Source: Candidatus Micrarchaeota archaeon (GTDB taxonomy: Archaea > Micrarchaeota > Micrarchaeia > Anstonellales > Bilamarchaeaceae). From it: DNA of 64,000 bases. The position numbers and the translations under genes are program-made. The stretch spans positions 158,542-222,541 of the forward strand of contig JBBSVO010000003.1 in assembly GCA_038046805.1 (NCBI GenBank), written 5' to 3'. The notes beneath the pieces were generated by a model. The model worked only from the letters and a program-made list of their open reading frames with translations. It was not told the origin of the DNA and did no database searches. Positions 1 to 64,000 of the stretch are shown in pieces. How positions within the stretch are numbered: position 1 is the stretch's first letter; each line of letters begins with the position of its first letter.

Positions 1-102
1 TGGGAACAACTCTAATTCACCTGAAACGGAAAGCGAATTCGCCAGCTCGTCCGGTATCTGTAAGTAGAATTTATCATCCTTTTTGAATAAAGAGAGCTGC
101 AT
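1..102 (-). CDS. 5' part of a gene running off the window edge; N-terminus resembles an AbrB/MazE-like domain
   Basis: Not in ORF track. ATG at 102 opens MQLSLFKKDDKFYLQIPDELANSLSVSGELELFP to position 1 with no stop; a TTTTTTAA box lies ~25 nt upstream; the YLQIPDELAxxL pattern is AbrB-like. Confidence 0.55.
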   Translation of the reverse strand, partial: MQLSLFKKDDKFYLQIPDELANSLSVSGELELFP

Positions 103-176
103 GAACTGATTTCGCGCTGGGGGTTAAAAAAGCTGATGTTTAATGTTTTTAAATCCGTTGTTCCTAATAAACATTT

Positions 177-833
177 ATGGGTTCAACCTTTAGAAACAGC
201 GTCATACACGATCCAGGCTCCAAAGGATGGAAACAATTTAATCCGCTTCGCCTTGGCATTAACGGGTATCTGCTGGTTGACGACGTCGTTCACAGGTCAA
301 TAAACAGGCCCGCGGAATGAGTTGAGAGAAAAACAGGCATAAGCAAGTATGCAATGGGTTGGCTCGCGGTAACTACTGGCGTTAGCGCTGAATTGGTGAT
401 CGCCTCAAATTATGCACCACCAGACCAATTTGAGTTTCACGCACTTACGAGTATTCTCGGGCCACTATACTTATCTCTCAAGAAGATGAAAAAACTTGTT
501 ACCCCTGCAACTGGATTTACTTATGACAGCAATATTGAGTCAGATGCACGTGTTATAATTTTTTTAGGAGGATCAGTTATATCTGGCCTGGCGTACTACT
601 TAGCTCCAGGGGTTAATCCTGGGCTTTATGGTGTTGCCGGTGGCGGCATAGGCCTTACTTCAATAGGTACGGCAATGTATCTTACAACCTCAAGTAACGG
701 GACAATCGACGGGTTTAAGAGTTATGTTAAAGAAAAGTTGGGGAAATTAGTGACTGCATACAAGAAGCTCCGCACTCCGGCCCCAGTTCCTGAGACTGGA
801 TTGAACGAGCCGGTGCCTTCCTTAACTTTTTGA
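177..833 (+). pseudogene. Membrane protein gene interrupted by an in-frame TGA at 318-320 (alternatively a shorter CDS 354-833)
   Basis: ATG 177 follows a TTTTTAAA box and is in frame with ORF 354-833; reads ...HRSINRPAE*VERKTGISKYAMGW...; hydrophobic segments downstream. Confidence 0.5.
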
Positions 834-942
834 TGATGAGGGTAACCGGTTCATATTCGTTTAAAAGAATTCAAATTCTATTAATAGAAACCTGATTATG
901 TCAAACAAAAAACTTTATAACCTTGCAATTACTACTATCTCT

Positions 943-2259
943 ATGGCAATCTCCCCTTTTGAAGAAAGATACAAAACTGAAATGAATTCGATTTTTGAAG
1001 AAGAGAACAAGCTGCGCAAATGGATGGATGTTGAAATTGCATTGGCAAAGGCGCACGCGGGGATGAAAACAATTCCAAAGGACGCTGTAGAAAAAATCGC
1101 CGGCGGAGCAAAGAAAGTCAAACTCGAAAGAGTAAATGAAATAGAAGCCGAAATTCATCATGATTTAATGGCAATGGTAAGGGCGCTCAGCGAGCAGGCA
1201 GGAGATGCCGGAAAATACGTTCATCTCGGAGCGACGAGCTATGATATCGAGGATACGGCAACCGCGCTCATATTCCTTGATGCGATAGCTCTGCTGGAAA
1301 AACATCTTTCCGGATTCGCGGAAGTGCTCCGCTCAATTGCGATTAAGCACAAGAAAACCGTTTGCATAGGCAGAACGCACGGACAGCACGCAGTTCCAAC
1401 AACATATGGCCTGAAATTCGCGATTTATTATCAGGAGTGCCTCAGGAATCTGGAACGCCTGCACGAGGCAAAGAAACGCATCGGAGTCGGAAAAATGTCC
1501 GGTGCAACCGGAACAATGGCAACATTTCTCGGAAGCGGTGGAAAAATCCAAACTCTGGTCATGAAAAATCTGGGGTTAAAGCCTGCGCCAGCCTCAAATC
1601 AGGTTATCCAGCGTGACAGGCACGCAGAAGTAATGTTTGTACTCGCACTAATTGCAGCAATGCTTGAAAAAATCGCAAAAGAAATCCGCAACCTCCAGCG
1701 CACGGAAATCTTAGAAGTCTCAGAACCGTTTGGTGCAAAACAGGTCGGCTCTTCGACAATGCCGCAAAAAAGGAATCCGCACAAGAGCGAGCGTGTTTGC
1801 AGCATCGCGCGACTGGTCAGGGCAAACGTACAGACGGCATTGGAAAACATACCGCTTGAGCACGAGCGGGATCTCACCAACTCGGCAAACGAACGCGCAA
1901 TATTTTCAGAAAGCTTTATAGCAACCGATTACATGCTGGGTGAAATGACGAAAATTCTTGGCGGATTGGAATTTTTTGAAGATAATATAAAGAAAAATCT
2001 CGAACTGACAAAAGGCTTAATAATGGCCGAACGTTTGATGATTTTCCTTGTTTCAAAAAAGAGTTATGGACGACAGGAAGCGCACGAAATAGTGCGCCAG
2101 CTTGCTCAGGAAGCATTCAGGCAAAAGATCCACCTAAAGGAAATGGTCAAGCGGAGCAAAATAGGAATAATCATGCGCGACAGCGAGCTGGACGAGATTT
2201 TCAACCCGGAAACATACATAGGGGAAGCCGAAAGAATAGCTGATGAGGCCTCAAAATAA
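943..2259 (+). CDS. purB: Adenylosuccinate lyase
   Basis: GSSTMPQKRNP signature, HLGATSYD, GRTHGQHAVPTT; start moved to ATG 943, which has TTTATAA ~25 nt upstream. Confidence 0.95.
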   Translation: MAISPFEERYKTEMNSIFEEENKLRKWMDVEIALAKAHAGMKTIPKDAVEKIAGGAKKVKLERVNEIEAEIHHDLMAMVRALSEQAGDAGKYVHLGATSYDIEDTATALIFLDAIALLEKHLSGFAEVLRSIAIKHKKTVCIGRTHGQHAVPTTYGLKFAIYYQECLRNLERLHEAKKRIGVGKMSGATGTMATFLGSGGKIQTLVMKNLGLKPAPASNQVIQRDRHAEVMFVLALIAAMLEKIAKEIRNLQRTEILEVSEPFGAKQVGSSTMPQKRNPHKSERVCSIARLVRANVQTALENIPLEHERDLTNSANERAIFSESFIATDYMLGEMTKILGGLEFFEDNIKKNLELTKGLIMAERLMIFLVSKKSYGRQEAHEIVRQLAQEAFRQKIHLKEMVKRSKIGIIMRDSELDEIFNPETYIGEAERIADEASK

Positions 2260-2273
2260 CCAAAAAAAGCCGC

Positions 2274-2301
2274 GAAACCGGAAACCGAAAACCGGAAACG
2301 G
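2274..2301 (+). repeat. Degenerate heptamer tandem repeat (GAAACCG x4)
   Basis: GAAACCG GAAACCG AAAACCG GAAACGG directly after purB. Confidence 0.8.
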
Positions 2302-2373
2302 ATTGGGGCAAGGCTTTTAATACCCGTTTCCTAATTCTACCTCAGAGATAGATAACGGGATTGAGTGATTCAC

Positions 2374-3183
2374 ATGGTCAGTCAGAACAAACTCCTAATG
2401 TATGTGTCAATAGGACTTGCATTTTTAGGTGCACTTTTTGCAATGATAGGCGGCGGCGGGATATTCTCAATGATAGGTGGGATAGCCGCCGGCATAGGCG
2501 GGCTTCTCGGAATATTGTTCAGCCGCTACGGATACATCATGATACCGCTTATCACAAAGGGAACCAAGACAATAATGATAACAGATACCGGATTTGAAGT
2601 GCCACCGTCCCAAGACGTTATAGTAAAGGAATCACAGGGAACATACTATGCCTCAGCTTTCCTTGGATTAAAAATATTCGAATCTGCGAGCGAAAAAAGC
2701 AGCGAGGAAAATGTATTATACAACGAATCTTTTGAACGCGCAATATCCAACCTCAGAAACGTTACAAAGATCGCATACATGCTTTACGTAGAAGATATTG
2801 GAGAAAAGAGAAAGACTATAGAGGCAAAAAGGGCAGAGGCACAATTAAGGCTTGCGCGAGAGCGCGAAAAACCAGAGCCGGATGTTCTTAGAATTGACAA
2901 ATACGAACGTGAAGTTGCGCTGTGGGACCTTCAGCTAAACAAACTTGTAAAAGGAATAAAACCAATGGGGGTAATCGCATATGCAATGACAACCGCAACA
3001 GGTGTGAGTAAGGAAGGTGCAATTGCGGGTGTGAAGGTGCAGGCAAACGAACTCAAATCGATTCTTGCAAACTCCCTGAACGTAGAGGTTGAATGGCTTA
3101 CAGCAGACGAGATGCTCAAATGCTTTGAATGGGAAAGAATGATGCCCACGAGCCCGCAGGAACTTGAGGAAAGCGTAGTTTAA
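2374..3183 (+). CDS. Two-TM membrane protein with a cytoplasmic domain resembling the N-terminal half of VirB4/TraC
   Basis: Two Gly-rich hydrophobic helices, then an alpha/beta region with coiled coil; lies directly upstream of a VirB4-like ATPase. Confidence 0.55.
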   Translation: MVSQNKLLMYVSIGLAFLGALFAMIGGGGIFSMIGGIAAGIGGLLGILFSRYGYIMIPLITKGTKTIMITDTGFEVPPSQDVIVKESQGTYYASAFLGLKIFESASEKSSEENVLYNESFERAISNLRNVTKIAYMLYVEDIGEKRKTIEAKRAEAQLRLAREREKPEPDVLRIDKYEREVALWDLQLNKLVKGIKPMGVIAYAMTTATGVSKEGAIAGVKVQANELKSILANSLNVEVEWLTADEMLKCFEWERMMPTSPQELEESVV

Positions 3184-3267
3184 AGTACTGGATAATGTGA
3201 TAAAATGGGATGACTGGGAATAAAACCAGTAGTAGAGAATTGCAGCTAACCACGGAGATGGGGAAAA

Positions 3268-4848
3268 ATGTTTGGCGGAAAAATAAAAATCAGTAAAATA
3301 TCTAACAAGGAAATTTCCAAAAGAAATCTTCTTGTTCACCCTCCAGAGCCTCCGGCGGAGATAATATTCGCAGATCCGGCAAATTCTATATATGTAGGAA
3401 GGACCAGAGTTTTTCACGTTCCGTTTTACTGGTCATATGAACACGTGCCAAACCCGCACATATCAATCGTAGGAATAAGCGGAAGTGGAAAAAGCTACTT
3501 CATCAAAACATTTCTGTTGCGCGCGTCTTTTGTATGGGATTCGAATGCACTGGTATTTGACTGGGCAGGAGAATACAAAGACTGGGTAAAACAAACGAAT
3601 GGGAAGGTAATTTCGCTAGGTAAAGGATCATATCTCAACTTGTTGGATTTGGGCGGAATGAAGCCGTATGACCGGATAAAACAGGTTGTCAGAACACTTG
3701 AGCTGCTTACAGATCTTGCAAATTACCCGGAACAAAGGAGACTCACGGAACAGGCGATTGAAAAGTCATATATGGAAAACAAATACAAAATGGATTCTCT
3801 TGACCACAAGGATGAATTGGGAAAGCCACTTAGCCCGCCAACGCTAAAGGACGTGGTTCGCATATTAGAGGAACAATCAAAACTCGGCACATATGAAATC
3901 CCGGCAGAACTTGAAAATGCGATATACCGGCTCAAACAATTCACAAAAAGCGGAGAGGATTTCTTTGCGCAGCAAAGCACAGTAAGCCTGGATGCGCTTG
4001 TGACCTCCGGACTCGTAGACCTTGATCTCTCAGGCCTTCCTGATGAAACATTTAGGGCACTTGGCGCACTTACCGTTCTTCAGTTTGTAAAGGAAAAGAT
4101 GAGAGCGTCGGGATGGGCAAAACAAAAGGGTCTACGACTTATAGTTGTCATAGACGAAGCATGGAAAATTGCAAAAGAAGAAAACAGCGACGCGGTCATG
4201 ATAGTAAGGGAAGGGCGAAAATACAATTTCGGGCTCATTGTGGCAAGCCAAAATCCGACAGATATTAGCGAGGCAATATTCAGCAACGTAGGCACTACGT
4301 TCATACTCAAGGTAAAATTCGAAAGATTCCTGGATTATCTGCAGGGAACGCTTAATTTCAGTCATTATATGCGAAATGAGATAGCGAAATTAGGGGTTGG
4401 ACAATGCGCAGTAAACATGGCGTTCCATTCAACAACCCCATACCCGCCAACGTTCCTTTTGGATAAGATAGAGGGAGAGGAACCATCTAAGGAATTCTTC
4501 CTTGACCTGGATAAGGTTCTTAGTACTGCACAACGGAGGGATATTGCTATGGCAAAATCAGTTGCTTTTGTAAAAGAAGAGTTTAGGAGACGGGTAAGAC
4601 AGTATGGACTCAATGATGAGAAGATAGAGGAAATATCCAAACTATTCGAAAGAAGTAACAGACACATTGATGTTGTTTCGTTCGTTATTCTCATGGAAAG
4701 ATACGGACTGGTGCGAAGAAATATAAGCGACTTTCTAAAGGACGCGGGAATAGACGATATAACAATAATAAACATATTCGGAAAAGTAGATATAAAGAAA
4801 AACGAGCTCGGTGGACGGGACATAACCCAGGTAATACTGGAAGATTAG
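3268..4848 (+). CDS. VirB4/HerA-FtsK superfamily P-loop ATPase
   Basis: NPHISIVGISGSGKS (Walker A), VFDWAGEY, VVIDEAW (Walker B), REGRKYNFGLIVASQNPTD. Confidence 0.88.
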   Translation: MFGGKIKISKISNKEISKRNLLVHPPEPPAEIIFADPANSIYVGRTRVFHVPFYWSYEHVPNPHISIVGISGSGKSYFIKTFLLRASFVWDSNALVFDWAGEYKDWVKQTNGKVISLGKGSYLNLLDLGGMKPYDRIKQVVRTLELLTDLANYPEQRRLTEQAIEKSYMENKYKMDSLDHKDELGKPLSPPTLKDVVRILEEQSKLGTYEIPAELENAIYRLKQFTKSGEDFFAQQSTVSLDALVTSGLVDLDLSGLPDETFRALGALTVLQFVKEKMRASGWAKQKGLRLIVVIDEAWKIAKEENSDAVMIVREGRKYNFGLIVASQNPTDISEAIFSNVGTTFILKVKFERFLDYLQGTLNFSHYMRNEIAKLGVGQCAVNMAFHSTTPYPPTFLLDKIEGEEPSKEFFLDLDKVLSTAQRRDIAMAKSVAFVKEEFRRRVRQYGLNDEKIEEISKLFERSNRHIDVVSFVILMERYGLVRRNISDFLKDAGIDDITIINIFGKVDIKKNELGGRDITQVILED

Positions 4849-4894
4849 AAGAGTTGAAGAGTTAAGGATTATTACTGAGTTGAGTGGTGATGAT

Positions 4895-5293
4895 ATGGTC
4901 AACTGCGCGATTTGTAATGGAACGAATGGGGTAAAGGGCATCAGAGTGAAGAATGATTTTGTTGTAGGTGCCGCCAGACGTATAAAGAAACTTCTAAACA
5001 AGCCATTAAACAACAATGTTTTTCTATGCGGGGAGCATATGAAAGACCAGATGGAAAAACGTAAGAAGTTTGAAAAAGCAGCAATGATCGCAGGGATTGT
5101 AACTATGTTCGTAGTGCTGGTGTTAGTAGCGTTACCAGTCTTTCTTGGTAGATTTGACTTCCGAAATATCATTGTTTCGATAATATTTATAGCGATAATT
5201 GTTCTCTTCACATTAATATTCCGGTACGCCCCTTCGATTGAAGTTATGGGTTCGGAGGCTGCCCGCAAAGAAGAGAAGATAAAAAAGAGGTGA
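4895..5293 (+). CDS. Small membrane protein with N-terminal CxxC...CxxH Zn-binding motif and two TM helices
   Basis: GGTGA ribosome-binding site before ATG 4895; CAIC ... CGEH; two hydrophobic segments. Confidence 0.75.
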   Translation: MVNCAICNGTNGVKGIRVKNDFVVGAARRIKKLLNKPLNNNVFLCGEHMKDQMEKRKKFEKAAMIAGIVTMFVVLVLVALPVFLGRFDFRNIIVSIIFIAIIVLFTLIFRYAPSIEVMGSEAARKEEKIKKR

Positions 5294-5297
5294 AAAT

Positions 5298-6095
5298 ATG
5301 CCGTTAATCCCAACACCGCAACAAAAAGGTGCCACTGCAACAGCGCAGCAGAGTGCGAAAACAGGACAGTCAGGTACATTATCTTCTAGAACACCGCTGG
5401 TTGATGGATTTAAGATATCTGCAAAACTTAAAACCAGTATAAAGGAAGTCTCGACAGCATTGCGTTCGATATCCTTCCTGGAAGTTGCGCAGGAAAAAGA
5501 CGGTGCTAGCGCAGCATACGTTGAAAGCAGAGATATAAACCGTATTCCGTATCTTTTTTCAATTCTCAGATTAACAGATGATTCAATAGAACTGGAGTAT
5601 ACTATACCAAGCGGCATATCTCCAAAAAAGAGACGTCTGGATATGGTCAGATATTTTATGAATCTGGTAACTCTTCTTAGCACACATTATACGATTGACA
5701 CAAAGGTAATCCTGCAGATCATGGAAAATGTTGTGAAGGATGCAACAGATTCTGTTGGCACGGAATATTCAAAACTTTATACGGAATATGATACCCTGAA
5801 AAAAGAGCTTGACGACGTTAAAAGAAAATTAAAGCGTCTTGAAGATGATAACAATGCATTGCGAAGGGAGAACTATGATGTTAAGGGAAGAAATGACGAG
5901 CTCATGTTAAGACTTGGAAAGCTCGAAAACCTTACAGATGACGTATTACGGGCAAAAGTACAGGAATGGATTGTTGAGCACAACGGAGAGATAAACATCG
6001 TGGAATTTTCTAAGGTAAACAATGTTAATGAAGTTCGTGTTGAAGAAGTTCTGAACCAGCTTGTAACGGAAGGATATATTGAATCTGTACAATAA
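5298..6095 (+). CDS. Hypothetical protein with coiled coil and C-terminal winged-helix-like domain
   Basis: GAGGTGA RBS; heptad region LKKELDDVKRKLKRLEDD; C-terminal NGEINIVEFSK...VEEVLNQLVTEGYI. Confidence 0.75.
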   Translation: MPLIPTPQQKGATATAQQSAKTGQSGTLSSRTPLVDGFKISAKLKTSIKEVSTALRSISFLEVAQEKDGASAAYVESRDINRIPYLFSILRLTDDSIELEYTIPSGISPKKRRLDMVRYFMNLVTLLSTHYTIDTKVILQIMENVVKDATDSVGTEYSKLYTEYDTLKKELDDVKRKLKRLEDDNNALRRENYDVKGRNDELMLRLGKLENLTDDVLRAKVQEWIVEHNGEINIVEFSKVNNVNEVRVEEVLNQLVTEGYIESVQ

Positions 6096-6160
6096 GTTAT
6101 ATCAAACCAACAAAGTTTTCCGGAGTTTTATCCGGTCTCTCGGCGAGGCTGGTTTGATAT

Positions 6161-6301
6161 ATGTCAAGAACGACCTATAAAACGGCAAACCGTTTTATGG
6201 TCCATTGAACGATTCGTCGTTCAATTGGACGTTTCGTTCTTGGGGATTTGAGAACCGAAAAGTTCTCAAAGTGCTCGTGATCGTTGCGACGATCGCGACA
6301 C
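6161..6301. repeat. Branched palindromic element, copy A
   Basis: Hairpins ATAAAACGG-caaa-CCGTTTTAT, ATTGAACGA-ttcg-TCGTTCAAT, TTTGAGAAC-cgaaaa-GTTCTCAAA, TCGTGATCGT-tgcg-ACGATCGCGA; homologous to 39322-39437 and 20052-20140. Confidence 0.85.
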
Positions 6302-6413
6302 TGTGAACCCGAAAAACATTTCGGGGTCGCTGTAAGCACAAAACGCGACGCAGATATTGCTGAGAACCAAGAACTCTGGACTGAAAACAGGAATATGGTG
6401 GTGCGGCCAGTAT

Positions 6414-9020
6414 ATGGAACTTAAAAAGATAAAAATCATAAAAAAACTTTACCGTTTCGAGGTAAGGAAAAGATACCAGCATATCTCCAGATTTAGAGTT
6501 AAACAAAAAAGTCCGATAGAACAAATTCGCGGCCAGATTTCGAAAATATTCGCAAAACCACATGATAAAGTTGCGGCCTCCAAAAGTCAAACGAAAGGCA
6601 CGACTTCCGGGGGAGTAGAACCAAAGAATAACACATGGATAATGGTAGCAACTATTGCAATGGTACTTATACTTCTTCTGGTTGGAGGATTATATTTTTA
6701 TGCTCAAAGCGCAAAGGCAGGGCAGATGTATTACACATCTCGACTCATACTCTCGCCTCAACTCAACACTACAATAGAAAATAGCGGGGTGATTACCGCT
6801 GGAGATAAAAAAGATAATACGAGTATAGGATACATCAGACTACGGTACAATACAGATGGTGTTCAAAATTTCACTATGAACTTCAAAACTTACGAGATGG
6901 GAATTCCTTCAGAAGTATTTATTCTATCCAGTCCGATGGATAAAGCCCAGACAACAAAATACGCAGACTTTAGGGCCATATTGAAAAAGGAAATGACAAA
7001 GAAAAGAATAAGCGTAAACGAACTTGACCTGGAACAACTTGAAACAATTCCGAAAGGCGCGTTTCTACTGATACCTCATGGAAGGATGCCACAAGAACTA
7101 TTTGGAATTGAAAGCTCAATCGATATGAACAAACTAACAGAAAGAGGAGTGAACATCGTATATGTGGGTCTCCAATTTGACAAGATGATCCTAAAAAACG
7201 GACTTTTGGTTTCAACCCCGGAAAATGCATTGAAGAACGCAGGCGTTTCGTTTGATGAAAAAGAGGACTTGCTCACAAATGGACTAAACCTTTATCAGCC
7301 CCTGTATGTTGCAAAAGGAACCTCTGGAGACTCGAACTCCATAATATATGGTTCAGTAAGTGCGATTCGGAGAAAGAACGGAATGTTGATTTTTATCCCG
7401 CAAACGCTTGACGGAGGATGGAAACGAGATCCGGAAGCTGCTGCAAAGGATGTTGCGAAACTGCTTATTCAAACCGCATGGGCAACCCCGGATAATCCAG
7501 AGGGCATAACTTATACCAAGGAATCTCTTGATAATGAAACCCACATAGAAGATTTCTTCACAAATATTTTCAATGGAAATTCGAGACATGTAAAGATAGA
7601 CCTTACTGGGAAAGATGTAAATGGAGACGATGTTGGGGAATTAAGAATAGCAGAAATAAAGAAGGAAGCTGCAGGTTCATGGTATATCAGTGGTGGATTC
7701 ACAGTAGCGCCAACTGAGATAACAAACGAAGAAGTTCCGATAATACTAACCTTAAAAGAAAAAACAGGGGTAGAAAAATACCTGTATGTGGCCATAACAA
7801 AGAATGGCGGGCTGGTTGGAGAGAAAAAACTGCTCAAAACAGTGCCAATAAACATTCAGACAGAACTAACAGATTATCTTCCAATAAATCTGGATAGCGG
7901 GGATTATATTGCGAGTATAGAGGATGAAGCTGGTAATAGATATGCCCAAACATTCCTTCACGTGGTTTTTGTAGATGTTAAAAAACTCTATGATAAAGAG
8001 GAAAGACAGGTAATAAGATTCGCATTTGAGAAGGAAGGAACACCAGTAGTCATACGAAATGTTGAGGTTACAGTAAAATCAAAGAAAGGAGATAGTTACG
8101 GAAAATACGAATTCAGCGACGTATCCCAAATATCAGTAGATGTGAGCAAAAATGTACCGGGCTCGGATAAGTTACCATTCGGGGACTATGTCTTCAAATT
8201 CAAAATGGGTGAAATAGAAAAGGACGTTCCTGTTTCGTATGCCAGGGCTGCCACTATCTTCGAGGACCCGGTTTTCATCGTAATTGGAGTAATGAGTGTT
8301 CTTATCCTTGGTATCGGGGTGTATTTTGCAAGAAAAGAAGAGGTAATGTATCAATTAGATGTCCCGGATTTCCCACCAATAACAAAAACAAAGATTTCGA
8401 TAACAACCCCGGAATTTATTTCTATTTTCGGCCAGGTAAATACAGATTATAGATGGAGATATACTCCGCTCAACACAACCGAAGTAAAGAACGGTTTCAG
8501 AAAAATCATGAAAGAAGGGCGAACCGTGTATATATCGGATTACAACGTAGAGTATATACTCGGCAATCTTGTGAAAAAAGATGTAGTTAGGGAATCCATT
8601 GGATATTATTGTCCAACAGCATGGGAAGGGGAAAGCAAAAGAAGCTCCGGATATCTTTGTATTTTCAGAAAACTAAGAGATATATTTGTGAATAATGCTA
8701 TACCATTCACACAACTTGGAGAGGAAATAGAATGCGATACAAAAATGGATATGATAGGGCAGGAAATGCATGTTCATATTTTTGACAAGGATGGAGACGA
8801 AAAAAGAATGGAAACCCTTATTAGTAATGCTCTGAAAACAGCGCAGAAAGGGATATCCATGGTTATATTCAAAAACGACGACGGAAAACGCGAGTTTCAG
8901 GATATTTTATCATCTTCATCCGCAGGACCAATAACTCTGAAGCTTGAAGTCGATGCAAAATCAGTTCTTCTTCTGACAATAGACGAGTTTGAGAAGATGG
9001 TGCTGGAAATGAAAGGTTAA
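6414..9020 (+). CDS. Large protein with two TM anchors, big extracytoplasmic region and cytoplasmic C-terminal domain; paralog of 57225-59189
   Basis: TM helices WIMVATIAMVLILLLVGGLYF and VFIVIGVMSVLILGIGVYF; many NxT/S sequons between them; start at ATG 6414 after GGTGGTG. Confidence 0.8.
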   Translation: MELKKIKIIKKLYRFEVRKRYQHISRFRVKQKSPIEQIRGQISKIFAKPHDKVAASKSQTKGTTSGGVEPKNNTWIMVATIAMVLILLLVGGLYFYAQSAKAGQMYYTSRLILSPQLNTTIENSGVITAGDKKDNTSIGYIRLRYNTDGVQNFTMNFKTYEMGIPSEVFILSSPMDKAQTTKYADFRAILKKEMTKKRISVNELDLEQLETIPKGAFLLIPHGRMPQELFGIESSIDMNKLTERGVNIVYVGLQFDKMILKNGLLVSTPENALKNAGVSFDEKEDLLTNGLNLYQPLYVAKGTSGDSNSIIYGSVSAIRRKNGMLIFIPQTLDGGWKRDPEAAAKDVAKLLIQTAWATPDNPEGITYTKESLDNETHIEDFFTNIFNGNSRHVKIDLTGKDVNGDDVGELRIAEIKKEAAGSWYISGGFTVAPTEITNEEVPIILTLKEKTGVEKYLYVAITKNGGLVGEKKLLKTVPINIQTELTDYLPINLDSGDYIASIEDEAGNRYAQTFLHVVFVDVKKLYDKEERQVIRFAFEKEGTPVVIRNVEVTVKSKKGDSYGKYEFSDVSQISVDVSKNVPGSDKLPFGDYVFKFKMGEIEKDVPVSYARAATIFEDPVFIVIGVMSVLILGIGVYFARKEEVMYQLDVPDFPPITKTKISITTPEFISIFGQVNTDYRWRYTPLNTTEVKNGFRKIMKEGRTVYISDYNVEYILGNLVKKDVVRESIGYYCPTAWEGESKRSSGYLCIFRKLRDIFVNNAIPFTQLGEEIECDTKMDMIGQEMHVHIFDKDGDEKRMETLISNALKTAQKGISMVIFKNDDGKREFQDILSSSSAGPITLKLEVDAKSVLLLTIDEFEKMVLEMKG

Positions 9021-9056
9021 TCCAGAATTTGTTTTTATCATTTTCTATTCGATGAT

Positions 9057-9458
9057 TTACTCTTCCAGCAGTTCCATCGCCTCTTCCGCGTTCAGCCCTA
9101 ATTTCAGGTATTTTATCTCTCTTGGAAACATCCACCTGAATTCATCGTGCTCATCACAAAGAGTTACGTTTGAGCCGCTGACTGCGCACTTGTAAACCAA
9201 ATAAACAGAATGCTTATCATCCCCGCCAGGGGTTTTGTATGTTGCGGATGAAACACCCATAAATTTTGGCTCTATCGCAGAAAGACCTGTTTCCTCTCTG
9301 AGCTCGCGACTGGCAGACTGCGAGGGTTTCTCACCCCAGTCCACGCCTCCACCTGGGAATTCCCATAGCTCGTTCTTGCGCTTTAAAACTAGCAATTTTC
9401 CTTCGAATTCCGGAATCATATAAACATTCAATTCCTGAATCTGTGCCAAAAAAATCAC
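9057..9458 (-). CDS. NUDIX hydrolase
   Basis: Nudix box GGVDWGEKPSQSASRELREETGL. Confidence 0.92.
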   Translation of the reverse strand: MIFLAQIQELNVYMIPEFEGKLLVLKRKNELWEFPGGGVDWGEKPSQSASRELREETGLSAIEPKFMGVSSATYKTPGGDDKHSVYLVYKCAVSGSNVTLCDEHDEFRWMFPREIKYLKLGLNAEEAMELLEE

Positions 9459-10243
9459 TACAACCTTCGTTTATTAATAGCAAATAGCTCCTCTTTTGCT
9501 TCTTCATCTAAAAAGTCCAGATTTCTGCTGCATTGAACGCATTTGAAAGAACGTTCGGATGCAACCTCGAAACCAATAATACTCGCAATTCCACAGGAAT
9601 CGCAGAAATATTCGTCAAGGCCTTCCTGGCCAACTTTTACACGGCATTCGAGCATTTTTGTGTTTACCCATTTTTCAAGACGTTCCTGATTCAAACGCCA
9701 GGTATATGAATACCACCCAGTTTCGTTGTCTTTTTCTCTGCAATAGAACACGATTCCTTCATTATGCAACCGATTCAGGGCCGCACGCACGTCGCTTATT
9801 TTCAATTTGAGATCACGGGAGATTTCTTCGTCACTCATTCCACCCCTGAAATGACGAACCATTTCTAGTGAATTCTCTCCAGCCAAATCAATTATCAATT
9901 GACGCGCATATGCGCTTGTCAATAAGGATGAAAGCTGTTCGAATCTCTTTTTTTCCATCTCTGCATCAATGAGTTTTTGTTCAGCCAGACGTAGGGTTTC
10001 AGCTTCGAGAGCTGCCTTTTTCCTAAGGTCTCTGGCACTTAATTTTTGTTTTTTTACATTTCCTGCCTTTAAACCTGGCTTTGGGGGATGAGGATGTTTT
10101 TTCTTTATATGAGGGCTGGCACGAGGACCAGTATGAGGGCTAGCAATTTTTTTCTTGCCCTTGGTTTGACCCCTCGTAACTCCTTTTTTGAAGGATTTGG
10201 CTGACTTGTTATGCTTTGAAGACAAAATACCACCTATGCCCAT
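9458..10243 (-). CDS. tfe: Transcription factor E alpha with basic N-terminal extension
   Basis: SDEEIS...DVRAALNRLHNEGIV, GWYSYTW, Zn ribbon CDSC...CVQC. Confidence 0.85.
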   Translation of the reverse strand: MGIGGILSSKHNKSAKSFKKGVTRGQTKGKKKIASPHTGPRASPHIKKKHPHPPKPGLKAGNVKKQKLSARDLRKKAALEAETLRLAEQKLIDAEMEKKRFEQLSSLLTSAYARQLIIDLAGENSLEMVRHFRGGMSDEEISRDLKLKISDVRAALNRLHNEGIVFYCREKDNETGWYSYTWRLNQERLEKWVNTKMLECRVKVGQEGLDEYFCDSCGIASIIGFEVASERSFKCVQCSRNLDFLDEEAKEELFAINKRRL

Positions 10244-10351
10244 TTTCTAAATCAGGGCATCTAAATTAGCGCATTTTTTATATTTAAAGCTTTCGGTTTG
10301 GGGTGGAAAAACGGCAAACTATATTAATCTTAGATCATATGGTAAAATCTT

Positions 10352-11524
10352 ATGCGTATCGCATTTTTCACAGACTCATACCTCCCAAATGTAGATGGAG
10401 TGGTAACCACAATCTGCAATTACAGGAGGGAACTTGAACGACTTGGACACGAGGTGTACATCTTCTCTCCGGGCACTAAAACGCAAAAGGACGAAAACAA
10501 GGACGAGAGAGTATATTATTTCACATCCACTGCATTTAAACCATACCCAGACTACCGTATAGCAATATTCAACTTTTTTTCCCCGGTAAAACTGGTAAAG
10601 GAGCTCGGATTTGATATAATTCATTCGCACGGAGTTGCAACAACAGGAATTGCTGCGATTCAATCATCTCAAAAGCTGGGAATCCCTGCGGTGGCCAGTT
10701 TCCACACATTCCTTCCCGAAGCGGTTCACTACATTTCCAGCAATCGAAATGTGCAGAATATACTCCAGGGGGTTGCAACAAAGTATCTAAGCTGGTATTA
10801 CTCAGGATACAAAAAGGTAATTGCACCCAGCATATTCGCGAAAAAGGTTCTTGAAAGCTGGGGAATTAAAAATGTCGCAGTCCACCCAGCAGGAATAGAA
10901 CTGGAAAAATTTGCGAGTATAACAGGAACCGCACGGATTGAAAACTCAGCGGCTATAAGAAAGGAATTCGGGATTCCAAAAGCCTCAAACGTTGTTCTTC
11001 ACGTTAGTAGAATCGCAATGGAAAAGAATATAGAAATGCTGATAGAAGCTGCACCAAGCATCATCAACCTGGTTCCACAAACAAAATTCGTGATAGTTGG
11101 AAAGGGACCTGCAGAAGCACATTACAAGAATCTGGTGGAGAGAAAGGGACTTTCACAACATTTCATATTCACTGGTTATGTGGCAAACGAAAAACTCCCT
11201 CTTCTTTACTCAACTGCAGATGTATTTGCATTCCCATCGGCATTCGAAACCCAGGGACTGGTAGTACTGGAGGCAATGGCATGCGGAACACCGGCAGTTG
11301 TAAAGGTAGGTGGAGCGGCATCAGAATTCATCGTTGATGGAAAAAATGGATGTATATTCACAGATCATTTTGACTTTCATGATAAAATAGTATTTGCAAT
11401 GAAGAATAAACAAATCCTTGGAAAGAATGCCATAGAAACCGTACAGGATTATGATATACGAAAAAACACTGAGAAACTGGTTGAAATATACAAATCCTGC
11501 ATTGGTAATAGCGGAACTAAATAG
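10352..11524 (+). CDS. Glycosyltransferase family 4 (GT-B)
   Basis: MRIAFFTDSYLPNVDGV, ETQGLVVLEAMACGTP. Confidence 0.92.
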   Translation: MRIAFFTDSYLPNVDGVVTTICNYRRELERLGHEVYIFSPGTKTQKDENKDERVYYFTSTAFKPYPDYRIAIFNFFSPVKLVKELGFDIIHSHGVATTGIAAIQSSQKLGIPAVASFHTFLPEAVHYISSNRNVQNILQGVATKYLSWYYSGYKKVIAPSIFAKKVLESWGIKNVAVHPAGIELEKFASITGTARIENSAAIRKEFGIPKASNVVLHVSRIAMEKNIEMLIEAAPSIINLVPQTKFVIVGKGPAEAHYKNLVERKGLSQHFIFTGYVANEKLPLLYSTADVFAFPSAFETQGLVVLEAMACGTPAVVKVGGAASEFIVDGKNGCIFTDHFDFHDKIVFAMKNKQILGKNAIETVQDYDIRKNTEKLVEIYKSCIGNSGTK

Positions 11525-11553
11525 AATAAAAAGGTTCTCATGGAGTGTAGGGT

Positions 11554-12294
11554 ATGAACTCCATTGAATTTCATAAAACCGCGGATTTTAAACTGAAGAA
11601 CCCTATAGTCGTGGTCGGCTTGCCAGGAACCGGGCTTGTTGGAAGCGTATCTGCATCGCACCTTACCGAAACCCTCGGATTTACATTTGGTGGATATATT
11701 TCAAGCGATCAATTCGCACCGCTTGCAGCAATACACAACTATATTCCCATGCCTGCAGCACGAATCCATTATTCTGAAAAACATAATATGATAGTAATAC
11801 TTTCAGAAATGACGATTCCGGTCGCATCTTCTCAGGAACTAGCAGACAAAATATTGGAATTTGCAAAAGCTGTCAAGGCAAAATATGTGGTGTCTCTTGG
11901 CGGGATATCAATGAACGAGGATGAAAACGCTGTGTACGTCGTCTCGAGCGATGCAAAGCTTTCACAACCGGTAATAGGAAAGCGCGGAATAAAACAGATA
12001 AAAGAAGGGGCAACAACAGGAGTAAGTGGAGTTCTTCTTGCAAAAAGCGCTCTTGAAAAATTCCCAGTTATATCTATTCTCGCAGAGGCTTCTGCAGACT
12101 ATCTTGATCCGCATGCGGCTGCAAACGCGTTGGGAGCATTCTCGTTACTTACAGGGGTAACCATAAGCACGGTTGAACTCGAAAAAGAAGCTGGAGAACT
12201 TTCAAAAGTAATAAAGGAGAATGTAATCAAATCAAAGATTCCGACAAAAAAGATTTCTAACATAAAAGATGAGGGCGGATCCATGTATGGATGA
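11554..12294 (+). CDS. PAC2-family proteasome assembly chaperone
   Basis: VGLPGTGLVG, SLGG, GVSGVLL, DPHAA motifs; C-terminal MYG. Confidence 0.88.
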   Translation: MNSIEFHKTADFKLKNPIVVVGLPGTGLVGSVSASHLTETLGFTFGGYISSDQFAPLAAIHNYIPMPAARIHYSEKHNMIVILSEMTIPVASSQELADKILEFAKAVKAKYVVSLGGISMNEDENAVYVVSSDAKLSQPVIGKRGIKQIKEGATTGVSGVLLAKSALEKFPVISILAEASADYLDPHAAANALGAFSLLTGVTISTVELEKEAGELSKVIKENVIKSKIPTKKISNIKDEGGSMYG

Positions 12295-14107
12295 AAAATT
12301 TGCGAAAATTTTTCAGTATGGAGATTCGATAGAATTTTCATACAATAAAAAAATATTCTTGTTTGTGGGCATAGTGGCAGCTTTACTCATTCTTGCAGGC
12401 TGCATTAATATCCTAAATAGAGAGTGCCCGTCAAGCTGTAATGACGGAAATATCTGTACAGATGATTATTGCGGCGCAGACACAAATTACAAATGCGTCA
12501 ATAAACCTCTAAGCGGAAGCCAGCCCGCATGCTCTGGATCAGTTACAGGAGCACCATGTGCAGTTATGGCATGTGACAGCGGAACATGTGTAACAAAAAA
12601 CATCTCGAATTGTTGTGGAAATGCCAACTGCGAATATAATGAAGATATGGGTTCGTGTCCGCAGGACTGTAAAAACAGTGTTGAATTGAAATGCGGAACT
12701 GAAGGCACATTTGTCCCAATCCTTCTAAAACTGGAAAACGAGCTGGACAAAAGCTTCATCTCCTGCACGATAACGAATAAAGGAAAAAAACCAATTGAAG
12801 CGATACTAACTGCAGAAATACCCGAGTGGAGTAATCAGTTTTCAAAGAACATATTTATAGCTCCGGATCAGAGCCAGAACGTGAATATTTCACTTACATA
12901 CAAGGACAAATTTTATTCAAATACCGAACTGGCAGATGCCACGGCACTCTTTACCGTTGAAAGTGCTGGCACTACTCTGTCTAAGGAATCAAGAAACATA
13001 AAAATAGCGCCAAAAGATAACATTGTATGGTATTACAATGCAAATGGAAAACAGTTGGATCTTTCTTATTCTGTAGTTGCATGGGTAACTCCGCACGATC
13101 CTTGCATAAAATCACTTATTTCTATTGCAAAAGAACTTCACCCAAAGAAAACGCTCGGTGGATACGCTGGATATGACGGAATGAACAAGCAAGAAAAAGA
13201 AGATAATACGCTTGCACAGTCAAAGGCTATTTACGAGGCAATAAAGGGACAGGGAATTTCATATGTGAATACGCCAGTAAGTTTTATTTCATCAGGCCAA
13301 CAAGTGAAGCTTCCGTCCGAATCCCTTATGCAAAAATCAGGAAATTGTGTTGATGGTTCAGTATTGTTTGCATCTGCATTTGAAGCACTTGGAATGAATA
13401 CAATTATTGCATTCATCTCAGATCACACGTGGGTTGGCGTGGAAAGTTACCCGGGAAGCGGTCAGTTCATGTTTATCGAAACGACTATTGTTGAGGAGGC
13501 CTCTTTTGAACAGGCCATTGCTGAGGGGAAAAAGGAATTTGAACAAGAACAATTTTCAAAGGACTTCTTTATTATCCCAATTAACAAATACCGTACAAAG
13601 GTAAAACCATTCCCATCAGCAGTTAGCACCTGCCAGCTAAAGGCAAGCTGTGATGACGGAACTCCCGTTGGGCAATGCTCGGCACAGAAACCAAAGATGT
13701 GTATTGGAAACGAATTTGTAGACAAGGCACTTACATGCGGATGTTCTGAAGGGCACATAAGAATGGGCGATTCATGCGTTTCCGGCAAGCTTCGGGACGA
13801 AACTATTTCAATCAAAAAAGGATTTGCGTATTATTATGGAGGGGACCCTACAACAGAATCCCGTTTTGTGAAATATCGTTATGTAGTAAGTTCCAACGAG
13901 GCGATCGATATCAAGATGGTACCGTCAGAGGCCGATTACAACGGAATCCTTGCCAATGGTGCATATGACGAATACGGGGCATGTGGGGCCATAAGCAATA
14001 AGTTCTACAACCAAACCTGCACGATAAACCAAAAAGGCGGGATAGTGATATTAAACAACGGTATTGCCGAGGCGACCGTGAATCTGCAGGTTTTTGTTGA
14101 AGACTAA
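12287..14107 (+). CDS. Cys-rich surface (lipo)protein with transglutaminase-like domain
   Basis: Signal/lipobox-like LILAGC; CNDGNICTDDYC and CCGNANCE Cys-rich units; GNCVDGSVLFASAFEALG...HTWVG...IET. Confidence 0.75.
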   Translation: MDEKFAKIFQYGDSIEFSYNKKIFLFVGIVAALLILAGCINILNRECPSSCNDGNICTDDYCGADTNYKCVNKPLSGSQPACSGSVTGAPCAVMACDSGTCVTKNISNCCGNANCEYNEDMGSCPQDCKNSVELKCGTEGTFVPILLKLENELDKSFISCTITNKGKKPIEAILTAEIPEWSNQFSKNIFIAPDQSQNVNISLTYKDKFYSNTELADATALFTVESAGTTLSKESRNIKIAPKDNIVWYYNANGKQLDLSYSVVAWVTPHDPCIKSLISIAKELHPKKTLGGYAGYDGMNKQEKEDNTLAQSKAIYEAIKGQGISYVNTPVSFISSGQQVKLPSESLMQKSGNCVDGSVLFASAFEALGMNTIIAFISDHTWVGVESYPGSGQFMFIETTIVEEASFEQAIAEGKKEFEQEQFSKDFFIIPINKYRTKVKPFPSAVSTCQLKASCDDGTPVGQCSAQKPKMCIGNEFVDKALTCGCSEGHIRMGDSCVSGKLRDETISIKKGFAYYYGGDPTTESRFVKYRYVVSSNEAIDIKMVPSEADYNGILANGAYDEYGACGAISNKFYNQTCTINQKGGIVILNNGIAEATVNLQVFVED

Positions 14108-14124
14108 AAAGAAAGAAAATAAAA

Positions 14125-14339
14125 CGCCCCCACCGGGATTTTCGATTCATGCTTCCCCACCAAATATATTTTCTTTGGGGGTGAAACACTCAGACCCTTT
14201 CTTTTTTGAAAAGAAAGGAGATATGTGTTCGAACCCGGGTCGCGAGAGTGACAGTCTCGTATGCTAGACCAGTATGCGCAATCAGCAATCAAAACCCAAG
14301 ATAAGGGACTGAAAACAGACTACCCTACACTATAGAGGC
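14125..14339 (-). tRNA. tRNA-Asp(GTC) with two non-canonical introns: D-loop 15/16 (~14272-14324) and T-loop 59/60 (14139-14227)
   Basis: Exons GCCTCTATAGTGTAG / (C)TGGTCTAGCATACGAGACTGTCACTCTCGCGACCCGGGTTCGAA / TCCCGGTGGGGGCG fold to a cloverleaf; bulge-helix motifs at both junctions. Confidence 0.9.
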
Positions 14340-14409
14340 GTGAGTATCTATAAATCTCTTGCGAAGAGTTTTTATATTATTGGGATTAACAAAAGTTAAA
14401 GGCGAATAT

Positions 14410-14703
14410 ATGCGATGCAATATAATTGTTAAAGGAAAGGTTCAGGGCGTGTACTTCCGCGCGTTTGTGCGATCCATAGCGGAAAGAATGAACGTGCGCG
14501 GATATGCAAAGAATCTCGACAATGGAGACGTTGAGGTCTTTGCAGAGGCTAATGATGAGAATGCAATAGCCCGTTTTACACGTGGAATAAATGTGAAGAA
14601 TACGGATGGCGCATTCGTAGAATCAATGGAAATATGCATGGAAGGCAAACCCGGGTTTCATCTTCCGTTAAAGAATTATTCGGAATTTGAGATCGAGAGA
14701 TAG
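14410..14703 (+). CDS. acyP: Acylphosphatase
   Basis: VKGKVQGVYFR, GYAKNLDNGDVEV. Confidence 0.92.
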   Translation: MRCNIIVKGKVQGVYFRAFVRSIAERMNVRGYAKNLDNGDVEVFAEANDENAIARFTRGINVKNTDGAFVESMEICMEGKPGFHLPLKNYSEFEIER

Positions 14704-14763
14704 TAATAACTCATTTTCTGGCTCTCCGAAAGCTATTTATTGGTTAGAGGAAGCAAGCTAATT

Positions 14764-15018
14764 ATGGCAGGACCCGCATTCAAGGAAAGGGAAACCGGAG
14801 AAACCGAATTAACGGTAGTTCCAAAAAAGGTAGAGGCAGAGAAAAGACTCGTCAGAGCTGAGATAAGAGAAACAACTGTTCAGGCAACAGTCGTAGCAGC
14901 GGCAACCGAAAAAATGCTTGAAAAATATGCTAAATACTGTCCAGAAACCATGGACGCGCTCAGGGCGGCGCAAAGACCGAAAAACATAGCGGATGTCCAG
15001 ATAGCGATGACAGGATAA
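14764..15018 (+). CDS. Small hypothetical protein
   Basis: Open frame with typical composition; TATTTAT box ~25 nt upstream. Confidence 0.55.
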   Translation: MAGPAFKERETGETELTVVPKKVEAEKRLVRAEIRETTVQATVVAAATEKMLEKYAKYCPETMDALRAAQRPKNIADVQIAMTG

Positions 15019-15029
15019 ATGGTGTTTGT

Positions 15030-15215
15030 ATGCCGGACCACATCTATTCCATGAAGATAACCCTGAAAGGAGAGCCGCGCGTTCTTACAATCCGCGTCGG
15101 AGATAAAGGAACAGATGTTCTGCTTACAGACGGAAAGGGAAAAACCATTGAATATTTCAAGCAGGAAGGAAGTAAGGTAACAATAACAAAGCCGAAAAAG
15201 AAAAAAGCGGCATAA
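15030..15215 (+). CDS. Small basic hypothetical protein
   Basis: GGTG RBS; 61 aa, beta-strand pattern with Lys-rich tail; fills the gap before rpiA. Confidence 0.6.
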   Translation: MPDHIYSMKITLKGEPRVLTIRVGDKGTDVLLTDGKGKTIEYFKQEGSKVTITKPKKKKAA

Positions 15216-15237
15216 ATCGTCATCAAAGCTGATTTTT

Positions 15238-15912
15238 ATGTCTTCGCAACAGGCTCAAAAGATAAACGCGGCAAAAGGCGCATTAGAACTTGTAAAAAAC
15301 GGGATGTGTGTTGGATTAGGCAGTGGAACAACTGTAAAGGAATTCATAACTCTTCTCGGACAACGCGTGAAAAAGGAAAAACTAGGGGTTTGTGTGGTTT
15401 GCACTTCGTATGATACCCGAATGCTCGCGATTGAAAACGGGATATGGGTATCTGAACCGGATGCGATTACAAAGATGGACCTTGCGATTGACGGCGCGGA
15501 CGTAGTAACGAAGACTGCGCTTCTCAAGGGCGGGGGAGCCGCACTTACGCGGGAAAAAATAATTGATTACGCAGCAACCGAGTTTGTAGTCATCGTGGAT
15601 GAAAGCAAAGTAAAGGAAACACTCACTGGAGAAGTAGTCGTAGAGGTTCTTCCATTTGCAGTTCCGTTCATTGTTCCAACACTAAAAAAATACTGCAAGA
15701 ATCCAAAATTAAGGATGAGTTCGGAAAAGCTTGGTCCGATCGTAACAGATAATGGCGGATTCATCATAGACTGCGAAATGAACATAACCGAAAAAGATGC
15801 AAAAAAAATTGAAACCGAACTTAACACCATCCCGGGAGTAGTTGAAAACGGAATATTCACTAAATTTTCAAAGATTATCATCGGGCAGGAAAATGGATAT
15901 CGGATATTATAG
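15238..15912 (+). CDS. rpiA: Ribose-5-phosphate isomerase A
   Basis: GLGSGTT, DGAD, KGGGAALTREKI, PGVVENGIF. Confidence 0.96.
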   Translation: MSSQQAQKINAAKGALELVKNGMCVGLGSGTTVKEFITLLGQRVKKEKLGVCVVCTSYDTRMLAIENGIWVSEPDAITKMDLAIDGADVVTKTALLKGGGAALTREKIIDYAATEFVVIVDESKVKETLTGEVVVEVLPFAVPFIVPTLKKYCKNPKLRMSSEKLGPIVTDNGGFIIDCEMNITEKDAKKIETELNTIPGVVENGIFTKFSKIIIGQENGYRIL

Positions 15913-15913
15913 A

Positions 15914-17518
15914 TTAGGATTTTTTGAAGTTGAATATATTTACCCTTAGATTCTTGTTTTTCTCAAGACCGGATATGGCCCATGCCAACAAAACTTTCTT
16001 AGTTTCTAAATACCTCCCTTTTCCTACCTCCACATTACCTATAGCGTATCTCTTGTTGCGTGTATTGAAACAAAACATAGATTCGTGCACATTCTCGCAG
16101 TTATGGCAGAAATAGCAGTCAGTGCAGTTGTTTGAATGGTCAACCTCAAAACAGCGGGTTATTCTGGTTGAGAAATGAGAGTTTATAGAAAACTGCGCGT
16201 ACCGCACTTCCCTGCATCCAAAACAGTACTCGGAATTTCGTGGGCAAAAGCAAAAGGCGCACAAACGGGACCACATGTTCTGGATACCATGATAACAATC
16301 AGAGGCATCAATAACCAGCGGGCAATCAATGTTATTTTGAAGCTTGCCTGCGAGCCAGAACGGGCAGAAATAAGCAATCTTGGAGATTATTGTTGCCGCA
16401 TTCTCAAGCGCTAAATGAGTTACTTCATCTTCGCTGAGTAAAAGCTTTTCTCCGAAGAAATACGCCTCATCCTGCATAAGCAGCCTATTCCTTGGAAAAT
16501 CAAGGAAACTGGCAAAATCAGGTAACAAAAGTGCCTTTCCAGATGCACAGGACTTTTCTTTGTCCAACCGGATACTGGAGGCATCTGAAAGCCATTCGGA
16601 ATAATCATCTAATCTTTCAAGTGGCTTTCCAAACAAAATGCCAGTTGTCTGGGAAAACGCCTTTTCTATTCCGCCTTTTTCCGTATTTTTAGGTTGCACT
16701 GGTGGCAACTTTGGCGCAGCGGCTACCAGATAGGAATAGTCTGGTTTTTCCTTTTCAACCAGCTCTGTTATGAATGGGAGCCTCTTGTCTTTTTTCAGCC
16801 TTTCTCTGATTTCGGCAAGCAACTTGTCCTTGAGGGAATAATATTTATCTTTTGAAAGCGAAAGGTTTCCTATTACATACCTCTTTGATTTTAGGTTGAA
16901 CGAAAACATACACTCCATGCAGCTTGAAAGACCGTGTGAATAGAAACAATCTGAAGAGAAATCTGCTTTTGAAGTCATAAAACAACGCGTTGATTCGCTG
17001 ATCTCATTTGATTTGATTGAAAAGGAGGATGGACCAAACGCATAACAACCAAAAATATTTTCGCTATAGCTTCCGCGCGTAGAGTATGCAACATTCTTTG
17101 AAAACGCAACCCTCTCGGAATGCAGGACATAATGACATTCGGTTATCGTAGTACTTTGATCAATAAAACTGGAATTTCCGAGGATTATGTTGCCAGTGTA
17201 TGCAATGCGCTCCCCGAGGATGGAGAGGATTGAATCTATGTCTTTTACCTCATCTATGCCCAGCGAATCCGTTTTTCTGTTGAAATCGATCTCGTCGTAG
17301 CCAACAAAATTGAAATCGCGGGCGTAATTAGTGCTTGCACAGATCACTTCTTTTCCGGAAACATGTGATTTTTTAACAAGGCGCGGTCCGTTCCCTTCGT
17401 ATAACCATTTGGCATAATCATCCAAGTCTCCGACTTGCTCTCCAAGAAGAATTTTGCATGTAGACTGCCATTGTTTATTCAGGTTAGCATACAGGCCTGG
17501 ATCCGTGCTTGAAGGCAT
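15914..17518 (-). CDS. Internally duplicated Cys-rich hypothetical protein; paralog of 45996-47603
   Basis: Two halves, each with LxGxxxxxLDDYxxWL and a C-x2-C-xF(S/C)FN-x3-KRYxIGN ending. Confidence 0.8.
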   Translation of the reverse strand: MPSSTDPGLYANLNKQWQSTCKILLGEQVGDLDDYAKWLYEGNGPRLVKKSHVSGKEVICASTNYARDFNFVGYDEIDFNRKTDSLGIDEVKDIDSILSILGERIAYTGNIILGNSSFIDQSTTITECHYVLHSERVAFSKNVAYSTRGSYSENIFGCYAFGPSSFSIKSNEISESTRCFMTSKADFSSDCFYSHGLSSCMECMFSFNLKSKRYVIGNLSLSKDKYYSLKDKLLAEIRERLKKDKRLPFITELVEKEKPDYSYLVAAAPKLPPVQPKNTEKGGIEKAFSQTTGILFGKPLERLDDYSEWLSDASSIRLDKEKSCASGKALLLPDFASFLDFPRNRLLMQDEAYFFGEKLLLSEDEVTHLALENAATIISKIAYFCPFWLAGKLQNNIDCPLVIDASDCYHGIQNMWSRLCAFCFCPRNSEYCFGCREVRYAQFSINSHFSTRITRCFEVDHSNNCTDCYFCHNCENVHESMFCFNTRNKRYAIGNVEVGKGRYLETKKVLLAWAISGLEKNKNLRVNIFNFKKS

Positions 17519-17543
17519 AATCCATAATACTCGCTCAACAGTT

Positions 17544-18767
17544 TTAAGGATGGGGGTTCTCTACAGTGTGATTATCCGCCACCGTAAACTTCAGTAAAAC
17601 CAGCGCAAACAGCGTCGTAGCAATCGCAAATACAAACGATGCATTTGTACCGAACAGGCTTTGCTCCCATAGTAATCCTGCAATAAGATTTGATGGGAGG
17701 GCCAGGATTCCTGCCACTGCACCATACAAACCGATTGCACTGCCATATTTTGATTCATCAAACGTTCTGGTAATGAAAACCTTGGGTGCAGTTTCAATTA
17801 TTGCCATGAAGACTCCTAGAATAGCAAGCGAGAGGAATGCAGACCAGATAAATGGATAGAATGCCATAAGGGCAATGCTCATTGCAAAAAGAGCAAAACT
17901 CGCCAAAATCGCGTTTTTTGCTCCGAATTTGTCAGAAAGATACCCTGCAGGAACTGCAAAAATCGTATAGAACAGGTTATATGCCAAATAAATAATCGGA
18001 ATCATAATCAACCCAACGATTGGATTTGCTTTAAGAAGAAAGAATGCCACGCTGAACTGCCCCAGAGTAAAAATGCCGATTGCGACAAGGAACATTTTGT
18101 AATTTTTGATGGATAACAGCGCAGAAAAAGAAAACTTGTACCCATCTCCTATTCCGTCTTTTTTGTCCTTTACGAAAAATATCAACGCAACTGCAATAAT
18201 TGCAGGAATAAATGAGATAGCAAAAATGTTCCGGTATGCTGCACCAATTCCGTCTCCTGTAAAAAACAGGATAAGAAGTGCAGAAGCAAGAAGTGGCCCA
18301 ATTGTGGCACCGGAAGAATCCATCATCTTAAGATAACCAAATGCACGGCCGAGATTTTCCTTTTTCTCGGACTGGGCAAGAAGAGAGTCGCGTGGTGCGT
18401 TGCGAATTCCTTTTCCAAGCCTGTCTAGGAATCTAAGAGCAACAACATGCTGCCAAATCGCAGCAAAGAAAAGAGCGCCTTTTGAAAGAGATGACAACAG
18501 ATAACCTGCCAACATGGGCATTTTCCGTTTTCCTATTCTGTCCGAGTATACCCCGGCAATAAAACGCGAAACACCCGCAACGAATTCCCCTATGCTTTCC
18601 ATGAATCCCAATACAAATACAGGGGCACCAAGAACACCTGTAAGGAAGAACGGGAGAAGTGGGAATATCATCTCGCTGCTTACATCGGTGAGAAAACTAA
18701 TCGCACCGAAGAGTTTCGTATTTTTGCTTAAAGGAGGAAAAAGTTTTAGACCTGAAGGCACATGCAT
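17544..18767 (-). CDS. Major facilitator superfamily transporter
   Basis: ~12 TM helices, SDRIGKRK and SDKFGAK loops, DVSSEMIFPLLP. Confidence 0.92.
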   Translation of the reverse strand: MHVPSGLKLFPPLSKNTKLFGAISFLTDVSSEMIFPLLPFFLTGVLGAPVFVLGFMESIGEFVAGVSRFIAGVYSDRIGKRKMPMLAGYLLSSLSKGALFFAAIWQHVVALRFLDRLGKGIRNAPRDSLLAQSEKKENLGRAFGYLKMMDSSGATIGPLLASALLILFFTGDGIGAAYRNIFAISFIPAIIAVALIFFVKDKKDGIGDGYKFSFSALLSIKNYKMFLVAIGIFTLGQFSVAFFLLKANPIVGLIMIPIIYLAYNLFYTIFAVPAGYLSDKFGAKNAILASFALFAMSIALMAFYPFIWSAFLSLAILGVFMAIIETAPKVFITRTFDESKYGSAIGLYGAVAGILALPSNLIAGLLWEQSLFGTNASFVFAIATTLFALVLLKFTVADNHTVENPHP

Positions 18768-18819
18768 GAAAATTTGTTATTCGACAAACATTTTAAACAG
18801 CTGTGCAGAAATTAAAGAT

Positions 18820-19320
18820 ATGCCTGAAATTTCTGAAGAACGAAAAAACGAGCTGAAGAATCCGATGGGCCGCATCATAACTTACTCTGAACTCCAGTTT
18901 ATATCCGGGAGATACAGAATTATTTCTGTAGGCGATATCTGCACTCTTGAACTTATTGCGCACGGAGTAACTCCATTCGTAGCAGTATTCGATTTCAAAT
19001 ATATGCGAAAACCGCTTGAGGCGGAAAAGGTGAAGATACTCAAAGAAAAGTTCAGAAGCCCCATTCACGTGACAAACGCTGCCGGAACAATATCGAAAAT
19101 ATCAGTCAGTGCGGCAAAAAAACTGCTAAAAAGTGAGAAAGGAGGGGCGATACTCGTTGATGGTGAAGATGACCTTGTTGCGCTTCCGTTTATCGCATTC
19201 GCGGACAGTAATACTGCAATAATTTACGGCCAACCAGATAAGGGAATGGTTTTTGTGCCGCCTGGAAGCGGCGCTGAGAAAAAGGCTAAGGAGATTCTAA
19301 AGGAGATTGGACTTTTGTGA
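18820..19320 (+). CDS. GTP-dependent dephospho-CoA kinase family (DUF359)
   Basis: LKNPMG, SVGD, NAAGTIS, VDGEDDLVALP, YGQPDKG; true start ATG 18820. Confidence 0.85.
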   Translation: MPEISEERKNELKNPMGRIITYSELQFISGRYRIISVGDICTLELIAHGVTPFVAVFDFKYMRKPLEAEKVKILKEKFRSPIHVTNAAGTISKISVSAAKKLLKSEKGGAILVDGEDDLVALPFIAFADSNTAIIYGQPDKGMVFVPPGSGAEKKAKEILKEIGLL

Positions 19321-19428
19321 TATAAGCAGTTAGCTACTTGCTTTTAGCCACTGAGTGCAGATTTGAAATGTTTTCCGTTCCGCCAGTTACTAATTGATTC
19401 CCACTTATTCATTTGCTGTTATATTCGG

Positions 19429-19617
19429 CTAATCCCCGCCGCTTCCCTTTGTCAGGAAAAACATAGCAACAAACGATGCGAGCGTTGTTACAACCCCCAC
19501 GCCGACTTTTGTCATAAATTCATCATCTGGCCTTAGGGATTCCCAAAAATAGAACATGCCTACTCCAAATATTATTGCGATAATAAAAAGAACAACACGA
19601 ACAAAGGTTTTGGACAT
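19429..19617 (-). CDS. Small two-TM membrane protein
   Basis: GGTGA RBS; two hydrophobic helices. Confidence 0.7.
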   Translation of the reverse strand: MSKTFVRVVLFIIAIIFGVGMFYFWESLRPDDEFMTKVGVGVVTTLASFVAMFFLTKGSGGD

Positions 19618-19661
19618 AGAGATTTCACCATCAAGACACAAGACCGGGAATCGAAGACCGG

Positions 19662-19916
19662 CTACTGTGGTACCGGTCCGCCACCCATCTTTGTGACTAT
19701 AATTACATCTTCAACTGATTTTACGTTCTTGTACTGAACGCTCTTTTCCCTCAAGACCCTTTTTGCATCATCCTTGCTTGATGGAAGCTGTTCAATCAAA
19801 ATTCTTGAAACCTCTCCTGATTCGACATCCATGATAAAATCCTGGGCATCGCCGAGATACTTGCCGCCATCCGTCATGATATTCATCCCATACATCCTAG
19901 AGAGTCTTGTCGTCAT
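19662..19916 (-). CDS. PRC-barrel domain protein (possibly CdpB-type cell division protein)
   Basis: LSRMYGMNIMTDGGKYLGDAQDFIMDVESGEV...VKSVEDVIIV; GGTGA RBS. Confidence 0.8.
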   Translation of the reverse strand: MTTRLSRMYGMNIMTDGGKYLGDAQDFIMDVESGEVSRILIEQLPSSKDDAKRVLREKSVQYKNVKSVEDVIIVTKMGGGPVPQ

Positions 19917-20051
19917 ATTAATCACCAAGTAATTGTTTTCGTTGAGAGTCTATTGCGGAAAAGATATATAAAGATATCCGATTGGCCAGAAGCTTTGGGC
20001 TTTTGGCCTTGGGCTTTGGGCAGTTACAGTTTTCAGTTCCGAGTTCCAAAT

Positions 20052-20140
20052 AGAACGACGCATCGTTCTTGAGCACTTCAAAAACGACGTCTCGTTTTTG
20101 AGGATTTTAGAACGGATCGCCGTTCTAAAAGTGCTCGCGA
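20052..20140. repeat. Branched palindromic element, copy C, flanked by heptamer repeats
   Basis: AGAACGA-cgca-TCGTTCT, then GAGCACT/AGTGCTC enclosing TCAAAAACGA-cgtc-TCGTTTTTGA and TTTAGAACGG-atcg-CCGTTCTAAA. Confidence 0.8.
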
Positions 20141-20229
20141 AGGTTCTCTGCCCATTGCCCACAGCTCATTGCCAACTGCTAATAGCCAACCCATCACATT
20201 TTTATCTTTTACCTCTCTTAACCATTGCG

Positions 20230-21441
20230 ATGACTACTTTTCAGGATATTTTATCCAGGCCTTCTTTGTTCAATGACACTAATGTGTTATCCCCACATTA
20301 CGTGCCGGATACACTTCCATTCAGAGAAGCCCAGATAAAAGAAATAATGGAAACGGTTTCATCTGCATTGAGAGGACAAAAACCGAGAAATCTTTTTATT
20401 TATGGAAAAACCGGAACAGGTAAAACATGCTGCACAAAATACGTCATGGATAGATTCAATTCAAATTCTGAAAATAATGGTAAGGGCGGAATGATGCAAT
20501 ACATAAACTGCCGTATATATAATTCGCGCTACAGGGTTTTGCAGAAAGTAATGAAACAATTTGTACCTGAGCTTGAAAAAGCAGGATTCGGATTGCCATT
20601 TCTTTATGAAAAAATGATCGAAGTTGCAAGCAACGGAAAACAGCTGGTAATAGTTCTCGATGAGATCGATATGGTAAAGGACCTTGACGATATGATTTAT
20701 ACTATGACAAGGGCGAATGACGAAATAAAAAGCGGCGGGGGCGTAAGCATAGTCGGGATTTCAAACAAGCTCTCGTTCAAAAACGAACTTGACCCAAGAA
20801 GCAAGAGCAGCCTTTATGAAAACGAGATAGTTTTTCCACCTTATTCTTCAACACAACTTCAACAAATATTATTACAGCGTGCCACTCATGGATTTAGACC
20901 CGGTGTTGTTTCACAGTCTGCAATAAACTTAGCATCAGCGATTACTGCCCAGGAATGCGGGGATGCGCGCTATGCACTAAAACTTATAGCAAAAGCAGGA
21001 GAGATTGCAGAAGCTGCAGGAAAAATGCAGATAAATGATGAGGATGTAGAAGCCGCACGAAAAAAGGTTGATGCGGATATAGCCGCTGAGACGATTGCAA
21101 CGCTTCCATACAACCATCAGGTTGTTCTTTATGCTATCGCACATCTTTCCAAGGGTGGAAGCAAATATGCCAGACTTGATGGGATGGATGAAGGATTCTT
21201 GTTTTCCGGAGAGATTTACGAAGAATATGAACGTACGTGCAGACGTCTCGGAAAACGAGCAAGAAGCTCACGATGGTACAAAGAATATTTGACAGATCTG
21301 GAAATGCTTGGACTAATTATGACGACCCCTAGCGGGCGGGGGGTCCGTGGACATACCACTCTTGTTAAGCTGGGGCATTCTCCTTCTGAGATATTGACTA
21401 TAATTTCAAGAGGATTGAATTTTACCGGAGAAAGCGAATAG
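20230..21441 (+). CDS. cdc6: Orc1/Cdc6 replication initiator
   Basis: YVPDTLPFRE, GKTGTGKT, VLDEID, GDARYAL, C-terminal winged helix with SGRGVRG; start ATG 20230. Confidence 0.93.
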   Translation: MTTFQDILSRPSLFNDTNVLSPHYVPDTLPFREAQIKEIMETVSSALRGQKPRNLFIYGKTGTGKTCCTKYVMDRFNSNSENNGKGGMMQYINCRIYNSRYRVLQKVMKQFVPELEKAGFGLPFLYEKMIEVASNGKQLVIVLDEIDMVKDLDDMIYTMTRANDEIKSGGGVSIVGISNKLSFKNELDPRSKSSLYENEIVFPPYSSTQLQQILLQRATHGFRPGVVSQSAINLASAITAQECGDARYALKLIAKAGEIAEAAGKMQINDEDVEAARKKVDADIAAETIATLPYNHQVVLYAIAHLSKGGSKYARLDGMDEGFLFSGEIYEEYERTCRRLGKRARSSRWYKEYLTDLEMLGLIMTTPSGRGVRGHTTLVKLGHSPSEILTIISRGLNFTGESE

Positions 21442-21520
21442 CATATCAATGTTCAGAAAAAGTGAACAACTTGTTTAAAAATATGAACAAATTGTTTAAG
21501 AGAAGTAAACGAAAAAGCAC

Positions 21521-22243
21521 TCAAACCCTCAGCAAACTTCCTATTCCGTATCCGATTAGCGCGGAAACCATCCCGATTATCGCCATTTCCAATCCTTCTT
21601 TTTTCCAGTTTCCAATAGTGAGCTTTGCTTTTATCGCTCCGGCCACGAATAAAACGAGTATCGCAATACCTAAAGCAGACCACATTGCCAAAGAGACGGG
21701 CAAAACGAAAAATGGGACCACGGGAATAAACGAACCAACAAGCGCGGAAATACCAACTACGACTGCATCTTTTGCAGGCTTGCCTTCTTCCGGCTCGCTC
21801 ATGTTAAGCTCCTCGGACATCATAGTATCAAGCCATCTTTTCTTGTCACTGCAGATGGCATTCGCTATTGTTTCAAGCTCTTTTCCCTTGAAACCCTTTC
21901 GCATATAAAGAACCTTTATCTCCTCGCGCTCTATTTCCGGAAGCTCTTCGATTTCAAGTTGTTCCCGCTCGCGCTCGCTGTAATAATAATCCCGAGCTGC
22001 TTTTCCAGAGGTATATGCAACTGCGGCCATTGCAACGGATTCCGCAAAGGCAGCTGCTATTCCAGCAACAACAACTATGCGTGAATCATTTGTAGCCGAA
22101 GCTACGCCAAGCATCAAACCGAGAACATTGACTAAACCATCCTGCCCGCCAAGAATAACCTCACGAAGTGAACTGATATGGTTGTTCTTCTCGTTCTGCT
22201 CCCAATGCTCGCGAAGAGCCGGGGATAGGTCAAGTTCACGCAT
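21521..22243 (-). CDS. VIT1/CCC1 family Fe/Mn transporter
   Basis: LREVILGGQDGLV, ESVAMA, MMSEEL. Confidence 0.9.
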   Translation of the reverse strand: MRELDLSPALREHWEQNEKNNHISSLREVILGGQDGLVNVLGLMLGVASATNDSRIVVVAGIAAAFAESVAMAAVAYTSGKAARDYYYSEREREQLEIEELPEIEREEIKVLYMRKGFKGKELETIANAICSDKKRWLDTMMSEELNMSEPEEGKPAKDAVVVGISALVGSFIPVVPFFVLPVSLAMWSALGIAILVLFVAGAIKAKLTIGNWKKEGLEMAIIGMVSALIGYGIGSLLRV

Positions 22244-22381
22244 AAGGAAGCAACCATGTTTTAGATTAAAAAGGTTCTCACAGAAAGGCGCTTCACCCTC
22301 CGAGTTCGCGCGGATCACTACTGGGAAACAGATAGTTCTATTTTTATATTCTTTCGCACAGAGAAAGAAATATTAATTTTA

Positions 22382-22465
22382 GCTGGGGTCGCCTAGTCTG
22401 GTAGGGCGGCAGGTTGCTAACCTGTTGCGCGCAAGCGTCCGTGGGTTCAAATCCCTCCCCTAGCG
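22382..22465 (+). tRNA. tRNA-Ser(GCT), intronless
   Basis: GCTGGGG/CCCTAGC acceptor stem, GCAGG-TTGCTAA-CCTGT anticodon arm, long variable arm, GGTTCAAATCC, T-run downstream. Confidence 0.93.
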
Positions 22466-22570
22466 ATTTTTTATTCAAATCCAGAGATTCCACTGGTCCT
22501 TGACCTGTTGTTTTTGGCACTCACAGGCATCGGATTAAAATCAAGTGCGATTTCATATTGAATTGATAAG

Positions 22571-23293
22571 ATGGAACTTCCCAGATTAGTCTCTAACCCG
22601 TGGTTCTTGACAAGGCCGTTTCTCCTGTTAACAGGATTTTTTTTATTATTTATTCTGTTGAACTTGCAGAGTTTCCTGGATAATGTCTGGTTTTATGCCT
22701 CTGGTAGCGCGATTGCAATCGCAATAAAAGGCCAGTGGTGGTTTGCTGCGCTTAATATTGCAATTTTTTTATCTCTGTTGTTATTCCTAAATAGAAAAAA
22801 AGCAAATTGGAAGACACACGGTCTGTTTTCCGCATTCGTAATTTCTTTATTCGTGGAAATGTATGGTGCGGCGTTGGCGATTTATTTTCTGGCAGGCGGC
22901 CAGGCATCGGTTCCCAAAGATACGGCACACGAGGTATTATTTAGTTTAAACTTTTTTGGCATTACCCTTGGGTTTGATTTTTGGATGACCTTTGGAACAA
23001 TAGTGATTACAACGGGAATCGCGATAATTGCCATTGGCTGGTACCAGCTATGGAAATCTAGGAAAAAACTATTTACCGAAGGATTTTACAGATACTCCAG
23101 GCATCCGCAGTATATCGGATTTTTGTACACGATCTGGGGCTGGATGATCGCCTGGCCAACTATAACAACATTAATTTTTACCCCGATACTGACTATTGCA
23201 TATTTGTACGCAGCAAAAAAAGAGGAAGAACAGATTCTAAATGAGAATCAAGAATACGAATCTTATGCCAAAAAAACGCCATTTTTGATATAA
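22571..23293 (+). CDS. Isoprenylcysteine carboxyl methyltransferase/PEMT (Ste14) family membrane protein
   Basis: LFTEGFYRYSRHPQY, KKEE...YESYAKKTP. Confidence 0.85.
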   Translation: MELPRLVSNPWFLTRPFLLLTGFFLLFILLNLQSFLDNVWFYASGSAIAIAIKGQWWFAALNIAIFLSLLLFLNRKKANWKTHGLFSAFVISLFVEMYGAALAIYFLAGGQASVPKDTAHEVLFSLNFFGITLGFDFWMTFGTIVITTGIAIIAIGWYQLWKSRKKLFTEGFYRYSRHPQYIGFLYTIWGWMIAWPTITTLIFTPILTIAYLYAAKKEEEQILNENQEYESYAKKTPFLI

Positions 23294-23332
23294 TGGTGAA
23301 AAAACCGATAACGGAAACCCTGCGACAAACAA

Positions 23333-24496
23333 TTATAGTCCTCTCAAATCGCGTACAATCGAACCAGAGCGAACATCAAAAACAACCATTTCGCTATGAC
23401 GTTCGTCACCGTAACGAAGAACAAGCGCATCCGAATTCCCATCTCCTTTGGTTGAGCGCATTCTCAATGAAGCATGAACAAGACCATCGACATCAGGTAT
23501 ACCAGCAGACGGATTATACAACCTTGATAAACGTTCGGCAAAAAGATGAATACCAGCTCCACTTGCGACACGGGAAAGAGGGATATCTATGTCCAATTCA
23601 GATGCCCCGCTTAAAACACCAACTCGTCTTGCCACTCCGATTCCATCGCTTAATAAGACAGGGGTTCCGCACAATGAAAATCTGGATGGATTAAGAAAAG
23701 CGCCCTCGGAATTCAAAATACTCCATATTGCCGCCCTTAGCAAATCCTCTGGACCCGTATAAAGTGCTTCTTCGATTGGTCGCTGTTTTGCCTTTAGATC
23801 TACGCCTTCAGTTGAGAAAAAAGTTATACGCGCCAGTTCAAAATAAAGCGCAAACCCGCGAAGGAGACGTTCTTTTTCAGGTCCGAAGGATTCCATCTCG
23901 TCCAGAACATCCCTAAACATTTTAAGAGTCCGAAGGAAATACACATGTTTTGCCTGGATAACTGGATCAACTGCATCTTCCATGATTGGCGGAATAATTC
24001 TTTGATCAGTAACCGCACCAAAAACATTTCCCTCCAAAAGGGCTTGAAAAGAACTTTCGAGCACGGCTCTGAAAAATGATGGATCCCTGAATTGAATATT
24101 TACAAACCGGCTTCTTGATGCAGAGCAAAGAGACCGTAGGATTTCTGAATCCGTTGTTTGTAACGCACGCTCAAGAAGAGCGCTGGAAGCCCCAAGTTCT
24201 CTCAGGCTAAGAAAACCAAAATTGTACATCGCGAAGGCTGTAATATGGGACTCAACGACGCCCTCGGTCAAAACCCTTGCCGTATGCCCTCTGGACAACC
24301 AGCTTTGAACAAGAAGTTTGTCGCTGCGCGGAACCAACCTCAATCTTCTGCTCGTCCCTTCTTCTATGGCTGCAGCTCGCATGCAGTAAGGTCCAATCGC
24401 ATGGGTATCCTTTGCCACCCGGGCGATGTTGTGGTATAATCCTGCAGTCAAACCCCGCGGCTCGGATATAGGTTCGGCTGGATGTTTAAACGTCAT
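23333..24496 (-). CDS. Hypothetical protein
   Basis: 387-aa ORF with TTTTAAA box upstream; no motif recognised. Confidence 0.65.
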   Translation of the reverse strand: MTFKHPAEPISEPRGLTAGLYHNIARVAKDTHAIGPYCMRAAAIEEGTSRRLRLVPRSDKLLVQSWLSRGHTARVLTEGVVESHITAFAMYNFGFLSLRELGASSALLERALQTTDSEILRSLCSASRSRFVNIQFRDPSFFRAVLESSFQALLEGNVFGAVTDQRIIPPIMEDAVDPVIQAKHVYFLRTLKMFRDVLDEMESFGPEKERLLRGFALYFELARITFFSTEGVDLKAKQRPIEEALYTGPEDLLRAAIWSILNSEGAFLNPSRFSLCGTPVLLSDGIGVARRVGVLSGASELDIDIPLSRVASGAGIHLFAERLSRLYNPSAGIPDVDGLVHASLRMRSTKGDGNSDALVLRYGDERHSEMVVFDVRSGSIVRDLRGL

Positions 24497-24602
24497 ACGG
24501 GATTACAATGTGGTAAAGGATTTAAAAACAGATAGTACACAAAAGCGGAACAAACAAAACCCGAAACCGGATTTTCACGGAAACCGGAAACTGAAAACGC
24601 AA

Positions 24603-25799
24603 CTAAGCCAGCTCCCCGCACCCCGCGAGTCTCCATCTCTGTCCAAGCTTTCTACATAGCGCAACTTTTGATGATTTTTCAACAATCATCATCTTCTTGA
24701 GCTTGATAGTTGCAGTTCCTTTTGCAAGGGCGGTGATAACCCCTACATTGGTAGAGGTGCTTGCATTTACAACGACTGCTTCGCCTTGCTTGAATGGAGG
24801 ATTCTCCATATCGGTTCTTTTCAAAAGCTGATATTTCAGTTTTATTGTGTCAACTGGTTCGGGTAGTTCCCCTGGAGTCCCTACGACTGAACCAATAAGC
24901 GCATCTGATTTTGTAAGTGCTGGATCAATAAGCGTACCAACTGCCACAAGACCCCCAGGTAACGCCTCCTCGAGATCATCATTTTCTTTTCTTAGGGCAA
25001 CAACCTCGAGAGTTATTGGGGTCGGTTTTGCACCTTCTTTTTTCACAATTCCTGGACTGAGTTCTATCTTATCGCCAACCCTGAGTGATCCGCGAACAAC
25101 AGAACCACCTATAATTCCACCATGAAGCTTTGAAATCGGAGTACCGGGCTTATTGATGTCAAAAGAACGTGAAACGAACATTCTGAGCTTAGCATTCTTG
25201 TCACGTTTTGGTGTGGGCAGATATTTTTCAATCGCAGCAACAATTTCACCCAGATTTATTCTATAGTTTGCTGCAACAGGAATAATCGGTGCATTCTCTG
25301 CTACAGTGCCTTTTAGAAAACCTTTTATTTGATTATAATTTTCAATTGCCTTTTCTTTGCTGATAAGGTCAACTTTTGTCTGGACTACTATTACATTCTT
25401 TATTCCGAGAAGACCAAGAACCATCAAATGTTCCGTTGTCTGCGGCTGAGGACATTGCTCATTCGCAGCAATAAGGAAAAGAGCTCCGTCAATTATACTA
25501 GAGGCAGATATTGCAGTAGTCATCAGGGTTTCATGACCCGGGGCATCAAGAAAGGAAATTTTGCGCTTAAGCTCTCCGTTGGTGCCACAACCCTCGCATT
25601 TCTCAGAAAACGAATACGAATCGCATTTCGCACAGAAGTAGACAGACGCTTCCGCATACCCAAGCCTGATGGAGATTCCTCGTTTTATTTCCTCGCTATG
25701 AGTGTCTGTCCACTTGCCAGTTAAGGCATGAGTGAGTGTTGTCTTTCCATGGTCGACGTGCCCAAGAATTCCAATATTCAGTTCAGCCTGCAAAACCAT
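24603..25799 (-). CDS. eif2g: Translation initiation factor aIF-2 gamma
   Basis: QAELNIGILGHVDHGKTT, RGISIRLGY, DAPGHE, CPQPQT; start ATG 25799. Confidence 0.96.
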   Translation of the reverse strand: MVLQAELNIGILGHVDHGKTTLTHALTGKWTDTHSEEIKRGISIRLGYAEASVYFCAKCDSYSFSEKCEGCGTNGELKRKISFLDAPGHETLMTTAISASSIIDGALFLIAANEQCPQPQTTEHLMVLGLLGIKNVIVVQTKVDLISKEKAIENYNQIKGFLKGTVAENAPIIPVAANYRINLGEIVAAIEKYLPTPKRDKNAKLRMFVSRSFDINKPGTPISKLHGGIIGGSVVRGSLRVGDKIELSPGIVKKEGAKPTPITLEVVALRKENDDLEEALPGGLVAVGTLIDPALTKSDALIGSVVGTPGELPEPVDTIKLKYQLLKRTDMENPPFKQGEAVVVNASTSTNVGVITALAKGTATIKLKKMMIVEKSSKVALCRKLGQRWRLAGCGELA

Positions 25800-25804
25800 A
25801 AAAA

Positions 25805-26206
25805 TTACTTCTTTCCCTCTTTCTTTTCGCCTTCTTTCTTCGGGAACAAAGTCGCAAGATCTGTTGGACCCCATTCGACAACCTTTGCATTCACCTGCAT
25901 TGTTGCATCACTGTACGTATTGCCTCTAAGACTTTTCTTCCTTCGCTCCCCTTTGTCTGAAGCATGAAAACCAACACCATCGGAAATGATCGATTGAATC
26001 TTTCTTCCGCCACTTATATCAGAACGCATCGGAAATCCGCTTGTATCACTTCCACCAGTAAGCTCAAGCTGATAACCAGCAGCACCAAACACACCACCAT
26101 CGATCTTTTCGTGAATTTTCTTGCCAACGATGTGCGCTTCTTTTCCCTTTTCTACCTCCAATTGGTAGGATTTTCCACTTTTTGAATCAGATATTACTAA
26201 ACGCAT
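25805..26206 (-). CDS. rps6e: 30S ribosomal protein S6e
   Basis: LTGGSDTSGFPMR, GERRKKSLRGN. Confidence 0.96.
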   Translation of the reverse strand: MRLVISDSKSGKSYQLEVEKGKEAHIVGKKIHEKIDGGVFGAAGYQLELTGGSDTSGFPMRSDISGGRKIQSIISDGVGFHASDKGERRKKSLRGNTYSDATMQVNAKVVEWGPTDLATLFPKKEGEKKEGKK

Positions 26207-26282
26207 AGATACACCTCTAAATAGTTGCAGAAAAAGAGTTTGATAGAATGATTTTAAAAATGGTGCTGGAGACGAATTAAAC

Positions 26283-27770
26283 GTGGAAATTTACAACTCT
26301 TTGAGTAGAAAACTGGATTCGCTTGGCACGGGCGACGGAAAGGAACCAAACCTTATGTACGTCTGCGGGCTTACGCCATACGACCAAACACATATAGGAC
26401 ATGCAAGAACCTGTGCTGCGTTTGACACTGTGAAACGATATCTAAAACTGCGTGGCCACACGGTTTTTCATATCCAGAACATAACGGATGTTGAGGATAA
26501 AATAATAAATCGCTGCAAACAAACTGGCGCAGACCCGAAGAAACTGACTACTGAAGTTCACGAGGATGCATTACGACTTTTTGATAAACTTTCCATAATT
26601 CGGGCAGATGAATACCCAAAAGTAACTGAACATATCCCAGAGATAATAAAAATAATAAAACAGATAATGGAATGTGGTTATGCCTATGAAACAAAAACCG
26701 GAATTTACTTCGATGTTTCAAAATTCAAGAATTATGGTGCGCTCTCTGGACAGAAAATGGATGAGATATTAGCTGGTTCGCGAAAGGAAGTGGATGAAAC
26801 AAAAGACGACCCCTCGGATTTCGCACTATGGAAAAAAACAGATGGAGAACTTATTGAATTTGACTCCCCGTGGGGCAGAGGACGACCGGGGTGGCATATT
26901 GAATGCAGTGCAATGAGCCTAAAGTACGCGCGGGGCAAAGGAAAAACGACTATTGATATTCACGGTGGGGCGAGAGATTTGATATTTCCGCACCATGAAA
27001 ACGAAATTGCGCAGAGCGAGGCGGCAACAGGAAAAAAATTCGCAAGATTGTGGATGCACACTGGATTTTTGACCGTGGATGGGGAAAAGATGAGCAAGAG
27101 CCTTGGTAATTTTATCACCGTAGAAACTGCTCTTAATATGTTTGAACCGAATGCACTGCGCATGTTTTTTGCAATGACGCATTACAGAAGCCCGATAGAT
27201 TATAACGAGGATGCGATAAGGGCAGCAGGCGAGAGCGCGGAAAGGCTGCTCACCGCAAGCGGATTGATGGCAGAATCGGAAAAAGATGCGGAAAAGAAAA
27301 ATAAGAAAGATTCCGAATTCCGCAAGGAAACGGATAGGCTGCTAAAGGAATTCCATGAACATATGGAAAATGATTTTGATACTCCGAACGCGCTCGCGGC
27401 ATTGTTCAATTTCGTAAGGATTACAAACTCGCATTGTAATCAGGGGGAGGTTGACAAAATCCAGTTGAAGAAAATTAGTAAGGAACTTACCGCAGATATT
27501 TCCATTTTTGGGATTGTAGAAAGAATCTCTGAAGGAATTGAGGATAAAAAAGATGCATTGGTGGAAATTGCAGCCAGGTATCCTGAACAGGAGAAAGAAA
27601 AACTTGTCAGCAAAACCGCGGAACAACTTATTGAACTTATTTTAGAAATTCGAGACAATGCAAGGAAAAAGAAGCAGTTCGCTGTATCTGATGAAATAAG
27701 AAAAAGGCTCACCAGTATAGGCATTACGCTGGAAGACTCTGCAAAAGGACAAAAATGGAAGACAACGTAA
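26283..27770 (+). CDS. cysS: Cysteine--tRNA ligase
   Basis: HIGH, GRPGWHIECSAM, FPHHENE, KMSKS. Confidence 0.97.
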   Translation: MEIYNSLSRKLDSLGTGDGKEPNLMYVCGLTPYDQTHIGHARTCAAFDTVKRYLKLRGHTVFHIQNITDVEDKIINRCKQTGADPKKLTTEVHEDALRLFDKLSIIRADEYPKVTEHIPEIIKIIKQIMECGYAYETKTGIYFDVSKFKNYGALSGQKMDEILAGSRKEVDETKDDPSDFALWKKTDGELIEFDSPWGRGRPGWHIECSAMSLKYARGKGKTTIDIHGGARDLIFPHHENEIAQSEAATGKKFARLWMHTGFLTVDGEKMSKSLGNFITVETALNMFEPNALRMFFAMTHYRSPIDYNEDAIRAAGESAERLLTASGLMAESEKDAEKKNKKDSEFRKETDRLLKEFHEHMENDFDTPNALAALFNFVRITNSHCNQGEVDKIQLKKISKELTADISIFGIVERISEGIEDKKDALVEIAARYPEQEKEKLVSKTAEQLIELILEIRDNARKKKQFAVSDEIRKRLTSIGITLEDSAKGQKWKTT

Positions 27771-27816
27771 CAGAATAACGTAACAAGACAACGTAACGTA
27801 TCGAAAGTATCAACCG

Positions 27817-27873
27817 TTACAAAAACAGTAAGCCTTTTAAATAGAACCTAATTAACCATTACTACTTTTGTAA
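27817..27873 (+). promoter_or_regulatory. Putative promoter of the copper operon: TATA box between two inverted TTAC-N7-GTAA sites
   Basis: TTACAAAAACAGTAA (27817-27831) and TTACTACTTTTGTAA (27859-27873) match 13/15 as inverted copies; TTTTAAATA at 27835-27843. Confidence 0.6.
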
Positions 27874-27956
27874 AAGTTAAATGAAAAATTTATGATTGCG
27901 AGGTTTGTGTGGTTGCGACCACAAAACCATCAAACAAAATTTGAGGTGTATGAAAA

Positions 27957-28760
27957 ATGGCTGAGAAACCTGAAGAAAAAAAGAATGAAACGAAAATTGA
28001 GGAAACAACCCAACCACAGATTCCAATTCACTTTTACGTGATGCTCGGACTTTTGGTAGTTGTGCTTGCGTTCAACCAGTTTCAGATAATGGGACTTAGC
28101 TCGCAGATTGCTGCTCTTGGCAGTGTAGCTGCATCAACAGGCGGAAGCGCGTCTGGAGGTTCGTCTTCATCCGGAAGCAGTTCAAGCGGAACGGGTTCAT
28201 CTGCTGAACTAAGCGCAGAGCAGGTTTGGGAGAAGATAAAGCCAAGCGGAGTCCCTCCGGTTTACGGAAAGGAGCTTGGGGTAAACTATGATGACACGGT
28301 TGGCGCGCTTGGAAAGCTCGCTGCACTTGATGATAGCATTACATATAGCAGCCTTAATGAAAAGGCAAAAACAAGATACCTGAAAATCGGGTTTGCAATT
28401 GCATGTGAATACTGCTGTGGCGCAAAGTCGCTCATATTCTCAAATGGAGAAAAGGCATGTGGATGCCAGCACTCATATGCAATGAGAGGAATTGCCAAGT
28501 ATATCCTGAAGAACTATCCTGAAGAATTCACGGATGACCAGATAGTGGAGGAACTCGCCAAATGGAAGATGACATACTTCCCGAAGCAGCACATATCTAA
28601 GGCAATGGAATTCATGAAAGCAGGAATGCCGCTTAACGCGATGGATCTTGCCAGCCAGAAATACCGTGGATTCAAGGCATCAACAGCAAGCTCTTCTGGT
28701 AGCGGAGCAGCAACAGGTAGTGGGGCATCAAGCCTTCCGAACATGGTTGGGGGATGCTAA
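27957..28760 (+). CDS. Membrane-anchored Cys-motif protein (CEYCC...CGCQH; CcmH-like pattern) ending in SLPNMVGGC
   Basis: GAGGTG RBS; one TM helix; Gly/Ser linkers on both sides of the Cys domain. Confidence 0.8.
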   Translation: MAEKPEEKKNETKIEETTQPQIPIHFYVMLGLLVVVLAFNQFQIMGLSSQIAALGSVAASTGGSASGGSSSSGSSSSGTGSSAELSAEQVWEKIKPSGVPPVYGKELGVNYDDTVGALGKLAALDDSITYSSLNEKAKTRYLKIGFAIACEYCCGAKSLIFSNGEKACGCQHSYAMRGIAKYILKNYPEEFTDDQIVEELAKWKMTYFPKQHISKAMEFMKAGMPLNAMDLASQKYRGFKASTASSSGSGAATGSGASSLPNMVGGC

Positions 28761-28805
28761 GCTTGTTTCACGTTTTGAGTCTAGTGTCTAGGCGATGGTG
28801 AAATT

Positions 28806-28922
28806 ATGCCGTTTTGCAAAAACTGTGGAAAAAGGTTTATGGCATGCTGTGGAGACGAAGATGAGCACTGCAACGAGTGCATGAAATCTTCGGACACGGG
28901 GAAAAAAGAGGGCAATAATTGA
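28806..28922 (+). CDS. 38-aa Cys-rich peptide (not in ORF track)
   Basis: GGTGA RBS; MPFCKNCGKRFMACCGDEDEHCNECMKSSDTGKKEGNN; paralog of 30683-30805. Confidence 0.75.
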   Translation: MPFCKNCGKRFMACCGDEDEHCNECMKSSDTGKKEGNN

Positions 28923-28951
28923 AATTGAATGAAATATTTGGGGTGGAAAAT

Positions 28952-29188
28952 ATGGCAGTTGACAAGATGATGTTGCTGACAATAATCGTCGGCGTATTGG
29001 TCGTAGTGGCATTGTTCCAGGCACTTCAGCTTGGGAAGACATCTGGAGAACTATCTGCAAAGAAGCTTGCAGTCGGTTCGGCCAGCAGCTCGGGTGGGGC
29101 ATCAGCAGCACCTTCTTCAGGTTCCGGGGCAGGCAGTGCTTCAGGCGCAGGAGTTGCAAGTCTTCCAAGCATGGTTGGAGGATGCTAA
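28952..29188 (+). CDS. Small membrane-anchored protein with Gly/Ser/Ala linker ending in SLPSMVGGC
   Basis: GGGGTGG RBS; one TM helix; same C-terminus as 27957-28760. Confidence 0.8.
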   Translation: MAVDKMMLLTIIVGVLVVVALFQALQLGKTSGELSAKKLAVGSASSSGGASAAPSSGSGAGSASGAGVASLPSMVGGC

Positions 29189-29260
29189 ATTTCTTCTTTT
29201 TTTTATTTTTTATTTAATTTATCCGTACAAAGCAACAACAAGTAAGTGTATGGTGAATAT

Positions 29261-29890
29261 ATGGCAAACAATCTGACTGGGATATTCTTCATTTTCGTTC
29301 TTTCATCGCTCATTTTCGCGCACTCTATGGAGGACTGGAAGATCATAATATACAAAAGCGCGGGGTGCGGGCATTGTGTTCCGTATCTTGAGGGCTTAAT
29401 GGACGAATTGACAAAAGCCGGCGTAAAGGACATACAAAACAAGGAATTTCTGGGAAATGAACAGGTACGGGTGGAACTTGCGAACCTTCAAGATAAGGTC
29501 GGAGTGCCGCTAAATTTGCAGGGGCACTTAGTAGTATCAATAGATGATGGTTCTGGATCCGGATACGCATTGTTTGAAGGCCATGTCCCACCAAAACTTA
29601 TTGTGGATTTTCTGGCAAATGACCATGAACGCCAGCATAAAGGAACAGTAGTCACGCAGGATGCGATGGATCTTTCCACGGTAAAGGAGTATTTCCATTT
29701 CAAGGACGGAATAACCAAAACGTGCGGAATAAATGAAAAAATAATTGATTGCGAGAAACAAGAGTCTCCAGCTTCCGGTGGTTCGACAGCCTCGTTTGAA
29801 TGGACTTCCATTTTGATACCAGTGCTTATCGTCATAGTTCCAATGGCGCTTATCTGGAAACTCTGGAAAGAAGAGAAAAAAAGCAGTTAG
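29261..29890 (+). CDS. DUF411/CopG-like thioredoxin-fold protein with signal peptide and C-terminal TM anchor
   Basis: IYKSAGCGHC and GYALFEGHVP match the DUF411 pattern YKSxxCGCC...GYxxEGHVP. Confidence 0.7.
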   Translation: MANNLTGIFFIFVLSSLIFAHSMEDWKIIIYKSAGCGHCVPYLEGLMDELTKAGVKDIQNKEFLGNEQVRVELANLQDKVGVPLNLQGHLVVSIDDGSGSGYALFEGHVPPKLIVDFLANDHERQHKGTVVTQDAMDLSTVKEYFHFKDGITKTCGINEKIIDCEKQESPASGGSTASFEWTSILIPVLIVIVPMALIWKLWKEEKKSS

Positions 29891-29902
29891 ATTGGTGTTT
29901 TG

Positions 29903-30658
29903 ATGGAACCATCCGAATCCCTTAAAATCAAGATAGGCCTGGTTGGGCTGTTTCTAGTGCTTGTAATCGTAGCGCTAACATCCAGCAACGCAAATATTCT
30001 TCCGCTCGTGATATCAACCGGTTTCCTTGATGGAATCCACCCGTGCGGATTCGCAGTATTGTTGTTTTTCATAGCATTTCTTCTTTCAATCAAAAGAAGC
30101 CGCGGAGAAATAATGCTGATGGGCGGGCTATATATATTCGGAGTGTTTGCCGCATATCTGCTCATAGGATTGGGAATAATACAGGCGATAACTGTGTTCC
30201 CGCCGCATTTCATGGCAAAGGCAGGTTCTGTTCTTCTGATATTCATAGGCATAGTGAACATATTTGACGCATTCACCGGAAAACAGACCTTGAAAATCCC
30301 GAAATTCTCCAAACCATTCATACAGAAGACAATTGAGAATGCAACCATGCCATCAGCGCTTATTGCCGGATTTATAGTCGGCTTGTGCGCGTTTCCGTGC
30401 GCAGGAGGAATTTATGTTGCGATTCTTGGGCTTATCGCAACGAAAATGGCAACGCTCGAAGGTTTCGCATACTTGATTATCTATAATGTGATGTTTGTAA
30501 TGCCACTCATAATCATGCTGGCACTGTCGTCAAACGAGAACGTTGTGGAGAAATTAGAAGAGGCAGAACGTACGAACAGGAAATTCTTCAAGATTGTTTT
30601 GGGGATATTGATGATAGCACTTGCCATATTCCTTTTGTTTGGAAATCTTCTGGTATAG
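29903..30658 (+). CDS. CcdA/DsbD-beta family transmembrane thiol-redox protein
   Basis: GFLDGIHPCGFAVL and CAFPCAGGIY; ~7 TM helices. Confidence 0.82.
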   Translation: MEPSESLKIKIGLVGLFLVLVIVALTSSNANILPLVISTGFLDGIHPCGFAVLLFFIAFLLSIKRSRGEIMLMGGLYIFGVFAAYLLIGLGIIQAITVFPPHFMAKAGSVLLIFIGIVNIFDAFTGKQTLKIPKFSKPFIQKTIENATMPSALIAGFIVGLCAFPCAGGIYVAILGLIATKMATLEGFAYLIIYNVMFVMPLIIMLALSSNENVVEKLEEAERTNRKFFKIVLGILMIALAIFLLFGNLLV

Positions 30659-30682
30659 GACTGAGTCAAATAAAGTGAGATT

Positions 30683-30805
30683 ATGAAATGCAAGAAATGC
30701 CAAAAATTGTTCCTGCGATGTTGTGAAGGGGATGAACATTGCCTGGATTGCACACGGGAAATAGTAAAGGAGAAAATGAAGATGGCCGGAGAAAAGGGCA
30801 ATTAG
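30683..30805 (+). CDS. 40-aa Cys-rich peptide (not in ORF track)
   Basis: MKCKKCQKLFLRCCEGDEHCLDCTREIVKEKMKMAGEKGN; paralog of 28806-28922; fills the intergenic gap. Confidence 0.75.
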   Translation: MKCKKCQKLFLRCCEGDEHCLDCTREIVKEKMKMAGEKGN

Positions 30806-30818
30806 GGGTGATAAACAA

Positions 30819-31280
30819 ATGGTTCAAAACGAAAAAATACTTGGCAGCGCAAACGCGATAAGTGGCGGACTTGGGATTATAAGCGCGCACAATCTGTGCC
30901 ATAATGTATGCCTTGGCGCGATCGCATTTATAGGGGCATTCGGACTGACTGTTGATGGAATGCCGCTGGCGTTTCTTGCAGAGTACAACACACTATTTTG
31001 GGGAATGGCAGCATTCTTTCTTGTAATAAGCCTTGCACTCCATGCGACGAAAAAGGCGTGCTTTTCACAGAAGACTGTTTTGTTCAATGCTGGAATCGTG
31101 GTCGCAGGAGTTCCGTTCGGAGAGGTGGCACCAATTCACCCGCTTCTCTGGTTTGCTGGCGGGGCGATGGTAGTTGTGGCAATCGCCATGTTTGTTAAGG
31201 AAAAACTGGACGAACGGGCGGGCAAAAACGAAAAAACCGGGAAAACAAATCAAACGAAAAAATGCGAACAATGCGCATAA
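30819..31280 (+). CDS. Membrane protein with HNLCHNVC motif and C-terminal CEQC
   Basis: GGGGTGA RBS; ~4 hydrophobic segments; putative metal ligands. Confidence 0.75.
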   Translation: MVQNEKILGSANAISGGLGIISAHNLCHNVCLGAIAFIGAFGLTVDGMPLAFLAEYNTLFWGMAAFFLVISLALHATKKACFSQKTVLFNAGIVVAGVPFGEVAPIHPLLWFAGGAMVVVAIAMFVKEKLDERAGKNEKTGKTNQTKKCEQCA

Positions 31281-31296
31281 AGTTACGGGTGTTGAA

Positions 31297-31641
31297 ATGA
31301 CTGAAACGAAAAACGAGAGGTATATTTTATACGGAATCGGAATTATCGCTGTTTTGATGCTCGGATGGGTTTTTTATGGATTCGTCTCCCCTCCGCAGCC
31401 TGCGCAATATCAGGCAAATGGTGCGGGTGCGACACATGCAACCTTTTCCCAATCCGGCAGTGGGGTTGATGACGAATGCGGAGATATTACCGATGCAAGC
31501 AATGTTCAGCATTTGGGGCATCATCCGGACCAGTTTGCGAACTGCCTGAAAAAAGTAAATCCGCAATTACTCAAACAGGCAACCGGAAAAACGCTGGATG
31601 AGCTTCTTGGCGGATCAACAGATATGTCTAGTATGCATTGA
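31297..31641 (+). CDS. Single-TM protein with C...QHLGHHP...C motif and MSSMH tail
   Basis: GGGTG RBS before ATG 31297; one TM helix; His/Cys/Met-rich soluble part. Confidence 0.7.
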   Translation: MTETKNERYILYGIGIIAVLMLGWVFYGFVSPPQPAQYQANGAGATHATFSQSGSGVDDECGDITDASNVQHLGHHPDQFANCLKKVNPQLLKQATGKTLDELLGGSTDMSSMH

Positions 31642-31678
31642 TTGATCAATTCATGGACTAAACAATCGCAGTGAGTAG

Positions 31679-32320
31679 ATGACACTTATATATAAGGTGT
31701 ATATGGCCATTACGGCATTAGTTGCATTGTGGATTATTGCGACTCCGGTTCTTGCACATGCCAATAGCGAATTTTATCCGCAGTTATACAAGCTTGGGGA
31801 ACCAATCTGCCATCAGAAGATATCACGATCTTTTTGCCTGTTCAAGGATACGAACGCAGGCGGAATTGCATGGAGTGTTGGGGATTGTACACCACAAAAT
31901 GGAATCATGCGTGAGGACCTAAGAAGCGAGGTATGCGCTGATGGAAACGGAAAAATCGGGAAGGTTGGAAATTGTTCCGCACTCGGTGCAGATGGTGCAA
32001 AGATTGGATATAAATTTCCGGTAAGCGCACGGGATATTACGATTTATCTGGGCGCGTTTGTTGGGGGAATTGCGATGTTTGCCCTGAAGCGGCACGATAA
32101 AAAGGAGATTCTTCCTGCAATTTGGCTTATTCTTGCAATTGTTCCGATTGGAATTGACGGCACCGGGCAGCTTCTTGGATTCTGGGAAAGCACAAACTTA
32201 ATAAGGGCGATTACAGGAGGAATTGTTGGAATCGCAATAGCGGTTTATATGATCCCGATTCTTAACAAAATATTCGGCGGCAACAGAATGCCAGAAGGTC
32301 AATCACATGAAAAAACTTGA
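31679..32320 (+). CDS. DUF2085-like membrane protein
   Basis: ICHQKISRSF, FPVSARD, IDGTGQLLGFWESTNLIRAITG. Confidence 0.8.
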   Translation: MTLIYKVYMAITALVALWIIATPVLAHANSEFYPQLYKLGEPICHQKISRSFCLFKDTNAGGIAWSVGDCTPQNGIMREDLRSEVCADGNGKIGKVGNCSALGADGAKIGYKFPVSARDITIYLGAFVGGIAMFALKRHDKKEILPAIWLILAIVPIGIDGTGQLLGFWESTNLIRAITGGIVGIAIAVYMIPILNKIFGGNRMPEGQSHEKT

Positions 32321-34823
32321 ATTTCGCATAAAGGGAATGCATTGCGCTTCTTGCGCCGTGAACCTGGAGCGGGCGCTAGGCAAAAAAAGCGGAATAAAAA
32401 ATGCAAACGTGAGTTATGCGCTGGAAAAGGCAGTGGTTGAATTTGACGAGTTAAAGATAAATGCGGAAGATATAGCAGATATTGTTGAAAAACAGGGATA
32501 CCGCGCGGAAATGAAAAAAGAGAACGTGGAATCACAGGAAGAAACTAAAAAATCCGAAACTGAAACGTTCCGCGTGGAAGGAATGGGCTCTCCCCATTGC
32601 GTGAACATTGTAACAAATGCACTGAAGCGTGTGAATGGCGTCTCGAATATAAAGGCCGATTTTTCAACCGAACGCGTAACAGTAACGTTTGAGCCTCCCG
32701 CAGATTTCCTGAAAATGAAAAAAGCTGTTGAAGATGCAGGATATGGATTTTCCGAGATGGCCGCGAAAGCAAAGGCCCAAACCAAAAATCCAACAGAAAG
32801 TCCAGAAGATACTGAACGAAGGGAACGCGATGCGGAGATTATAGGATACCGCAATAAGTTCGCAATCTCGATGCTGTTTAGTCTTCCATTATTATTTATG
32901 TTTTTCAGGCACAGTGGAATACTTTCGTTTGCTCTTCCTGAATTTCTTGAAACAAACAACATGCTTGCACAGTTCATACTCGCAAGCACAGTTGTGATTG
33001 TGAATGGAGACACGTTCATACGGGGTTTTCGCGCGCTTTTAATAAACAGAATGCCGACCATGGATTCCCTTGTGGCAATAGGGGTTGGTGTGGCATACCT
33101 GTTCAGCGTGGCCGTATCTTTTGGTGCAATAGAAAGCACGGACCTTTATTATGAAGTTGGCGCACTTGTCATCACGTTTATAGTTCTTGGAAGATGGCTT
33201 GAGGCAAAGGCAAAGGGAAGAACTTCCGAAGCAATAAAAAAACTAATGGGTCTTCAGCCAAAAACCGCGAGGATAATACGCAACGGCAACGAAATGGAAA
33301 TACGAATTGCAAATGTGGCGGTCGGAGATATTGTTGTAATCCGCCCTGGCGAAAAAATACCGGTCGATGGCGAAGTGACAGAAGGAGAATCCGCGGTTGA
33401 CGAAAAAATGATAACTGGCGAACCAATCCCTGTAATGAAAAGAAAGAGCAGTATTGTTATTGGTGGAACAATAAACAAACACGGGACATTCATGTTCAAG
33501 GCAACTAAGGTCGGAAAGGACACGATGCTATCACAGATAATAAAGCTGGTGGAAGACGCGCAGATGAGCAAGGCACCGATTCAGGAACTTGTGGATAAGG
33601 TTTCGGCTTATTTTGTTCCGGTGATAATGCTTGTAGCAATTATTGCGTTCGGATATTGGTATTTTGTTGCCGCGCAAACGTTTGAATTCTCCCTTATTAT
33701 GGCCGTAACAGTTCTTGTGATTGCATGCCCATGTGCACTAGGACTCGCGACGCCAACAGCAGTAATGGTCGGAACAGGCTTGGGGGCAGAACATGGAGTT
33801 CTTTTCAAGACTGCAAAGGCATTGCAGGGAACCGGAAAGATAAACATGATTGTGCTGGATAAAACCGGGACTATAACCAAAGGGGAACCTGAGGTAACCG
33901 ACATAATTACGCTTGCAGAGATGAAACAGATTGACATACTAAAAACTGCAGCATCTGTGGAAAAAGGAAGCGAGCATCCGCTTGCAGAGGCAATCATACG
34001 AGCGGCAAAACAGGAGAAGATAAAACCAGAATCCCTTGAAAAGGCAACAGGATTCACCGCGATTCCAGGATATGGCGTAAGGGCAAAACTCGGGCGGGAC
34101 ACAATTTACATAGGAAACAGAAAACTCATGGAAAAACAGAAAATAGCAATTGACCAGCAAACTGAGGATGAGCTTCAGCGGCTTGAAAACGAAGGAAAAA
34201 CCGCAGTGATTGTTGCAGTAGGAAAATACGCTGTCGGAATAGTCGCAATTGCAGATACGCTAATGGAACATTCAAAGGAAGCAATCGCAGAATTCAAAAA
34301 AATGGGACTTGGAGTTGCAATGATAACCGGGGATAATAGAAGAACCGCAAACGCAATTGCTCGCGATGTTGGAATAGAACCGCAAAACGTTCTCGCCGAG
34401 GTTCTCCCCCAGGACAAAGAAATCAAAGTTTCAGAGCTTCAGAAAAGTGGGAAAAAAGTCGCAATGATCGGTGATGGAATAAACGATGCACCTGCACTGG
34501 CAAAGGCGGATATTGGAATAGCTGTTGGCTCTGGAACAGACATTGCAATGGAAAGCGGGGATGTTGTTCTTGTCAAAAGCGATTTAAGAGACGTGGCAAC
34601 GGCAATTCGCCTTAGCAGGTTTGTAATGGGAAAGATAAAGGAAAATCTGTTTTGGGCATTTGTTTACAACGTAGTTGGAGTTCCAATAGCTGCGGGAATT
34701 CTTTACGGAGCATATGGAATTCTTATAAATCCAGCTCTGGCAGGGCTTGCGATGGCATTTAGTTCAGTTTCTGTCGTAACTAATGCAGGTCTCATGCGGT
34801 TTTTTAAAGATAAACGAGAGTAA
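32307..34823 (+). CDS. copA: Copper-translocating P1B-type ATPase
   Basis: GMHCASC HMA domain, TGE, CPCALGLATP, DKTGT, SEHPL, GDGINDAP, YN...P, MAFSS. Confidence 0.95.
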   Translation: MKKLEFRIKGMHCASCAVNLERALGKKSGIKNANVSYALEKAVVEFDELKINAEDIADIVEKQGYRAEMKKENVESQEETKKSETETFRVEGMGSPHCVNIVTNALKRVNGVSNIKADFSTERVTVTFEPPADFLKMKKAVEDAGYGFSEMAAKAKAQTKNPTESPEDTERRERDAEIIGYRNKFAISMLFSLPLLFMFFRHSGILSFALPEFLETNNMLAQFILASTVVIVNGDTFIRGFRALLINRMPTMDSLVAIGVGVAYLFSVAVSFGAIESTDLYYEVGALVITFIVLGRWLEAKAKGRTSEAIKKLMGLQPKTARIIRNGNEMEIRIANVAVGDIVVIRPGEKIPVDGEVTEGESAVDEKMITGEPIPVMKRKSSIVIGGTINKHGTFMFKATKVGKDTMLSQIIKLVEDAQMSKAPIQELVDKVSAYFVPVIMLVAIIAFGYWYFVAAQTFEFSLIMAVTVLVIACPCALGLATPTAVMVGTGLGAEHGVLFKTAKALQGTGKINMIVLDKTGTITKGEPEVTDIITLAEMKQIDILKTAASVEKGSEHPLAEAIIRAAKQEKIKPESLEKATGFTAIPGYGVRAKLGRDTIYIGNRKLMEKQKIAIDQQTEDELQRLENEGKTAVIVAVGKYAVGIVAIADTLMEHSKEAIAEFKKMGLGVAMITGDNRRTANAIARDVGIEPQNVLAEVLPQDKEIKVSELQKSGKKVAMIGDGINDAPALAKADIGIAVGSGTDIAMESGDVVLVKSDLRDVATAIRLSRFVMGKIKENLFWAFVYNVVGVPIAAGILYGAYGILINPALAGLAMAFSSVSVVTNAGLMRFFKDKRE

Positions 34824-34829
34824 CAAATT

Positions 34830-37451
34830 ATGCCAGAAGGAATTGCGACAAGCGCGGAGGGAGTCCATTCGAAAACCTCCAAAGATGTAATTTCCAAACT
34901 TGCCACAAACGAGGATACTGGGATAACCACAGACGAGGCTGCCGCAAGGCTGTCAAAATACGGGCTTAACCTAATCTCTGGAAAGCACAAAAGAACTGCA
35001 TTGGATATAATTATAGAACAGCTCAAAAATATCGTATTGATTCTTCTTATAGCTGCATCAATTGTCTCATACTTTACAGGGCACGTGCTGGACGCAATCG
35101 CAATAGCTGCGGCTGTAATCATAAGCGTAATATTCGGCTTCATGTTAGAATATAAAGCAGACCAAAGCCTGCGTGCGCTTCAAGAGCTCGTTTCGCCAAA
35201 GGCACTCGTCACGCGCGGCGGAAAGCATATTACAATAGATGCGGCACATTTGGTTCCTGGAGATATTTTAACAATTGAAGAAGGGGCAAAGGTTCCTGCA
35301 GACTGTCGCATAATCGAAGAGTATGGGTTTGAAGTAAATGAAGCGCCACTTACTGGCGAATCGGTTTCTGTTGTAAAAACAATGAACACGTCTGACAAAA
35401 ACGCTCCTTTATCGGAAAGAACTTGTATGATTTATGCTGGAACCCTTGTAGTGAAAGGACACGCAAAATGCATCGTCGTTGCTACAGGAGACGAAACCGA
35501 AATCGGAAAAATTGCATCAACATTAAGCGGAATAGAAAGCGAAGAAACGCCACTCAAGAAATCGCTTGACGAGCTTGGGAAGCGCATAAGCCTGGCCGGA
35601 ATAGCAGTTATACTTCTTTTTTTCATTATCGGAACACTGAACGGCATGGATCCGTCATTCCTGTTCATATTGGGCATATCACTTGCAGTAGCCGTAGTGC
35701 CTGAAGGCCTGATCACCGTGCTCACGATTATCCTGGCAAATGGGGTTCGCACAATGGCAGAAAACAAGGCACTGGTACGAAGAATGAATGTAGTTGAAAC
35801 CATTGGAAATACTTCTGTCATTGTGGTTGATAAAACCGGAACTATTACTGAAGGAAAAATGTCACTTGTGGAAATTTTCTCTGATGGTGAAAATATAAGC
35901 ATATCAGAAGTGCCAGAAGATAACAAAACCCTGAAATATGCATCGATGTGCAACATGGCAAAAATCACTGAAAAAGGAATTGTTGGAGATGAAATGGACC
36001 GCGCAATACTTCATGCGGCACAGCTTCGTGGGTTTGACATACATGCGCTGAAAAGCACCAAGCCGGTCCTGATAAAGCCTCTTGATTCTGTGAAAAAGCA
36101 GATGTCATGCGCATACGAACAAAGCGGAACAGGAAAATTCATTTCCATAGTAAAAGGCGCTCCGGAGATAGTCTTGTCACAGTGCACGCATATAACGGAG
36201 AATGGAACTGAAAAACGGCTAAATAATGACCAGAAAAAAAATCTGGAAAAAGAACTTGCACGAATGACTGGAACCGGGAGACGCGTTCTTGCAGTTGCAT
36301 GTAAAGAATTAGATAACATAAAAGAAACGAGCGAAAAATCAGCTGAAAGCAATCTCACATTTATAGGTCTTCTTGGATTTAGCGACAGACTGAGAGAAGA
36401 AGTTGAGGGAACTCTCGCAACGTTCCGCAATGCGGGAATACGTGTGATGATGCTAACCGGAGATAACTTACGAACTGCGATTTCTATAGGAAAGGAATGC
36501 GGACTGATAGATAATGAAAAGGAAGCTGTGGAATGGAAAGAACTCGAGGGTAAAGGAGATAATGAACTAAAAGAACTCCTGCGCGGGTATAATATAATTG
36601 CACGCTCAACACCGATAAGCAAGCTAAGAATAGTTGAGGCGTTGATTAAGACTGGCGAAATAGTAACTGTAACCGGAGATGGAGTAAATGATGCGTTAGC
36701 GCTCAAAAAAGCGCACGTTGGCGTGGTAATGGGAAGCGGGACCGATGTAAGCAAGGAAGCTGGAAGCCTTATACTCATGGACGACAATATTTCCACGCTT
36801 GCATCTGCGATCAAATATGGAAGAGGCGTGTTTCACAACATAACTAACTTTGTAAGGTTCCAGTTCACAACCAATATCGCTACACTCGGGCTGTTTCTGG
36901 TTACATTCCTAAGCGGACTTCCAAGCCTGTTAACACCAATTCAGATTCTTTTCATAAACATAATCATGGATGGGCCACCTGCACTTGCATTGGGATTTGA
37001 GAAATCCGTGGATAGTGTCATGGACGAAAAACCAAGAAAAAATCATAGCGTGCTGACTCACAAGACACTGACGTCAATATCAATGACTGCAGTATTTATG
37101 ATAATAATAACTTTGCTCGCATATATGTATTTTGAACCGCATGGAAAAAGCACTGCATTAACTGCAACATTCTTCGTGTTTGTTTCAATGCAACTAGCTA
37201 ATTCCCTGAACTGCAGGTTTCACAAAGACCACTTCTTTTCAAAGCCATCTTCTAACCCATACCTGTTTGCCACCATAGTTGTAATGGGACTGGTATTATT
37301 GGTTATGGCATATGTTCCAGAACTGCATGAGATATTCTCGATAATAAACCCAGATAAAAATATTTTATTCGTTGCTGGAATTGCAGGGCTGGGGGTGTTG
37401 TTGTTTGAAGAAATGAAAAAGGCTACGATGACAAGATTGGTGGAGTATTAA
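34830..37451 (+). CDS. Cation-transporting P-type ATPase (P2A, Ca2+-type)
   Basis: TGES, VPEGL, DKTGT, KGAPE, GDGVND, QILFINIIMDGPPALALG. Confidence 0.93.
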   Translation: MPEGIATSAEGVHSKTSKDVISKLATNEDTGITTDEAAARLSKYGLNLISGKHKRTALDIIIEQLKNIVLILLIAASIVSYFTGHVLDAIAIAAAVIISVIFGFMLEYKADQSLRALQELVSPKALVTRGGKHITIDAAHLVPGDILTIEEGAKVPADCRIIEEYGFEVNEAPLTGESVSVVKTMNTSDKNAPLSERTCMIYAGTLVVKGHAKCIVVATGDETEIGKIASTLSGIESEETPLKKSLDELGKRISLAGIAVILLFFIIGTLNGMDPSFLFILGISLAVAVVPEGLITVLTIILANGVRTMAENKALVRRMNVVETIGNTSVIVVDKTGTITEGKMSLVEIFSDGENISISEVPEDNKTLKYASMCNMAKITEKGIVGDEMDRAILHAAQLRGFDIHALKSTKPVLIKPLDSVKKQMSCAYEQSGTGKFISIVKGAPEIVLSQCTHITENGTEKRLNNDQKKNLEKELARMTGTGRRVLAVACKELDNIKETSEKSAESNLTFIGLLGFSDRLREEVEGTLATFRNAGIRVMMLTGDNLRTAISIGKECGLIDNEKEAVEWKELEGKGDNELKELLRGYNIIARSTPISKLRIVEALIKTGEIVTVTGDGVNDALALKKAHVGVVMGSGTDVSKEAGSLILMDDNISTLASAIKYGRGVFHNITNFVRFQFTTNIATLGLFLVTFLSGLPSLLTPIQILFINIIMDGPPALALGFEKSVDSVMDEKPRKNHSVLTHKTLTSISMTAVFMIIITLLAYMYFEPHGKSTALTATFFVFVSMQLANSLNCRFHKDHFFSKPSSNPYLFATIVVMGLVLLVMAYVPELHEIFSIINPDKNILFVAGIAGLGVLLFEEMKKATMTRLVEY

Positions 37452-37515
37452 TACTGATTGCTGCTAGCTGCTGGGTACTAGCTACTACCTAGAAGCCAGA
37501 ACCCAGTACCAACAG

Positions 37516-38316
37516 TTACTTTATCCCCAACATCGTCACATTAAATATTAGCGTCTGACCCGCAAGCGGATGATTCTCATCCAGAATTACATTCGTCTCA
37601 TTTATGGAAATAACACGCACGAATTTCTGCATTCCGGCCTTGCTGTCAAACGTAACGTAATCCTTGCCCTCTTCCAAATCGTATTTTATTGTGAATGAAT
37701 TCACGGATTTGTTTGCAACAATCTGGGGGAGGCCATTGAATTTGAATTTTGAACCTACAGGTAGCAGATATTCCAAAGTCGCAGTTTCGTTTGTGAAATT
37801 ATAGATTGAGACTAGCCCGATGTTTGTCTGGAAAACAGAATCGTTCTTTATTTCAACATTTTGCGTCTTCAGCCAGGCCATAGGGACTTCTTCAAACCTC
37901 TCTTTTTCATAATAAAGCGGGATTGAAGTGAGCTTGTTTGGATCAAAAACCCCGTATCCCTTTTCCGGTGGAATTTCTATCTGCCGTTTTCCACCCTCCT
38001 TCATTCCTATTACACCTTCAACGAATCCATCTATTAAGCCTACACCTTTGGTAACCGTAAACTTGAGTGGGAAGTATTTTCTAAGAGGGTCGTATATGCC
38101 AGAGCCTTTGGCAACTGATTCCGAATTGGTGTCATAGACCGTGCCATTTTGGAGGATAAGGGCGTATTCCACTGCAACGGCATCCCCATATTGGACAACC
38201 TTTTCGAATGTAGTATTCTTACCAGGTTCTGGAGGTTTGATATCCGCAGGCTGCCCTATGCACCCGAACAACAGAAAGATTCCAAGGATTAGAATGACAA
38301 AAAGATTGGCTTTCAT
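37516..38316 (-). CDS. FKBP-type peptidyl-prolyl isomerase with lipoprotein-like signal and enlarged insert-in-flap
   Basis: LLFGC, VYDTN, GLIDGF...GMKEG, IPPEKGYG, DENHPLAGQTLIF. Confidence 0.88.
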   Translation of the reverse strand: MKANLFVILILGIFLLFGCIGQPADIKPPEPGKNTTFEKVVQYGDAVAVEYALILQNGTVYDTNSESVAKGSGIYDPLRKYFPLKFTVTKGVGLIDGFVEGVIGMKEGGKRQIEIPPEKGYGVFDPNKLTSIPLYYEKERFEEVPMAWLKTQNVEIKNDSVFQTNIGLVSIYNFTNETATLEYLLPVGSKFKFNGLPQIVANKSVNSFTIKYDLEEGKDYVTFDSKAGMQKFVRVISINETNVILDENHPLAGQTLIFNVTMLGIK

Positions 38317-38368
38317 AAAAAGACATCTCTGCCATTGTTTAAAATTATTTGCCCGCCCAGATAAACTC

Positions 38369-38698
38369 ATGGTTGCCAGGATAGGAATTAATATTAAACA
38401 GACTGTAGTGGTCGCTGCCACTGCAGGAGTAATTGCATTTGCTTCATTACTTCCAAAAATTGCACATGATAATCAACAACGAGATGAAACACGTTCCAGA
38501 TGGATACAAAAACAGATCGTATTCGCAGAAGGATTGCAAAAAAGAACCAGAATACAAGGAACCATAGGACTCGTGGAACGTATTGCAGAAGACGAGACCA
38601 TGAAAGCATCTGCAGGAAAACTGTTTGAAAGGGCAGGGGGATGCAAACACTTCAAAAAAATTGGACCGTTACAAGAAGAACTCGCGGCACAAAAATAA
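38369..38698 (+). CDS. Hypothetical single-TM protein
   Basis: TTTAAAA box upstream of ATG 38369; one hydrophobic helix. Confidence 0.55.
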   Translation: MVARIGINIKQTVVVAATAGVIAFASLLPKIAHDNQQRDETRSRWIQKQIVFAEGLQKRTRIQGTIGLVERIAEDETMKASAGKLFERAGGCKHFKKIGPLQEELAAQK

Positions 38699-38708
38699 AA
38701 TAAAAAAG

Positions 38709-38943
38709 TGGGGTCATAGAGATCGTCAGCTTTGCTGGCGAATTTTGAAATCGCCAGATTTCAATGCTTTTGAACTCTAACATGCTGGTTTCGCGGCCCT
38801 AAATTCCGCAATTAAGCGGAGGGATCTGGAGCCAGCCGCGCTACCTGGCAACACAGTTTTCAGTTTTCCGTTTCCAGTTCCGTGCGCTAAAACAATATGC
38901 GAAACCGGAAACTCGTGACCAAAAACTCTTACGCCATGACCCC
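38709..38943 (-). tRNA. tRNA-Trp(CCA) with three introns: 15/16 (38849-38928), anticodon loop ~37/38 (38790-38825), 59/60 (38723-38768)
   Basis: Exons GGGGTCATGGCGTAA / CCAGGTAGCGCGGCTGGCTCCAG / ACCAGCATGTTAGAGTTCAAA / TCTCTATGACCCCA give a full cloverleaf with A15-U48 Levitt pair. Confidence 0.88.
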
Positions 38944-39042
38944 TAAACAGGAATAATCTGATTGAACTAGTTTATATTGGTAACGAACAAAGGTACACCG
39001 TATTTAAATAAATACGAATCATACAAACTGAGGTGAATTTCA

Positions 39043-39258
39043 ATGAACGGTTGTAGAATAATCAGCGGGCTACTGGTATTGGCATCAGGCGCCTCGTTTT
39101 TGGGTCTTGCATATGGAGTACTGGATGCAAAGACAACTTATACCGTGGCCGGTCTTGCACTAGGAATTTTTGGTTTGCACAAATTGCTTGCATGTATGGG
39201 GATTTGCCAATGCTGTAAGGAAGAACAATGCTGCAAAGACGAAAAATGCTGCAAGTAA
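39043..39258 (+). CDS. Small two-TM protein with Cys-rich C-terminal tail
   Basis: GAGGTGA RBS; tail CMGICQCCKEEQCCKDEKCCK; T-run after the stop. Confidence 0.8.
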   Translation: MNGCRIISGLLVLASGASFLGLAYGVLDAKTTYTVAGLALGIFGLHKLLACMGICQCCKEEQCCKDEKCCK

Positions 39259-39321
39259 AATTTTTTTTTAATATTTGTCAAAAACCACCAGTTAGAGACC
39301 TGGCTTGTTTATTTTTGACAG

Positions 39322-39437
39322 ATGTCAAGAACGACCGATAAAACTTATCGAAGTTTTATGGTCCATAAATCGATGCGTCGATTTATCGGACGATTCGTTC
39401 TTGAGCATGTTCGTGACCGATGCGTCGGTCGCGACAT
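39322..39437. repeat. Branched palindromic element, copy B
   Basis: ATGTC...GACAT termini; AAGAACGA/TCGTTCTT enclosing ATAAAACTT-atcg-AAGTTTTAT and ATAAATCGA-tgcg-TCGATTTAT; then GTGACCGA-tgcg-TCGGTCGC. Confidence 0.85.
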
Positions 39438-39536
39438 AGATCTTCCCCATAGAACTGGTGTTTCTTGGGTGACCACCAGTTACAAACTGGTGGAATATCT
39501 AGATTTTAATATTTTTAAGGAATCCGGGCGAAAAAT

Positions 39537-39947
39537 ATGAAATCCAAGACCGCTTACCTGACTTTTAATACGCGAAATCGCATTGAATTCGTACGGATTA
39601 CTGACGAAATTGAAAAGGTTGTCCGCGAAAGCGGAGTAAAGGAAGGGCTTGTTCTTGTCAATCCAATGCACATAACTGCCGCAGTTATTGTAAACGATAA
39701 CGAAAGCGGATTGATCGAGGATTACAAACGCGTGCTTGAGCGGCTTGTGCCCTATCGCGCGGATTATGCACACAACATGGGAGAGGACAATGCTGCCTCG
39801 CATATCTGGCGCCAGTTGATGGGCCATCAGGTTGTAATGGCAATAACGAACGGTCGTCTCGACCTTGGAACCTGGGAGCAGATTTTCTATTGCGAGTTTG
39901 ATGGACGACGGAATAAACGGGTTTTGATGAAGGTTATCGGGGAATGA
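39537..39947 (+). CDS. yjbQ: YjbQ/UPF0047 family protein
   Basis: [35 protein letters not shown]. Confidence 0.92.
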
Positions 39948-39961
39948 AACTCTCCCTATTT

Positions 39962-40921
39962 TCAGTGCAATCTCCGTTTGCCCCTCATTTTTTTATGATC
40001 TTCGATTATTCGATTTATCAAAAAATAAGTAAACTCCTTAAAACCACCAAAGTGGGCTTTTTCCTGTGTTTCGAAGTACTCATCTCGTTTCTCATAAGGT
40101 ATATCTAAAAATGGAAAGCCGTTGATCTGTAAAATATAGTTCATAAGCAGTCTAGCCATTCTGCCATTACCATCTGCAAATGGATGTATCGTTACCAGTC
40201 TTGCATGAAATTTCGCCGCGAGTTCTACTGGATGAATTTTATCCTTATTCTCCTTATACCAAGCCATTAATCCAGCCATTAGATTTGGAACGTCCTTCCA
40301 ATTTGGAAATTCGTATTTACTGGTGCGTATAAACACATTTACTGTTCTCCATACTCCACGGTGCGCCCCATAACCCGGAATTGCCTTAAGTAAAAGAAAA
40401 TGCAATTTTAATATCTCATTTTCTGTTATTTCAGCCCGATCTTCCAAATATCCATCATACAATTCAAGGCATTTTTCCATATTTATAACTTCAAGTTCTT
40501 CTTCATCAGCTTCATAATTTTTCTTTAGTTCCAGTATCTTTCTGGTTTGATCCAATGTTATTCTGCTTCCTTCTATTGCATTTGTATTTGTGATGAATAT
40601 TTCTCTTTGCTGCCCCAACCATGCCTTTCTACTTTTTTTATCCATCTCTTCAAATAATTTTTTATGCTCGTTTTTTATTCTTTCGAGCTTTAGCACTATC
40701 TTTCTGTCGATAAATTCAGTTTTTGACCTGATGAGCTCGTTTTCAAGATAGTTACTTACTTTTTGATCCAGTCTTTTCGCTAGTTCTTTCAGCTTAGTTT
40801 CAGCTGGCTTCACTGAACCAAGATATAAATAGATTTTTTTCCATTTTTTATCCGCTAATCTAATTGTTTTTTCAAGGTAGTAATAAGTCCTTCCTTTTAC
40901 TTTTCGTTCCGTTATTCCCAT
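39962..40921 (-). CDS. Fic family protein (class II-like) with N-terminal putative DNA-binding domain
   Basis: HPFADGNGRMAR; inhibitory motif TNAIEG; N-terminal GRTYYYL...YLG. Confidence 0.92.
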   Translation of the reverse strand: MGITERKVKGRTYYYLEKTIRLADKKWKKIYLYLGSVKPAETKLKELAKRLDQKVSNYLENELIRSKTEFIDRKIVLKLERIKNEHKKLFEEMDKKSRKAWLGQQREIFITNTNAIEGSRITLDQTRKILELKKNYEADEEELEVINMEKCLELYDGYLEDRAEITENEILKLHFLLLKAIPGYGAHRGVWRTVNVFIRTSKYEFPNWKDVPNLMAGLMAWYKENKDKIHPVELAAKFHARLVTIHPFADGNGRMARLLMNYILQINGFPFLDIPYEKRDEYFETQEKAHFGGFKEFTYFLINRIIEDHKKMRGKRRLH

Positions 40922-40926
40922 ACATA

Positions 40927-41004
40927 GTTACAACCACTAAACTATTTAAATATTGTGGTTATAACCTACAACCACAGGATAGATTTGAAAATGTGGTTAT
41001 AACC
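40927..41004. promoter_or_regulatory. Putative operator repeats around the fic TATA box
   Basis: TGTGGTTATAACC at 40954-40966 and 40992-41004; inverted partial copies TACAACCAC at ~40929 and 40967. Confidence 0.6.
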
Positions 41005-41031
41005 AATTAACAAGACGGGTTTTGGTAAAGG

Positions 41032-41559
41032 TTATTGGGGGGCAGTTTGGGTTTCGGGTTGCTTGCGCGGCTTGGACTGTACCCATCTAGCCATGAACTC
41101 TATCGCTCCTGCTAGAAATAGCATAAATCCAGTAATCACCCATTGTTTCATTTTCTCATCAGATGCTTTTTCCTCACCTAAGGAGAGTAATTCTGATTTG
41201 TTATCAACCCTGCTGCAGTTGATCGGGGCTGTGCCAGCAGCTATCCCGATATTACCAGGGCTGCAAACCTCAAGAGTGCAATCTGCAGGAATTGATTTTG
41301 CCATATCTCGCGCTTCTGAAAACGAAATTTTTTTCTCCATTTGACCGTAGGCGGTTTCACAGGTCAAAACAGTTTGTGGTTTTGAATCATAGAAACCCGT
41401 ATATGCTACTTCTGCCAAAACCGCGCACCATACAAATGCACGAACTACAGGCACGCTGCCCTTAGGACCAATCAAACATCGCCCGAATTTTCTTAACCCG
41501 CTTTTCTGACCCGGGTCAGTTGCCGCCTTTGCGCCATTTTGTACAGAAACAGAATTCAT
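41032..41559 (-). CDS. Hypothetical two-TM protein
   Basis: Two hydrophobic segments flanking a four-Cys loop. Confidence 0.6.
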   Translation of the reverse strand: MNSVSVQNGAKAATDPGQKSGLRKFGRCLIGPKGSVPVVRAFVWCAVLAEVAYTGFYDSKPQTVLTCETAYGQMEKKISFSEARDMAKSIPADCTLEVCSPGNIGIAAGTAPINCSRVDNKSELLSLGEEKASDEKMKQWVITGFMLFLAGAIEFMARWVQSKPRKQPETQTAPQ

Positions 41560-41603
41560 AACAACACCAATAGCTTTATTATTAATGCGATAATTATAAA
41601 ATC

Positions 41604-42425
41604 ATGCCTGACAAACTCAAAAAATTAGCAGAAGAAAACAAGACGATTCTTTGTTTTGGAATAGACCCAGATATCCAGAGGATAAACGGGAAAAAGGGAA
41701 GCGGAACAATAGAAGAACAGATTATGCAGTTTTATTCCGCAATAACCGACGCGCTCCTTGACGAGAACCAAATCTCTGCAATAAAACCAAATTATGCCTA
41801 TTTTGCCCAGTATGGATTTGACGGGCTACGTGCGCTCAAGAACATCATTGAACAGTATCAGAATCGCACGTTCGTAATACTTGACGGAAAACGCGGAGAT
41901 ATTGGAAAATCAAGCGAGGCATACTCTCGCGAAGTTTATGACTTCTGGGGTGCGGACGCTTGCACAGTTTCACCATACCTGGGCGCGGATTCAATCGCAC
42001 CGTTCATGCGGGACGGAAAACTCGCTTATGTTTTGTGCCGCACTTCGAACGAAGGAGCAACGGATTTCCAGGAATTGAAAATCGGAAAGAAATATTTATA
42101 CGAAATGGTAGCTGAAAAAGCGGTCGGATGGGGCGGAAATACGAACGGCAGTTGTGGGCTCGTTGTCGGTGCAACCAGCGATTCAATCGTGCGGATTACA
42201 AAAATAACAAAGAACCGCATTCCGATGCTCATTCCCGGAATAGGTGCACAGGACGGAGACCTAGAACTAGTCATGAAATCCGTGCGCAGTAATCCGTACA
42301 TCCACCGAATAAACGCGTCATCGTCAATTGCGTTTGCATATGAAAAGGAAAAGGGCACAACTCCAATTAGCGCTGCACTAAAGGAAGCTAAAAAACTTAA
42401 CGAGAGTATACGAAAATATCTCTGA
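41604..42425 (+). CDS. pyrF: Orotidine-5'-phosphate decarboxylase
   Basis: CFGIDP, KPNYAYF, DGKRGDIG, RTSN, GLVVGAT, IPGIGAQ. Confidence 0.95.
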   Translation: MPDKLKKLAEENKTILCFGIDPDIQRINGKKGSGTIEEQIMQFYSAITDALLDENQISAIKPNYAYFAQYGFDGLRALKNIIEQYQNRTFVILDGKRGDIGKSSEAYSREVYDFWGADACTVSPYLGADSIAPFMRDGKLAYVLCRTSNEGATDFQELKIGKKYLYEMVAEKAVGWGGNTNGSCGLVVGATSDSIVRITKITKNRIPMLIPGIGAQDGDLELVMKSVRSNPYIHRINASSSIAFAYEKEKGTTPISAALKEAKKLNESIRKYL

Positions 42426-42426
42426 T

Positions 42427-43290
42427 TTATCCAAGCTGAATCTCTTTGGGAATTCCCGCACCAGAGCCCGCCTTTGGCATCGTCTTCTTTGGAAGGAAGA
42501 AAATACCCAACAGCGAAAGCACTGCAAGACCAGCAAACATCCACACCGGCCTGAGCAAAACCCCTCTTAACACATCGCTTGCACCGCCAACAGCCGCAGA
42601 GATTGCCTCTGTAAGCTGTACTGGAACTTCTGGACCTGCGATTGAAGAGGAGATTTTCGACAATATCGCTGGAAATACGAAATAAGCTATTCCGACCAAA
42701 ATCAAATCAATAATGCACAGAACAAGAGACATGAAACAAAGAGTTCTCAAGGCATTTTTGAAATTCCAGTCATCAATGAAAAGAAATAGTAATGCGATAA
42801 TTGCCAAAAATATGAATGCTCCGACAAGCGGGATAAAAAAGGATGACAGAAACACTGCCTTTGGCATAAATTCTGAGGCCATTGCAGAGATTACCGGCTT
42901 TGTGACACCCTTGGAAAGCTCTGTTTTGAATCCACTTACGTCGCTTATTTCCCCGGCAGATACCTTTGCACATATTTCCTGCATATTAAACTGCATCATT
43001 CTGTCCCCGCCGTCTCCCTGAGTTTCCTGACTGGCTGCGGAGACTAATTCTGGATTTTGGCATGCTAGTTTTAACTGCTCAAAATCAACATCCGAAGATG
43101 AAAGCTCTGGCAATTGCGCTTCAAGAGCTGAGAGAGCAATTGGAGACAGCCCTTTTTCAAGAGAGGCTGAAAGAACCTGCATATCCTGAGGAAGAGAAAA
43201 AAACATCGCAGCAAGGGAAAGCGCAAGAAAACCAATACCCAGAAGAATAAACGAAATTAGCCCAATAAGAAAACTTTTTATGCCTACCAT
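42427..43290 (-). CDS. Hypothetical four-TM membrane protein
   Basis: Hydrophobic helices around an extracellular loop; start placed at ATG 43290 to avoid overlap with nnrD. Confidence 0.7.
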   Translation of the reverse strand: MVGIKSFLIGLISFILLGIGFLALSLAAMFFSLPQDMQVLSASLEKGLSPIALSALEAQLPELSSSDVDFEQLKLACQNPELVSAASQETQGDGGDRMMQFNMQEICAKVSAGEISDVSGFKTELSKGVTKPVISAMASEFMPKAVFLSSFFIPLVGAFIFLAIIALLFLFIDDWNFKNALRTLCFMSLVLCIIDLILVGIAYFVFPAILSKISSSIAGPEVPVQLTEAISAAVGGASDVLRGVLLRPVWMFAGLAVLSLLGIFFLPKKTMPKAGSGAGIPKEIQLG

Positions 43291-43303
43291 GGTTTGAGAT
43301 AAT

Positions 43304-44074
43304 GTGGCAAGCATTAAGAATATTATCAGGAAGCTTTGTCTTCCTTCCAAATACTCGCATAAAGGCCAGAATGGAAAATTGCTGATTATAGGTGGAAGCA
43401 GATGGTATCATGGAGCGCCAATGCTCGCGATTCTCGCTGCACGAAGGTTCGTTGATTTAGTCTATTTTTATCCTGGAGAATGGAACGAACAGATTATTAG
43501 GGCAGTGAAGACAATCCCTGAGGTTATTGTTCTTCCGAACTTGCGGAGGATTGAAGAAATGGATTGCGTTCTTTTTGGTATCGGACTTGGAAACGCAATG
43601 TTTCCCATGCAAACGATTTCTGGAGCAAAACGACTAGTGATTGATGGCGACGGGCTAAAGCGGATTAAAGGAAGATTCGAACTAGCAAAGGGAGCAATCC
43701 TTACTCCACACGAGGGAGAGTTCGGGCTTCTTTTTGGGATAAGCGGAACAAAAGAAAATGTAAAGAAAATGGCGAAAAAGTACGGGTGTGTGATTTTGAA
43801 AAAAGACCCTAGGGGGGATATCATCACGGACGGAAAACAAATTTTTGTGAACCGCACGCACAATCAGGGGATGACAAAAGGCGGGACAGGCGATGTGCTT
43901 TCCGGATTGGTGGCTGCGCTTGCGTGTAAAAATGAACCGCTTGTTGCGACGATTGCCGGCGCGCACTTCTGCGGAACTACTGGAAACGTGCTGAAAAAGG
44001 AATTTGGATTCAATTTCTCTGCGAGTGATCTGGCAAATGGACTGGCAAGAACGATTAAACAGATTTGGAAGTAA
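43304..44074 (+). CDS. nnrD: NAD(P)H-hydrate dehydratase
   Basis: SHKGQNGKLLIIGGS, LTPHEGEF, GGTGDVLSG. Confidence 0.93.
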   Translation: MASIKNIIRKLCLPSKYSHKGQNGKLLIIGGSRWYHGAPMLAILAARRFVDLVYFYPGEWNEQIIRAVKTIPEVIVLPNLRRIEEMDCVLFGIGLGNAMFPMQTISGAKRLVIDGDGLKRIKGRFELAKGAILTPHEGEFGLLFGISGTKENVKKMAKKYGCVILKKDPRGDIITDGKQIFVNRTHNQGMTKGGTGDVLSGLVAALACKNEPLVATIAGAHFCGTTGNVLKKEFGFNFSASDLANGLARTIKQIWK

Positions 44075-44113
44075 AGAGCAAAATTATAAACTAATTTACA
44101 CAGATAACCGCAT

Positions 44114-44896
44114 ATGACACATAGAAAAGTAGAACCACCAAGATTGCTCACACTTCCTTCAGTATGGCATCCATTCAAAAGACGAGAAGTACTTGAGTAC
44201 AATGGTCGGGAAATGCGCAGGGTTGAACGGGAATATGTTAGATTGGTAAACGAATACGAAATTCGGGCACGCGAATTATCCGAATCTGGGCAATTTGTAA
44301 AGGCAGGTGCGGAATTGGACGAGGCTGCGGAACTTATGCGGAAAGCACACGAGTCATTCCCTGGAAGGAGATACGAGGAAAAGATGAATGCTCTCAAACA
44401 TGCGGCAGAAGAAAAATATCGCCTTGAAAGTTCCGTACGCGGAACACCGGAAATCTCGGAGATGCGCGCTGACCATAATGAGAGATGGGGAAAAGGGGTA
44501 GCACAATATTATAAAGGAGAGGCAAGGCAGCTAAGGGAACGCGAGGAAAGTGATAAGGAATTCCGCGCACTCATGGACATATATCGCATGGAAAGGGGGA
44601 TTCTTGAGAATCGGGGAACCGTGGATGCGAAAACGATCTGGGGTATGTTCTGTACAATCCTTGAATTGCTTCCCAGGGCAGCCTTGGGTTTGGAGCGCGA
44701 GCACGTAGAGCTCCTGAAGCAGGATATTCAGAATTTGGCGGCAGATGTTTATGGGAATGGACCAGGGGCACAACAAATAAATGAGAAAACGAAAAGGGTA
44801 ACGCACTGTAAGGTGATGACTGCCGGCGAGCGGAAACGCAAGGCCCGGCGAGAAGGAGATATTTCCAGTTGGGCAAGAGATGTTTACCTCAGCTAA
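44114..44896 (+). CDS. Hypothetical helical charged protein
   Basis: 260-aa ORF with TTATAAA box upstream; no motif recognised. Confidence 0.6.
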   Translation: MTHRKVEPPRLLTLPSVWHPFKRREVLEYNGREMRRVEREYVRLVNEYEIRARELSESGQFVKAGAELDEAAELMRKAHESFPGRRYEEKMNALKHAAEEKYRLESSVRGTPEISEMRADHNERWGKGVAQYYKGEARQLREREESDKEFRALMDIYRMERGILENRGTVDAKTIWGMFCTILELLPRAALGLEREHVELLKQDIQNLAADVYGNGPGAQQINEKTKRVTHCKVMTAGERKRKARREGDISSWARDVYLS

Positions 44897-44944
44897 GCAA
44901 CATCTTCTTTAATCTTTCAAATTCGTCCATGAAAGTAAACCAGA

Positions 44945-45877
44945 CTAGACATTTTTCAAGAATTGCGCGTAGACAAACTCAACAAAAGGCTTTTCGGCCT
45001 TAGTTTCAACTGATTTTATCAAAACATCGAAGTAGCTTGCAGTTTCCTTTGAAATATTAAGTAATGGATAACCGCTGTCGAAAAGTGCCTTGTTCAGAAG
45101 CAGGCGGGAGATCCTCTTGTTGCCATCCTCAAATGGATGAATCATGTAAAAACGCAAGTGGAGCAGGGCAGCGAGCTCCAGTGCACTGAGTTTCCCAAGG
45201 TTTTCGTTGTACCATAAGATAAGTTTCCCCAGTTCTTTGGCAATAACCTTATGCCCCACGGGCCTAAAACCTATTTCTTCTACCTTATCGTAGCTTTTCA
45301 GGTATATGTATGCCTGTTTTTCACGCAACACGCCTGGTTTCCTTTCCTCAAAATCAGACATGATGATCCTGTGCAATTCTAGAATAAAATTGAGTGTCAG
45401 CCCTTTAGCACTTTCCTTGACGTACCTAAGCCCTTTTATCATGTCCAAGGCTACACGAAGGTTCTCATCCCTAATGTCCTTTACATTCTTTTGATTAAAC
45501 TTATAGGCAAGATTCGCATCCTCTCTGGTTATTGGAATTCCTTCCGTTGATAATGTAGTATAAATAAAATTAACCGTATCGATCTCTTCTTTTTCATCTT
45601 GTGCAGATTTGCCGAGCTTGGCCAATTTTTTTATGTAACGTCGCCTTCTTTTTTCGGCTTCTATGAGCTGCTCTTTGGTGAGATATACCGGGGTTACATT
45701 ATCCAAAAGAAAAAGGTATATCTTATCCAATAGTTCACATTTCTTTTTTTCAACCTCGGCCTTGTTTGGGATTCTACGACCTAAGAAAACCGAGAAAACC
45801 TTTGGACGTTCGAGCCGTATTGACTCTTCCAAATAGTAATACTCGTGTCCATTGACCAGCTTCGTGCGTATTTTCAT
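44945..45877 (-). CDS. Fic/Doc family protein with N-terminal putative DNA-binding domain
   Basis: HPFEDGNKRISR; TLSTEG; N-terminal GHEYYYL...FLG. Confidence 0.9.
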   Translation of the reverse strand: MKIRTKLVNGHEYYYLEESIRLERPKVFSVFLGRRIPNKAEVEKKKCELLDKIYLFLLDNVTPVYLTKEQLIEAEKRRRRYIKKLAKLGKSAQDEKEEIDTVNFIYTTLSTEGIPITREDANLAYKFNQKNVKDIRDENLRVALDMIKGLRYVKESAKGLTLNFILELHRIIMSDFEERKPGVLREKQAYIYLKSYDKVEEIGFRPVGHKVIAKELGKLILWYNENLGKLSALELAALLHLRFYMIHPFEDGNKRISRLLLNKALFDSGYPLLNISKETASYFDVLIKSVETKAEKPFVEFVYAQFLKNV

Positions 45878-45903
45878 GGAATTAATTGGAAGCCAAGGTT
45901 ATT

Positions 45904-45977
45904 AAACTTATCATACATTTTATATGTTAAATGTATGCCTAAAAATTACGTCTGAAAAACTTATCATACATTTTATA
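45904..45977. promoter_or_regulatory. Perfect 21-bp direct repeat upstream of the second fic gene
   Basis: AAACTTATCATACATTTTATA at 45904-45924 and 45957-45977, with inverted AAATGTATG between. Confidence 0.65.
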
Positions 45978-45995
45978 ACATAAAAGTAAGATAAC

Positions 45996-47603
45996 TCATT
46001 GGCGACCAGCACAATTGAGATTGTAAATATCCATCCCAAACTCTTTGTTCTTCTCCAGTCTCCTTAGCAATTCATCCATTACAATCTTTTTTACTTCCAT
46101 GTATTTCTCCCGCCCAACCTCAACATTGGCAATAGCATACCGTTTGCTCTTCGTATTGAAACAAAACATGCAATTATCCAGATTCTCGGAATTATGGCAG
46201 AACATTGAGTTCGCGCAATTATTGCACCCGTTCATTTCTAGGCACGCAGTCATATTGGTGCAACCATGGCACCTTATGCAAAATTTTGAATGAACCGCAC
46301 GCTGGCAACCAAATACGTTTTCCGAGGCAACTGCCATATTGCAATATGCGCAGTTTTTCGAATGCGCGCAATCCTCAACCTGATAGCTGTTCGCAACGCA
46401 ATAGGTGACATGAGACTCGATATTATTGACCGAATTTCCCTCGGTAACATTAGTCGGGAAAAAGGCGACGCCGGCAAGTTTTGCGGCAAGCTGGCCAAGC
46501 CCTAGTGTTTCGCCTTCCTTAAGCTCCATCTTCATTCTGGAAGCATGCTCGGATTCATGGCAGGAGATAACCCTGTCTTTTGGCACTGAACCGAAAAACG
46601 TAAATGAAGGAGAGAACCAGACCGTATTTCCAAACGAAGTTGGATGTGATTTAACTGAGTTTATTCCATGAGTAAGAAACTTCTGGTTTTCATTTAGTCC
46701 GCCGATTTCTTTTCCGAATATTACCCTGCACGTGTCATGGAACGCAGTGTCGAGTTTGTTGAAGTCTTGTTCCGGCAGTTTGAACGCAAATTTCGGCATA
46801 ACTGGAGCTTTTGGCATTCCGGGAATTACGAACGGCGGATAGAACCTTTTGTGTTTCTCGATATATTCACGAATCTCCACAATGAGCTTGTCCTTTAATT
46901 GCAAATATCGTTCTCTCGGCAATTCGAGATTCCCGATGCAGTATCGCTTTCCCTTTTGGTTAAATGAAAACATAAGGTGCGCGCAATCAAAATTGTAATA
47001 ACTGCAGTAAACATCAGATACCGACGCGGAAAAATACGATTCAAAGGCGCGGATAAGCGTTCCTTCAATCACGTGTATTGCATATTTACTGCTCGGGGAA
47101 TATGCGCATCCGAATGTGTATTCCGCCCCGTCCCGCATGTAAGAAGAATACGCCACATATTTTGAGCCGTGAATGTTGTGCGAATTCTTTACGCAGAAAC
47201 TGTCAACGCAATTGTCGCTGATTTCGATTTGTTCCGAACGTCCGAATTTCTTGTTTCCAGTATAAATTACTCTTTCCTGTATCGCCTCAACAATGGAATC
47301 AACGTCCTTTATTTCATTAATTCCGAGAGGATTGAACGGCGCACCGTTCAAATTTTGAAAAAACAGTGGTTTTTTCAACGGCTCGAATTTTTTGTTCCAG
47401 TCAATCTCGTCCTGTGAAATAAATTTTGCGGTTTCAAGATAGCTCGAACTGGAGACCATAACTGGTTTTCCTGATACTGAGGATGTTTTTTGCCCAAGCG
47501 GAACCTGGTAACTGAGCAGCCAATCCTTTACTTCATCCATCTCCACGTTGCACTCACCCAAAAGAAGCTTGTACGTGAATTTGAATGCCTGATTGATGTC
47601 CAT
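45996..47603 (-). CDS. Internally duplicated Cys-rich hypothetical protein; paralog of 15914-17518
   Basis: Shares GINEIKDVDSI..., YTGN, MFSFNQKGKRYCIGN and MFCFNTKSKRYAIANVEVG; likely start ATG 47603. Confidence 0.8.
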   Translation of the reverse strand: MDINQAFKFTYKLLLGECNVEMDEVKDWLLSYQVPLGQKTSSVSGKPVMVSSSSYLETAKFISQDEIDWNKKFEPLKKPLFFQNLNGAPFNPLGINEIKDVDSIVEAIQERVIYTGNKKFGRSEQIEISDNCVDSFCVKNSHNIHGSKYVAYSSYMRDGAEYTFGCAYSPSSKYAIHVIEGTLIRAFESYFSASVSDVYCSYYNFDCAHLMFSFNQKGKRYCIGNLELPRERYLQLKDKLIVEIREYIEKHKRFYPPFVIPGMPKAPVMPKFAFKLPEQDFNKLDTAFHDTCRVIFGKEIGGLNENQKFLTHGINSVKSHPTSFGNTVWFSPSFTFFGSVPKDRVISCHESEHASRMKMELKEGETLGLGQLAAKLAGVAFFPTNVTEGNSVNNIESHVTYCVANSYQVEDCAHSKNCAYCNMAVASENVFGCQRAVHSKFCIRCHGCTNMTACLEMNGCNNCANSMFCHNSENLDNCMFCFNTKSKRYAIANVEVGREKYMEVKKIVMDELLRRLEKNKEFGMDIYNLNCAGRQ

Positions 47604-47698
47604 GAATTGATTATGTATTACATTATATTTTAATTCTAACAATCAAAAATTGCACAAAATACGAATATTTTATAAAGAAATCTCATTATAATTAATAT

Positions 47699-48685
47699 AT
47701 GACTGGACAAGTTGCTGGACAGATTGAACTAGATACGCTGGACAGAAGAATTATGTACGAACTGGACCTGAACGCACGGATAAGCGCGTCCCAGCTAGCA
47801 AAAAAACTCAGAAAGAGCAAGGAAACGATAAATTTCAGGATAACCCGGCTGCTTAAGGAGAAGTACGTCAAAGGATTCTACGCAGTGCTCAATATCGCCA
47901 AGCTGGGCTGGTTTTATTACAAGCTTTACCTCAAATTCAATCCAATTTCACCTGAAAAGGAAAATGAAATCATAGAATACATAAAGACCCAGGATTACAT
48001 CGCATATCTTGCGAGCATGGAGGGAAAATACGACTGCATCCTGCTCTTTATGGCAAAGGATGCTATAGGCATGCTTGATTTTCTTTATCCATTCATGAAG
48101 AAGTACGGTGATCTCATACGGGAAAAGGACTTGGTATCGTTTATCGGTGCAAGGCGCCTAAACGAGCGGTTTCTTTACGCAGGGGAAAAAAGACAAAGCC
48201 TGGATTATTCCTTTGAACTCGGAAACTACGAGACAGATGAACTTGACGAGCGCATTCTCCGGGTTCTGGCAAGCGAGGCGCGAATCCCTTTGACAGGGCT
48301 TGCAAAAAGGGCATATTCCAACCCAAAGGCAGTGAAATACCACATGAAAAAGCTGGAGAAAGAGGGGATAATACTTGGATATGCAAGCTCCCCAAATTTC
48401 GACAGGCTTGGATTGCAGTTCATCCAGATAAACATCTCATTGGTGGATCCGACCGCAAAGCCCGCGATAATAGAATATTTCGATTCCACGAACAAATGCC
48501 TGTTCGTGCTTGAGTATCTTGGCAAATATGATCTGGGCGTAGAGCTTCATCTCAAGAACCATGATGAACTTAACTCAATTTTGGATAGCTTCAGGGAGAA
48601 ATTTTCAGATAAGTATTACGATTACGATGTTGCCACAATACCAAAAGAGCACGTAGTTATATGGGGTCCGTTTTCAAAAGTCTGA
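47699..48685 (+). CDS. Tandem (double) Lrp/AsnC transcriptional regulator
   Basis: Two LDxxI-HTH plus RAM units: LDTLDRRIMYELDLNAR and DELDERILRVLASEAR, each followed by GKYD. Confidence 0.9.
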   Translation: MTGQVAGQIELDTLDRRIMYELDLNARISASQLAKKLRKSKETINFRITRLLKEKYVKGFYAVLNIAKLGWFYYKLYLKFNPISPEKENEIIEYIKTQDYIAYLASMEGKYDCILLFMAKDAIGMLDFLYPFMKKYGDLIREKDLVSFIGARRLNERFLYAGEKRQSLDYSFELGNYETDELDERILRVLASEARIPLTGLAKRAYSNPKAVKYHMKKLEKEGIILGYASSPNFDRLGLQFIQINISLVDPTAKPAIIEYFDSTNKCLFVLEYLGKYDLGVELHLKNHDELNSILDSFREKFSDKYYDYDVATIPKEHVVIWGPFSKV

Positions 48686-48696
48686 TTCAATGCGTC

Positions 48697-51402
48697 TTAT
48701 CTCCTCTCCCCATATTCCCCTTTGAACTGCTCATATTCGCCAAGCATTGCTTTGGTTACCGAGGGCCTTCTTGTCTTTATTATCGCAAGCAGAGATTCAG
48801 CTGTTATCTTTGCGTCTCTTCCCCCTATCTTTGCCCTCACTGCCTGCATTTTCGCTTCCTGTGCAATTCCGGCAATATCTGCACCGGTGAAACCTTCTGA
48901 CGCATCTGCCAGCGCTGCTAAGTTTAGCCCTTCTGCAAACTTTCCAAGATGAATTTTGAACATCTCCGCACGCCCGGCATTGTCTGGAGGAGAGATATAA
49001 AATATCTTGTCAAAACGTCCCGGACGCAGGATGGCAGAATCTAATATGCTCGGCCGGTTTGTTGCACCCAACACCACGACACCTTTTAGTTCCTTCAAAC
49101 CGTCCATTTCCGTAAGTAACTGCCCTACTACCTCGCTCGTTCCTATTCCGCGCTGCGGCGCAAACGTCTCAATTTCATCAACAAAAATTATTGCTGGCGC
49201 ATTCTCTCTTGCACGGTTGAATGCTTCCTTAATCACTGTAACGGCCTGAGTATAACCGAGTTTCATTATCTCTGCGCCGCTCAACACCTGGAAAGATGCT
49301 TTCAATTCACCGCTCGCAGCCTTTGCCATTAGTGTTTTTCCACAACCCGGAGGGCCGAACAGCAAAATTCCCTTGCTTGGCTTTACTTTGAATTCCTTCA
49401 TTAAATCTTCTCTGAGGAGCGGAAGTTCCAGGGTTTCAAGAAGCGCTTGTTTCACGTCGCCAAGTCCGGCAACATCCTCCCATTTGACAATCTCGCCTTG
49501 CCCTTCTTCGTCTTTTCCGTCTTCCTTTCCGCCGCCGCTTCTTCTTTCAAAATCCATTTTGAACCGTTCGAAATCCTCAAGCTGTGCGATCCCAGTGCTT
49601 GGTTTTGTCCGCTTTAGCACTGAAAGAAAATGTTCCATAGAAACAAGAACTATTTTTCCTGTTTTGCCTGCTTCTTTTGCCGCAAGTCCGGTTGCTTCAT
49701 CAACAACGTTCTTTAGGTCAGCACCAGAGAAACGTTCGGTCTTCACTGCCAGCTTTTCAAAGTCCAGGTCATCATCTACAGGAACTTTTCGTGTATGGAC
49801 CTTTAGAATTGCTTCGCGCCCTTCTTTTTCCGGAAGATGCATGTAGATTATTTTATCAAATCTTCCAGGACGCAAAATTGCAGAATCAAGCTGTTGTGGA
49901 ACATTTGTTGCACCCATCACCAGAACCATTTTCCCCTTTTTCTTTCCTGCGCCATCCATTTCCTGAAGGAATATACTCAATACGCGTGGCGTTACATCAT
50001 CTGCTCCATAAGAAGTTCTTTTCTTCGCAAGCGCGTCTATTTCATCAAAGAACATTATGCAAGGTGCATTCTTTCTGGCAGATGTGAAGATTTCAGCCAC
50101 ATTTCTCTCGGATTCACCCATCCATTGGCTCAGGATATCCGAACTCTTCACATAATAAAACGGATATTTCAATTCCTTTGCAAGCGCGCGCATGAGCATT
50201 GTTTTACCAGTACCTGGAGGGCCAAACATCAGAATGCCGCTCGGTGGTTTTAGTCCGTACGTGATTGCAATTTCCTTTTTCTCAAGCGGAACAACAATAG
50301 AATCGCGAAGCTCCTGTTTAACATCCTCATAATTTCCTATGTCATCCAGAGACTTCTCACTTGAGCCAAGTGCCATGTCCTCGAATCCGAATTTCCCGAA
50401 TGATTTCATTTTTTCCTTGTGCGTTTCTTCTACTTCGTGGCTTATCTGCACCCCGGATTGTTCGAGCGCACCAACGATTGCTATTGTCGCGATAACCGCA
50501 CCGGCCAATTCAAAACTGAACATTCCCGGTATTATTGTTCCGAAAATGAAATATGCGAGCGGAACAAAAAATAAAATCAGGCTTGATATCAACTGAGTTC
50601 TCTTTCCTTTCATTGTGCCAGACATATAGCTTATCCCATACAGTGCAATTAACCAAATTATTGCCTGCAAGAGCCCGCTATCCGCAAATAAAACTGAGAG
50701 AAGATTTCCGAGAGAGTGTCCCATTGCCTGCGGAAGATTTGCAACACTTTCAGAAGAGAATAACCCTCCAAGTGAAGTTGCCACAGCCGTTGGGATGCCA
50801 AGCAATTCTATTGGTTCTTTTGTCAGCATCATCGGGGAATATGAAGGATATTTCAGAAGTGAAACCGGAAGGAACGCACTGTTTTGTACCATCCATACAG
50901 AAGAAAGGAACAGAATCGCAAGAACAGATGGAATGGAAATCATCGCACTTTTTCTTGAGCCGAAATGAAATGCACCAAGTACCATACCAAGTATGCTTAT
51001 CCATCCAAAAAGAGGAAGCTGACCAAATGCAAAAGGCGCGAATATCAATACTTCAAGTGTTGAAATAACATTCCATCTTTCAAACATCTCAAAAAGAACT
51101 ATCGCGAGCACCAGAAGGAATAACAGACCGAAAACCGAGGACTGAAATGCAACTGCGGGAATTACAAAAACGATTGAAAGAAGCGTTCCGAGCGGCGGGG
51201 ATTTATATGCTGCAATCCCGCAAACCGCTGCCAATGCAACAACAACGTAAATCGGATAAAACGGGAATGTTCCCAAAACGAAAAGCGCACCTAGAAAAAC
51301 AAGCAATGCGTTCCAGATTCCCTCGTTTTCCTGCATAAGCCTCAGGGTTGCCACTACCTTTTGGCCTTCCAATGATTTTCCCTTTAACTTAGAGGCTGGC
51401 AT
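48697..51402 (-). CDS. Membrane-bound double AAA ATPase (Cdc48-like D1-D2) with polytopic N-terminal domain
   Basis: ~9-10 TM helices, then GPPGTGKT/FFDEID and GPPGCGKT/FVDEIE, each with AILRPGRFD. Confidence 0.9.
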   Translation of the reverse strand: MPASKLKGKSLEGQKVVATLRLMQENEGIWNALLVFLGALFVLGTFPFYPIYVVVALAAVCGIAAYKSPPLGTLLSIVFVIPAVAFQSSVFGLLFLLVLAIVLFEMFERWNVISTLEVLIFAPFAFGQLPLFGWISILGMVLGAFHFGSRKSAMISIPSVLAILFLSSVWMVQNSAFLPVSLLKYPSYSPMMLTKEPIELLGIPTAVATSLGGLFSSESVANLPQAMGHSLGNLLSVLFADSGLLQAIIWLIALYGISYMSGTMKGKRTQLISSLILFFVPLAYFIFGTIIPGMFSFELAGAVIATIAIVGALEQSGVQISHEVEETHKEKMKSFGKFGFEDMALGSSEKSLDDIGNYEDVKQELRDSIVVPLEKKEIAITYGLKPPSGILMFGPPGTGKTMLMRALAKELKYPFYYVKSSDILSQWMGESERNVAEIFTSARKNAPCIMFFDEIDALAKKRTSYGADDVTPRVLSIFLQEMDGAGKKKGKMVLVMGATNVPQQLDSAILRPGRFDKIIYMHLPEKEGREAILKVHTRKVPVDDDLDFEKLAVKTERFSGADLKNVVDEATGLAAKEAGKTGKIVLVSMEHFLSVLKRTKPSTGIAQLEDFERFKMDFERRSGGGKEDGKDEEGQGEIVKWEDVAGLGDVKQALLETLELPLLREDLMKEFKVKPSKGILLFGPPGCGKTLMAKAASGELKASFQVLSGAEIMKLGYTQAVTVIKEAFNRARENAPAIIFVDEIETFAPQRGIGTSEVVGQLLTEMDGLKELKGVVVLGATNRPSILDSAILRPGRFDKIFYISPPDNAGRAEMFKIHLGKFAEGLNLAALADASEGFTGADIAGIAQEAKMQAVRAKIGGRDAKITAESLLAIIKTRRPSVTKAMLGEYEQFKGEYGERR

Positions 51403-51439
51403 GATAACACAAATGCGGGAATGTTTATATTTGTATTAG

Positions 51440-51946
51440 CTAACTGGAATTTATTGCTGCTGCAACCGCGTTCTCAGTTACTCCATAGGTTATCAAAGCA
51501 AGTATTGCAAATAAGGGATAGATTACCCATGTATAGCCAGCATAACTGCTTTTTGATATTAGTGGAGAAACATTAAGATATGTCGATATGAGAAGAACGA
51601 GAACATTTAGGACATGCCGCTGAAGATGTATTCCATTCCAAACATCATAGTTTCCGTAAACCACATTGTTAGTTTCATCAAGATACGCACCGGGAGTATA
51701 ACCCGCAGTGTCAATTATTGTTTTTCCAAGAAATATTTGCTCGATTGCCGGGCTGACTGCAAACAACCATGCAACAAGCATCATCCCAAATGCAATCCAG
51801 TTTATACCTTTGAATTCTATTTCGTAGAATGCTTTTTTTCCCTCAATTTCATTCATTAATCCTGAGGAAATGAAATAGAAGATAGCATATATCAAAAGGC
51901 TTACCAAAAGAAAAAACAATTTTAGAGAGATTAATCCTGCATCCAT
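51440..51946 (-). CDS. Four-TM membrane protein; paralog of 51953-52420
   Basis: Shared LVAWLFAVSPA, DxW...RH..N, YxNxSP, YxxTE. Confidence 0.8.
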   Translation of the reverse strand: MDAGLISLKLFFLLVSLLIYAIFYFISSGLMNEIEGKKAFYEIEFKGINWIAFGMMLVAWLFAVSPAIEQIFLGKTIIDTAGYTPGAYLDETNNVVYGNYDVWNGIHLQRHVLNVLVLLISTYLNVSPLISKSSYAGYTWVIYPLFAILALITYGVTENAVAAAINSS

Positions 51947-51952
51947 ATTTTA

Positions 51953-52420
51953 TCACCCCGAATCTGCAAACACGGGTTTTCCCGTAACAATGACCGATAC
52001 AAGCATTTCTGTAAATGCGTAAGCAGTTAGAATAAGTATTACTCCTGTTATAACTGTAAATAAATCCAGTGCACTTGCTTCACTTTTTTTCGCAAGACCA
52101 ACCAGTTCAAGAACAGGGCTATTGTTCGCATATGCTCCGATAGATAATACTGCTAAATTTATCGCATGCCTTTTCATATCCCAGATATCAAATTGGACCT
52201 GTTTTCCAAGCAAATGGTCCACGGCCGGACTTACTGCAAAAAGCCAGGCAACCAGAAACAACGAGATTACTTTCATATCCCCGACAAAACTATCCCAATC
52301 CGTCGCTGGTTTTTTTGCACTTTCTTCAACGCTAATCTGGGTTGTCATCCAGACAGTTATATAAAAAATAATTGTCATTCCAAGAAGCAACAACTTCCAT
52401 AGAAGTTTCGCGAGATCCAT
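51953..52420 (-). CDS. Four-TM membrane protein; paralog of 51440-51946
   Basis: Same shared motifs; 6-bp gap to its paralog. Confidence 0.8.
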   Translation of the reverse strand: MDLAKLLWKLLLLGMTIIFYITVWMTTQISVEESAKKPATDWDSFVGDMKVISLFLVAWLFAVSPAVDHLLGKQVQFDIWDMKRHAINLAVLSIGAYANNSPVLELVGLAKKSEASALDLFTVITGVILILTAYAFTEMLVSVIVTGKPVFADSG

Positions 52421-52479
52421 GCCTCAAATCCCCGCGCAACCCTTTTAATAATTAACTATGTAGGTATACCGGTGAATAC

Positions 52480-53454
52480 ATGGTTCAGGATGCTGCGCTT
52501 TCGAAACCGAGAACAGGAACAATCGGAGTTTTCAATCAGTTTTTTTCCAATAAACAGGATGGACGAGCCGGAGTAAAGGCTGAAACGCTCAGGCTTACTT
52601 CTGAGGAAGCTGCGCATTGTGCTGCTGCAATGGCGAATTACAAAACCTTAAGGGAAAAACCGCTTGAGGCAATGGACTTAGCCTCAAAATCATTCCCTGC
52701 ACTTGTTCGCGTGGTGCGAAACAGCAGACAAGACCTTGCCAATCTTCGTCCGGAGGAGCAGCTTGAATTGCGCGAATTCAGCCTTCTTGTATCTACTATG
52801 ATGAAGGACCTTGGGGACTTATGCCATTCAAAAGAATATGATATTCGCACGCAGGCATTAGGGCTTGTCATGAAATACCCGGAAACTATTCGCCAGCTTG
52901 ATGGTTTGATAACGACCTCCAAACACGAGGATATTCATCTTGGTATAGTAAAACACCTGTCCAATGAAATTTCACGTTTGAAAATGGAATCCCGTGCCAA
53001 GCAACAATCTCTGCCGCGCATTGGAGAATTAGATACACCTGATTTTTACAGAAGACAAATCCTTCGTGTTGGAGTCCTTAGCAGGTTTGAGACTGCAAGG
53101 CGGGAAGCAGTGATGTTTTTTGCTGGTTCTATGGACAGAGATTCCCTGGATTATATCGCAAGAACTTGTTCTGTTTCGCTTGAGGATTTTGAAAAAACCC
53201 GTGGTCTTGCAAATGAAAAGCTTGCGGAACTTCAGAGGCAGCTCAGAACAGCTGGCATAAGCGAGTCCGCACTTCTCAAAAGATTTGTTCGCGTTACACC
53301 ATCGCCACCACCAGAAGTCGGCGGGTCAAAAGTAATTCGTCTGCGTCCAAGAGAGGGAGAAGGCGAACCCAATCCAGATGGCGGAGCCGCAGTAGCACTT
53401 CCAAAACCGAATGATGCCGAAACTCCAAGAAAAGAATTCAAAGAAGCGGCATAG
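52480..53454 (+). CDS. Hypothetical alpha-helical (HEAT-like) protein with Pro-rich tail
   Basis: GGTGA RBS; helical repeat-like pattern. Confidence 0.6.
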   Translation: MVQDAALSKPRTGTIGVFNQFFSNKQDGRAGVKAETLRLTSEEAAHCAAAMANYKTLREKPLEAMDLASKSFPALVRVVRNSRQDLANLRPEEQLELREFSLLVSTMMKDLGDLCHSKEYDIRTQALGLVMKYPETIRQLDGLITTSKHEDIHLGIVKHLSNEISRLKMESRAKQQSLPRIGELDTPDFYRRQILRVGVLSRFETARREAVMFFAGSMDRDSLDYIARTCSVSLEDFEKTRGLANEKLAELQRQLRTAGISESALLKRFVRVTPSPPPEVGGSKVIRLRPREGEGEPNPDGGAAVALPKPNDAETPRKEFKEAA

Positions 53455-53588
53455 AGCTGGCAATGCGTGAGCAAAGGACAGTGAGTAGTCTTGCTGATCC
53501 GAGGACCGTTTAGCGTTATTTTCTGACGCGGAACTCCTAACACGAAACCACGTTGGTCCAAGGCTCAAAGCCCAAGGCAATTGGGCAG

Positions 53589-54818
53589 TTAAACACAATT
53601 TTTCTTCATAAATGCCGCAATCTTATCCATCGCTTCGTTTATCCTCTCAATCTGCGGAAGGAATACAATCCTGAAATATGTTGGAGGAAGCAATGTCGTG
53701 AATGCAGACCCCGGAACAACAACAACGCCTTCTTTCAAAAGCGCTCTTACGAATTCCCAGTCTGTTGTAAAGTTTCCCATCTGTTCAATCTTCACGAATG
53801 AGTAGAATGCCCCTTTTGGACTAACCATGCCCAGGCCATCAATTTCACCAATGCGTTTTGCGAGAACATCGCGCCGGGTTTTGAGCTGCGAATTGAATTC
53901 AGAAATATGGTTCTTGGGTCCGCGTATCGCCGAAATTGCACCGCGCTGCATTTCCCAATTAACCGAAAGCCTGGCATTGCAAAGGCGTTGTATAGCATCC
54001 TTTACACCTGTCCACGCACCTTGTTTTCCCTCTCCATCATGAAATGCGATATACCCGACACGCGCTCCGGGATATATGTAATTCTTTGAAATGCTGTTTC
54101 CTGAAATAAGCGGAACATCTTTGTGGATTTTCCTAAGATTCACGTATCCGGAATCCTCGTCAAAGATAAGCATTTCGTAAGCATCATCTGAAATTATCGG
54201 GAGATTATATTCCCCTGCAACATCCACTATTGCACGAAGAATTTTTTCAGGATAAACGGAACCCGTAGGGTTATTCGGATTTATAACAAGAACCGCGCGC
54301 GTTTTTCCGCCAGTTTGGTCTATGTTTTTCCGCAACGAATCAACGTCCGGTTCCCAGCTGCGCTCGTCACACGCGTAAAACGTTTCCTTCCCCATGGCAA
54401 GCCTTTGCTCTGTTAAATAAAGCGGATAGGTTGGAGACGGAAGAATAATGTTTTGTCCGGGGTCAAGAAGCGCCCGGAAAAGGAATGATATCCCCTCGCT
54501 TAATCCTGAAGTTACGAACACGTCGCCAGCAGTCACCCCGTCGCCTTCGTATTCCGCGGCAGATTCCTTAAGCTCCGGGTCCCCGTCTGAGGGCGCATAA
54601 GCGGAATATTTCGTATTATCAAGTGCTTCCTTTACCGCGTCAAGAATATGCTGTGGGGGTCTGAATCCGAACGGCGCTGGATCACCGATATTAAGGTAAA
54701 CCATTTTCGTTCCGCTGCGCTCAAGGGCTTTGGCTTCCTGGACAATATCACGTATTGGATACGAGACAAGTTTGCTTTTTTCAGAAGTTTTGATTTGTTC
54801 CTGCCCGATGTCCGTCAT
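53589..54818 (-). CDS. Class I/II PLP-dependent aminotransferase (alanine aminotransferase-like)
   Basis: LNIGDP, INPNNPTG, SDDAY, SISKNYIYPGARVG. Confidence 0.93.
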   Translation of the reverse strand: MTDIGQEQIKTSEKSKLVSYPIRDIVQEAKALERSGTKMVYLNIGDPAPFGFRPPQHILDAVKEALDNTKYSAYAPSDGDPELKESAAEYEGDGVTAGDVFVTSGLSEGISFLFRALLDPGQNIILPSPTYPLYLTEQRLAMGKETFYACDERSWEPDVDSLRKNIDQTGGKTRAVLVINPNNPTGSVYPEKILRAIVDVAGEYNLPIISDDAYEMLIFDEDSGYVNLRKIHKDVPLISGNSISKNYIYPGARVGYIAFHDGEGKQGAWTGVKDAIQRLCNARLSVNWEMQRGAISAIRGPKNHISEFNSQLKTRRDVLAKRIGEIDGLGMVSPKGAFYSFVKIEQMGNFTTDWEFVRALLKEGVVVVPGSAFTTLLPPTYFRIVFLPQIERINEAMDKIAAFMKKNCV

Positions 54819-54903
54819 GACAACACCTAAAATTCGTCAGTTATCCATCTCTTATCAATTTCCATACGCACCCTTAAAAACATAGCAGAATTAATATTGA
54901 AAC

Positions 54904-55788
54904 ATGAGAGCATTCCTTGTAGTTTTCATGCTTCTGGCACTATTAACCCTATCAGTTGCCGAATTCAAGCTTACGACTGCTGAAATGATGGTAAACAATA
55001 TCCAAAAGGATGGCAGTGCAAAGGTTACTGAGAAAATAAAATTCGTTGTTATCGGCGGATATGAACAAAGCAAGTACAAGGATGGAGTGAATAACAACGA
55101 TCTTGGATGGTGGGTATCAACCACAGGAATAGGAGAAGTCCGCAAACACGTAACAGAAACTGCAGTTGATGTGAGCAATTTCAGATTAAGGCCACAACCA
55201 CTTAAAAAATGCGATCCGTTCCTGAATCTTTGTCACGGAGAACTTGTTTTGGAGTATGATGCAAGACCATATTATAACAAGAATACATCTGGCCATATTG
55301 AAGGGACAGGATTATTTACAACAACTAACTACAAGCCACGCACGACAAGATATTCCCTTAACTCCAATGCACTTTTGTTCCGAAATGTCAATACGATACA
55401 ACCTATGCAACCCAACATTTCTTCTGTGGTTCCTTCAACAACTGAAAACATAATCATAATCGACAAGAATATTTATTTCACAATCCAGTTCCCTCAGAAT
55501 ACGGTTCTTCTGGATGCAAGCCAATTACCAGAGAGTTCTGATATTTCTTTACCCGATACTGTTTCCAATCTTTCGTGGACTAATACGATTCTCAGTCACT
55601 TCACACTGGTATTCGATGTGGAGGAAAGCCTTGACAAAGAGGTTGTTGAATTCTTTTCCAGCACTCCGTTGATCATTCAGGAGATTTTCTTTGGAAAATA
55701 TGGTCCGGCCGTTCTCGTAATAGTAATAGTACTTCTTGGTTCTTACCTTCTTTTAAGTGCGTCGGCAAAGAAACAAAAGCCCCAGTAA
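54904..55788 (+). CDS. Exported protein with C-terminal TM anchor
   Basis: Signal peptide, beta-rich body, C-terminal hydrophobic helix and basic tail. Confidence 0.75.
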   Translation: MRAFLVVFMLLALLTLSVAEFKLTTAEMMVNNIQKDGSAKVTEKIKFVVIGGYEQSKYKDGVNNNDLGWWVSTTGIGEVRKHVTETAVDVSNFRLRPQPLKKCDPFLNLCHGELVLEYDARPYYNKNTSGHIEGTGLFTTTNYKPRTTRYSLNSNALLFRNVNTIQPMQPNISSVVPSTTENIIIIDKNIYFTIQFPQNTVLLDASQLPESSDISLPDTVSNLSWTNTILSHFTLVFDVEESLDKEVVEFFSSTPLIIQEIFFGKYGPAVLVIVIVLLGSYLLLSASAKKQKPQ

Positions 55789-55805
55789 GGCAATATGGTG
55801 TTGAT

Positions 55806-57182
55806 ATGTACAAGGGTGAAATCGAAATTCTTAAACTGCTCGCAGAAGAAAAAAAGGCGCTGACCGTTAATGAAATTTCCAAAAAAACAGGAATCAATAA
55901 GGATACCATCCGAAAGGCTTTGGAATCGCTCAGGGATAGGAAATATGTTGAACTAAATTCGAATGATTCGTTTTCATTTGTGCCAACTGATGAACTGAAG
56001 AGTTATATAAAATCCGGAGAGCTCCCAGAATATTCCCTGTTTCTGAAGTGTGTGAAATCTCCCTCAAAATCAATTCCAATTTCTTCGCTTTCAGATACAG
56101 AAAAATCTATTGCATTGAGATGGGCGAAGGTTAAGGGAATGGTCAAGATTGAAGGTGGAAAAGTAATCGCTGCTATTTCCAGCGAAGAGACAAAGGAATT
56201 GAATGACTCACTTCTTCGCGTTGCTGCTGGTGGAAAGTCGAATGAAGAACTTGAAAAGAGAAATCTTCTTAAGAAAAAAACATCCAAAGAAATTTTAGCA
56301 TCTTATTGCGGCACAAATATTTCCAGCGAACTTTCAGAACTTGAACGCGAGTCTGGAACATTTGACATATCTGTTCGAAGTGAGAATGCCCCGCTCGGAA
56401 AAAATCATCCTCTTACCGTGTTCAAAAACAGGGTGCGGGATATATTCGTTGAAATGGGATTTGAAGAAATGGACGGAACCGTGGTTGAGAGCTCATTCTG
56501 GAATTTTGATGCCCTGTTCCAGCCACAAGATCATCCTGCACGTGAAATGGCAGATACGTTTTATCTCAACGGTGAGCACCAGCTTCCTGACAAAAAACTA
56601 GTTTCGCGGGTGAAAGAAGCGCATGAAAAAGGTTGGGGTTCCAAATGGAGCGAGGAAATTGCAAAGAAACTCGTTCTTAGGACCCATACGACAGCACTGA
56701 GCGCCAGATACCTTGCAGCTCTTGCAAACGACAAAGACAAACCATCCAAAAAATACTTTGCAGTCGGTCGCGTATTTCGCAATGAATCAACAGATTTCAA
56801 GCATTTGGCTGAATTTCATCAGGTAGAGGGGATAGTTGTGTGGGAAAAAGCAACCTTCGGGCACCTGCTTGGAATACTAAAGCTGTTCTATTCCAAACTC
56901 GGATTTGAAAAAGTGCGTTTTGTACCGAGCTATTTTCCGTACACCGAACCAAGCGTCGAGGTGCATGTTTATTTCGAACCTAAAAAGCAATGGATGGAAC
57001 TTGGTGGCGCAGGCATTTTCCGCCCCGAAGTTTCTATTCCGCTCTGCAATAGATATCCAGTTCTTGCATGGGGTCTGAGCCTTGAAAGACCTTTGATGAT
57101 GTTGATGGATGAGCAGGATATCCGAACGCCTTACAAAAATGATTTAGACTGGCTGAAAAAATCAAAGGTTCCTGAATTGTAA
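55806..57182 (+). CDS. pheS: Phenylalanine--tRNA ligase alpha subunit
   Basis: FWNFDALFQPQDHPAREMADTF, LRTHTT, YFPYTEPS, GAGIFRPE. Confidence 0.97.
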   Translation: MYKGEIEILKLLAEEKKALTVNEISKKTGINKDTIRKALESLRDRKYVELNSNDSFSFVPTDELKSYIKSGELPEYSLFLKCVKSPSKSIPISSLSDTEKSIALRWAKVKGMVKIEGGKVIAAISSEETKELNDSLLRVAAGGKSNEELEKRNLLKKKTSKEILASYCGTNISSELSELERESGTFDISVRSENAPLGKNHPLTVFKNRVRDIFVEMGFEEMDGTVVESSFWNFDALFQPQDHPAREMADTFYLNGEHQLPDKKLVSRVKEAHEKGWGSKWSEEIAKKLVLRTHTTALSARYLAALANDKDKPSKKYFAVGRVFRNESTDFKHLAEFHQVEGIVVWEKATFGHLLGILKLFYSKLGFEKVRFVPSYFPYTEPSVEVHVYFEPKKQWMELGGAGIFRPEVSIPLCNRYPVLAWGLSLERPLMMLMDEQDIRTPYKNDLDWLKKSKVPEL

Positions 57183-57224
57183 AAATGGATTGCGCGGATT
57201 CGCGATAGACACGTCTGTGGTTTA

Positions 57225-59189
57225 ATGGTTGATAAAAAACTATTGCTGATCGGAGCGGTTGTGATCGTATTGGCACTAATTGTGCTGCTTTTTATATTTC
57301 CAACTACTTCAGAACAAGAAAGCACAACTCTTCCATTTATTATACAGAAATATGGAAATGCAGGTGGGCAGGGTTTTGTTATTTATTCTGCTGCCGCAAA
57401 TGGAGATTTGACTCTTCTTTCTTACTCTTCCAAACCCAGCAAGTCTGTTTTTGTTGTAAATGAAAAGGGTTTCGGAAACGAAAAATTCGGATTGTTTGTT
57501 GATTCATTGCGCGGCCTGGAGCATTTCGGATTTAATATCACTGAAATAACTCCGGCCACTGAAGTTACGGATGGAATTCTTGTAGTACCTACAGGTGCAA
57601 TGCCCGCCGGGACGCTTAAAAGTGTTTCTGCGGCAGATCCCTCCCGTCTTCATGTGATATACATAGGAAAAAAGGATATGGTACTGGACGGAACAGTAAA
57701 GCAGTCAGATTGGTTCGGCAGTCTTTCGTCTTCGGTTCTATCCGCCATTTCTGTTGTAGATATGCTTCCTGATGAGATGGTTGAAAAAGAACTTGTGGGG
57801 CAACTTGCGAATGAGATTCTTGAAGCAAGGTGGATGATTCTCAACAATAAAACAATTAGCGTGAACGCAGTTTCAGGTGCAGGAAACAAAACCATGATTT
57901 TGGATATGAAAGGCGGAACATTTATGAGGATTATCCCAATTCTTTGCTCTTTTCCGCAGCCAGCTTCCCAGCAGGATTCAGAATGTTATCGCCAGGCATT
58001 TGATTTTAATACCATTTCGCTTCAGACTGCGCAGGTTTCAATTGATGGCGCGGTTTTCCCATGGGAAAAGGCAGAGGTTCTGGTGTATTTGAACAAAACA
58101 AACGGAACTGCGAGCATGCGCATTGAAAAAGACGGTGCATGGATTGAAACAAAAGAGCTGGAACGGGTTACAGAAGACGAAGCTGGAATAATTCCGCTTC
58201 GCGTTGGTTTTGAAACCCCTGGAGAGTATATTATAACCATATCTGATAATTCGGGCGATATTGGTTCGGCACTTCTGCACATTAAATCATTAACCATCCT
58301 GTTAAACGAAACACGGGATGGGTTATATCACCAATTTGACGTAAGGCTTGATGGTGAAAAGGCAGAAGGACTTGAGTTTAATGTAAGCCTGCTCAATTCC
58401 ACTGAAAAGAAAAAAGCCAAATTCCTGGCAACCGGGGGGAGCGTGACGGTTCCTGCAAAACTTGGCAAGGGACTCAACACATTTGTTTTTGAAGGACTTG
58501 GTGGAGAAACTTTCGTTAAAATCGATAATACTTCTGAGAATATTTACGATGTTTATTTGAAGTATGGTCCGATAGGCCTTATCCTAATCATTATTGCATA
58601 TATTGCTGCAAGACTGGGAAGAAAACCAATTTATATCATACGTGTTGGGGATATTGTAACTGAAAAAAGACAAAATCTTGCGATTTCTTCCAAAAAAGTT
58701 CTTAGTATAATGCAGGGGTGCAGAAACGAGCTTAGTATAACCGGCCCAATTACGGCACTGGAATTCGCAACTGGAATAAAAAAGCATTTTACAGATGGTG
58801 CGGACATAACCGAAGGCAATGCAGAAGTGATTCTAAGGCGCATGGAAGTGCTTGGTCTTGTTGAAGGCAGAAACGGTTTTTACCAGCTTGTTGGAGAGGG
58901 AGATATACGCGCGAATGCCATGAAGCGGCAGATAAGGGAAAAACTCATTGCAAAGGGAATTCATTTCGATGTAAATGGAGACAAGTTCGTGGCAACGGAT
59001 TTTGAAATAGGCTTCTTCGATGACAGATTCTCGAAAAAGAAAAAGGCAATGATAATTTTTGAAGACATGGACGAAATAAAGAAAACACTTGCGGATATGT
59101 CCGATCGCGACAGGTCAATACTGTTCCTAAAGGAATTCAATGGGGTTCTGGAATTGCTTCCTGTTGATAAATTGGAAGATGTTTTATGA
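57225..59189 (+). CDS. Two-TM large surface protein; paralog of 6414-9020
   Basis: Same topology; GILVVPTGAMP vs GAFLLIPHGRMP; similar cytoplasmic C-terminus. Confidence 0.8.
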   Translation: MVDKKLLLIGAVVIVLALIVLLFIFPTTSEQESTTLPFIIQKYGNAGGQGFVIYSAAANGDLTLLSYSSKPSKSVFVVNEKGFGNEKFGLFVDSLRGLEHFGFNITEITPATEVTDGILVVPTGAMPAGTLKSVSAADPSRLHVIYIGKKDMVLDGTVKQSDWFGSLSSSVLSAISVVDMLPDEMVEKELVGQLANEILEARWMILNNKTISVNAVSGAGNKTMILDMKGGTFMRIIPILCSFPQPASQQDSECYRQAFDFNTISLQTAQVSIDGAVFPWEKAEVLVYLNKTNGTASMRIEKDGAWIETKELERVTEDEAGIIPLRVGFETPGEYIITISDNSGDIGSALLHIKSLTILLNETRDGLYHQFDVRLDGEKAEGLEFNVSLLNSTEKKKAKFLATGGSVTVPAKLGKGLNTFVFEGLGGETFVKIDNTSENIYDVYLKYGPIGLILIIIAYIAARLGRKPIYIIRVGDIVTEKRQNLAISSKKVLSIMQGCRNELSITGPITALEFATGIKKHFTDGADITEGNAEVILRRMEVLGLVEGRNGFYQLVGEGDIRANAMKRQIREKLIAKGIHFDVNGDKFVATDFEIGFFDDRFSKKKKAMIIFEDMDEIKKTLADMSDRDRSILFLKEFNGVLELLPVDKLEDVL

Positions 59190-60436
59190 TGTTTAAGGTT
59201 TCCGGACTAATGATTTGGTGCGTCTATTTACTTCTAGTTGTTCCGCTATCGTTTTCCCAGTATTCCGATCCACCATTATCGTCAGTGGTTTCAAACAATG
59301 CGCAAGTTGCATCAACTCTTTCTTCAGTTCCTGTTTCCCAGATGCAATGCAGCGTAACCAGTGATCCGCCCGGGATTGCATCAAACGTAGTACAGGCCGC
59401 AGCAATATTTCCGGTCGGCGCGTATCCATCTGTGGATAATCGGATTTCTGTCGGGTATATCCCTCAGGTTGCATGGGCCTGGGGAGAACAGCATTCTGGA
59501 TTTTATGAATGGCAGACTTCTCTTGGTGGAACGACTTGCACTGGCAGTGCTTCATTTGTGAATAGGACTATTTATCCGAACATTCTTTATTCATTCAAAG
59601 GCTCAGGCTGGGTTGATACTACGCCTGGAATGCCAGCAACTATTCCATCCGCAGTGACTTCCGCGCTTTCTGCCACTAATGGAAGCGATAATCTTTCTAT
59701 TACGGCTGGCGGAACAATAATTTTGACGTATGATATTGACAAAAATACAGTTGTCTGCACTGAAAGCACTGGCTGCACCTGCGAGTATGATTACATTGCG
59801 AGTGGATTGAAGAACCTCACCCTTTCATGCGGTTCAACAATAAATTACGCGGTTGAAGGCGGGGAGCCGCTCTTTTTCCTTGAGCGCCCGCTTCTTCGCG
59901 AGCAATGGTATAAAAATAATCTGTTTGACAATGCGGTGCTGTCCAAACAAAGGTTTTACAAGGGCGGGATATCCTTAAACGGAACTTCTGTAGGAAATTT
60001 TTCGCTTCGCGCGTTCAACATTTCAACTGATTCGTTCGGATTCCAGAAAATCGTTTCAGTTCCGCTTATTGTGTTTGCGAATGTTTCTGTGTTCGAAGGC
60101 AATATCGGTGCTGTTCCAATCCAGTTGAATTCGGATAATGGTTCGTTTGCTTATTCGTATGAAGTCAATCTCACCGCGCCCTATTCCGGGATTGGTTTGA
60201 ATAATCTTTCGCTCGTTCTTGTGGACGATTTCGGATTCTCGTTTGAGACTGAAAAACAAATTTTGAGCCGCACGCTAACGTTTGACGGGAATAAGAGCGA
60301 GGATGGAGGGGCAATTACGGGGAATACGACAAACTACAGAAAAAGCTCTGCGTTTTTGTTCGACAATTTTAATATCGGGATACTTTCAATCGGTGCGGTC
60401 GGAGTCGCGGTGTTCGTGCTGTTGATGAAACGGTAG
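59186..60436 (+). CDS. Exported Ser/Thr/Asn-rich protein with C-terminal TM anchor
   Basis: ATGA overlap with the upstream gene; signal peptide; many NxS/T sequons; C-terminal helix plus KR. Confidence 0.75.
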   Translation: MMFKVSGLMIWCVYLLLVVPLSFSQYSDPPLSSVVSNNAQVASTLSSVPVSQMQCSVTSDPPGIASNVVQAAAIFPVGAYPSVDNRISVGYIPQVAWAWGEQHSGFYEWQTSLGGTTCTGSASFVNRTIYPNILYSFKGSGWVDTTPGMPATIPSAVTSALSATNGSDNLSITAGGTIILTYDIDKNTVVCTESTGCTCEYDYIASGLKNLTLSCGSTINYAVEGGEPLFFLERPLLREQWYKNNLFDNAVLSKQRFYKGGISLNGTSVGNFSLRAFNISTDSFGFQKIVSVPLIVFANVSVFEGNIGAVPIQLNSDNGSFAYSYEVNLTAPYSGIGLNNLSLVLVDDFGFSFETEKQILSRTLTFDGNKSEDGGAITGNTTNYRKSSAFLFDNFNIGILSIGAVGVAVFVLLMKR

Positions 60437-60447
60437 AATTTAACTCG

Positions 60448-61389
60448 TCAGCGCACCGGCTCAAGAATTAATGTGAATCCAAATTTAAGCGTTCCATCAT
60501 CCTTTTCGCAGTGAACCGTAGCCTTTACGCTTCCTGCCGACCCTTCTGAACCTGCATCAGTCAATCCATCTGCCATCACAAAGAAGTTTTTCAGGTCATA
60601 ATCCCCAAATCCCGTTGGCACAACGGAAATCGGTGGCTCAGGATCAATCATGCCTCCGGTTTTAAGGCGAAGTGAATATCCAAAATTCACGTTTGCACCG
60701 GGCATTCCTATAGGAAGTATGAACCAGTCTGAGCCGCGCAGATATATTGACGCGGTTTGGATTTGCTGGGTCGGCCATTTCCTGCGTTTCAGCATTAATT
60801 CAAGATCCAAATACGTTCCATTTCCCCTTCCTGCATTCCAGACGTGGAAAAACCCGTCTCTTGTAATCGTAGCGAGTACGGCATCCTTCCAATCCGCATA
60901 TCTTGCCGTATCAACCGCAACCTGTATTATTTCCTTTTTCCCTACAAAATTTTCAGATGCATGGGAGGTATGGTCGTATCGCTGCATCAATTGCGGTTTT
61001 ATGTGCTCGCCTTCAATGCCCAATGAGAATACCCTTACTTCCTTTTCATCCATTGTAAGAACAGTTCCGTTTCCAATCATCCTCGCTTCAAAAAAGCGTT
61101 TGGTTTGGCTGATGATATCTGTGCTTAGTTTAAGAAAGTCGATCTGCTCCTCAATTGTTTTACCATCAGGTAGTGTTGCCCTGACTCTTAGCTCAAATCT
61201 AATAAGTTTGCCTGTGCCTGGCTCTGTTGAAGTGCCTTTTCCGGTTTCTATGAAACGGGGCTGTTTTACGGATTCAACAGGAGCGCTTTGGTCTTTCGCA
61301 CTGGTCGGCCTGTCAATAAGTAGGGATGGAAATAATGCAACAACTCCGGCAACTCGAAGCATATCGCGTCTGGAAACAGTTTTATACAT
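60448..61389 (-). CDS. Hypothetical protein with twin-arginine-like signal
   Basis: SRRDMLRVAGVVALF N-terminus; TTTTTATA box upstream. Confidence 0.65.
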   Translation of the reverse strand: MYKTVSRRDMLRVAGVVALFPSLLIDRPTSAKDQSAPVESVKQPRFIETGKGTSTEPGTGKLIRFELRVRATLPDGKTIEEQIDFLKLSTDIISQTKRFFEARMIGNGTVLTMDEKEVRVFSLGIEGEHIKPQLMQRYDHTSHASENFVGKKEIIQVAVDTARYADWKDAVLATITRDGFFHVWNAGRGNGTYLDLELMLKRRKWPTQQIQTASIYLRGSDWFILPIGMPGANVNFGYSLRLKTGGMIDPEPPISVVPTGFGDYDLKNFFVMADGLTDAGSEGSAGSVKATVHCEKDDGTLKFGFTLILEPVR

Positions 61390-61465
61390 ATAAGGTTATT
61401 GTGTATAAAAAGGTATTAAAATGCGAATGTCTGCCTTTTGTGTTCCGTGTTCCCTGCTCCGCGTC

Positions 61466-61508
61466 CCGTGCGGCTCAAAATAAACTGTTCCGCGTCTTGC
61501 GTTCCGTT
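61466..61508 (+). repeat. Direct repeat copy 1 (core CCGTGCGGCTCAAAATAAA)
   Basis: Identical to 62592-62641 apart from one 7-nt indel. Confidence 0.85.
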
Positions 61509-61584
61509 CGGCTCTTCATCATATCCAACAGTTTCGCGTTCCGTAATCGTGCGGTTCGGAGAATCTTGACGAGTATCTACAGAT

Positions 61585-61747
61585 AAAATCATTTGCTCTC
61601 TCGACCACCACAACCTACGCAATTGTTGCGCTGCGCAACAATGCGCCCATTGTTCGTTGCGACGAACAATCGGGAAGGCAAAACGCCTTTGGCGTTTTGG
61701 TCGCCTACGGGCGACTTGTGGTTTGAAGGTCGAGGAGCAAAGGTTTT
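61585..61747. repeat. Branched palindromic element, copy D (diverged sequence, similar architecture)
   Basis: Outer stems TTTGCTC..CTCGACC/GGTCGAGGAGCAAA and ACCACAA/TTGTGGT enclose four hairpins including ATTGTTCGT-tgcg-ACGAACAAT and GTCGCC-tacg-GGCGAC. Confidence 0.75.
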
Positions 61748-61868
61748 GAAAAATGGCGCTTACCATGCCTTAAAAGACATTGTTTGGCGCCATATTGCCA
61801 TTTTTCAAATCAGTTTACATTTTTATTGTCCGAAAGAACAAATGTGTTGTTCGAATAATTAGGAACTT

Positions 61869-62222
61869 TCATGAATCACTGCGGCCCAGTTCTCGTTTTA
61901 TATTCATAATCTTTACCTTTAATTCCGGGATGCTGGTTTTCACAACCTCCCACGTCAATTCCAAATCCACTCCAAAATATGCATGAATGAGCGTATCTCG
62001 TGTTCCGGCAATTTTTCTCCATTCCACTTCCGGATATCTTACTTTGACCTCCGACGGGATATTTTTGACTGCCTCGCCTATAATCTCTATTCGCCTTATA
62101 ACCGAATCTTGAAGCGACGGCGTCTTGATGAACTCCTGTTTTGTTTTACCTTGGGTATATACCTCAATAAGTTGGATGCATTCGAGGATATGGTCTAGAA
62201 ATACTGATGGATTTTTCTTCAA
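61869..62222 (-). CDS. HEPN (DUF86) toxin, HepT-like
   Basis: [21 protein letters not shown] (RX4HXY). Confidence 0.92.
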
Positions 62223-62503
62223 AGAATCAGCCTTTGTTCTTTCAGTATTCTGTCCCTGAGAAGCGGGTGCAGGGAACCATATGTAATAACATCTACCTTT
62301 CTTTTCAGTGTGTTTTCAAGCTCTATTTTTAACCCAGCTAAATCAAACAGGCTTTTTTTGCCCCTAAATTCAACTAAAAGGTCCAAATCGCTTTTCTTAG
62401 TGGCAGTGCCAGTTGCAACAGAGCCAAAAACAGCAGCCCGTTTGACTTCGTGTTTTTGCAGTATCCCTAAAATACGCTTCTGGATATTTTCAATTTCGGA
62501 CAA
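62219..62503 (-). CDS. Minimal nucleotidyltransferase antitoxin, MntA-like
   Basis: [16 protein letters not shown] (GSX10DXD), KVDV. Confidence 0.92.
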
Positions 62504-62591
62504 AGATGTTCACCCCGTATATATTGATATTGAACGTGTTTTAACAATATCGTTTTTATAAAGAGCGGATTCTCTTTCGTTTGTTTCGTTT

Positions 62592-62641
62592 CCGTGCGGC
62601 TCAAAATAAACTGTTTCGCGTTCCGCGTCTTGCGTTCCGTT
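62592..62641 (+). repeat. Direct repeat copy 2, between the two TA pairs
   Basis: CCGTGCGGCTCAAAATAAACTGTTTCGCGTTCCGCGTCTTGCGTTCCGTT. Confidence 0.85.
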
Positions 62642-62642
62642 T

Positions 62643-62978
62643 CTATAACCTGTTTCTGATTGTTTGAACTGACGTTTTCAGTGAAGGTAGTTTGTTCTTT
62701 ATTATGTCCCAAACCAGCAGTAGGTTAATGCCAAAATATTCATGAATAAGAATATCCCGAAGACCTGCAATTTTTCTCCATTCTATATCGGAATATTCTT
62801 TTTTCACTTCCGCAGGAAGGTTTTTTACTGCTTCCCCTATTATTTCAAGGTTTCGTATTACTGCATCAGCAACCATGTCATTGGAAATAAATTCTTCGTA
62901 TGTCAATCCAGTAGTATAGCGCTCAATCTTTTCTACGCAATTCAGGATATCGTCCAGGTAAACCAGTGCCTTAAACAT
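62643..62978 (-). CDS. HEPN (DUF86) toxin, HepT-like
   Basis: RNLEIIGEA, WRKIAGLRDILIHEY. Confidence 0.92.
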   Translation of the reverse strand: MFKALVYLDDILNCVEKIERYTTGLTYEEFISNDMVADAVIRNLEIIGEAVKNLPAEVKKEYSDIEWRKIAGLRDILIHEYFGINLLLVWDIIKNKLPSLKTSVQTIRNRL

Positions 62979-63279
62979 ACCTTGCCTCTTTTCGTATGTA
63001 TTGAAGGGCCGGCTTTAGGCTGCTCTCAATAACCAGGTCTACTTTTTTGTGGAACATTCTCTCAAGTAGAAACTTCAAATCCATGTAATTGTCAAATGTT
63101 GGTTCTTCAAATTCCACCAGAAAATCCATATCACTGTTTTTATTCTGTTTACCCTTCAGAAACGAGCCGAACAGCCCCATTTTCTTTACTTTGTAACCGC
63201 GAAACCTGTCTCGATGCTGTCTGAGAAGTTTTAGAATATTTGCAGGGGTCAGTTTTTTCGCTTTTTGCATATTATCCAC
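62971..63279 (-). CDS. Minimal nucleotidyltransferase antitoxin, MntA-like
   Basis: FGSFLKGKQNKNSDMD, KVDLV. Confidence 0.92.
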   Translation of the reverse strand: MDNMQKAKKLTPANILKLLRQHRDRFRGYKVKKMGLFGSFLKGKQNKNSDMDFLVEFEEPTFDNYMDLKFLLERMFHKKVDLVIESSLKPALQYIRKEARYV

Positions 63280-63353
63280 TCCTTTACTTTGCTAAATGGT
63301 TTTCCGTTTCATCCACCAATTGTTATTTCCATCAGTGCGCTTATTTCCGAGCC

Positions 63354-63372
63354 CCGTGCGGCTCAAAATAAA
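63354..63372 (+). repeat. Direct repeat copy 3 (19-bp core only)
   Basis: CCGTGCGGCTCAAAATAAA; part of a hairpin just after the stop of the repeat-protein gene. Confidence 0.8.
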
Positions 63373-63376
63373 TTTA

Positions 63377-64000
63377 TTATTCCTTCTTTGCCAACTCCCT
63401 CATTCTTTTCGCCTGTTCCCTGATAAGTTTGGCAATTTGTTTGTCGTCGTTTCCTTTTACAACCGCTGTGGGTTCGGATTTTCCTTTTATCCCGCCAGGA
63501 TGCCCATCAAACTCTTCTTTCGGTTGTTTTTTTCCGCGGAATCCACCGGTTTGACCGATAACTTTTTCTTCCTCTTCTTTAGTTCCCGGAATTCCACCAC
63601 GTTTTCCAGTAATCGTTTCCTCGGATTCTTCTTTTCCTTTAAACCCGCCTTTCTGTCCTGTGAGCGTCCCTTCCTTTTCTCTTGTTCCGGTTATTCCGCC
63701 TTTCTTCCCTGTGAACGTTTCCCTATCTTCTCTTCTGCCTGTTATCCCGCCTATTTGACCAGATACCTCTTCGTGCGGTTCTTCTTTTCCTTTAAATCCT
63801 CCTATCTGACCTGTTACAGTCTCAATATCCCCTGGTTTTCCCCTAATCGCTCCACGTTGTCCGATAAGTGGCTCCTTTTCTCCTTTCTGTCCTTCCATCC
63901 CGCCATATTGACCAGTTAATGTTTGTCCCTTTTCCAGTTTTCCGGGTTTCGGTTCTCGTTCGTTTTCTTTTTGTTCCGCACGTCCATCAAATCTAGTAAC
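63377..64000 (-). CDS. 3' part of a gene encoding nine tandem 17-aa Gly/charged repeats; start lies beyond the window
   Basis: Frame is open from 64000; unit approx. TxTGQxGGxxGKxExxE. Confidence 0.8.
   Translation of the reverse strand, partial: VTRFDGRAEQKENEREPKPGKLEKGQTLTGQYGGMEGQKGEKEPLIGQRGAIRGKPGDIETVTGQIGGFKGKEEPHEEVSGQIGGITGRREDRETFTGKKGGITGTREKEGTLTGQKGGFKGKEESEETITGKRGGIPGTKEEEEKVIGQTGGFRGKKQPKEEFDGHPGGIKGKSEPTAVVKGNDDKQIAKLIREQAKRMRELAKKE

Follow-up and report, generated by a model that had tools for sequence, protein, structure and literature searches.

Two related palindromic sequences in a Micrarchaeota genome, here called copies A and B, are each assembled from distinct modules and do not form one unit with a conserved branched fold. 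The two copies are probably made up of mobile DNA elements that carry no gene, are non-autonomous and are nested in one another; it is very likely that we are dealing with mobile DNA and not with an RNA gene. The analyzed stretch of 64,000 nt (the window) corresponds to G000:C3:158542–222541, where G000 stands for this Micrarchaeota genome (1.2 Mb in 16 contigs, 86% complete, 42–43% G+C) and C-numbers for contigs; G001 stands for its sister species, with genes ~90% identical. New here are the separation of A and B into X elements nested in Y elements, which in turn lie within two further repeats, E and F, as well as an oriented CGA^CG target, mirrored loops, a near absence of wobble pairs and a census of X and Y against transposase genes.

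Perfect hairpins with a stem of at least 8 bp and a 4-nt loop occur 154 times in G000, compared to 22 in one Markov control, with 9-bp stems being the commonest. When counts were restricted to 9-bp stems with CG at stem positions 7–8 and at most one mismatch, 86 hairpins were found versus three, four and seven in three controls. These hairpins form clustered pairs, the junction sequences of which are fixed, and comprise at least three or four families, named X, X′, Y and V. Both X and Y are pairs of perfect 9–10-bp hairpins with 4-nt loops and AT-rich stems carrying a conserved CG. X measures 56 nt and follows the plan CC-N, 9-bp hairpin, GG-T-CC, 9-bp hairpin, N-GGA, while Y measures 58 nt and reads TGTC, 10-bp hairpin, GA-NCATGN-TC, 10-bp hairpin, GACA. 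X′ shares the plan of X with CCC...GGG and CGC...GCG junctions, as in a double hairpin at 61616–61676 of the window (forward strand, 34 bits, GCG/CCC...GGG junction). V is a further hairpin pair located in the spacer of Y. Whole V modules were found at G000:C4:105386–105451, within a Y-like shell at 20074–20133 of the window and also in G001.

An earlier, sequence-only reading of the window had described 6161–6301 and 39322–39437 as homologous copies of one branched-hairpin element bounded by ATGTC...GACA(C/T). The relationship, the sequences, the three stem pairs per copy and the fold all proved as described, but the branch is made by nested modules. The bounds had also been read correctly, yet the true ends are TGTC...GACA (6162–6300 and 39323–39436), the outer A and T being the usual flanking bases. 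Most differences between A and B keep pairing, as had been noted, with seven stem positions changed on both sides and no one-sided change seen in the hairpins quoted by that reading. Its 4-nt loops TTCG, TGCG and ATCG were likewise recovered, with one further loop of A reading CAAA.

Copy A (6162–6300) is a composite of a Y-type shell, a nested X and half of a third module. The 5′ arm of the host hairpin (6165–6173) pairs with 6234–6242 and forms the outer stem of a three-way junction. Directly after this arm, a 56-nt X in forward orientation (6174–6229) is inserted at CGA^CGTT, matching the X model (R1) with 82.4 bits on the forward and 60.5 bits on the reverse strand. It is followed by the original loop CGTT and the host hairpin 3′ arm (6230–6242). 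The next segment (6243–6274) consists of GGGA, a hairpin at 6247–6270 and GTGC, and represents the second half of V; this extra hairpin is absent from B. The copy is completed by a second Y hairpin, which has a 10-bp stem and a TGCG loop, and by the terminal CA (6275–6300). The host hairpin of A also exists guest-free, with the same stem and loop, at G000:C3:116398. The entire composite resides in E, a palindromic repeat of ~99 nt whose left and right parts span 6098–6160 and 6301–6335. We also considered a bulge-helix-bulge (archaeal intron) junction at the X flanks in A and rejected it by eye, as these flanks do not provide two 3-nt bulges around a 4-bp helix.

Copy B (39323–39436) has a simpler architecture, being a Y whose first hairpin carries an X at the tip. 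The 56-nt X (39335–39390, forward strand; R1, 76.9 bits forward and 53.4 bits reverse) is inserted at CGA^CGAT between the last 5′-arm base of the first Y hairpin and its loop. The second Y hairpin, with the loop TGCG and the terminal CA, occupies 39411–39436. The Y model (R2) aligns across all of B (39321–39438) with 68.8 bits, treating X as an insertion. B is hosted by F, a repeat of ~130 nt with left and right parts at 39274–39322 and 39437–39513. Nesting of X in the tip of the first Y hairpin thus creates the three-way junction, in which the outer stem belongs to the host hairpin and the two branches to the guest element. Both A and B lie between co-directional genes.

To characterize the folds, we modeled both copies as single-stranded DNA. 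Predicted energies were −45.3 kcal/mol for A (z = −8.87) and −34.8 kcal/mol for B (z = −7.98) on the forward strand, and −42.3 kcal/mol (z = −9.23) and −32.4 kcal/mol (z = −6.28), respectively, on the reverse strand. In each of these four runs, all 200 shuffled sequences folded less well. Pairing was similarly strict within the families. In a plain MAFFT alignment of 15 X copies from G000 (A1), 93.9% of cells were paired, 14 of 23 pairs had changed on both sides and changed cells numbered 51 on both sides versus five on one side. For model-fitted alignments containing both strands of most copies, the values were 99.0% paired cells, 23 of 23 pairs and 345 versus six changed cells (n = 1,353) for X in relatives (A3), and 97.7%, 20 of 20 and 295 versus 20 (n = 1,578) for Y (A4). 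The covariation score observed in A1, A3 and A4 was not reached by any of 500 shuffles each. The covariation reported from A and B alone is real and persists in larger alignments; it fits DNA palindromes that are complementary on both strands, a caveat the sequence-only reading had itself raised. Stems are strictly Watson–Crick, with G-U pairs in at most 1.3% of cells (6/1,353 in A3 and 20/1,578 in A4).

The elements are also nearly two-fold symmetric. In 41 X copies, CG occurred at the start of the first loop in 22 and at its end in one, while the second loop carried CG at its end in 31 and at its start in one. In both X and Y, the first loop conforms to CGNN and the second to NNCG. Because of these mirrored loops, the elements look nearly alike on either strand, and both strands match the models (~82 versus 60 bits for X, 85 versus 81 bits for Y). 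Such near strand symmetry would not be expected of an RNA transcribed from a single strand.

For information about target choice, we compiled the flanks of 42 distinct X copies, 15 from G000 and 27 from relatives, after seven of 49 rows without canonical ends had been dropped. The left flank ended in GA in 39 of the 42 copies and in CGA in 22, and the right flank began with CG in 18. This target is not palindromic, and in 39 of 42 copies X faced the same way with respect to it. Nine of the 42 were assigned by script to the tip of a host hairpin, and four more were recognized by eye at the tip-proximal start of a 3′ arm, again at CGA^CG. For Y, 29 cleanly parsed copies were counted by eye, with 11 of 40 rows left out; A preceded TGTC in 20 of the 29, T followed GACA in 26, and five lay within the center of X or X′. 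The preferred target CGA^CG is the motif found at the hairpin tips of the families themselves, so the elements land in one another and create branched or T-shaped composites.

Both repeats hosting A and B also occur as empty sites. A second E copy (G000:C7:17043–17141) is free of the insert and 91% identical to the flanks of A across the junction. Likewise, F paralogues run across the insertion point of B at C7:48038–48130 (93.7%), C3:59382–59506 and C2:34613–34741. These empty sites are paralogues, and no orthologous pair of filled and empty sites was found for A or B. The base preceding TGTC is A in both copies and G in the empty E and F paralogues; another E copy has A before the insertion point, and a preference for a preceding A is, therefore, enough to explain the difference. 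A candidate empty allele at copy A, seen in two DNA runs as a joint from 6160 to 6306 plus six other letters, was discarded, because the letters at its loose ends equal the C7 flanks and identify it as the C7 copy of E.

A comparison across genomes was provided by the leader of an IS200 element. Its sequence reads CCAAGAGA-AA.. in G005 and G006 and CCAAGAGA-[58-nt Y]-AGAC.. in G000, and is otherwise collinear. An X′ is located further upstream within the same G000 element. We flag this insertion into an IS200 leader. No target duplication was detected at the E, F, IS200-leader and Y-tip sites; for X, whose flank ends in (G)A and which itself ends in GGA, a duplication of 1–2 bases is indistinguishable from none.

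Element content differs between the sister species. The A locus comprises 28 nt in G001 versus a 286-nt block in G000. Conversely, at nine loci, selected from 34 because of their collinear flanks, hairpin-element DNA present in G001 is absent from G000. At one site, G000 carries CCCGCG where G001 has an X′ copy, which may be a footprint or, equally, a deletion across the palindrome. Self-nesting was also observed: on C60 of G001, a Y holds an X that holds another Y, and at least three G001 loci and one G000 locus feature a Y in the center of X (TATGG^TCC). The elements thus occupy different positions in the two sister genomes, with insertions that do not duplicate the target, and their turnover explains large intergenic differences between sister species. 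We observed neither circle junctions nor excision products, nor any polymorphism within the population.

Model searches of G000 and its relatives recovered additional copies. X was detected in 21 of 61 related genomes, with 19 of 36 in family f1 plus G000 and one of three in f7, and was not found in the other ten families among these genomes. Y was detected in 19 of 61 genomes (17 of 36 in f1 plus G000, and one of one in f5). Both elements were found almost entirely in one family, and genera are split. Fifteen genomes contain both X and Y, six only X and four only Y, while 36 of 61 have neither. To look beyond these relatives, we scanned 185,579 bacterial and archaeal genomes, one per species, for the exact X-center pattern. 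This yielded 37 loci. The model confirmed 12 of them, which all come from an unclassified archaeon or from genomes labeled Micrarchaeota or Bilamarchaeaceae, but did not confirm any of the remaining 25. The same exact pattern had no match in a viral contig collection. With exact ends, an oriented target, clean empty sites, self-nesting and a patchy spread over dozens of genomes, the question of mobility becomes testable.

As to how the elements move, a single-strand, HUH-like mechanism is possible, and we put it forward tentatively. We infer single-strand cut-and-join chemistry from several features: the lack of duplication, an oriented insertion 3′ of (G)A, a right end that closes with this same base, the end hairpins and the tip targets. 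According to this model, elements would move as single strands, with their hairpins exposing both the element ends and the target. A putative enzyme supplied in trans would cut and join 3′ of A, at the left flank and at the right end, following the 'peel and paste' logic of HUH and IS200/IS605 systems. The perfect stems might arise because imperfect copies fail to propagate, because one arm serves to correct its partner, or by both routes together. In IS200/IS605 elements, both end hairpins are read on one strand; such ends are unlike the near two-fold symmetry of X and Y, which would seem to count against that mechanism. More doubtful is a reading in which X and Y form, together with mitochondrial double-hairpin elements (DHEs), a wider class of tiny, symmetric, tip-homing and self-nesting elements that share one mechanism not yet described. 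This could be an unrecognized structure-specific nuclease or ligase or a transposase-free, replication-coupled process and not a known transposase family.

Spread without any dedicated transposase, by template switching or short-homology recombination at GA and CG combined with quasipalindrome correction, in which one arm is corrected against the other, appears unlikely. It would account for the Watson–Crick stems with hardly any wobble, for the GA that both precedes the left junction of X and closes its right end, and for mosaics such as A, where Y and V hairpins are apparently fused. It would also agree with enzyme searches that returned no candidate. Besides one Y1 transposase, G000 encodes one TnpB and three tyrosine recombinases of ~400 aa; no serine resolvase and no IS110 was matched in this 86%-complete genome. 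Searches of G000 for Y2_Tnp, Viral_Rep and Rep_1 also gave no match, a weak result given that the controls matched nowhere and that the genome is 86% complete. A GIY-YIG mini-nuclease was rejected as a partner: GIY-YIG (PF01541) had no match in G000, G001 or G020, and the 18 matches in other genomes belong to open frames of 314–592 aa, not mini-nucleases. Furthermore, no ORF family beside ~115 element loci occurred in more than four genomes. Against a transposase-free process stand insertions exact to the base and ends conserved across many genera, along with the fixed orientation of X relative to its target (39/42). The occurrence of whole composites at different loci is also easier to explain by an end-recognizing enzyme.

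The possibility that X and Y are PATE-like derivatives mobilized in trans by the resident IS200 TnpA is quite unlikely. The sequence-only reading had suggested processing by an HUH nuclease encoded elsewhere and had proposed looking for a RAYT/TnpA (Y1) gene flanked by copies. G000 indeed possesses a Y1 transposase, and insertions that are duplication-free, share one orientation and lie 3′ of a short motif, with hairpins near the ends, conform to the IS200/IS605 pattern. However, this sole Y1 gene (G000:C3:134483–134830) is part of an ordinary IS200 that has ends of its own, and no Y1 (RAYT) gene flanked by copies was found. The IS200 ends are GC-rich hairpins with TTTA and TTCA loops and a right end ..GTAGTTCAC; left and right ends are common to the G000 TnpB element, but neither of them occurs in X or Y. 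In five other genera, IS200 copies feature the same ends without X or Y, which identifies the copies in the G000 IS200 as passengers.

In favor of TnpA, IS200/IS605 elements are reported for >65% of Micrarchaeota genomes in an archaeal IS survey (PMC13343696), and the six X-richest genomes (G000, G020, G001, G005, G029 and G012) all have Y1_Tnp, that of G001 being partial. Against it, Y1_Tnp (PF01797) was matched in 17 of all 61 genomes, comprising nine of 25 element-bearing versus eight of 36 element-free genomes, and gave no match in 16 of the 25. It had no match in the element-rich G009, G033, G016, G026 and G032, with G033 being 93% complete. No statistic was drawn from these counts because related genomes are non-independent. 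With unrelated ends and no co-occurrence with the elements, IS200 TnpA was rejected as the mobilizer.

It is very unlikely that a host function maintains the hairpins, for example as binding sites for proteins, as signals for RNA processing or stability, or as bidirectional terminators, with mobility being secondary or past. The elements are mostly intergenic, often 20–200 nt from gene ends, the conserved CG of the stems and the mirrored CG of the loops suggest sequence-specific recognition, and sites with two-fold symmetry would be well matched to a DNA-binding protein acting as a dimer. Opposed to this are orthologous sites not conserved between sister species, the failure to find elements in 36 of 61 related genomes, and the presence of elements inside an IS and inside one another. 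Contigs from one metatranscriptome (X15) mapped to genes and to the E copy on C7, with none seen across A; as contigs cannot show absence, they provide no evidence either way.

Finally, despite very stable predicted folds, strong covariation and many second loops of the U-N-C-G kind (TTCG, TGCG and TACG), a structured ncRNA gene family with a conserved branched fold, as proposed from the sequence alone, is extremely improbable: the branch arises by nesting without a conserved junction, the reverse strand folds equally well, G-U pairs are nearly absent, X is oriented with co-directional flanking genes seven times and against them eight times, and the A locus lacks synteny with the sister species. 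Insert-free paralogous sites of A and B likewise speak against it. X also lies between convergent (seven) and divergent (five) genes. In Rfam searches, only a tRNA reached the gathering score in the window, and 6.2 kb around A and B gave no match to a described family at E ≤ 1. Stacked DNA palindromes can yield strong covariation together with a branched fold, and the pattern should, therefore, not be annotated as an RNA gene.

Judged by architecture and behavior, the closest described counterparts of these probable mobile hairpin elements are mitochondrial DHEs, followed by bacterial REP/REPIN doublets. Knowledge of mitochondrial DHEs dates back to the 1990s. Two reports present mitochondrial DHEs as potentially mobile and mostly intergenic, with duplication-free flanks and a mechanism not described (PMC10085805, PMC2800124). 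The DHEs of Allomyces and Schizosaccharomyces and hairpin-forming repeats of sponge mitochondria are likewise gene-less and consist of two adjacent hairpins within tens of bases. They also share with X and Y a multi-copy and mostly intergenic distribution, variability between close species and the lack of flanking duplications. The likeness is one of architecture and behavior, with mitochondrial DHEs being GC-rich and organellar, whereas X and Y have AT-rich stems and reside in an archaeal chromosome of 42% G+C. The archaeal elements further differ in comprising at least three or four families (X, X′, Y and V), in their defined target CGA^CG and in their regular nesting. The DHE architecture is thus now seen in a reduced archaeal genome. 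Our literature search, which covered few subscription journals, did not turn up any account of comparable elements from Micrarchaeota or from other DPANN archaea. They are not mentioned in the accessible sections of a 2024 MITE survey (PMC11602168) and a 2026 archaeal IS survey (PMC13343696).

Comparison to prokaryotic systems supports the earlier suggestion of a REP/MITE-like, non-autonomous element, with differences in each case. Bacterial REP, BIME and REPIN sequences are short extragenic palindromes, often arranged as inverted doublets, that occur in tens of copies and are non-autonomous, with a Y1 transposase (RAYT) as the proposed mobilizer. X and Y resemble them as numerous short extragenic palindromes, often present as doublets. 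Unlike in REP/REPIN-RAYT systems, no RAYT-like single-copy gene is flanked by X or Y repeats or co-occurs with them. In addition, each X or Y hairpin folds alone, the doublet forms no long hairpin and the host is archaeal. With PATEs and IS200/IS605 elements, X and Y share duplication-free, oriented insertion 3′ of a short motif and hairpins near the ends. They differ in having ends that share nothing with the G000 IS200 and TnpB elements and in being nearly two-fold symmetric in place of distinct LE and RE. Classical MITEs are distinguished by target-site duplications, which X and Y, despite their short inverted ends (TGTC/GACA and CC/GG), lacked at the sites examined; for X, a repeat of 1–2 nt (A or GA) is indistinguishable from none by this measure. 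Lastly, hairpin- or REP-homing ISs and the palindromic elements of Rickettsia prefer hairpin targets or tolerate insertion into repeats or genes. In contrast to these, the invader in X and Y is itself a gene-less hairpin pair of 56–58 nt, and the target is the hairpin tip of its own family.

The host repeats of the two window copies of the nested double-hairpin mobile DNA recur elsewhere in the source genome, G000. Repeat E, which carries copy A and occupies window positions 6098-6160 and 6301-6335, has a unit length of ~99 nt and contains a terminal hairpin as well as a long-range inverted repeat of 11-13 bp (ATATCAAACCAAC...GTTGGTTTGATAT). It is multi-copy in its own right, with another copy at C7:17043-17141, the start of which is overlapped by an RNA-library contig, and partial copies at C4:16572-16605, C4:154586-154612, C8:8469-8498 and C6:230524-230548. 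In the sister species G001, repeat E is lacking at the A locus. Repeat F, the host of copy B (window 39274-39322 and 39437-39513), has a unit of ~130 nt with two inverted repeats, TGTCAAAAA...TTTTTGACA and CCACCAGTT...AACTGGTGG, and is present in at least six copies in G000, with further copies lying at C7:47954-48130, C3:59382-59506, C2:34613-34741, C9:10688-10725 and C11:44039-44087. An Rfam search around its window copy returned no matches.

Comparison of G000 with G001 revealed differing occupancy at orthologous places. At locus L066 of G001 (C60, locus positions 1360-1605), a four-level nest consists of Y within X within Y, with a V hairpin pair in the outer spacer; the corresponding place in G000 (C2:113854-114008) holds a single hairpin pair only. 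An X' element, built on the plan of X with CCC...GGG and CGC...GCG junctions, lies at G001 locus L080. All that G000 has there (C2:25985-25999) is CCCGCG, which corresponds to the outermost bases of this X' and could be the footprint of an excision or deletion. One intergenic region contains X in G000 (C6:260352-260518) and Y in G001 (L094) and appears to be a hotspot that was occupied independently. In addition, G001 carries a 118-nt hairpin composite (L070; G000 counterpart C7:27608-27614) placed precisely where the downstream gene has its start codon. Its end, TATGGC, is identical in letters to the flank, so that the gene's ATG is kept. This case alone has the appearance of a 6-7-nt duplication.

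Two guest double hairpins, X' and Y, were also found between the left-end hairpin and tnpA of the sole IS200 copy of G000 (C3:134360-135160); they are absent from IS200 copies of five other genera. A separate element with a Cas12f-like TnpB open frame of 432 codons (C6:9910-11208) has its left end (GGGGGTTTAAGGGGG...) and right end (..GTGGGTAGTTCAC) in common with this IS200 and looks like an IS1341-type partner of its transposase.

Among neighboring genes, a Fic-type protein with an HPFxDGNGR motif (window 39962-40921, minus strand) adjoins copy B. The commonest recurring ORF family near X copies and element loci, detected at five loci in four genomes, has an N-terminus that, compared by eye, seems to be Fic-type like this neighbor. 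In the related genome G033, open frames with a reverse-transcriptase-like motif adjoin two Y copies within the locus C4:74609-77670, and a frame similar to the reverse-transcriptase-like one is present in one other genome.

Follow-up and report, generated by a model that had tools for sequence, protein, structure and literature searches.

A putative Scs-like surface copper and thiol defence island beside CopA in DPANN archaea

The Scs system of Proteobacteria contains a DsbD-family/thioredoxin pair which is tied to copper tolerance and controlled by an envelope-stress sensor (PMC10907172). The copper protein CopG binds a Cu4 cluster through a CxCC motif and adjacent methionines (PMC7558416). 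Here we describe a modular gene island conserved across DPANN archaea, one copy of which, made of eleven genes, is found in the window, the whole stretch of 64,000 nucleotides that was analysed. Its pump and its CcdA/thioredoxin logic are already of known kinds. The best reading of the whole is a putative Scs-like surface copper and thiol defence. Judging from the sequences, we give a probability of roughly 55% that the island beside CopA defends the cell surface against copper, with tethered Cys/His proteins binding the exported Cu(I) and surface thiols being re-reduced. Open literature on DPANN/Patescibacteria copper resistance, cysteine-rich proteins, DUF2085/PCYCGC and BlaI-type regulators, searched by title and abstract start, does not describe the island.

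The eleven open reading frames, g1 to g11, all lie on the + strand at 27957-37451, with intergenic gaps of -14 to +57 nt. This agrees with the sequence-only reading, which had described eleven tightly packed, co-oriented genes in the same order, and the motifs it had named (both MVGGC tails, both six-Cys peptides, QHLGHHP and HNLCHNVC) are present. It had also held that nearly every product carries Cys, His or Met ligands. Particular Cys and His residues are indeed invariant, but in the larger accessory proteins Cys makes up only 1.1-3.3% of the residues, so the evidence lies in the invariance of these residues and not in their abundance. The arrangement is not due to chance, since related genomes repeatedly show homologues of g1-g10 in the neighbourhood of g1. 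The likelier start codons of g3 and g4, read from the sequence, are the ATGs at 28952 and 29261, each with an RBS-like motif. g3 is followed by a T-rich tract (29189..29223, + strand), a candidate archaeal terminator; a T-run within 45 nt past the stop is found at 38 of 87 g3-family stops, versus 3/23 to 9/30 for six other families. The region may therefore produce a short g1-g3 transcript plus read-through instead of one uniform operon. One RNA run covers the region thinly, with the flanking genes covered too, and is uninformative on expression. A hairpin in the leader shows folding no better than that of shuffles (z -0.73), and a scan for bacterial promoters and terminators stayed at chance level.

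Very small DPANN genomes still keep this multi-gene island: g1 occurs in 26 of 301 sampled genomes, about 9% of the sampled phylum, and 421 loci have been confirmed among GTDB species representatives; the best 80 of these were retrieved, and their record titles are all archaeal. That such small genomes retain the island suggests that copper or thiol stress at the cell surface is a real pressure on them. A search of viral contigs and plasmids did not find g1. The core of the island, module A, is formed by g1 and the small MVGGC protein g3, a small ORF with an MVGGC tail lying beside g1 in 78 of the best 80 of the 421 loci. Module B is the Micrarchaeota redox trio of Cys peptide, g4 and CcdA-like g5, and module C, made of g7, g8 and g9, recurs less often.

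The co-occurrence of the accessory genes with a copper-type P1B ATPase, which the sequence-only reading would lead one to expect, is seen across DPANN neighbourhoods. Among the 27 full-length loci, used for the counts within 10 kb of g1, a pump is present in 14 and absent in 13, compared with about 2% expected by arithmetic if 20 kb were drawn at random from a genome of 1.1 Mb; loci counts include kin, which are not independent, so these figures overstate. Some copper marker is found in 19 of the 27, and a CPC-type P1B ATPase in 26 of the best 80 of the 421 loci. CopZ, cupredoxin and canonical CopG are further recurrent companions of the island genes. In the one sample of 301 genomes, CopA is present in 25 of the 26 genomes with g1 versus 161 of the 275 others; CopA is also common without the island, g1 being found in just 25 of the 186 CopA-bearing genomes.

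At least five protein families of the island, those of g1, g3, the Cys peptides g2 and g6, g7 and g8, match no Pfam or NCBIfam family, and each has invariant ligands. g1 (27957..28760, + strand) has an N-terminal membrane anchor, a Ser/Gly linker, a helical Cys domain and a flexible MVGGC tail. The helical domain carries the motif C150-x-x-C153-C154 ... C168-x-C170-x-H172. All 59 aligned sequences keep this cluster unchanged, it is found in 194 of 197 fetched homologues, and Cys is the last residue in 175 of the 197. No match to g1 was found in the PDB by sequence, the ESM Atlas gave unnamed clusters alone with scores under 0.9, and a cluster look-up of ten divergent homologues gave no names. 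The best fold match in both structure searches is CcmH, a three-helix bundle, but the likeness is weak, with a Z of 5.5, an rmsd of 3.2 for 77 aligned residues and a Foldseek E of 2.2 (probability 0.54). By profile and sequence, g1 does not match CcmH or PCYCGC above shuffles, and it is weakly similar (E 3e-4) to a neighbouring "CCNNPT-FPDCNH" family. Its near-constant partner g3 (28952..29188, + strand) has 78 residues forming a membrane anchor, a flexible linker and an MVGGC tail, of which V-G-G-C is invariant in 57 aligned sequences.

The redox trio includes two six-Cys peptides, g2 (38 aa, 28806..28922, + strand), which has the pattern CxxC-x6-CC-x6-CxxC and is predicted to be cytoplasmic, and its paralogue g6 (40 aa, 30683..30805, + strand), directly 3' of g5. 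A Cys peptide is found in 22 of 89 loci, and g5 is present in all 22. By profile and motifs, g4 (29261..29890, + strand) is an exported thioredoxin-like CopG/DUF411 derivative with a C-terminal membrane anchor, in which CGHC replaces CGCC, QGH replaces SCH and the Met motif is gone. Its own match to DUF411 is weak (E 0.028; 14.6 bits versus a cut-off of 27 for PF04214) and it has no PDB match by sequence alone. At family level, 18 of 19 members match PF04214 at E<=0.1, and the nearest solved relative by family profile is the CopG structure PDB 6wis (E 2e-4), CxxC and EGHVP lining up in the alignment. In this family C-x-H-C is invariant. The CGHC variant precedes g5 in 23/23 cases, the window included, and in the 301 genomes each of its 16 strong matches is no more than 2.5 kb away from g1. 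In 15 cases the g4 slot is occupied by a canonical CopG (CGCC...SCH...PGMP) that matches 6wis at E 1e-21.

The label CopG-like, given to g4 from the sequence alone, holds as to homology, but g4 has lost the CxCC and Met ligands of CopG and carries a thioredoxin-type CGHC. A true CopG copper-cluster protein was rejected because the invariant C-x-H-C stands in place of CxCC and the PGMP motif is absent in 23/23 members. Judging by its motifs, g4 is probably a disulfide reductase that has a CcdA of its own, and the conversion from a copper-cluster protein can be traced. That CcdA-like protein, g5 (29900..30658, + strand), is a CcdA/DsbD-beta-like membrane electron carrier of 252 aa with 7 predicted TM segments and the TM domain only. 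Its PC motifs, HPC49 and FPC167, are both found in 24/24 family members; the match to PF02683 (DsbD_TM) is below the cut-off (E 4e-4, 20.2 versus 27.1 bits), and no PDB match was found by sequence. The earlier proposal that this protein keeps all outer components reduced does not hold for the conserved system as a whole, because a g5-type CcdA is found in just 23 of the best 80 of the 421 loci. A search of the genome, which is 86% complete, found no cytoplasmic thioredoxin or glutaredoxin that could serve as its donor, only a TrxR-like gene below the cut-off. The accompanying idea that all outer parts are membrane-tethered is retained for g1, g3, g4, g8 and g9, which have predicted anchors, but not for the two Cys peptides, which have no signal or anchor and are both predicted to be cytoplasmic; these topology predictions use hydropathy and charge only.

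Module C begins with g7 (30819..31280, + strand), a protein of 3-4 TM segments with an invariant C27-H28-x-x-C31. Of the HNxCHxxC motif first noticed in g7, C-H-x-x-C alone is invariant in 105 homologues, and the leading HN is usually WQ. The Cys pair C27/C31 lies within the predicted first membrane helix (6-45), and the structure model (pLDDT 75) gave generic helical matches only. Heme binding was rejected, the motif being CHxxC and not CxxCH. g8 (31297..31641, + strand) is a membrane-anchored mini-domain with the pattern C...H-x-x-HHP...C, for which the ESM Atlas returned unnamed clusters only, with scores under 0.9. g9 (31679..32320, + strand) is a DUF2085 membrane protein (PF09858, E 5e-18) and an occasional island member, found in 8 of the best 80 of the 421 loci and 3 of 11 further stretches, with a second copy elsewhere in the genome.

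Two pumps complete the window's copy. g10 (32307..34823, + strand) is CopA, a P1B-1 Cu(I)/Ag(I)-type ATPase (TIGR01511, 609 bits, cut-off 397) with an N-terminal CxxC domain, a further but degenerate SxHC domain and the motifs CPC, DKTGT, YN and MxxS; it is a typical P1B-1 pump, predicted to export Cu(I). The TM7 YN motif is found in 18 of the 26 P1B pumps of the loci, the other 8 being unscored by the pattern and most of them cut at the locus end. g11 (34830..37451, + strand) is a P2A ATPase of PMR1/SPCA type whose best model, TIGR01522, scores 626 bits, below the cut-off of 798. It has PEGL, DKTGT, cation-ATPase N and C domains, and INIIMDGPPA in TM6, a motif which we take to be of the SPCA type. 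The sequence-only reading had counted g11 as part of the unit; as an island member it was rejected, occurring in 2 of the best 80 of the 421 loci and also behind copA in a genome of the same genus (G294), and it is probably a lineage-specific hitch-hiker.

Repressors of the BlaI family recognise TACA/TGTA-type palindromes and are released by cleavage. Beyond the earlier reading, operator boxes and a regulator in trans have been identified. Two TTAC-N7-GTAA boxes lie in front of g1: box 1 (27817..27831) is just upstream of a TATA-box-like TTTTAAATA (27835..27843, + strand) and ranks 5th genome-wide with a matrix from other genomes, and box 2 (27859..27873), over the expected transcription start, is the top-ranked site in the genome. 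The TATA-like element, whose role is presumed, is conserved in G294, where box 2 is identical and box 1 has one spacer change. The motif is found at 23 of 24 promoters adjacent to a BlaI-type repressor gene, at 5 of 9 with one nearby and at 1 of 45 without one, against a background of 0.02 per equal stretch. In the genome studied, the BlaI-type repressor gene (PF03965) is on another contig (G000:C1:58371-58781) beside a membrane protease, and the pair has its own box. The two boxes are likely binding sites of this repressor. The candidate sensor is the 247-aa HExxH membrane protease, with M48/M56 matches only; a Cys pair is found in the loop region of 26 of 32 such proteases. This sensor, whose gene lies elsewhere in the genome, likely switches on the island promoter. 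No clear regulon member emerged from the other operator-like sites that score highly genome-wide. The C-terminal metal site of CopY is CxCxxxCxC (PMC7558416); among 33 repressors, none has two Cys within its last 40 residues. With a concrete repressor-operator-sensor set, the inducing signal of the island is directly testable.

The island could work as follows. The membrane metalloprotease, with a Cys pair in its predicted outer loop, would sense copper or thiol oxidation outside the cell and would then cut the repressor and free the two g1-promoter boxes. CopA, from family knowledge and its motifs, would pump Cu(I) out, to be held by the five-Cys/His cluster of g1 and by g8, while the terminal Cys of the g1 and g3 tails could act as swinging arms that move copper or mixed disulfides between membrane-bound partners. 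By analogy with ScsB/ScsC and CcdA/ResA, electrons carried through the membrane by g5 would reach the CGHC of g4, and g4 in turn would reduce or isomerise the disulfides of surface proteins, g1, g3 and g8 among them. On the cytoplasmic side the trio is likely represented by the six-Cys peptides, as a copper buffer or as electron donor to g5, and g7, g9 and the P2A pump would be accessory parts. A bolder version is tentative and probably does not hold in full: a one-membrane surface copper system without a periplasm, in which MVGGC arms hand Cu(I) from CopA to a multi-Cys protein on a CcmH-like scaffold, a CopG-turned-thioredoxin, CcdA-fed from six-Cys peptides that replace cytoplasmic thioredoxin, resets them, and a BlaR/BlaI-type proteolytic sensor with a copper-detecting Cys loop switches it on. 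If true, it would be a BlaR/BlaI-type proteolytic signalling mode undescribed for metals in the literature searched.

Part of this evidence would also suit a general envelope thiol-redox/oxidative-stress regulon, in which disulfides would be repaired by a chain of g1 (a thiol oxidoreductase of CcmH type), g3, g4 and g5, thiol oxidation would be what the sensor reads, and copA would be just one of the co-regulated clients. The CcmH likeness of g1, whose CxxC lines up with that of CcmH in hhalign, and the CGHC site of g4 speak for it, as do the DsbA-like, triple-thioredoxin, peroxiredoxin and hemerythrin genes that recur nearby (together with cysteine desulfurase and SDR) and the 8 of 27 full-length loci without a copper marker. 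However, the annotated neighbours of g1 are dominated by copper-specific genes (P1B-1 pump, CopZ, cupredoxin, canonical CopG, YHS), and the five Cys and His of g1 and the His-His of g8 exceed the needs of a two-Cys redox site; we regard such a regulon as unlikely, if a serious contender. The copper itself might be meant for delivery, CopA exporting Cu(I) and the tethered proteins keeping it reduced and passing it to surface cupredoxins like Sco/PCuAC/TlpA. A cupredoxin gene is present in 19 of the best 80 of the 421 loci, an HMA-DsbD-cupredoxin fusion occurs at one locus (L080), and tethered arms suit hand-over. Delivery is nevertheless quite improbable, since the island cupredoxin family has no good match in this genome (best E 9e-4) and a stress-released repressor suits defence more than supply.

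A Mer-like route that takes up and detoxifies another soft metal (Hg, Ag, As), with outer Cys proteins scavenging the ion and g7 passing it inward, draws on transitive hhalign links (59%, 99%, 93%) from g7 to Cys-pair membrane families, three members of which match MerT models weakly (E 0.024-0.56), and on the fusion of the linked Cys-pair domain to g1 in several genomes. It is very unlikely: Mer models match 0 of 13 g7-family members in Pfam and 0 of 5 in NCBIfam, and not g7 itself, the MerA motif is in no ORF of the best 80 of the 421 loci, and the pumps bear Cu(I)/Ag(I) motifs. The slimmest chance is given to a SoxY-like sulfur carrier or a cytochrome c maturation system. The terminal GGC arm resembles the swinging-arm cysteine of SoxY (PMC5336275), and the CcdA-like and CcmH-like parts resemble the Ccm/Ccs systems (PMC3884852). 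Both were rejected because a search of this genome, at 86% completeness, turned up no member of the SoxY, SoxZ, CcmH or CcmC/CcmF/CcsA families and no such family recurs in the neighbourhood of g1.

Compared with copZ-copA efflux operons, g10 is an ordinary P1B-1 member, but the island has nine accessory genes, mostly outward-facing, and its cluster has no CueR/CsoR/CopY-type cytoplasmic sensor; its repressors differ from CopY in having no C-terminal metal motif. The conserved Cys ending a flexible ...GGC arm is shared with SoxY, whereas g1 and g3 have no SoxY fold or SoxZ, are membrane-anchored and carry the Cys as their last residue. Like the N-terminal domain of CcmH (PF03918; PDB 2hl7), g1 is predicted to be a helical bundle that a single TM segment anchors and whose first helix is followed by CxxC. 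It differs in having no significant sequence match (none to PF03918), no LRCxxC and no ccm context, and in its three more Cys and a His, extra N-terminal subdomain and MVGGC tail; a heme lyase was not found in this genome. The regulator resembles BlaR1/BlaI and MecR1/MecI in that a PF03965 repressor adjoins an HExxH membrane protease of M56/M48 type and a TACA/TGTA-type palindrome is present both at the promoter of the pair and at that of the target. The trans protease, however, is archaeal and has a loop Cys pair in place of the penicillin-binding sensor domain, and the island box is spaced TTACA-N5-TGTAA. With CopG (DUF411; PDB 6wis/6wje), g4 shares a profile match and its slot in related islands, but has CGHC for CxCC and QGH for SCH, has lost PGMPxGSPGM and has gained a C-terminal TM anchor. 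Finally, the island shares with ScsB/ScsC/ScsD a DsbD-family membrane carrier, an exported thioredoxin-fold CxxC protein and, as proposed here, a link to copper stress and control by an envelope-stress sensor. By comparison, g5 does not have the alpha and gamma domains of ScsB, g4 derives from CopG and not from DsbG/ScsC, and nothing in Scs corresponds to g1, g3, g7, g8 or the peptides; a BlaI/protease pair would take the place of CpxRA, and copA lies inside the island cluster.

The sequence-only reading had described a tightly packed cluster of eleven genes at 27957-37451, and all eleven ORFs were found there, in one orientation and closely spaced. The cluster begins 186 nt downstream of cysS and ends at a convergent FKBP gene (37516-38421, -), in a host genome of 1.2 Mb that is 86% complete. 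Family libraries name only g9 (DUF2085), g10 (copper P1B ATPase, CopA) and g11 (P2A ATPase), with sub-threshold matches of g4 to DUF411 and g5 to DsbD_TM. The island includes several unnamed protein families, and no description of it was found in the literature searched by title and abstract. Near the cluster, imperfect short AACGTAAC repeats span the cysS stop (27764-27800) and are missing in G294, a genome of the same genus, and 1.6 kb past the cluster (39043-39258) lies the gene for a two-TM protein of 71 aa, whose tail is rich in Cys (CMGICQCCKEEQCCKDEKCCK) and which has no family match. A C-x-D-C-Y-F-C-H-N-C motif is common to several ORFs of 300-560 aa on host contigs C2, C3 and C6, a repeated Cys-rich family with an example at about 15917-17560 (-).

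Homologues of g1, the anchored Cys-cluster protein with an MVGGC tail, form 338 cluster representatives at 50% identity, occupy 421 loci among GTDB species representatives, and match in 26 of the 301 genomes sampled from the phylum; the relatives of the window gene are chiefly from Micrarchaeota and other DPANN. Neighbourhoods were counted in the best 80 of the 421 loci, a sample that favours close relatives and in which contig ends often cut loci; ORFs were called and clustered, shadow ORFs overlapping real genes being removed first. The core of the island is g1 together with the small anchored protein g3. A small ORF ending in [MQ][VI]G[GS]C is present at 78 of the 80 loci, the exceptions being L054, which stops just past g1, and L076, which is full length. 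The QHLGHHP protein g8 is found at 38 of these loci, g4 at 36, g5 at 23, the membrane protein g7 at 12 and g9 at 8. CPC-type P1B pumps occur at 26 and P2A pumps at only 2, which argues against counting g11 as a member of the conserved island; g11 also lies downstream of copA in G294 and is rare elsewhere. Genes absent from the window cluster recur at the other loci, namely those for a membrane-anchored HTH protein (50), BlaI (33) and its protease (32), DUF5676 (33), triple thioredoxin (23), cupredoxin (19), CopZ (18) and PCYCGC (6). Other contigs of the host carry a BlaI-protease pair, a triple thioredoxin, a DsbA-like gene and DUF302.

The g7 family (330 homologues) has an invariant C-H-x-x-C, and its fold search gave nothing informative. 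A related CCxHH membrane family occurs at 29 of the 80 loci and shares none with g7; g8 follows one or the other in 25 of 39 cases. A further membrane family, HCPLC (L103:10958-11491), is present at 32 loci, where the next gene usually encodes a protein that ends in CCKE or CCxxW (family of L108:4307-4819). Since the HCPLC family has no locus in common with g5, the pair is possibly an alternative redox module. A paralogue of g9 exists outside the island (G000:C6:93160-93699, in the host genome). The second Cys of the stand-alone DUF2085 paralogue (PVCSRD) is Ser in island g9 (31679-32320, PVSARD), and other island DUF2085 copies likewise tend to be without it.

The g4 family comprises two groups. 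The canonical CopG group (15 genes) carries CGCC, SCH and PGMP and matches PDB 6wis at 1e-21, whereas the variant group (23 genes, including that of the window) has CxHC, QGH and a C-terminal anchor, and no Met motif. Because the CopG cluster is bound through CxCC and adjacent Met residues, according to an excerpt of PMC7558416, the earlier assignment of g4 as CopG-like holds for homology and fails for membership. The CcdA/DsbD-like gene g5 directly follows the g4 variant in 23 of 23 cases, all 16 strong matches to the variant in the 301-genome sample adjoin g1, and the six-Cys peptide (g2 and g6 in the window) occurs at 22 of 89 loci, every one with g5. Carriers of the peptide with the g4 variant and g5 are either Micrarchaeota or archaea of unassigned phylum, and part of this coupling is therefore explained by common ancestry. 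As cytoplasmic thioredoxins and glutaredoxins were looked for and not found in the 86%-complete host genome, the peptides become candidates for the electron donor of g5.

At loci where g1 and BlaI are divergently oriented, the intergenic gap holds TTACA-N5-TGTAA, often in two copies around the TATA box. With two loci left out, TTAC-N7-GTAA is found in 23 of 24 promoters with divergent BlaI, in 5 of 9 whose locus has BlaI at another position and in 1 of 45 from loci lacking BlaI, the last being the informative contrast because the motif was drawn from the divergent group. The window g1 promoter has two boxes either side of TTTTAAATA, an arrangement reached in 1 of 20,000 shuffles of this gap. 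The host genome holds 19 such sites, one of them 49 nt upstream of its own BlaI gene; when these are scored with a matrix built from other genomes, the window boxes come 1st and 5th, the BlaI site comes 4th, and the sites at ranks 2 and 3 gave no clear regulon member. This BlaI-type repressor is encoded in trans with an M48/M56 membrane protease bearing a C-x6-C loop (G000:C1:58371-59524; L110:8378-9528), 3 kb from the triple-thioredoxin gene (G000:C1:54392-55549). Both boxes are kept in G294, where they precede an additional first gene rich in Met and His. That SHOCT-family gene (L112:609-1202), between promoter and g1, is missing in the window genome. The g1 leader contains a short GC-containing hairpin (27900-27930), single-copy in the genome and kept in G294, where the leader has two further hairpins; its stability is no better than that of shuffles.

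The CopY metal motif was found in none of 33 repressors. HExxH is present in 31 of 32 proteases, the remaining one being cut, and 26 of the 32 have a Cys pair within the loop region; repressor cleavage would follow the BlaR1/BlaI mechanism by analogy. BlaI and the membrane HTH protein jointly cover 74 loci, with both in 9, and the N-terminal part of 44 of 58 membrane HTH proteins contains a Cys pair. Since both candidate regulators are membrane proteins with cysteines predicted outside, the signal is suggested to be sensed at the cell surface.

The N-terminal anchor of g1 has four basic residues ahead and none behind. Its model shows a low-confidence linker, a helical domain with pLDDT > 90 (residues 91-240), a second linker and the MVGGC end; as the tail climbs to pLDDT 79 past a disordered linker, it may dock on the Cys cluster. 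Residues C150, C153, C154, C168, C170 and H172 are invariant. Among compact matches CcmH ranked top in both Foldseek (probability 0.54, TM 0.57 on target) and VIA (Z 5.5; next row Z 4.0). CcmH is a three-helix thiol oxidoreductase with a single TM, according to excerpts of PMC3884852. This likeness is only a lead because the score is within the range of common arrangements and sequence comparison gave no significance. A g1-type domain is fused to a CPxC membrane domain in a MerT-like layout in L052:4073-5311, L063:19453-20793, L109:15777-16985, P0189 and P0109, and to an FKBP domain, the type encoded by the gene facing the window cluster end, in P0134. An exported family of 320-410 aa with the motif CC-x-NPT-x-FPDCNH (L104:10221-11222 and 8 further loci) shows a weak relationship to g1 (E 3e-4 by hhalign) and has no Pfam matches.

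That the accessory genes keep company with copA elsewhere, as had been supposed, is borne out by a pump in 14 of 27 full-length g1 loci; 19 of the 27 have some copper marker. A CopA-like gene is present in 25 of 26 g1-bearing genomes against 161 of 275 others in the 301-genome sample, counts drawn from related and hence non-independent genomes, and in 14 of the 25 the listed positions share a contig and lie no more than 20 kb apart. The converse is weak, with g1 in only 25 of 186 CopA genomes, and the island is therefore an add-on to CopA. CopA proteins of many DPANN, including that of the window (32307-34823), have a degenerate metal-binding domain, GMxSxHC, replacing or after the CxxC domain.

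We favour surface defence under copper stress as the job of the island, at a probability of about 0.55. On the predicted topology, signal, metal binding, electron flow and arm functions, copper would be exported and caught on tethered Cys/His proteins, and repair would proceed via g5 and g4. General thiol repair, which would also draw on g5 and g4, is a less likely alternative, and copper delivery is doubtful. A Mer-like role is unlikely: g7 is weakly linked to Cys-pair membrane families, some members of which are fused to g1, and these faintly resemble MerT, but no MerA motif occurs in ORFs of the 80 g1 loci. Least probable is a Sox or Ccm role; no Ccm or Sox families were found in the 86%-complete host genome. 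Surface defence would make the island work like the Scs system, as an excerpt of PMC10907172 presents it, yet the island is not a member of that system.
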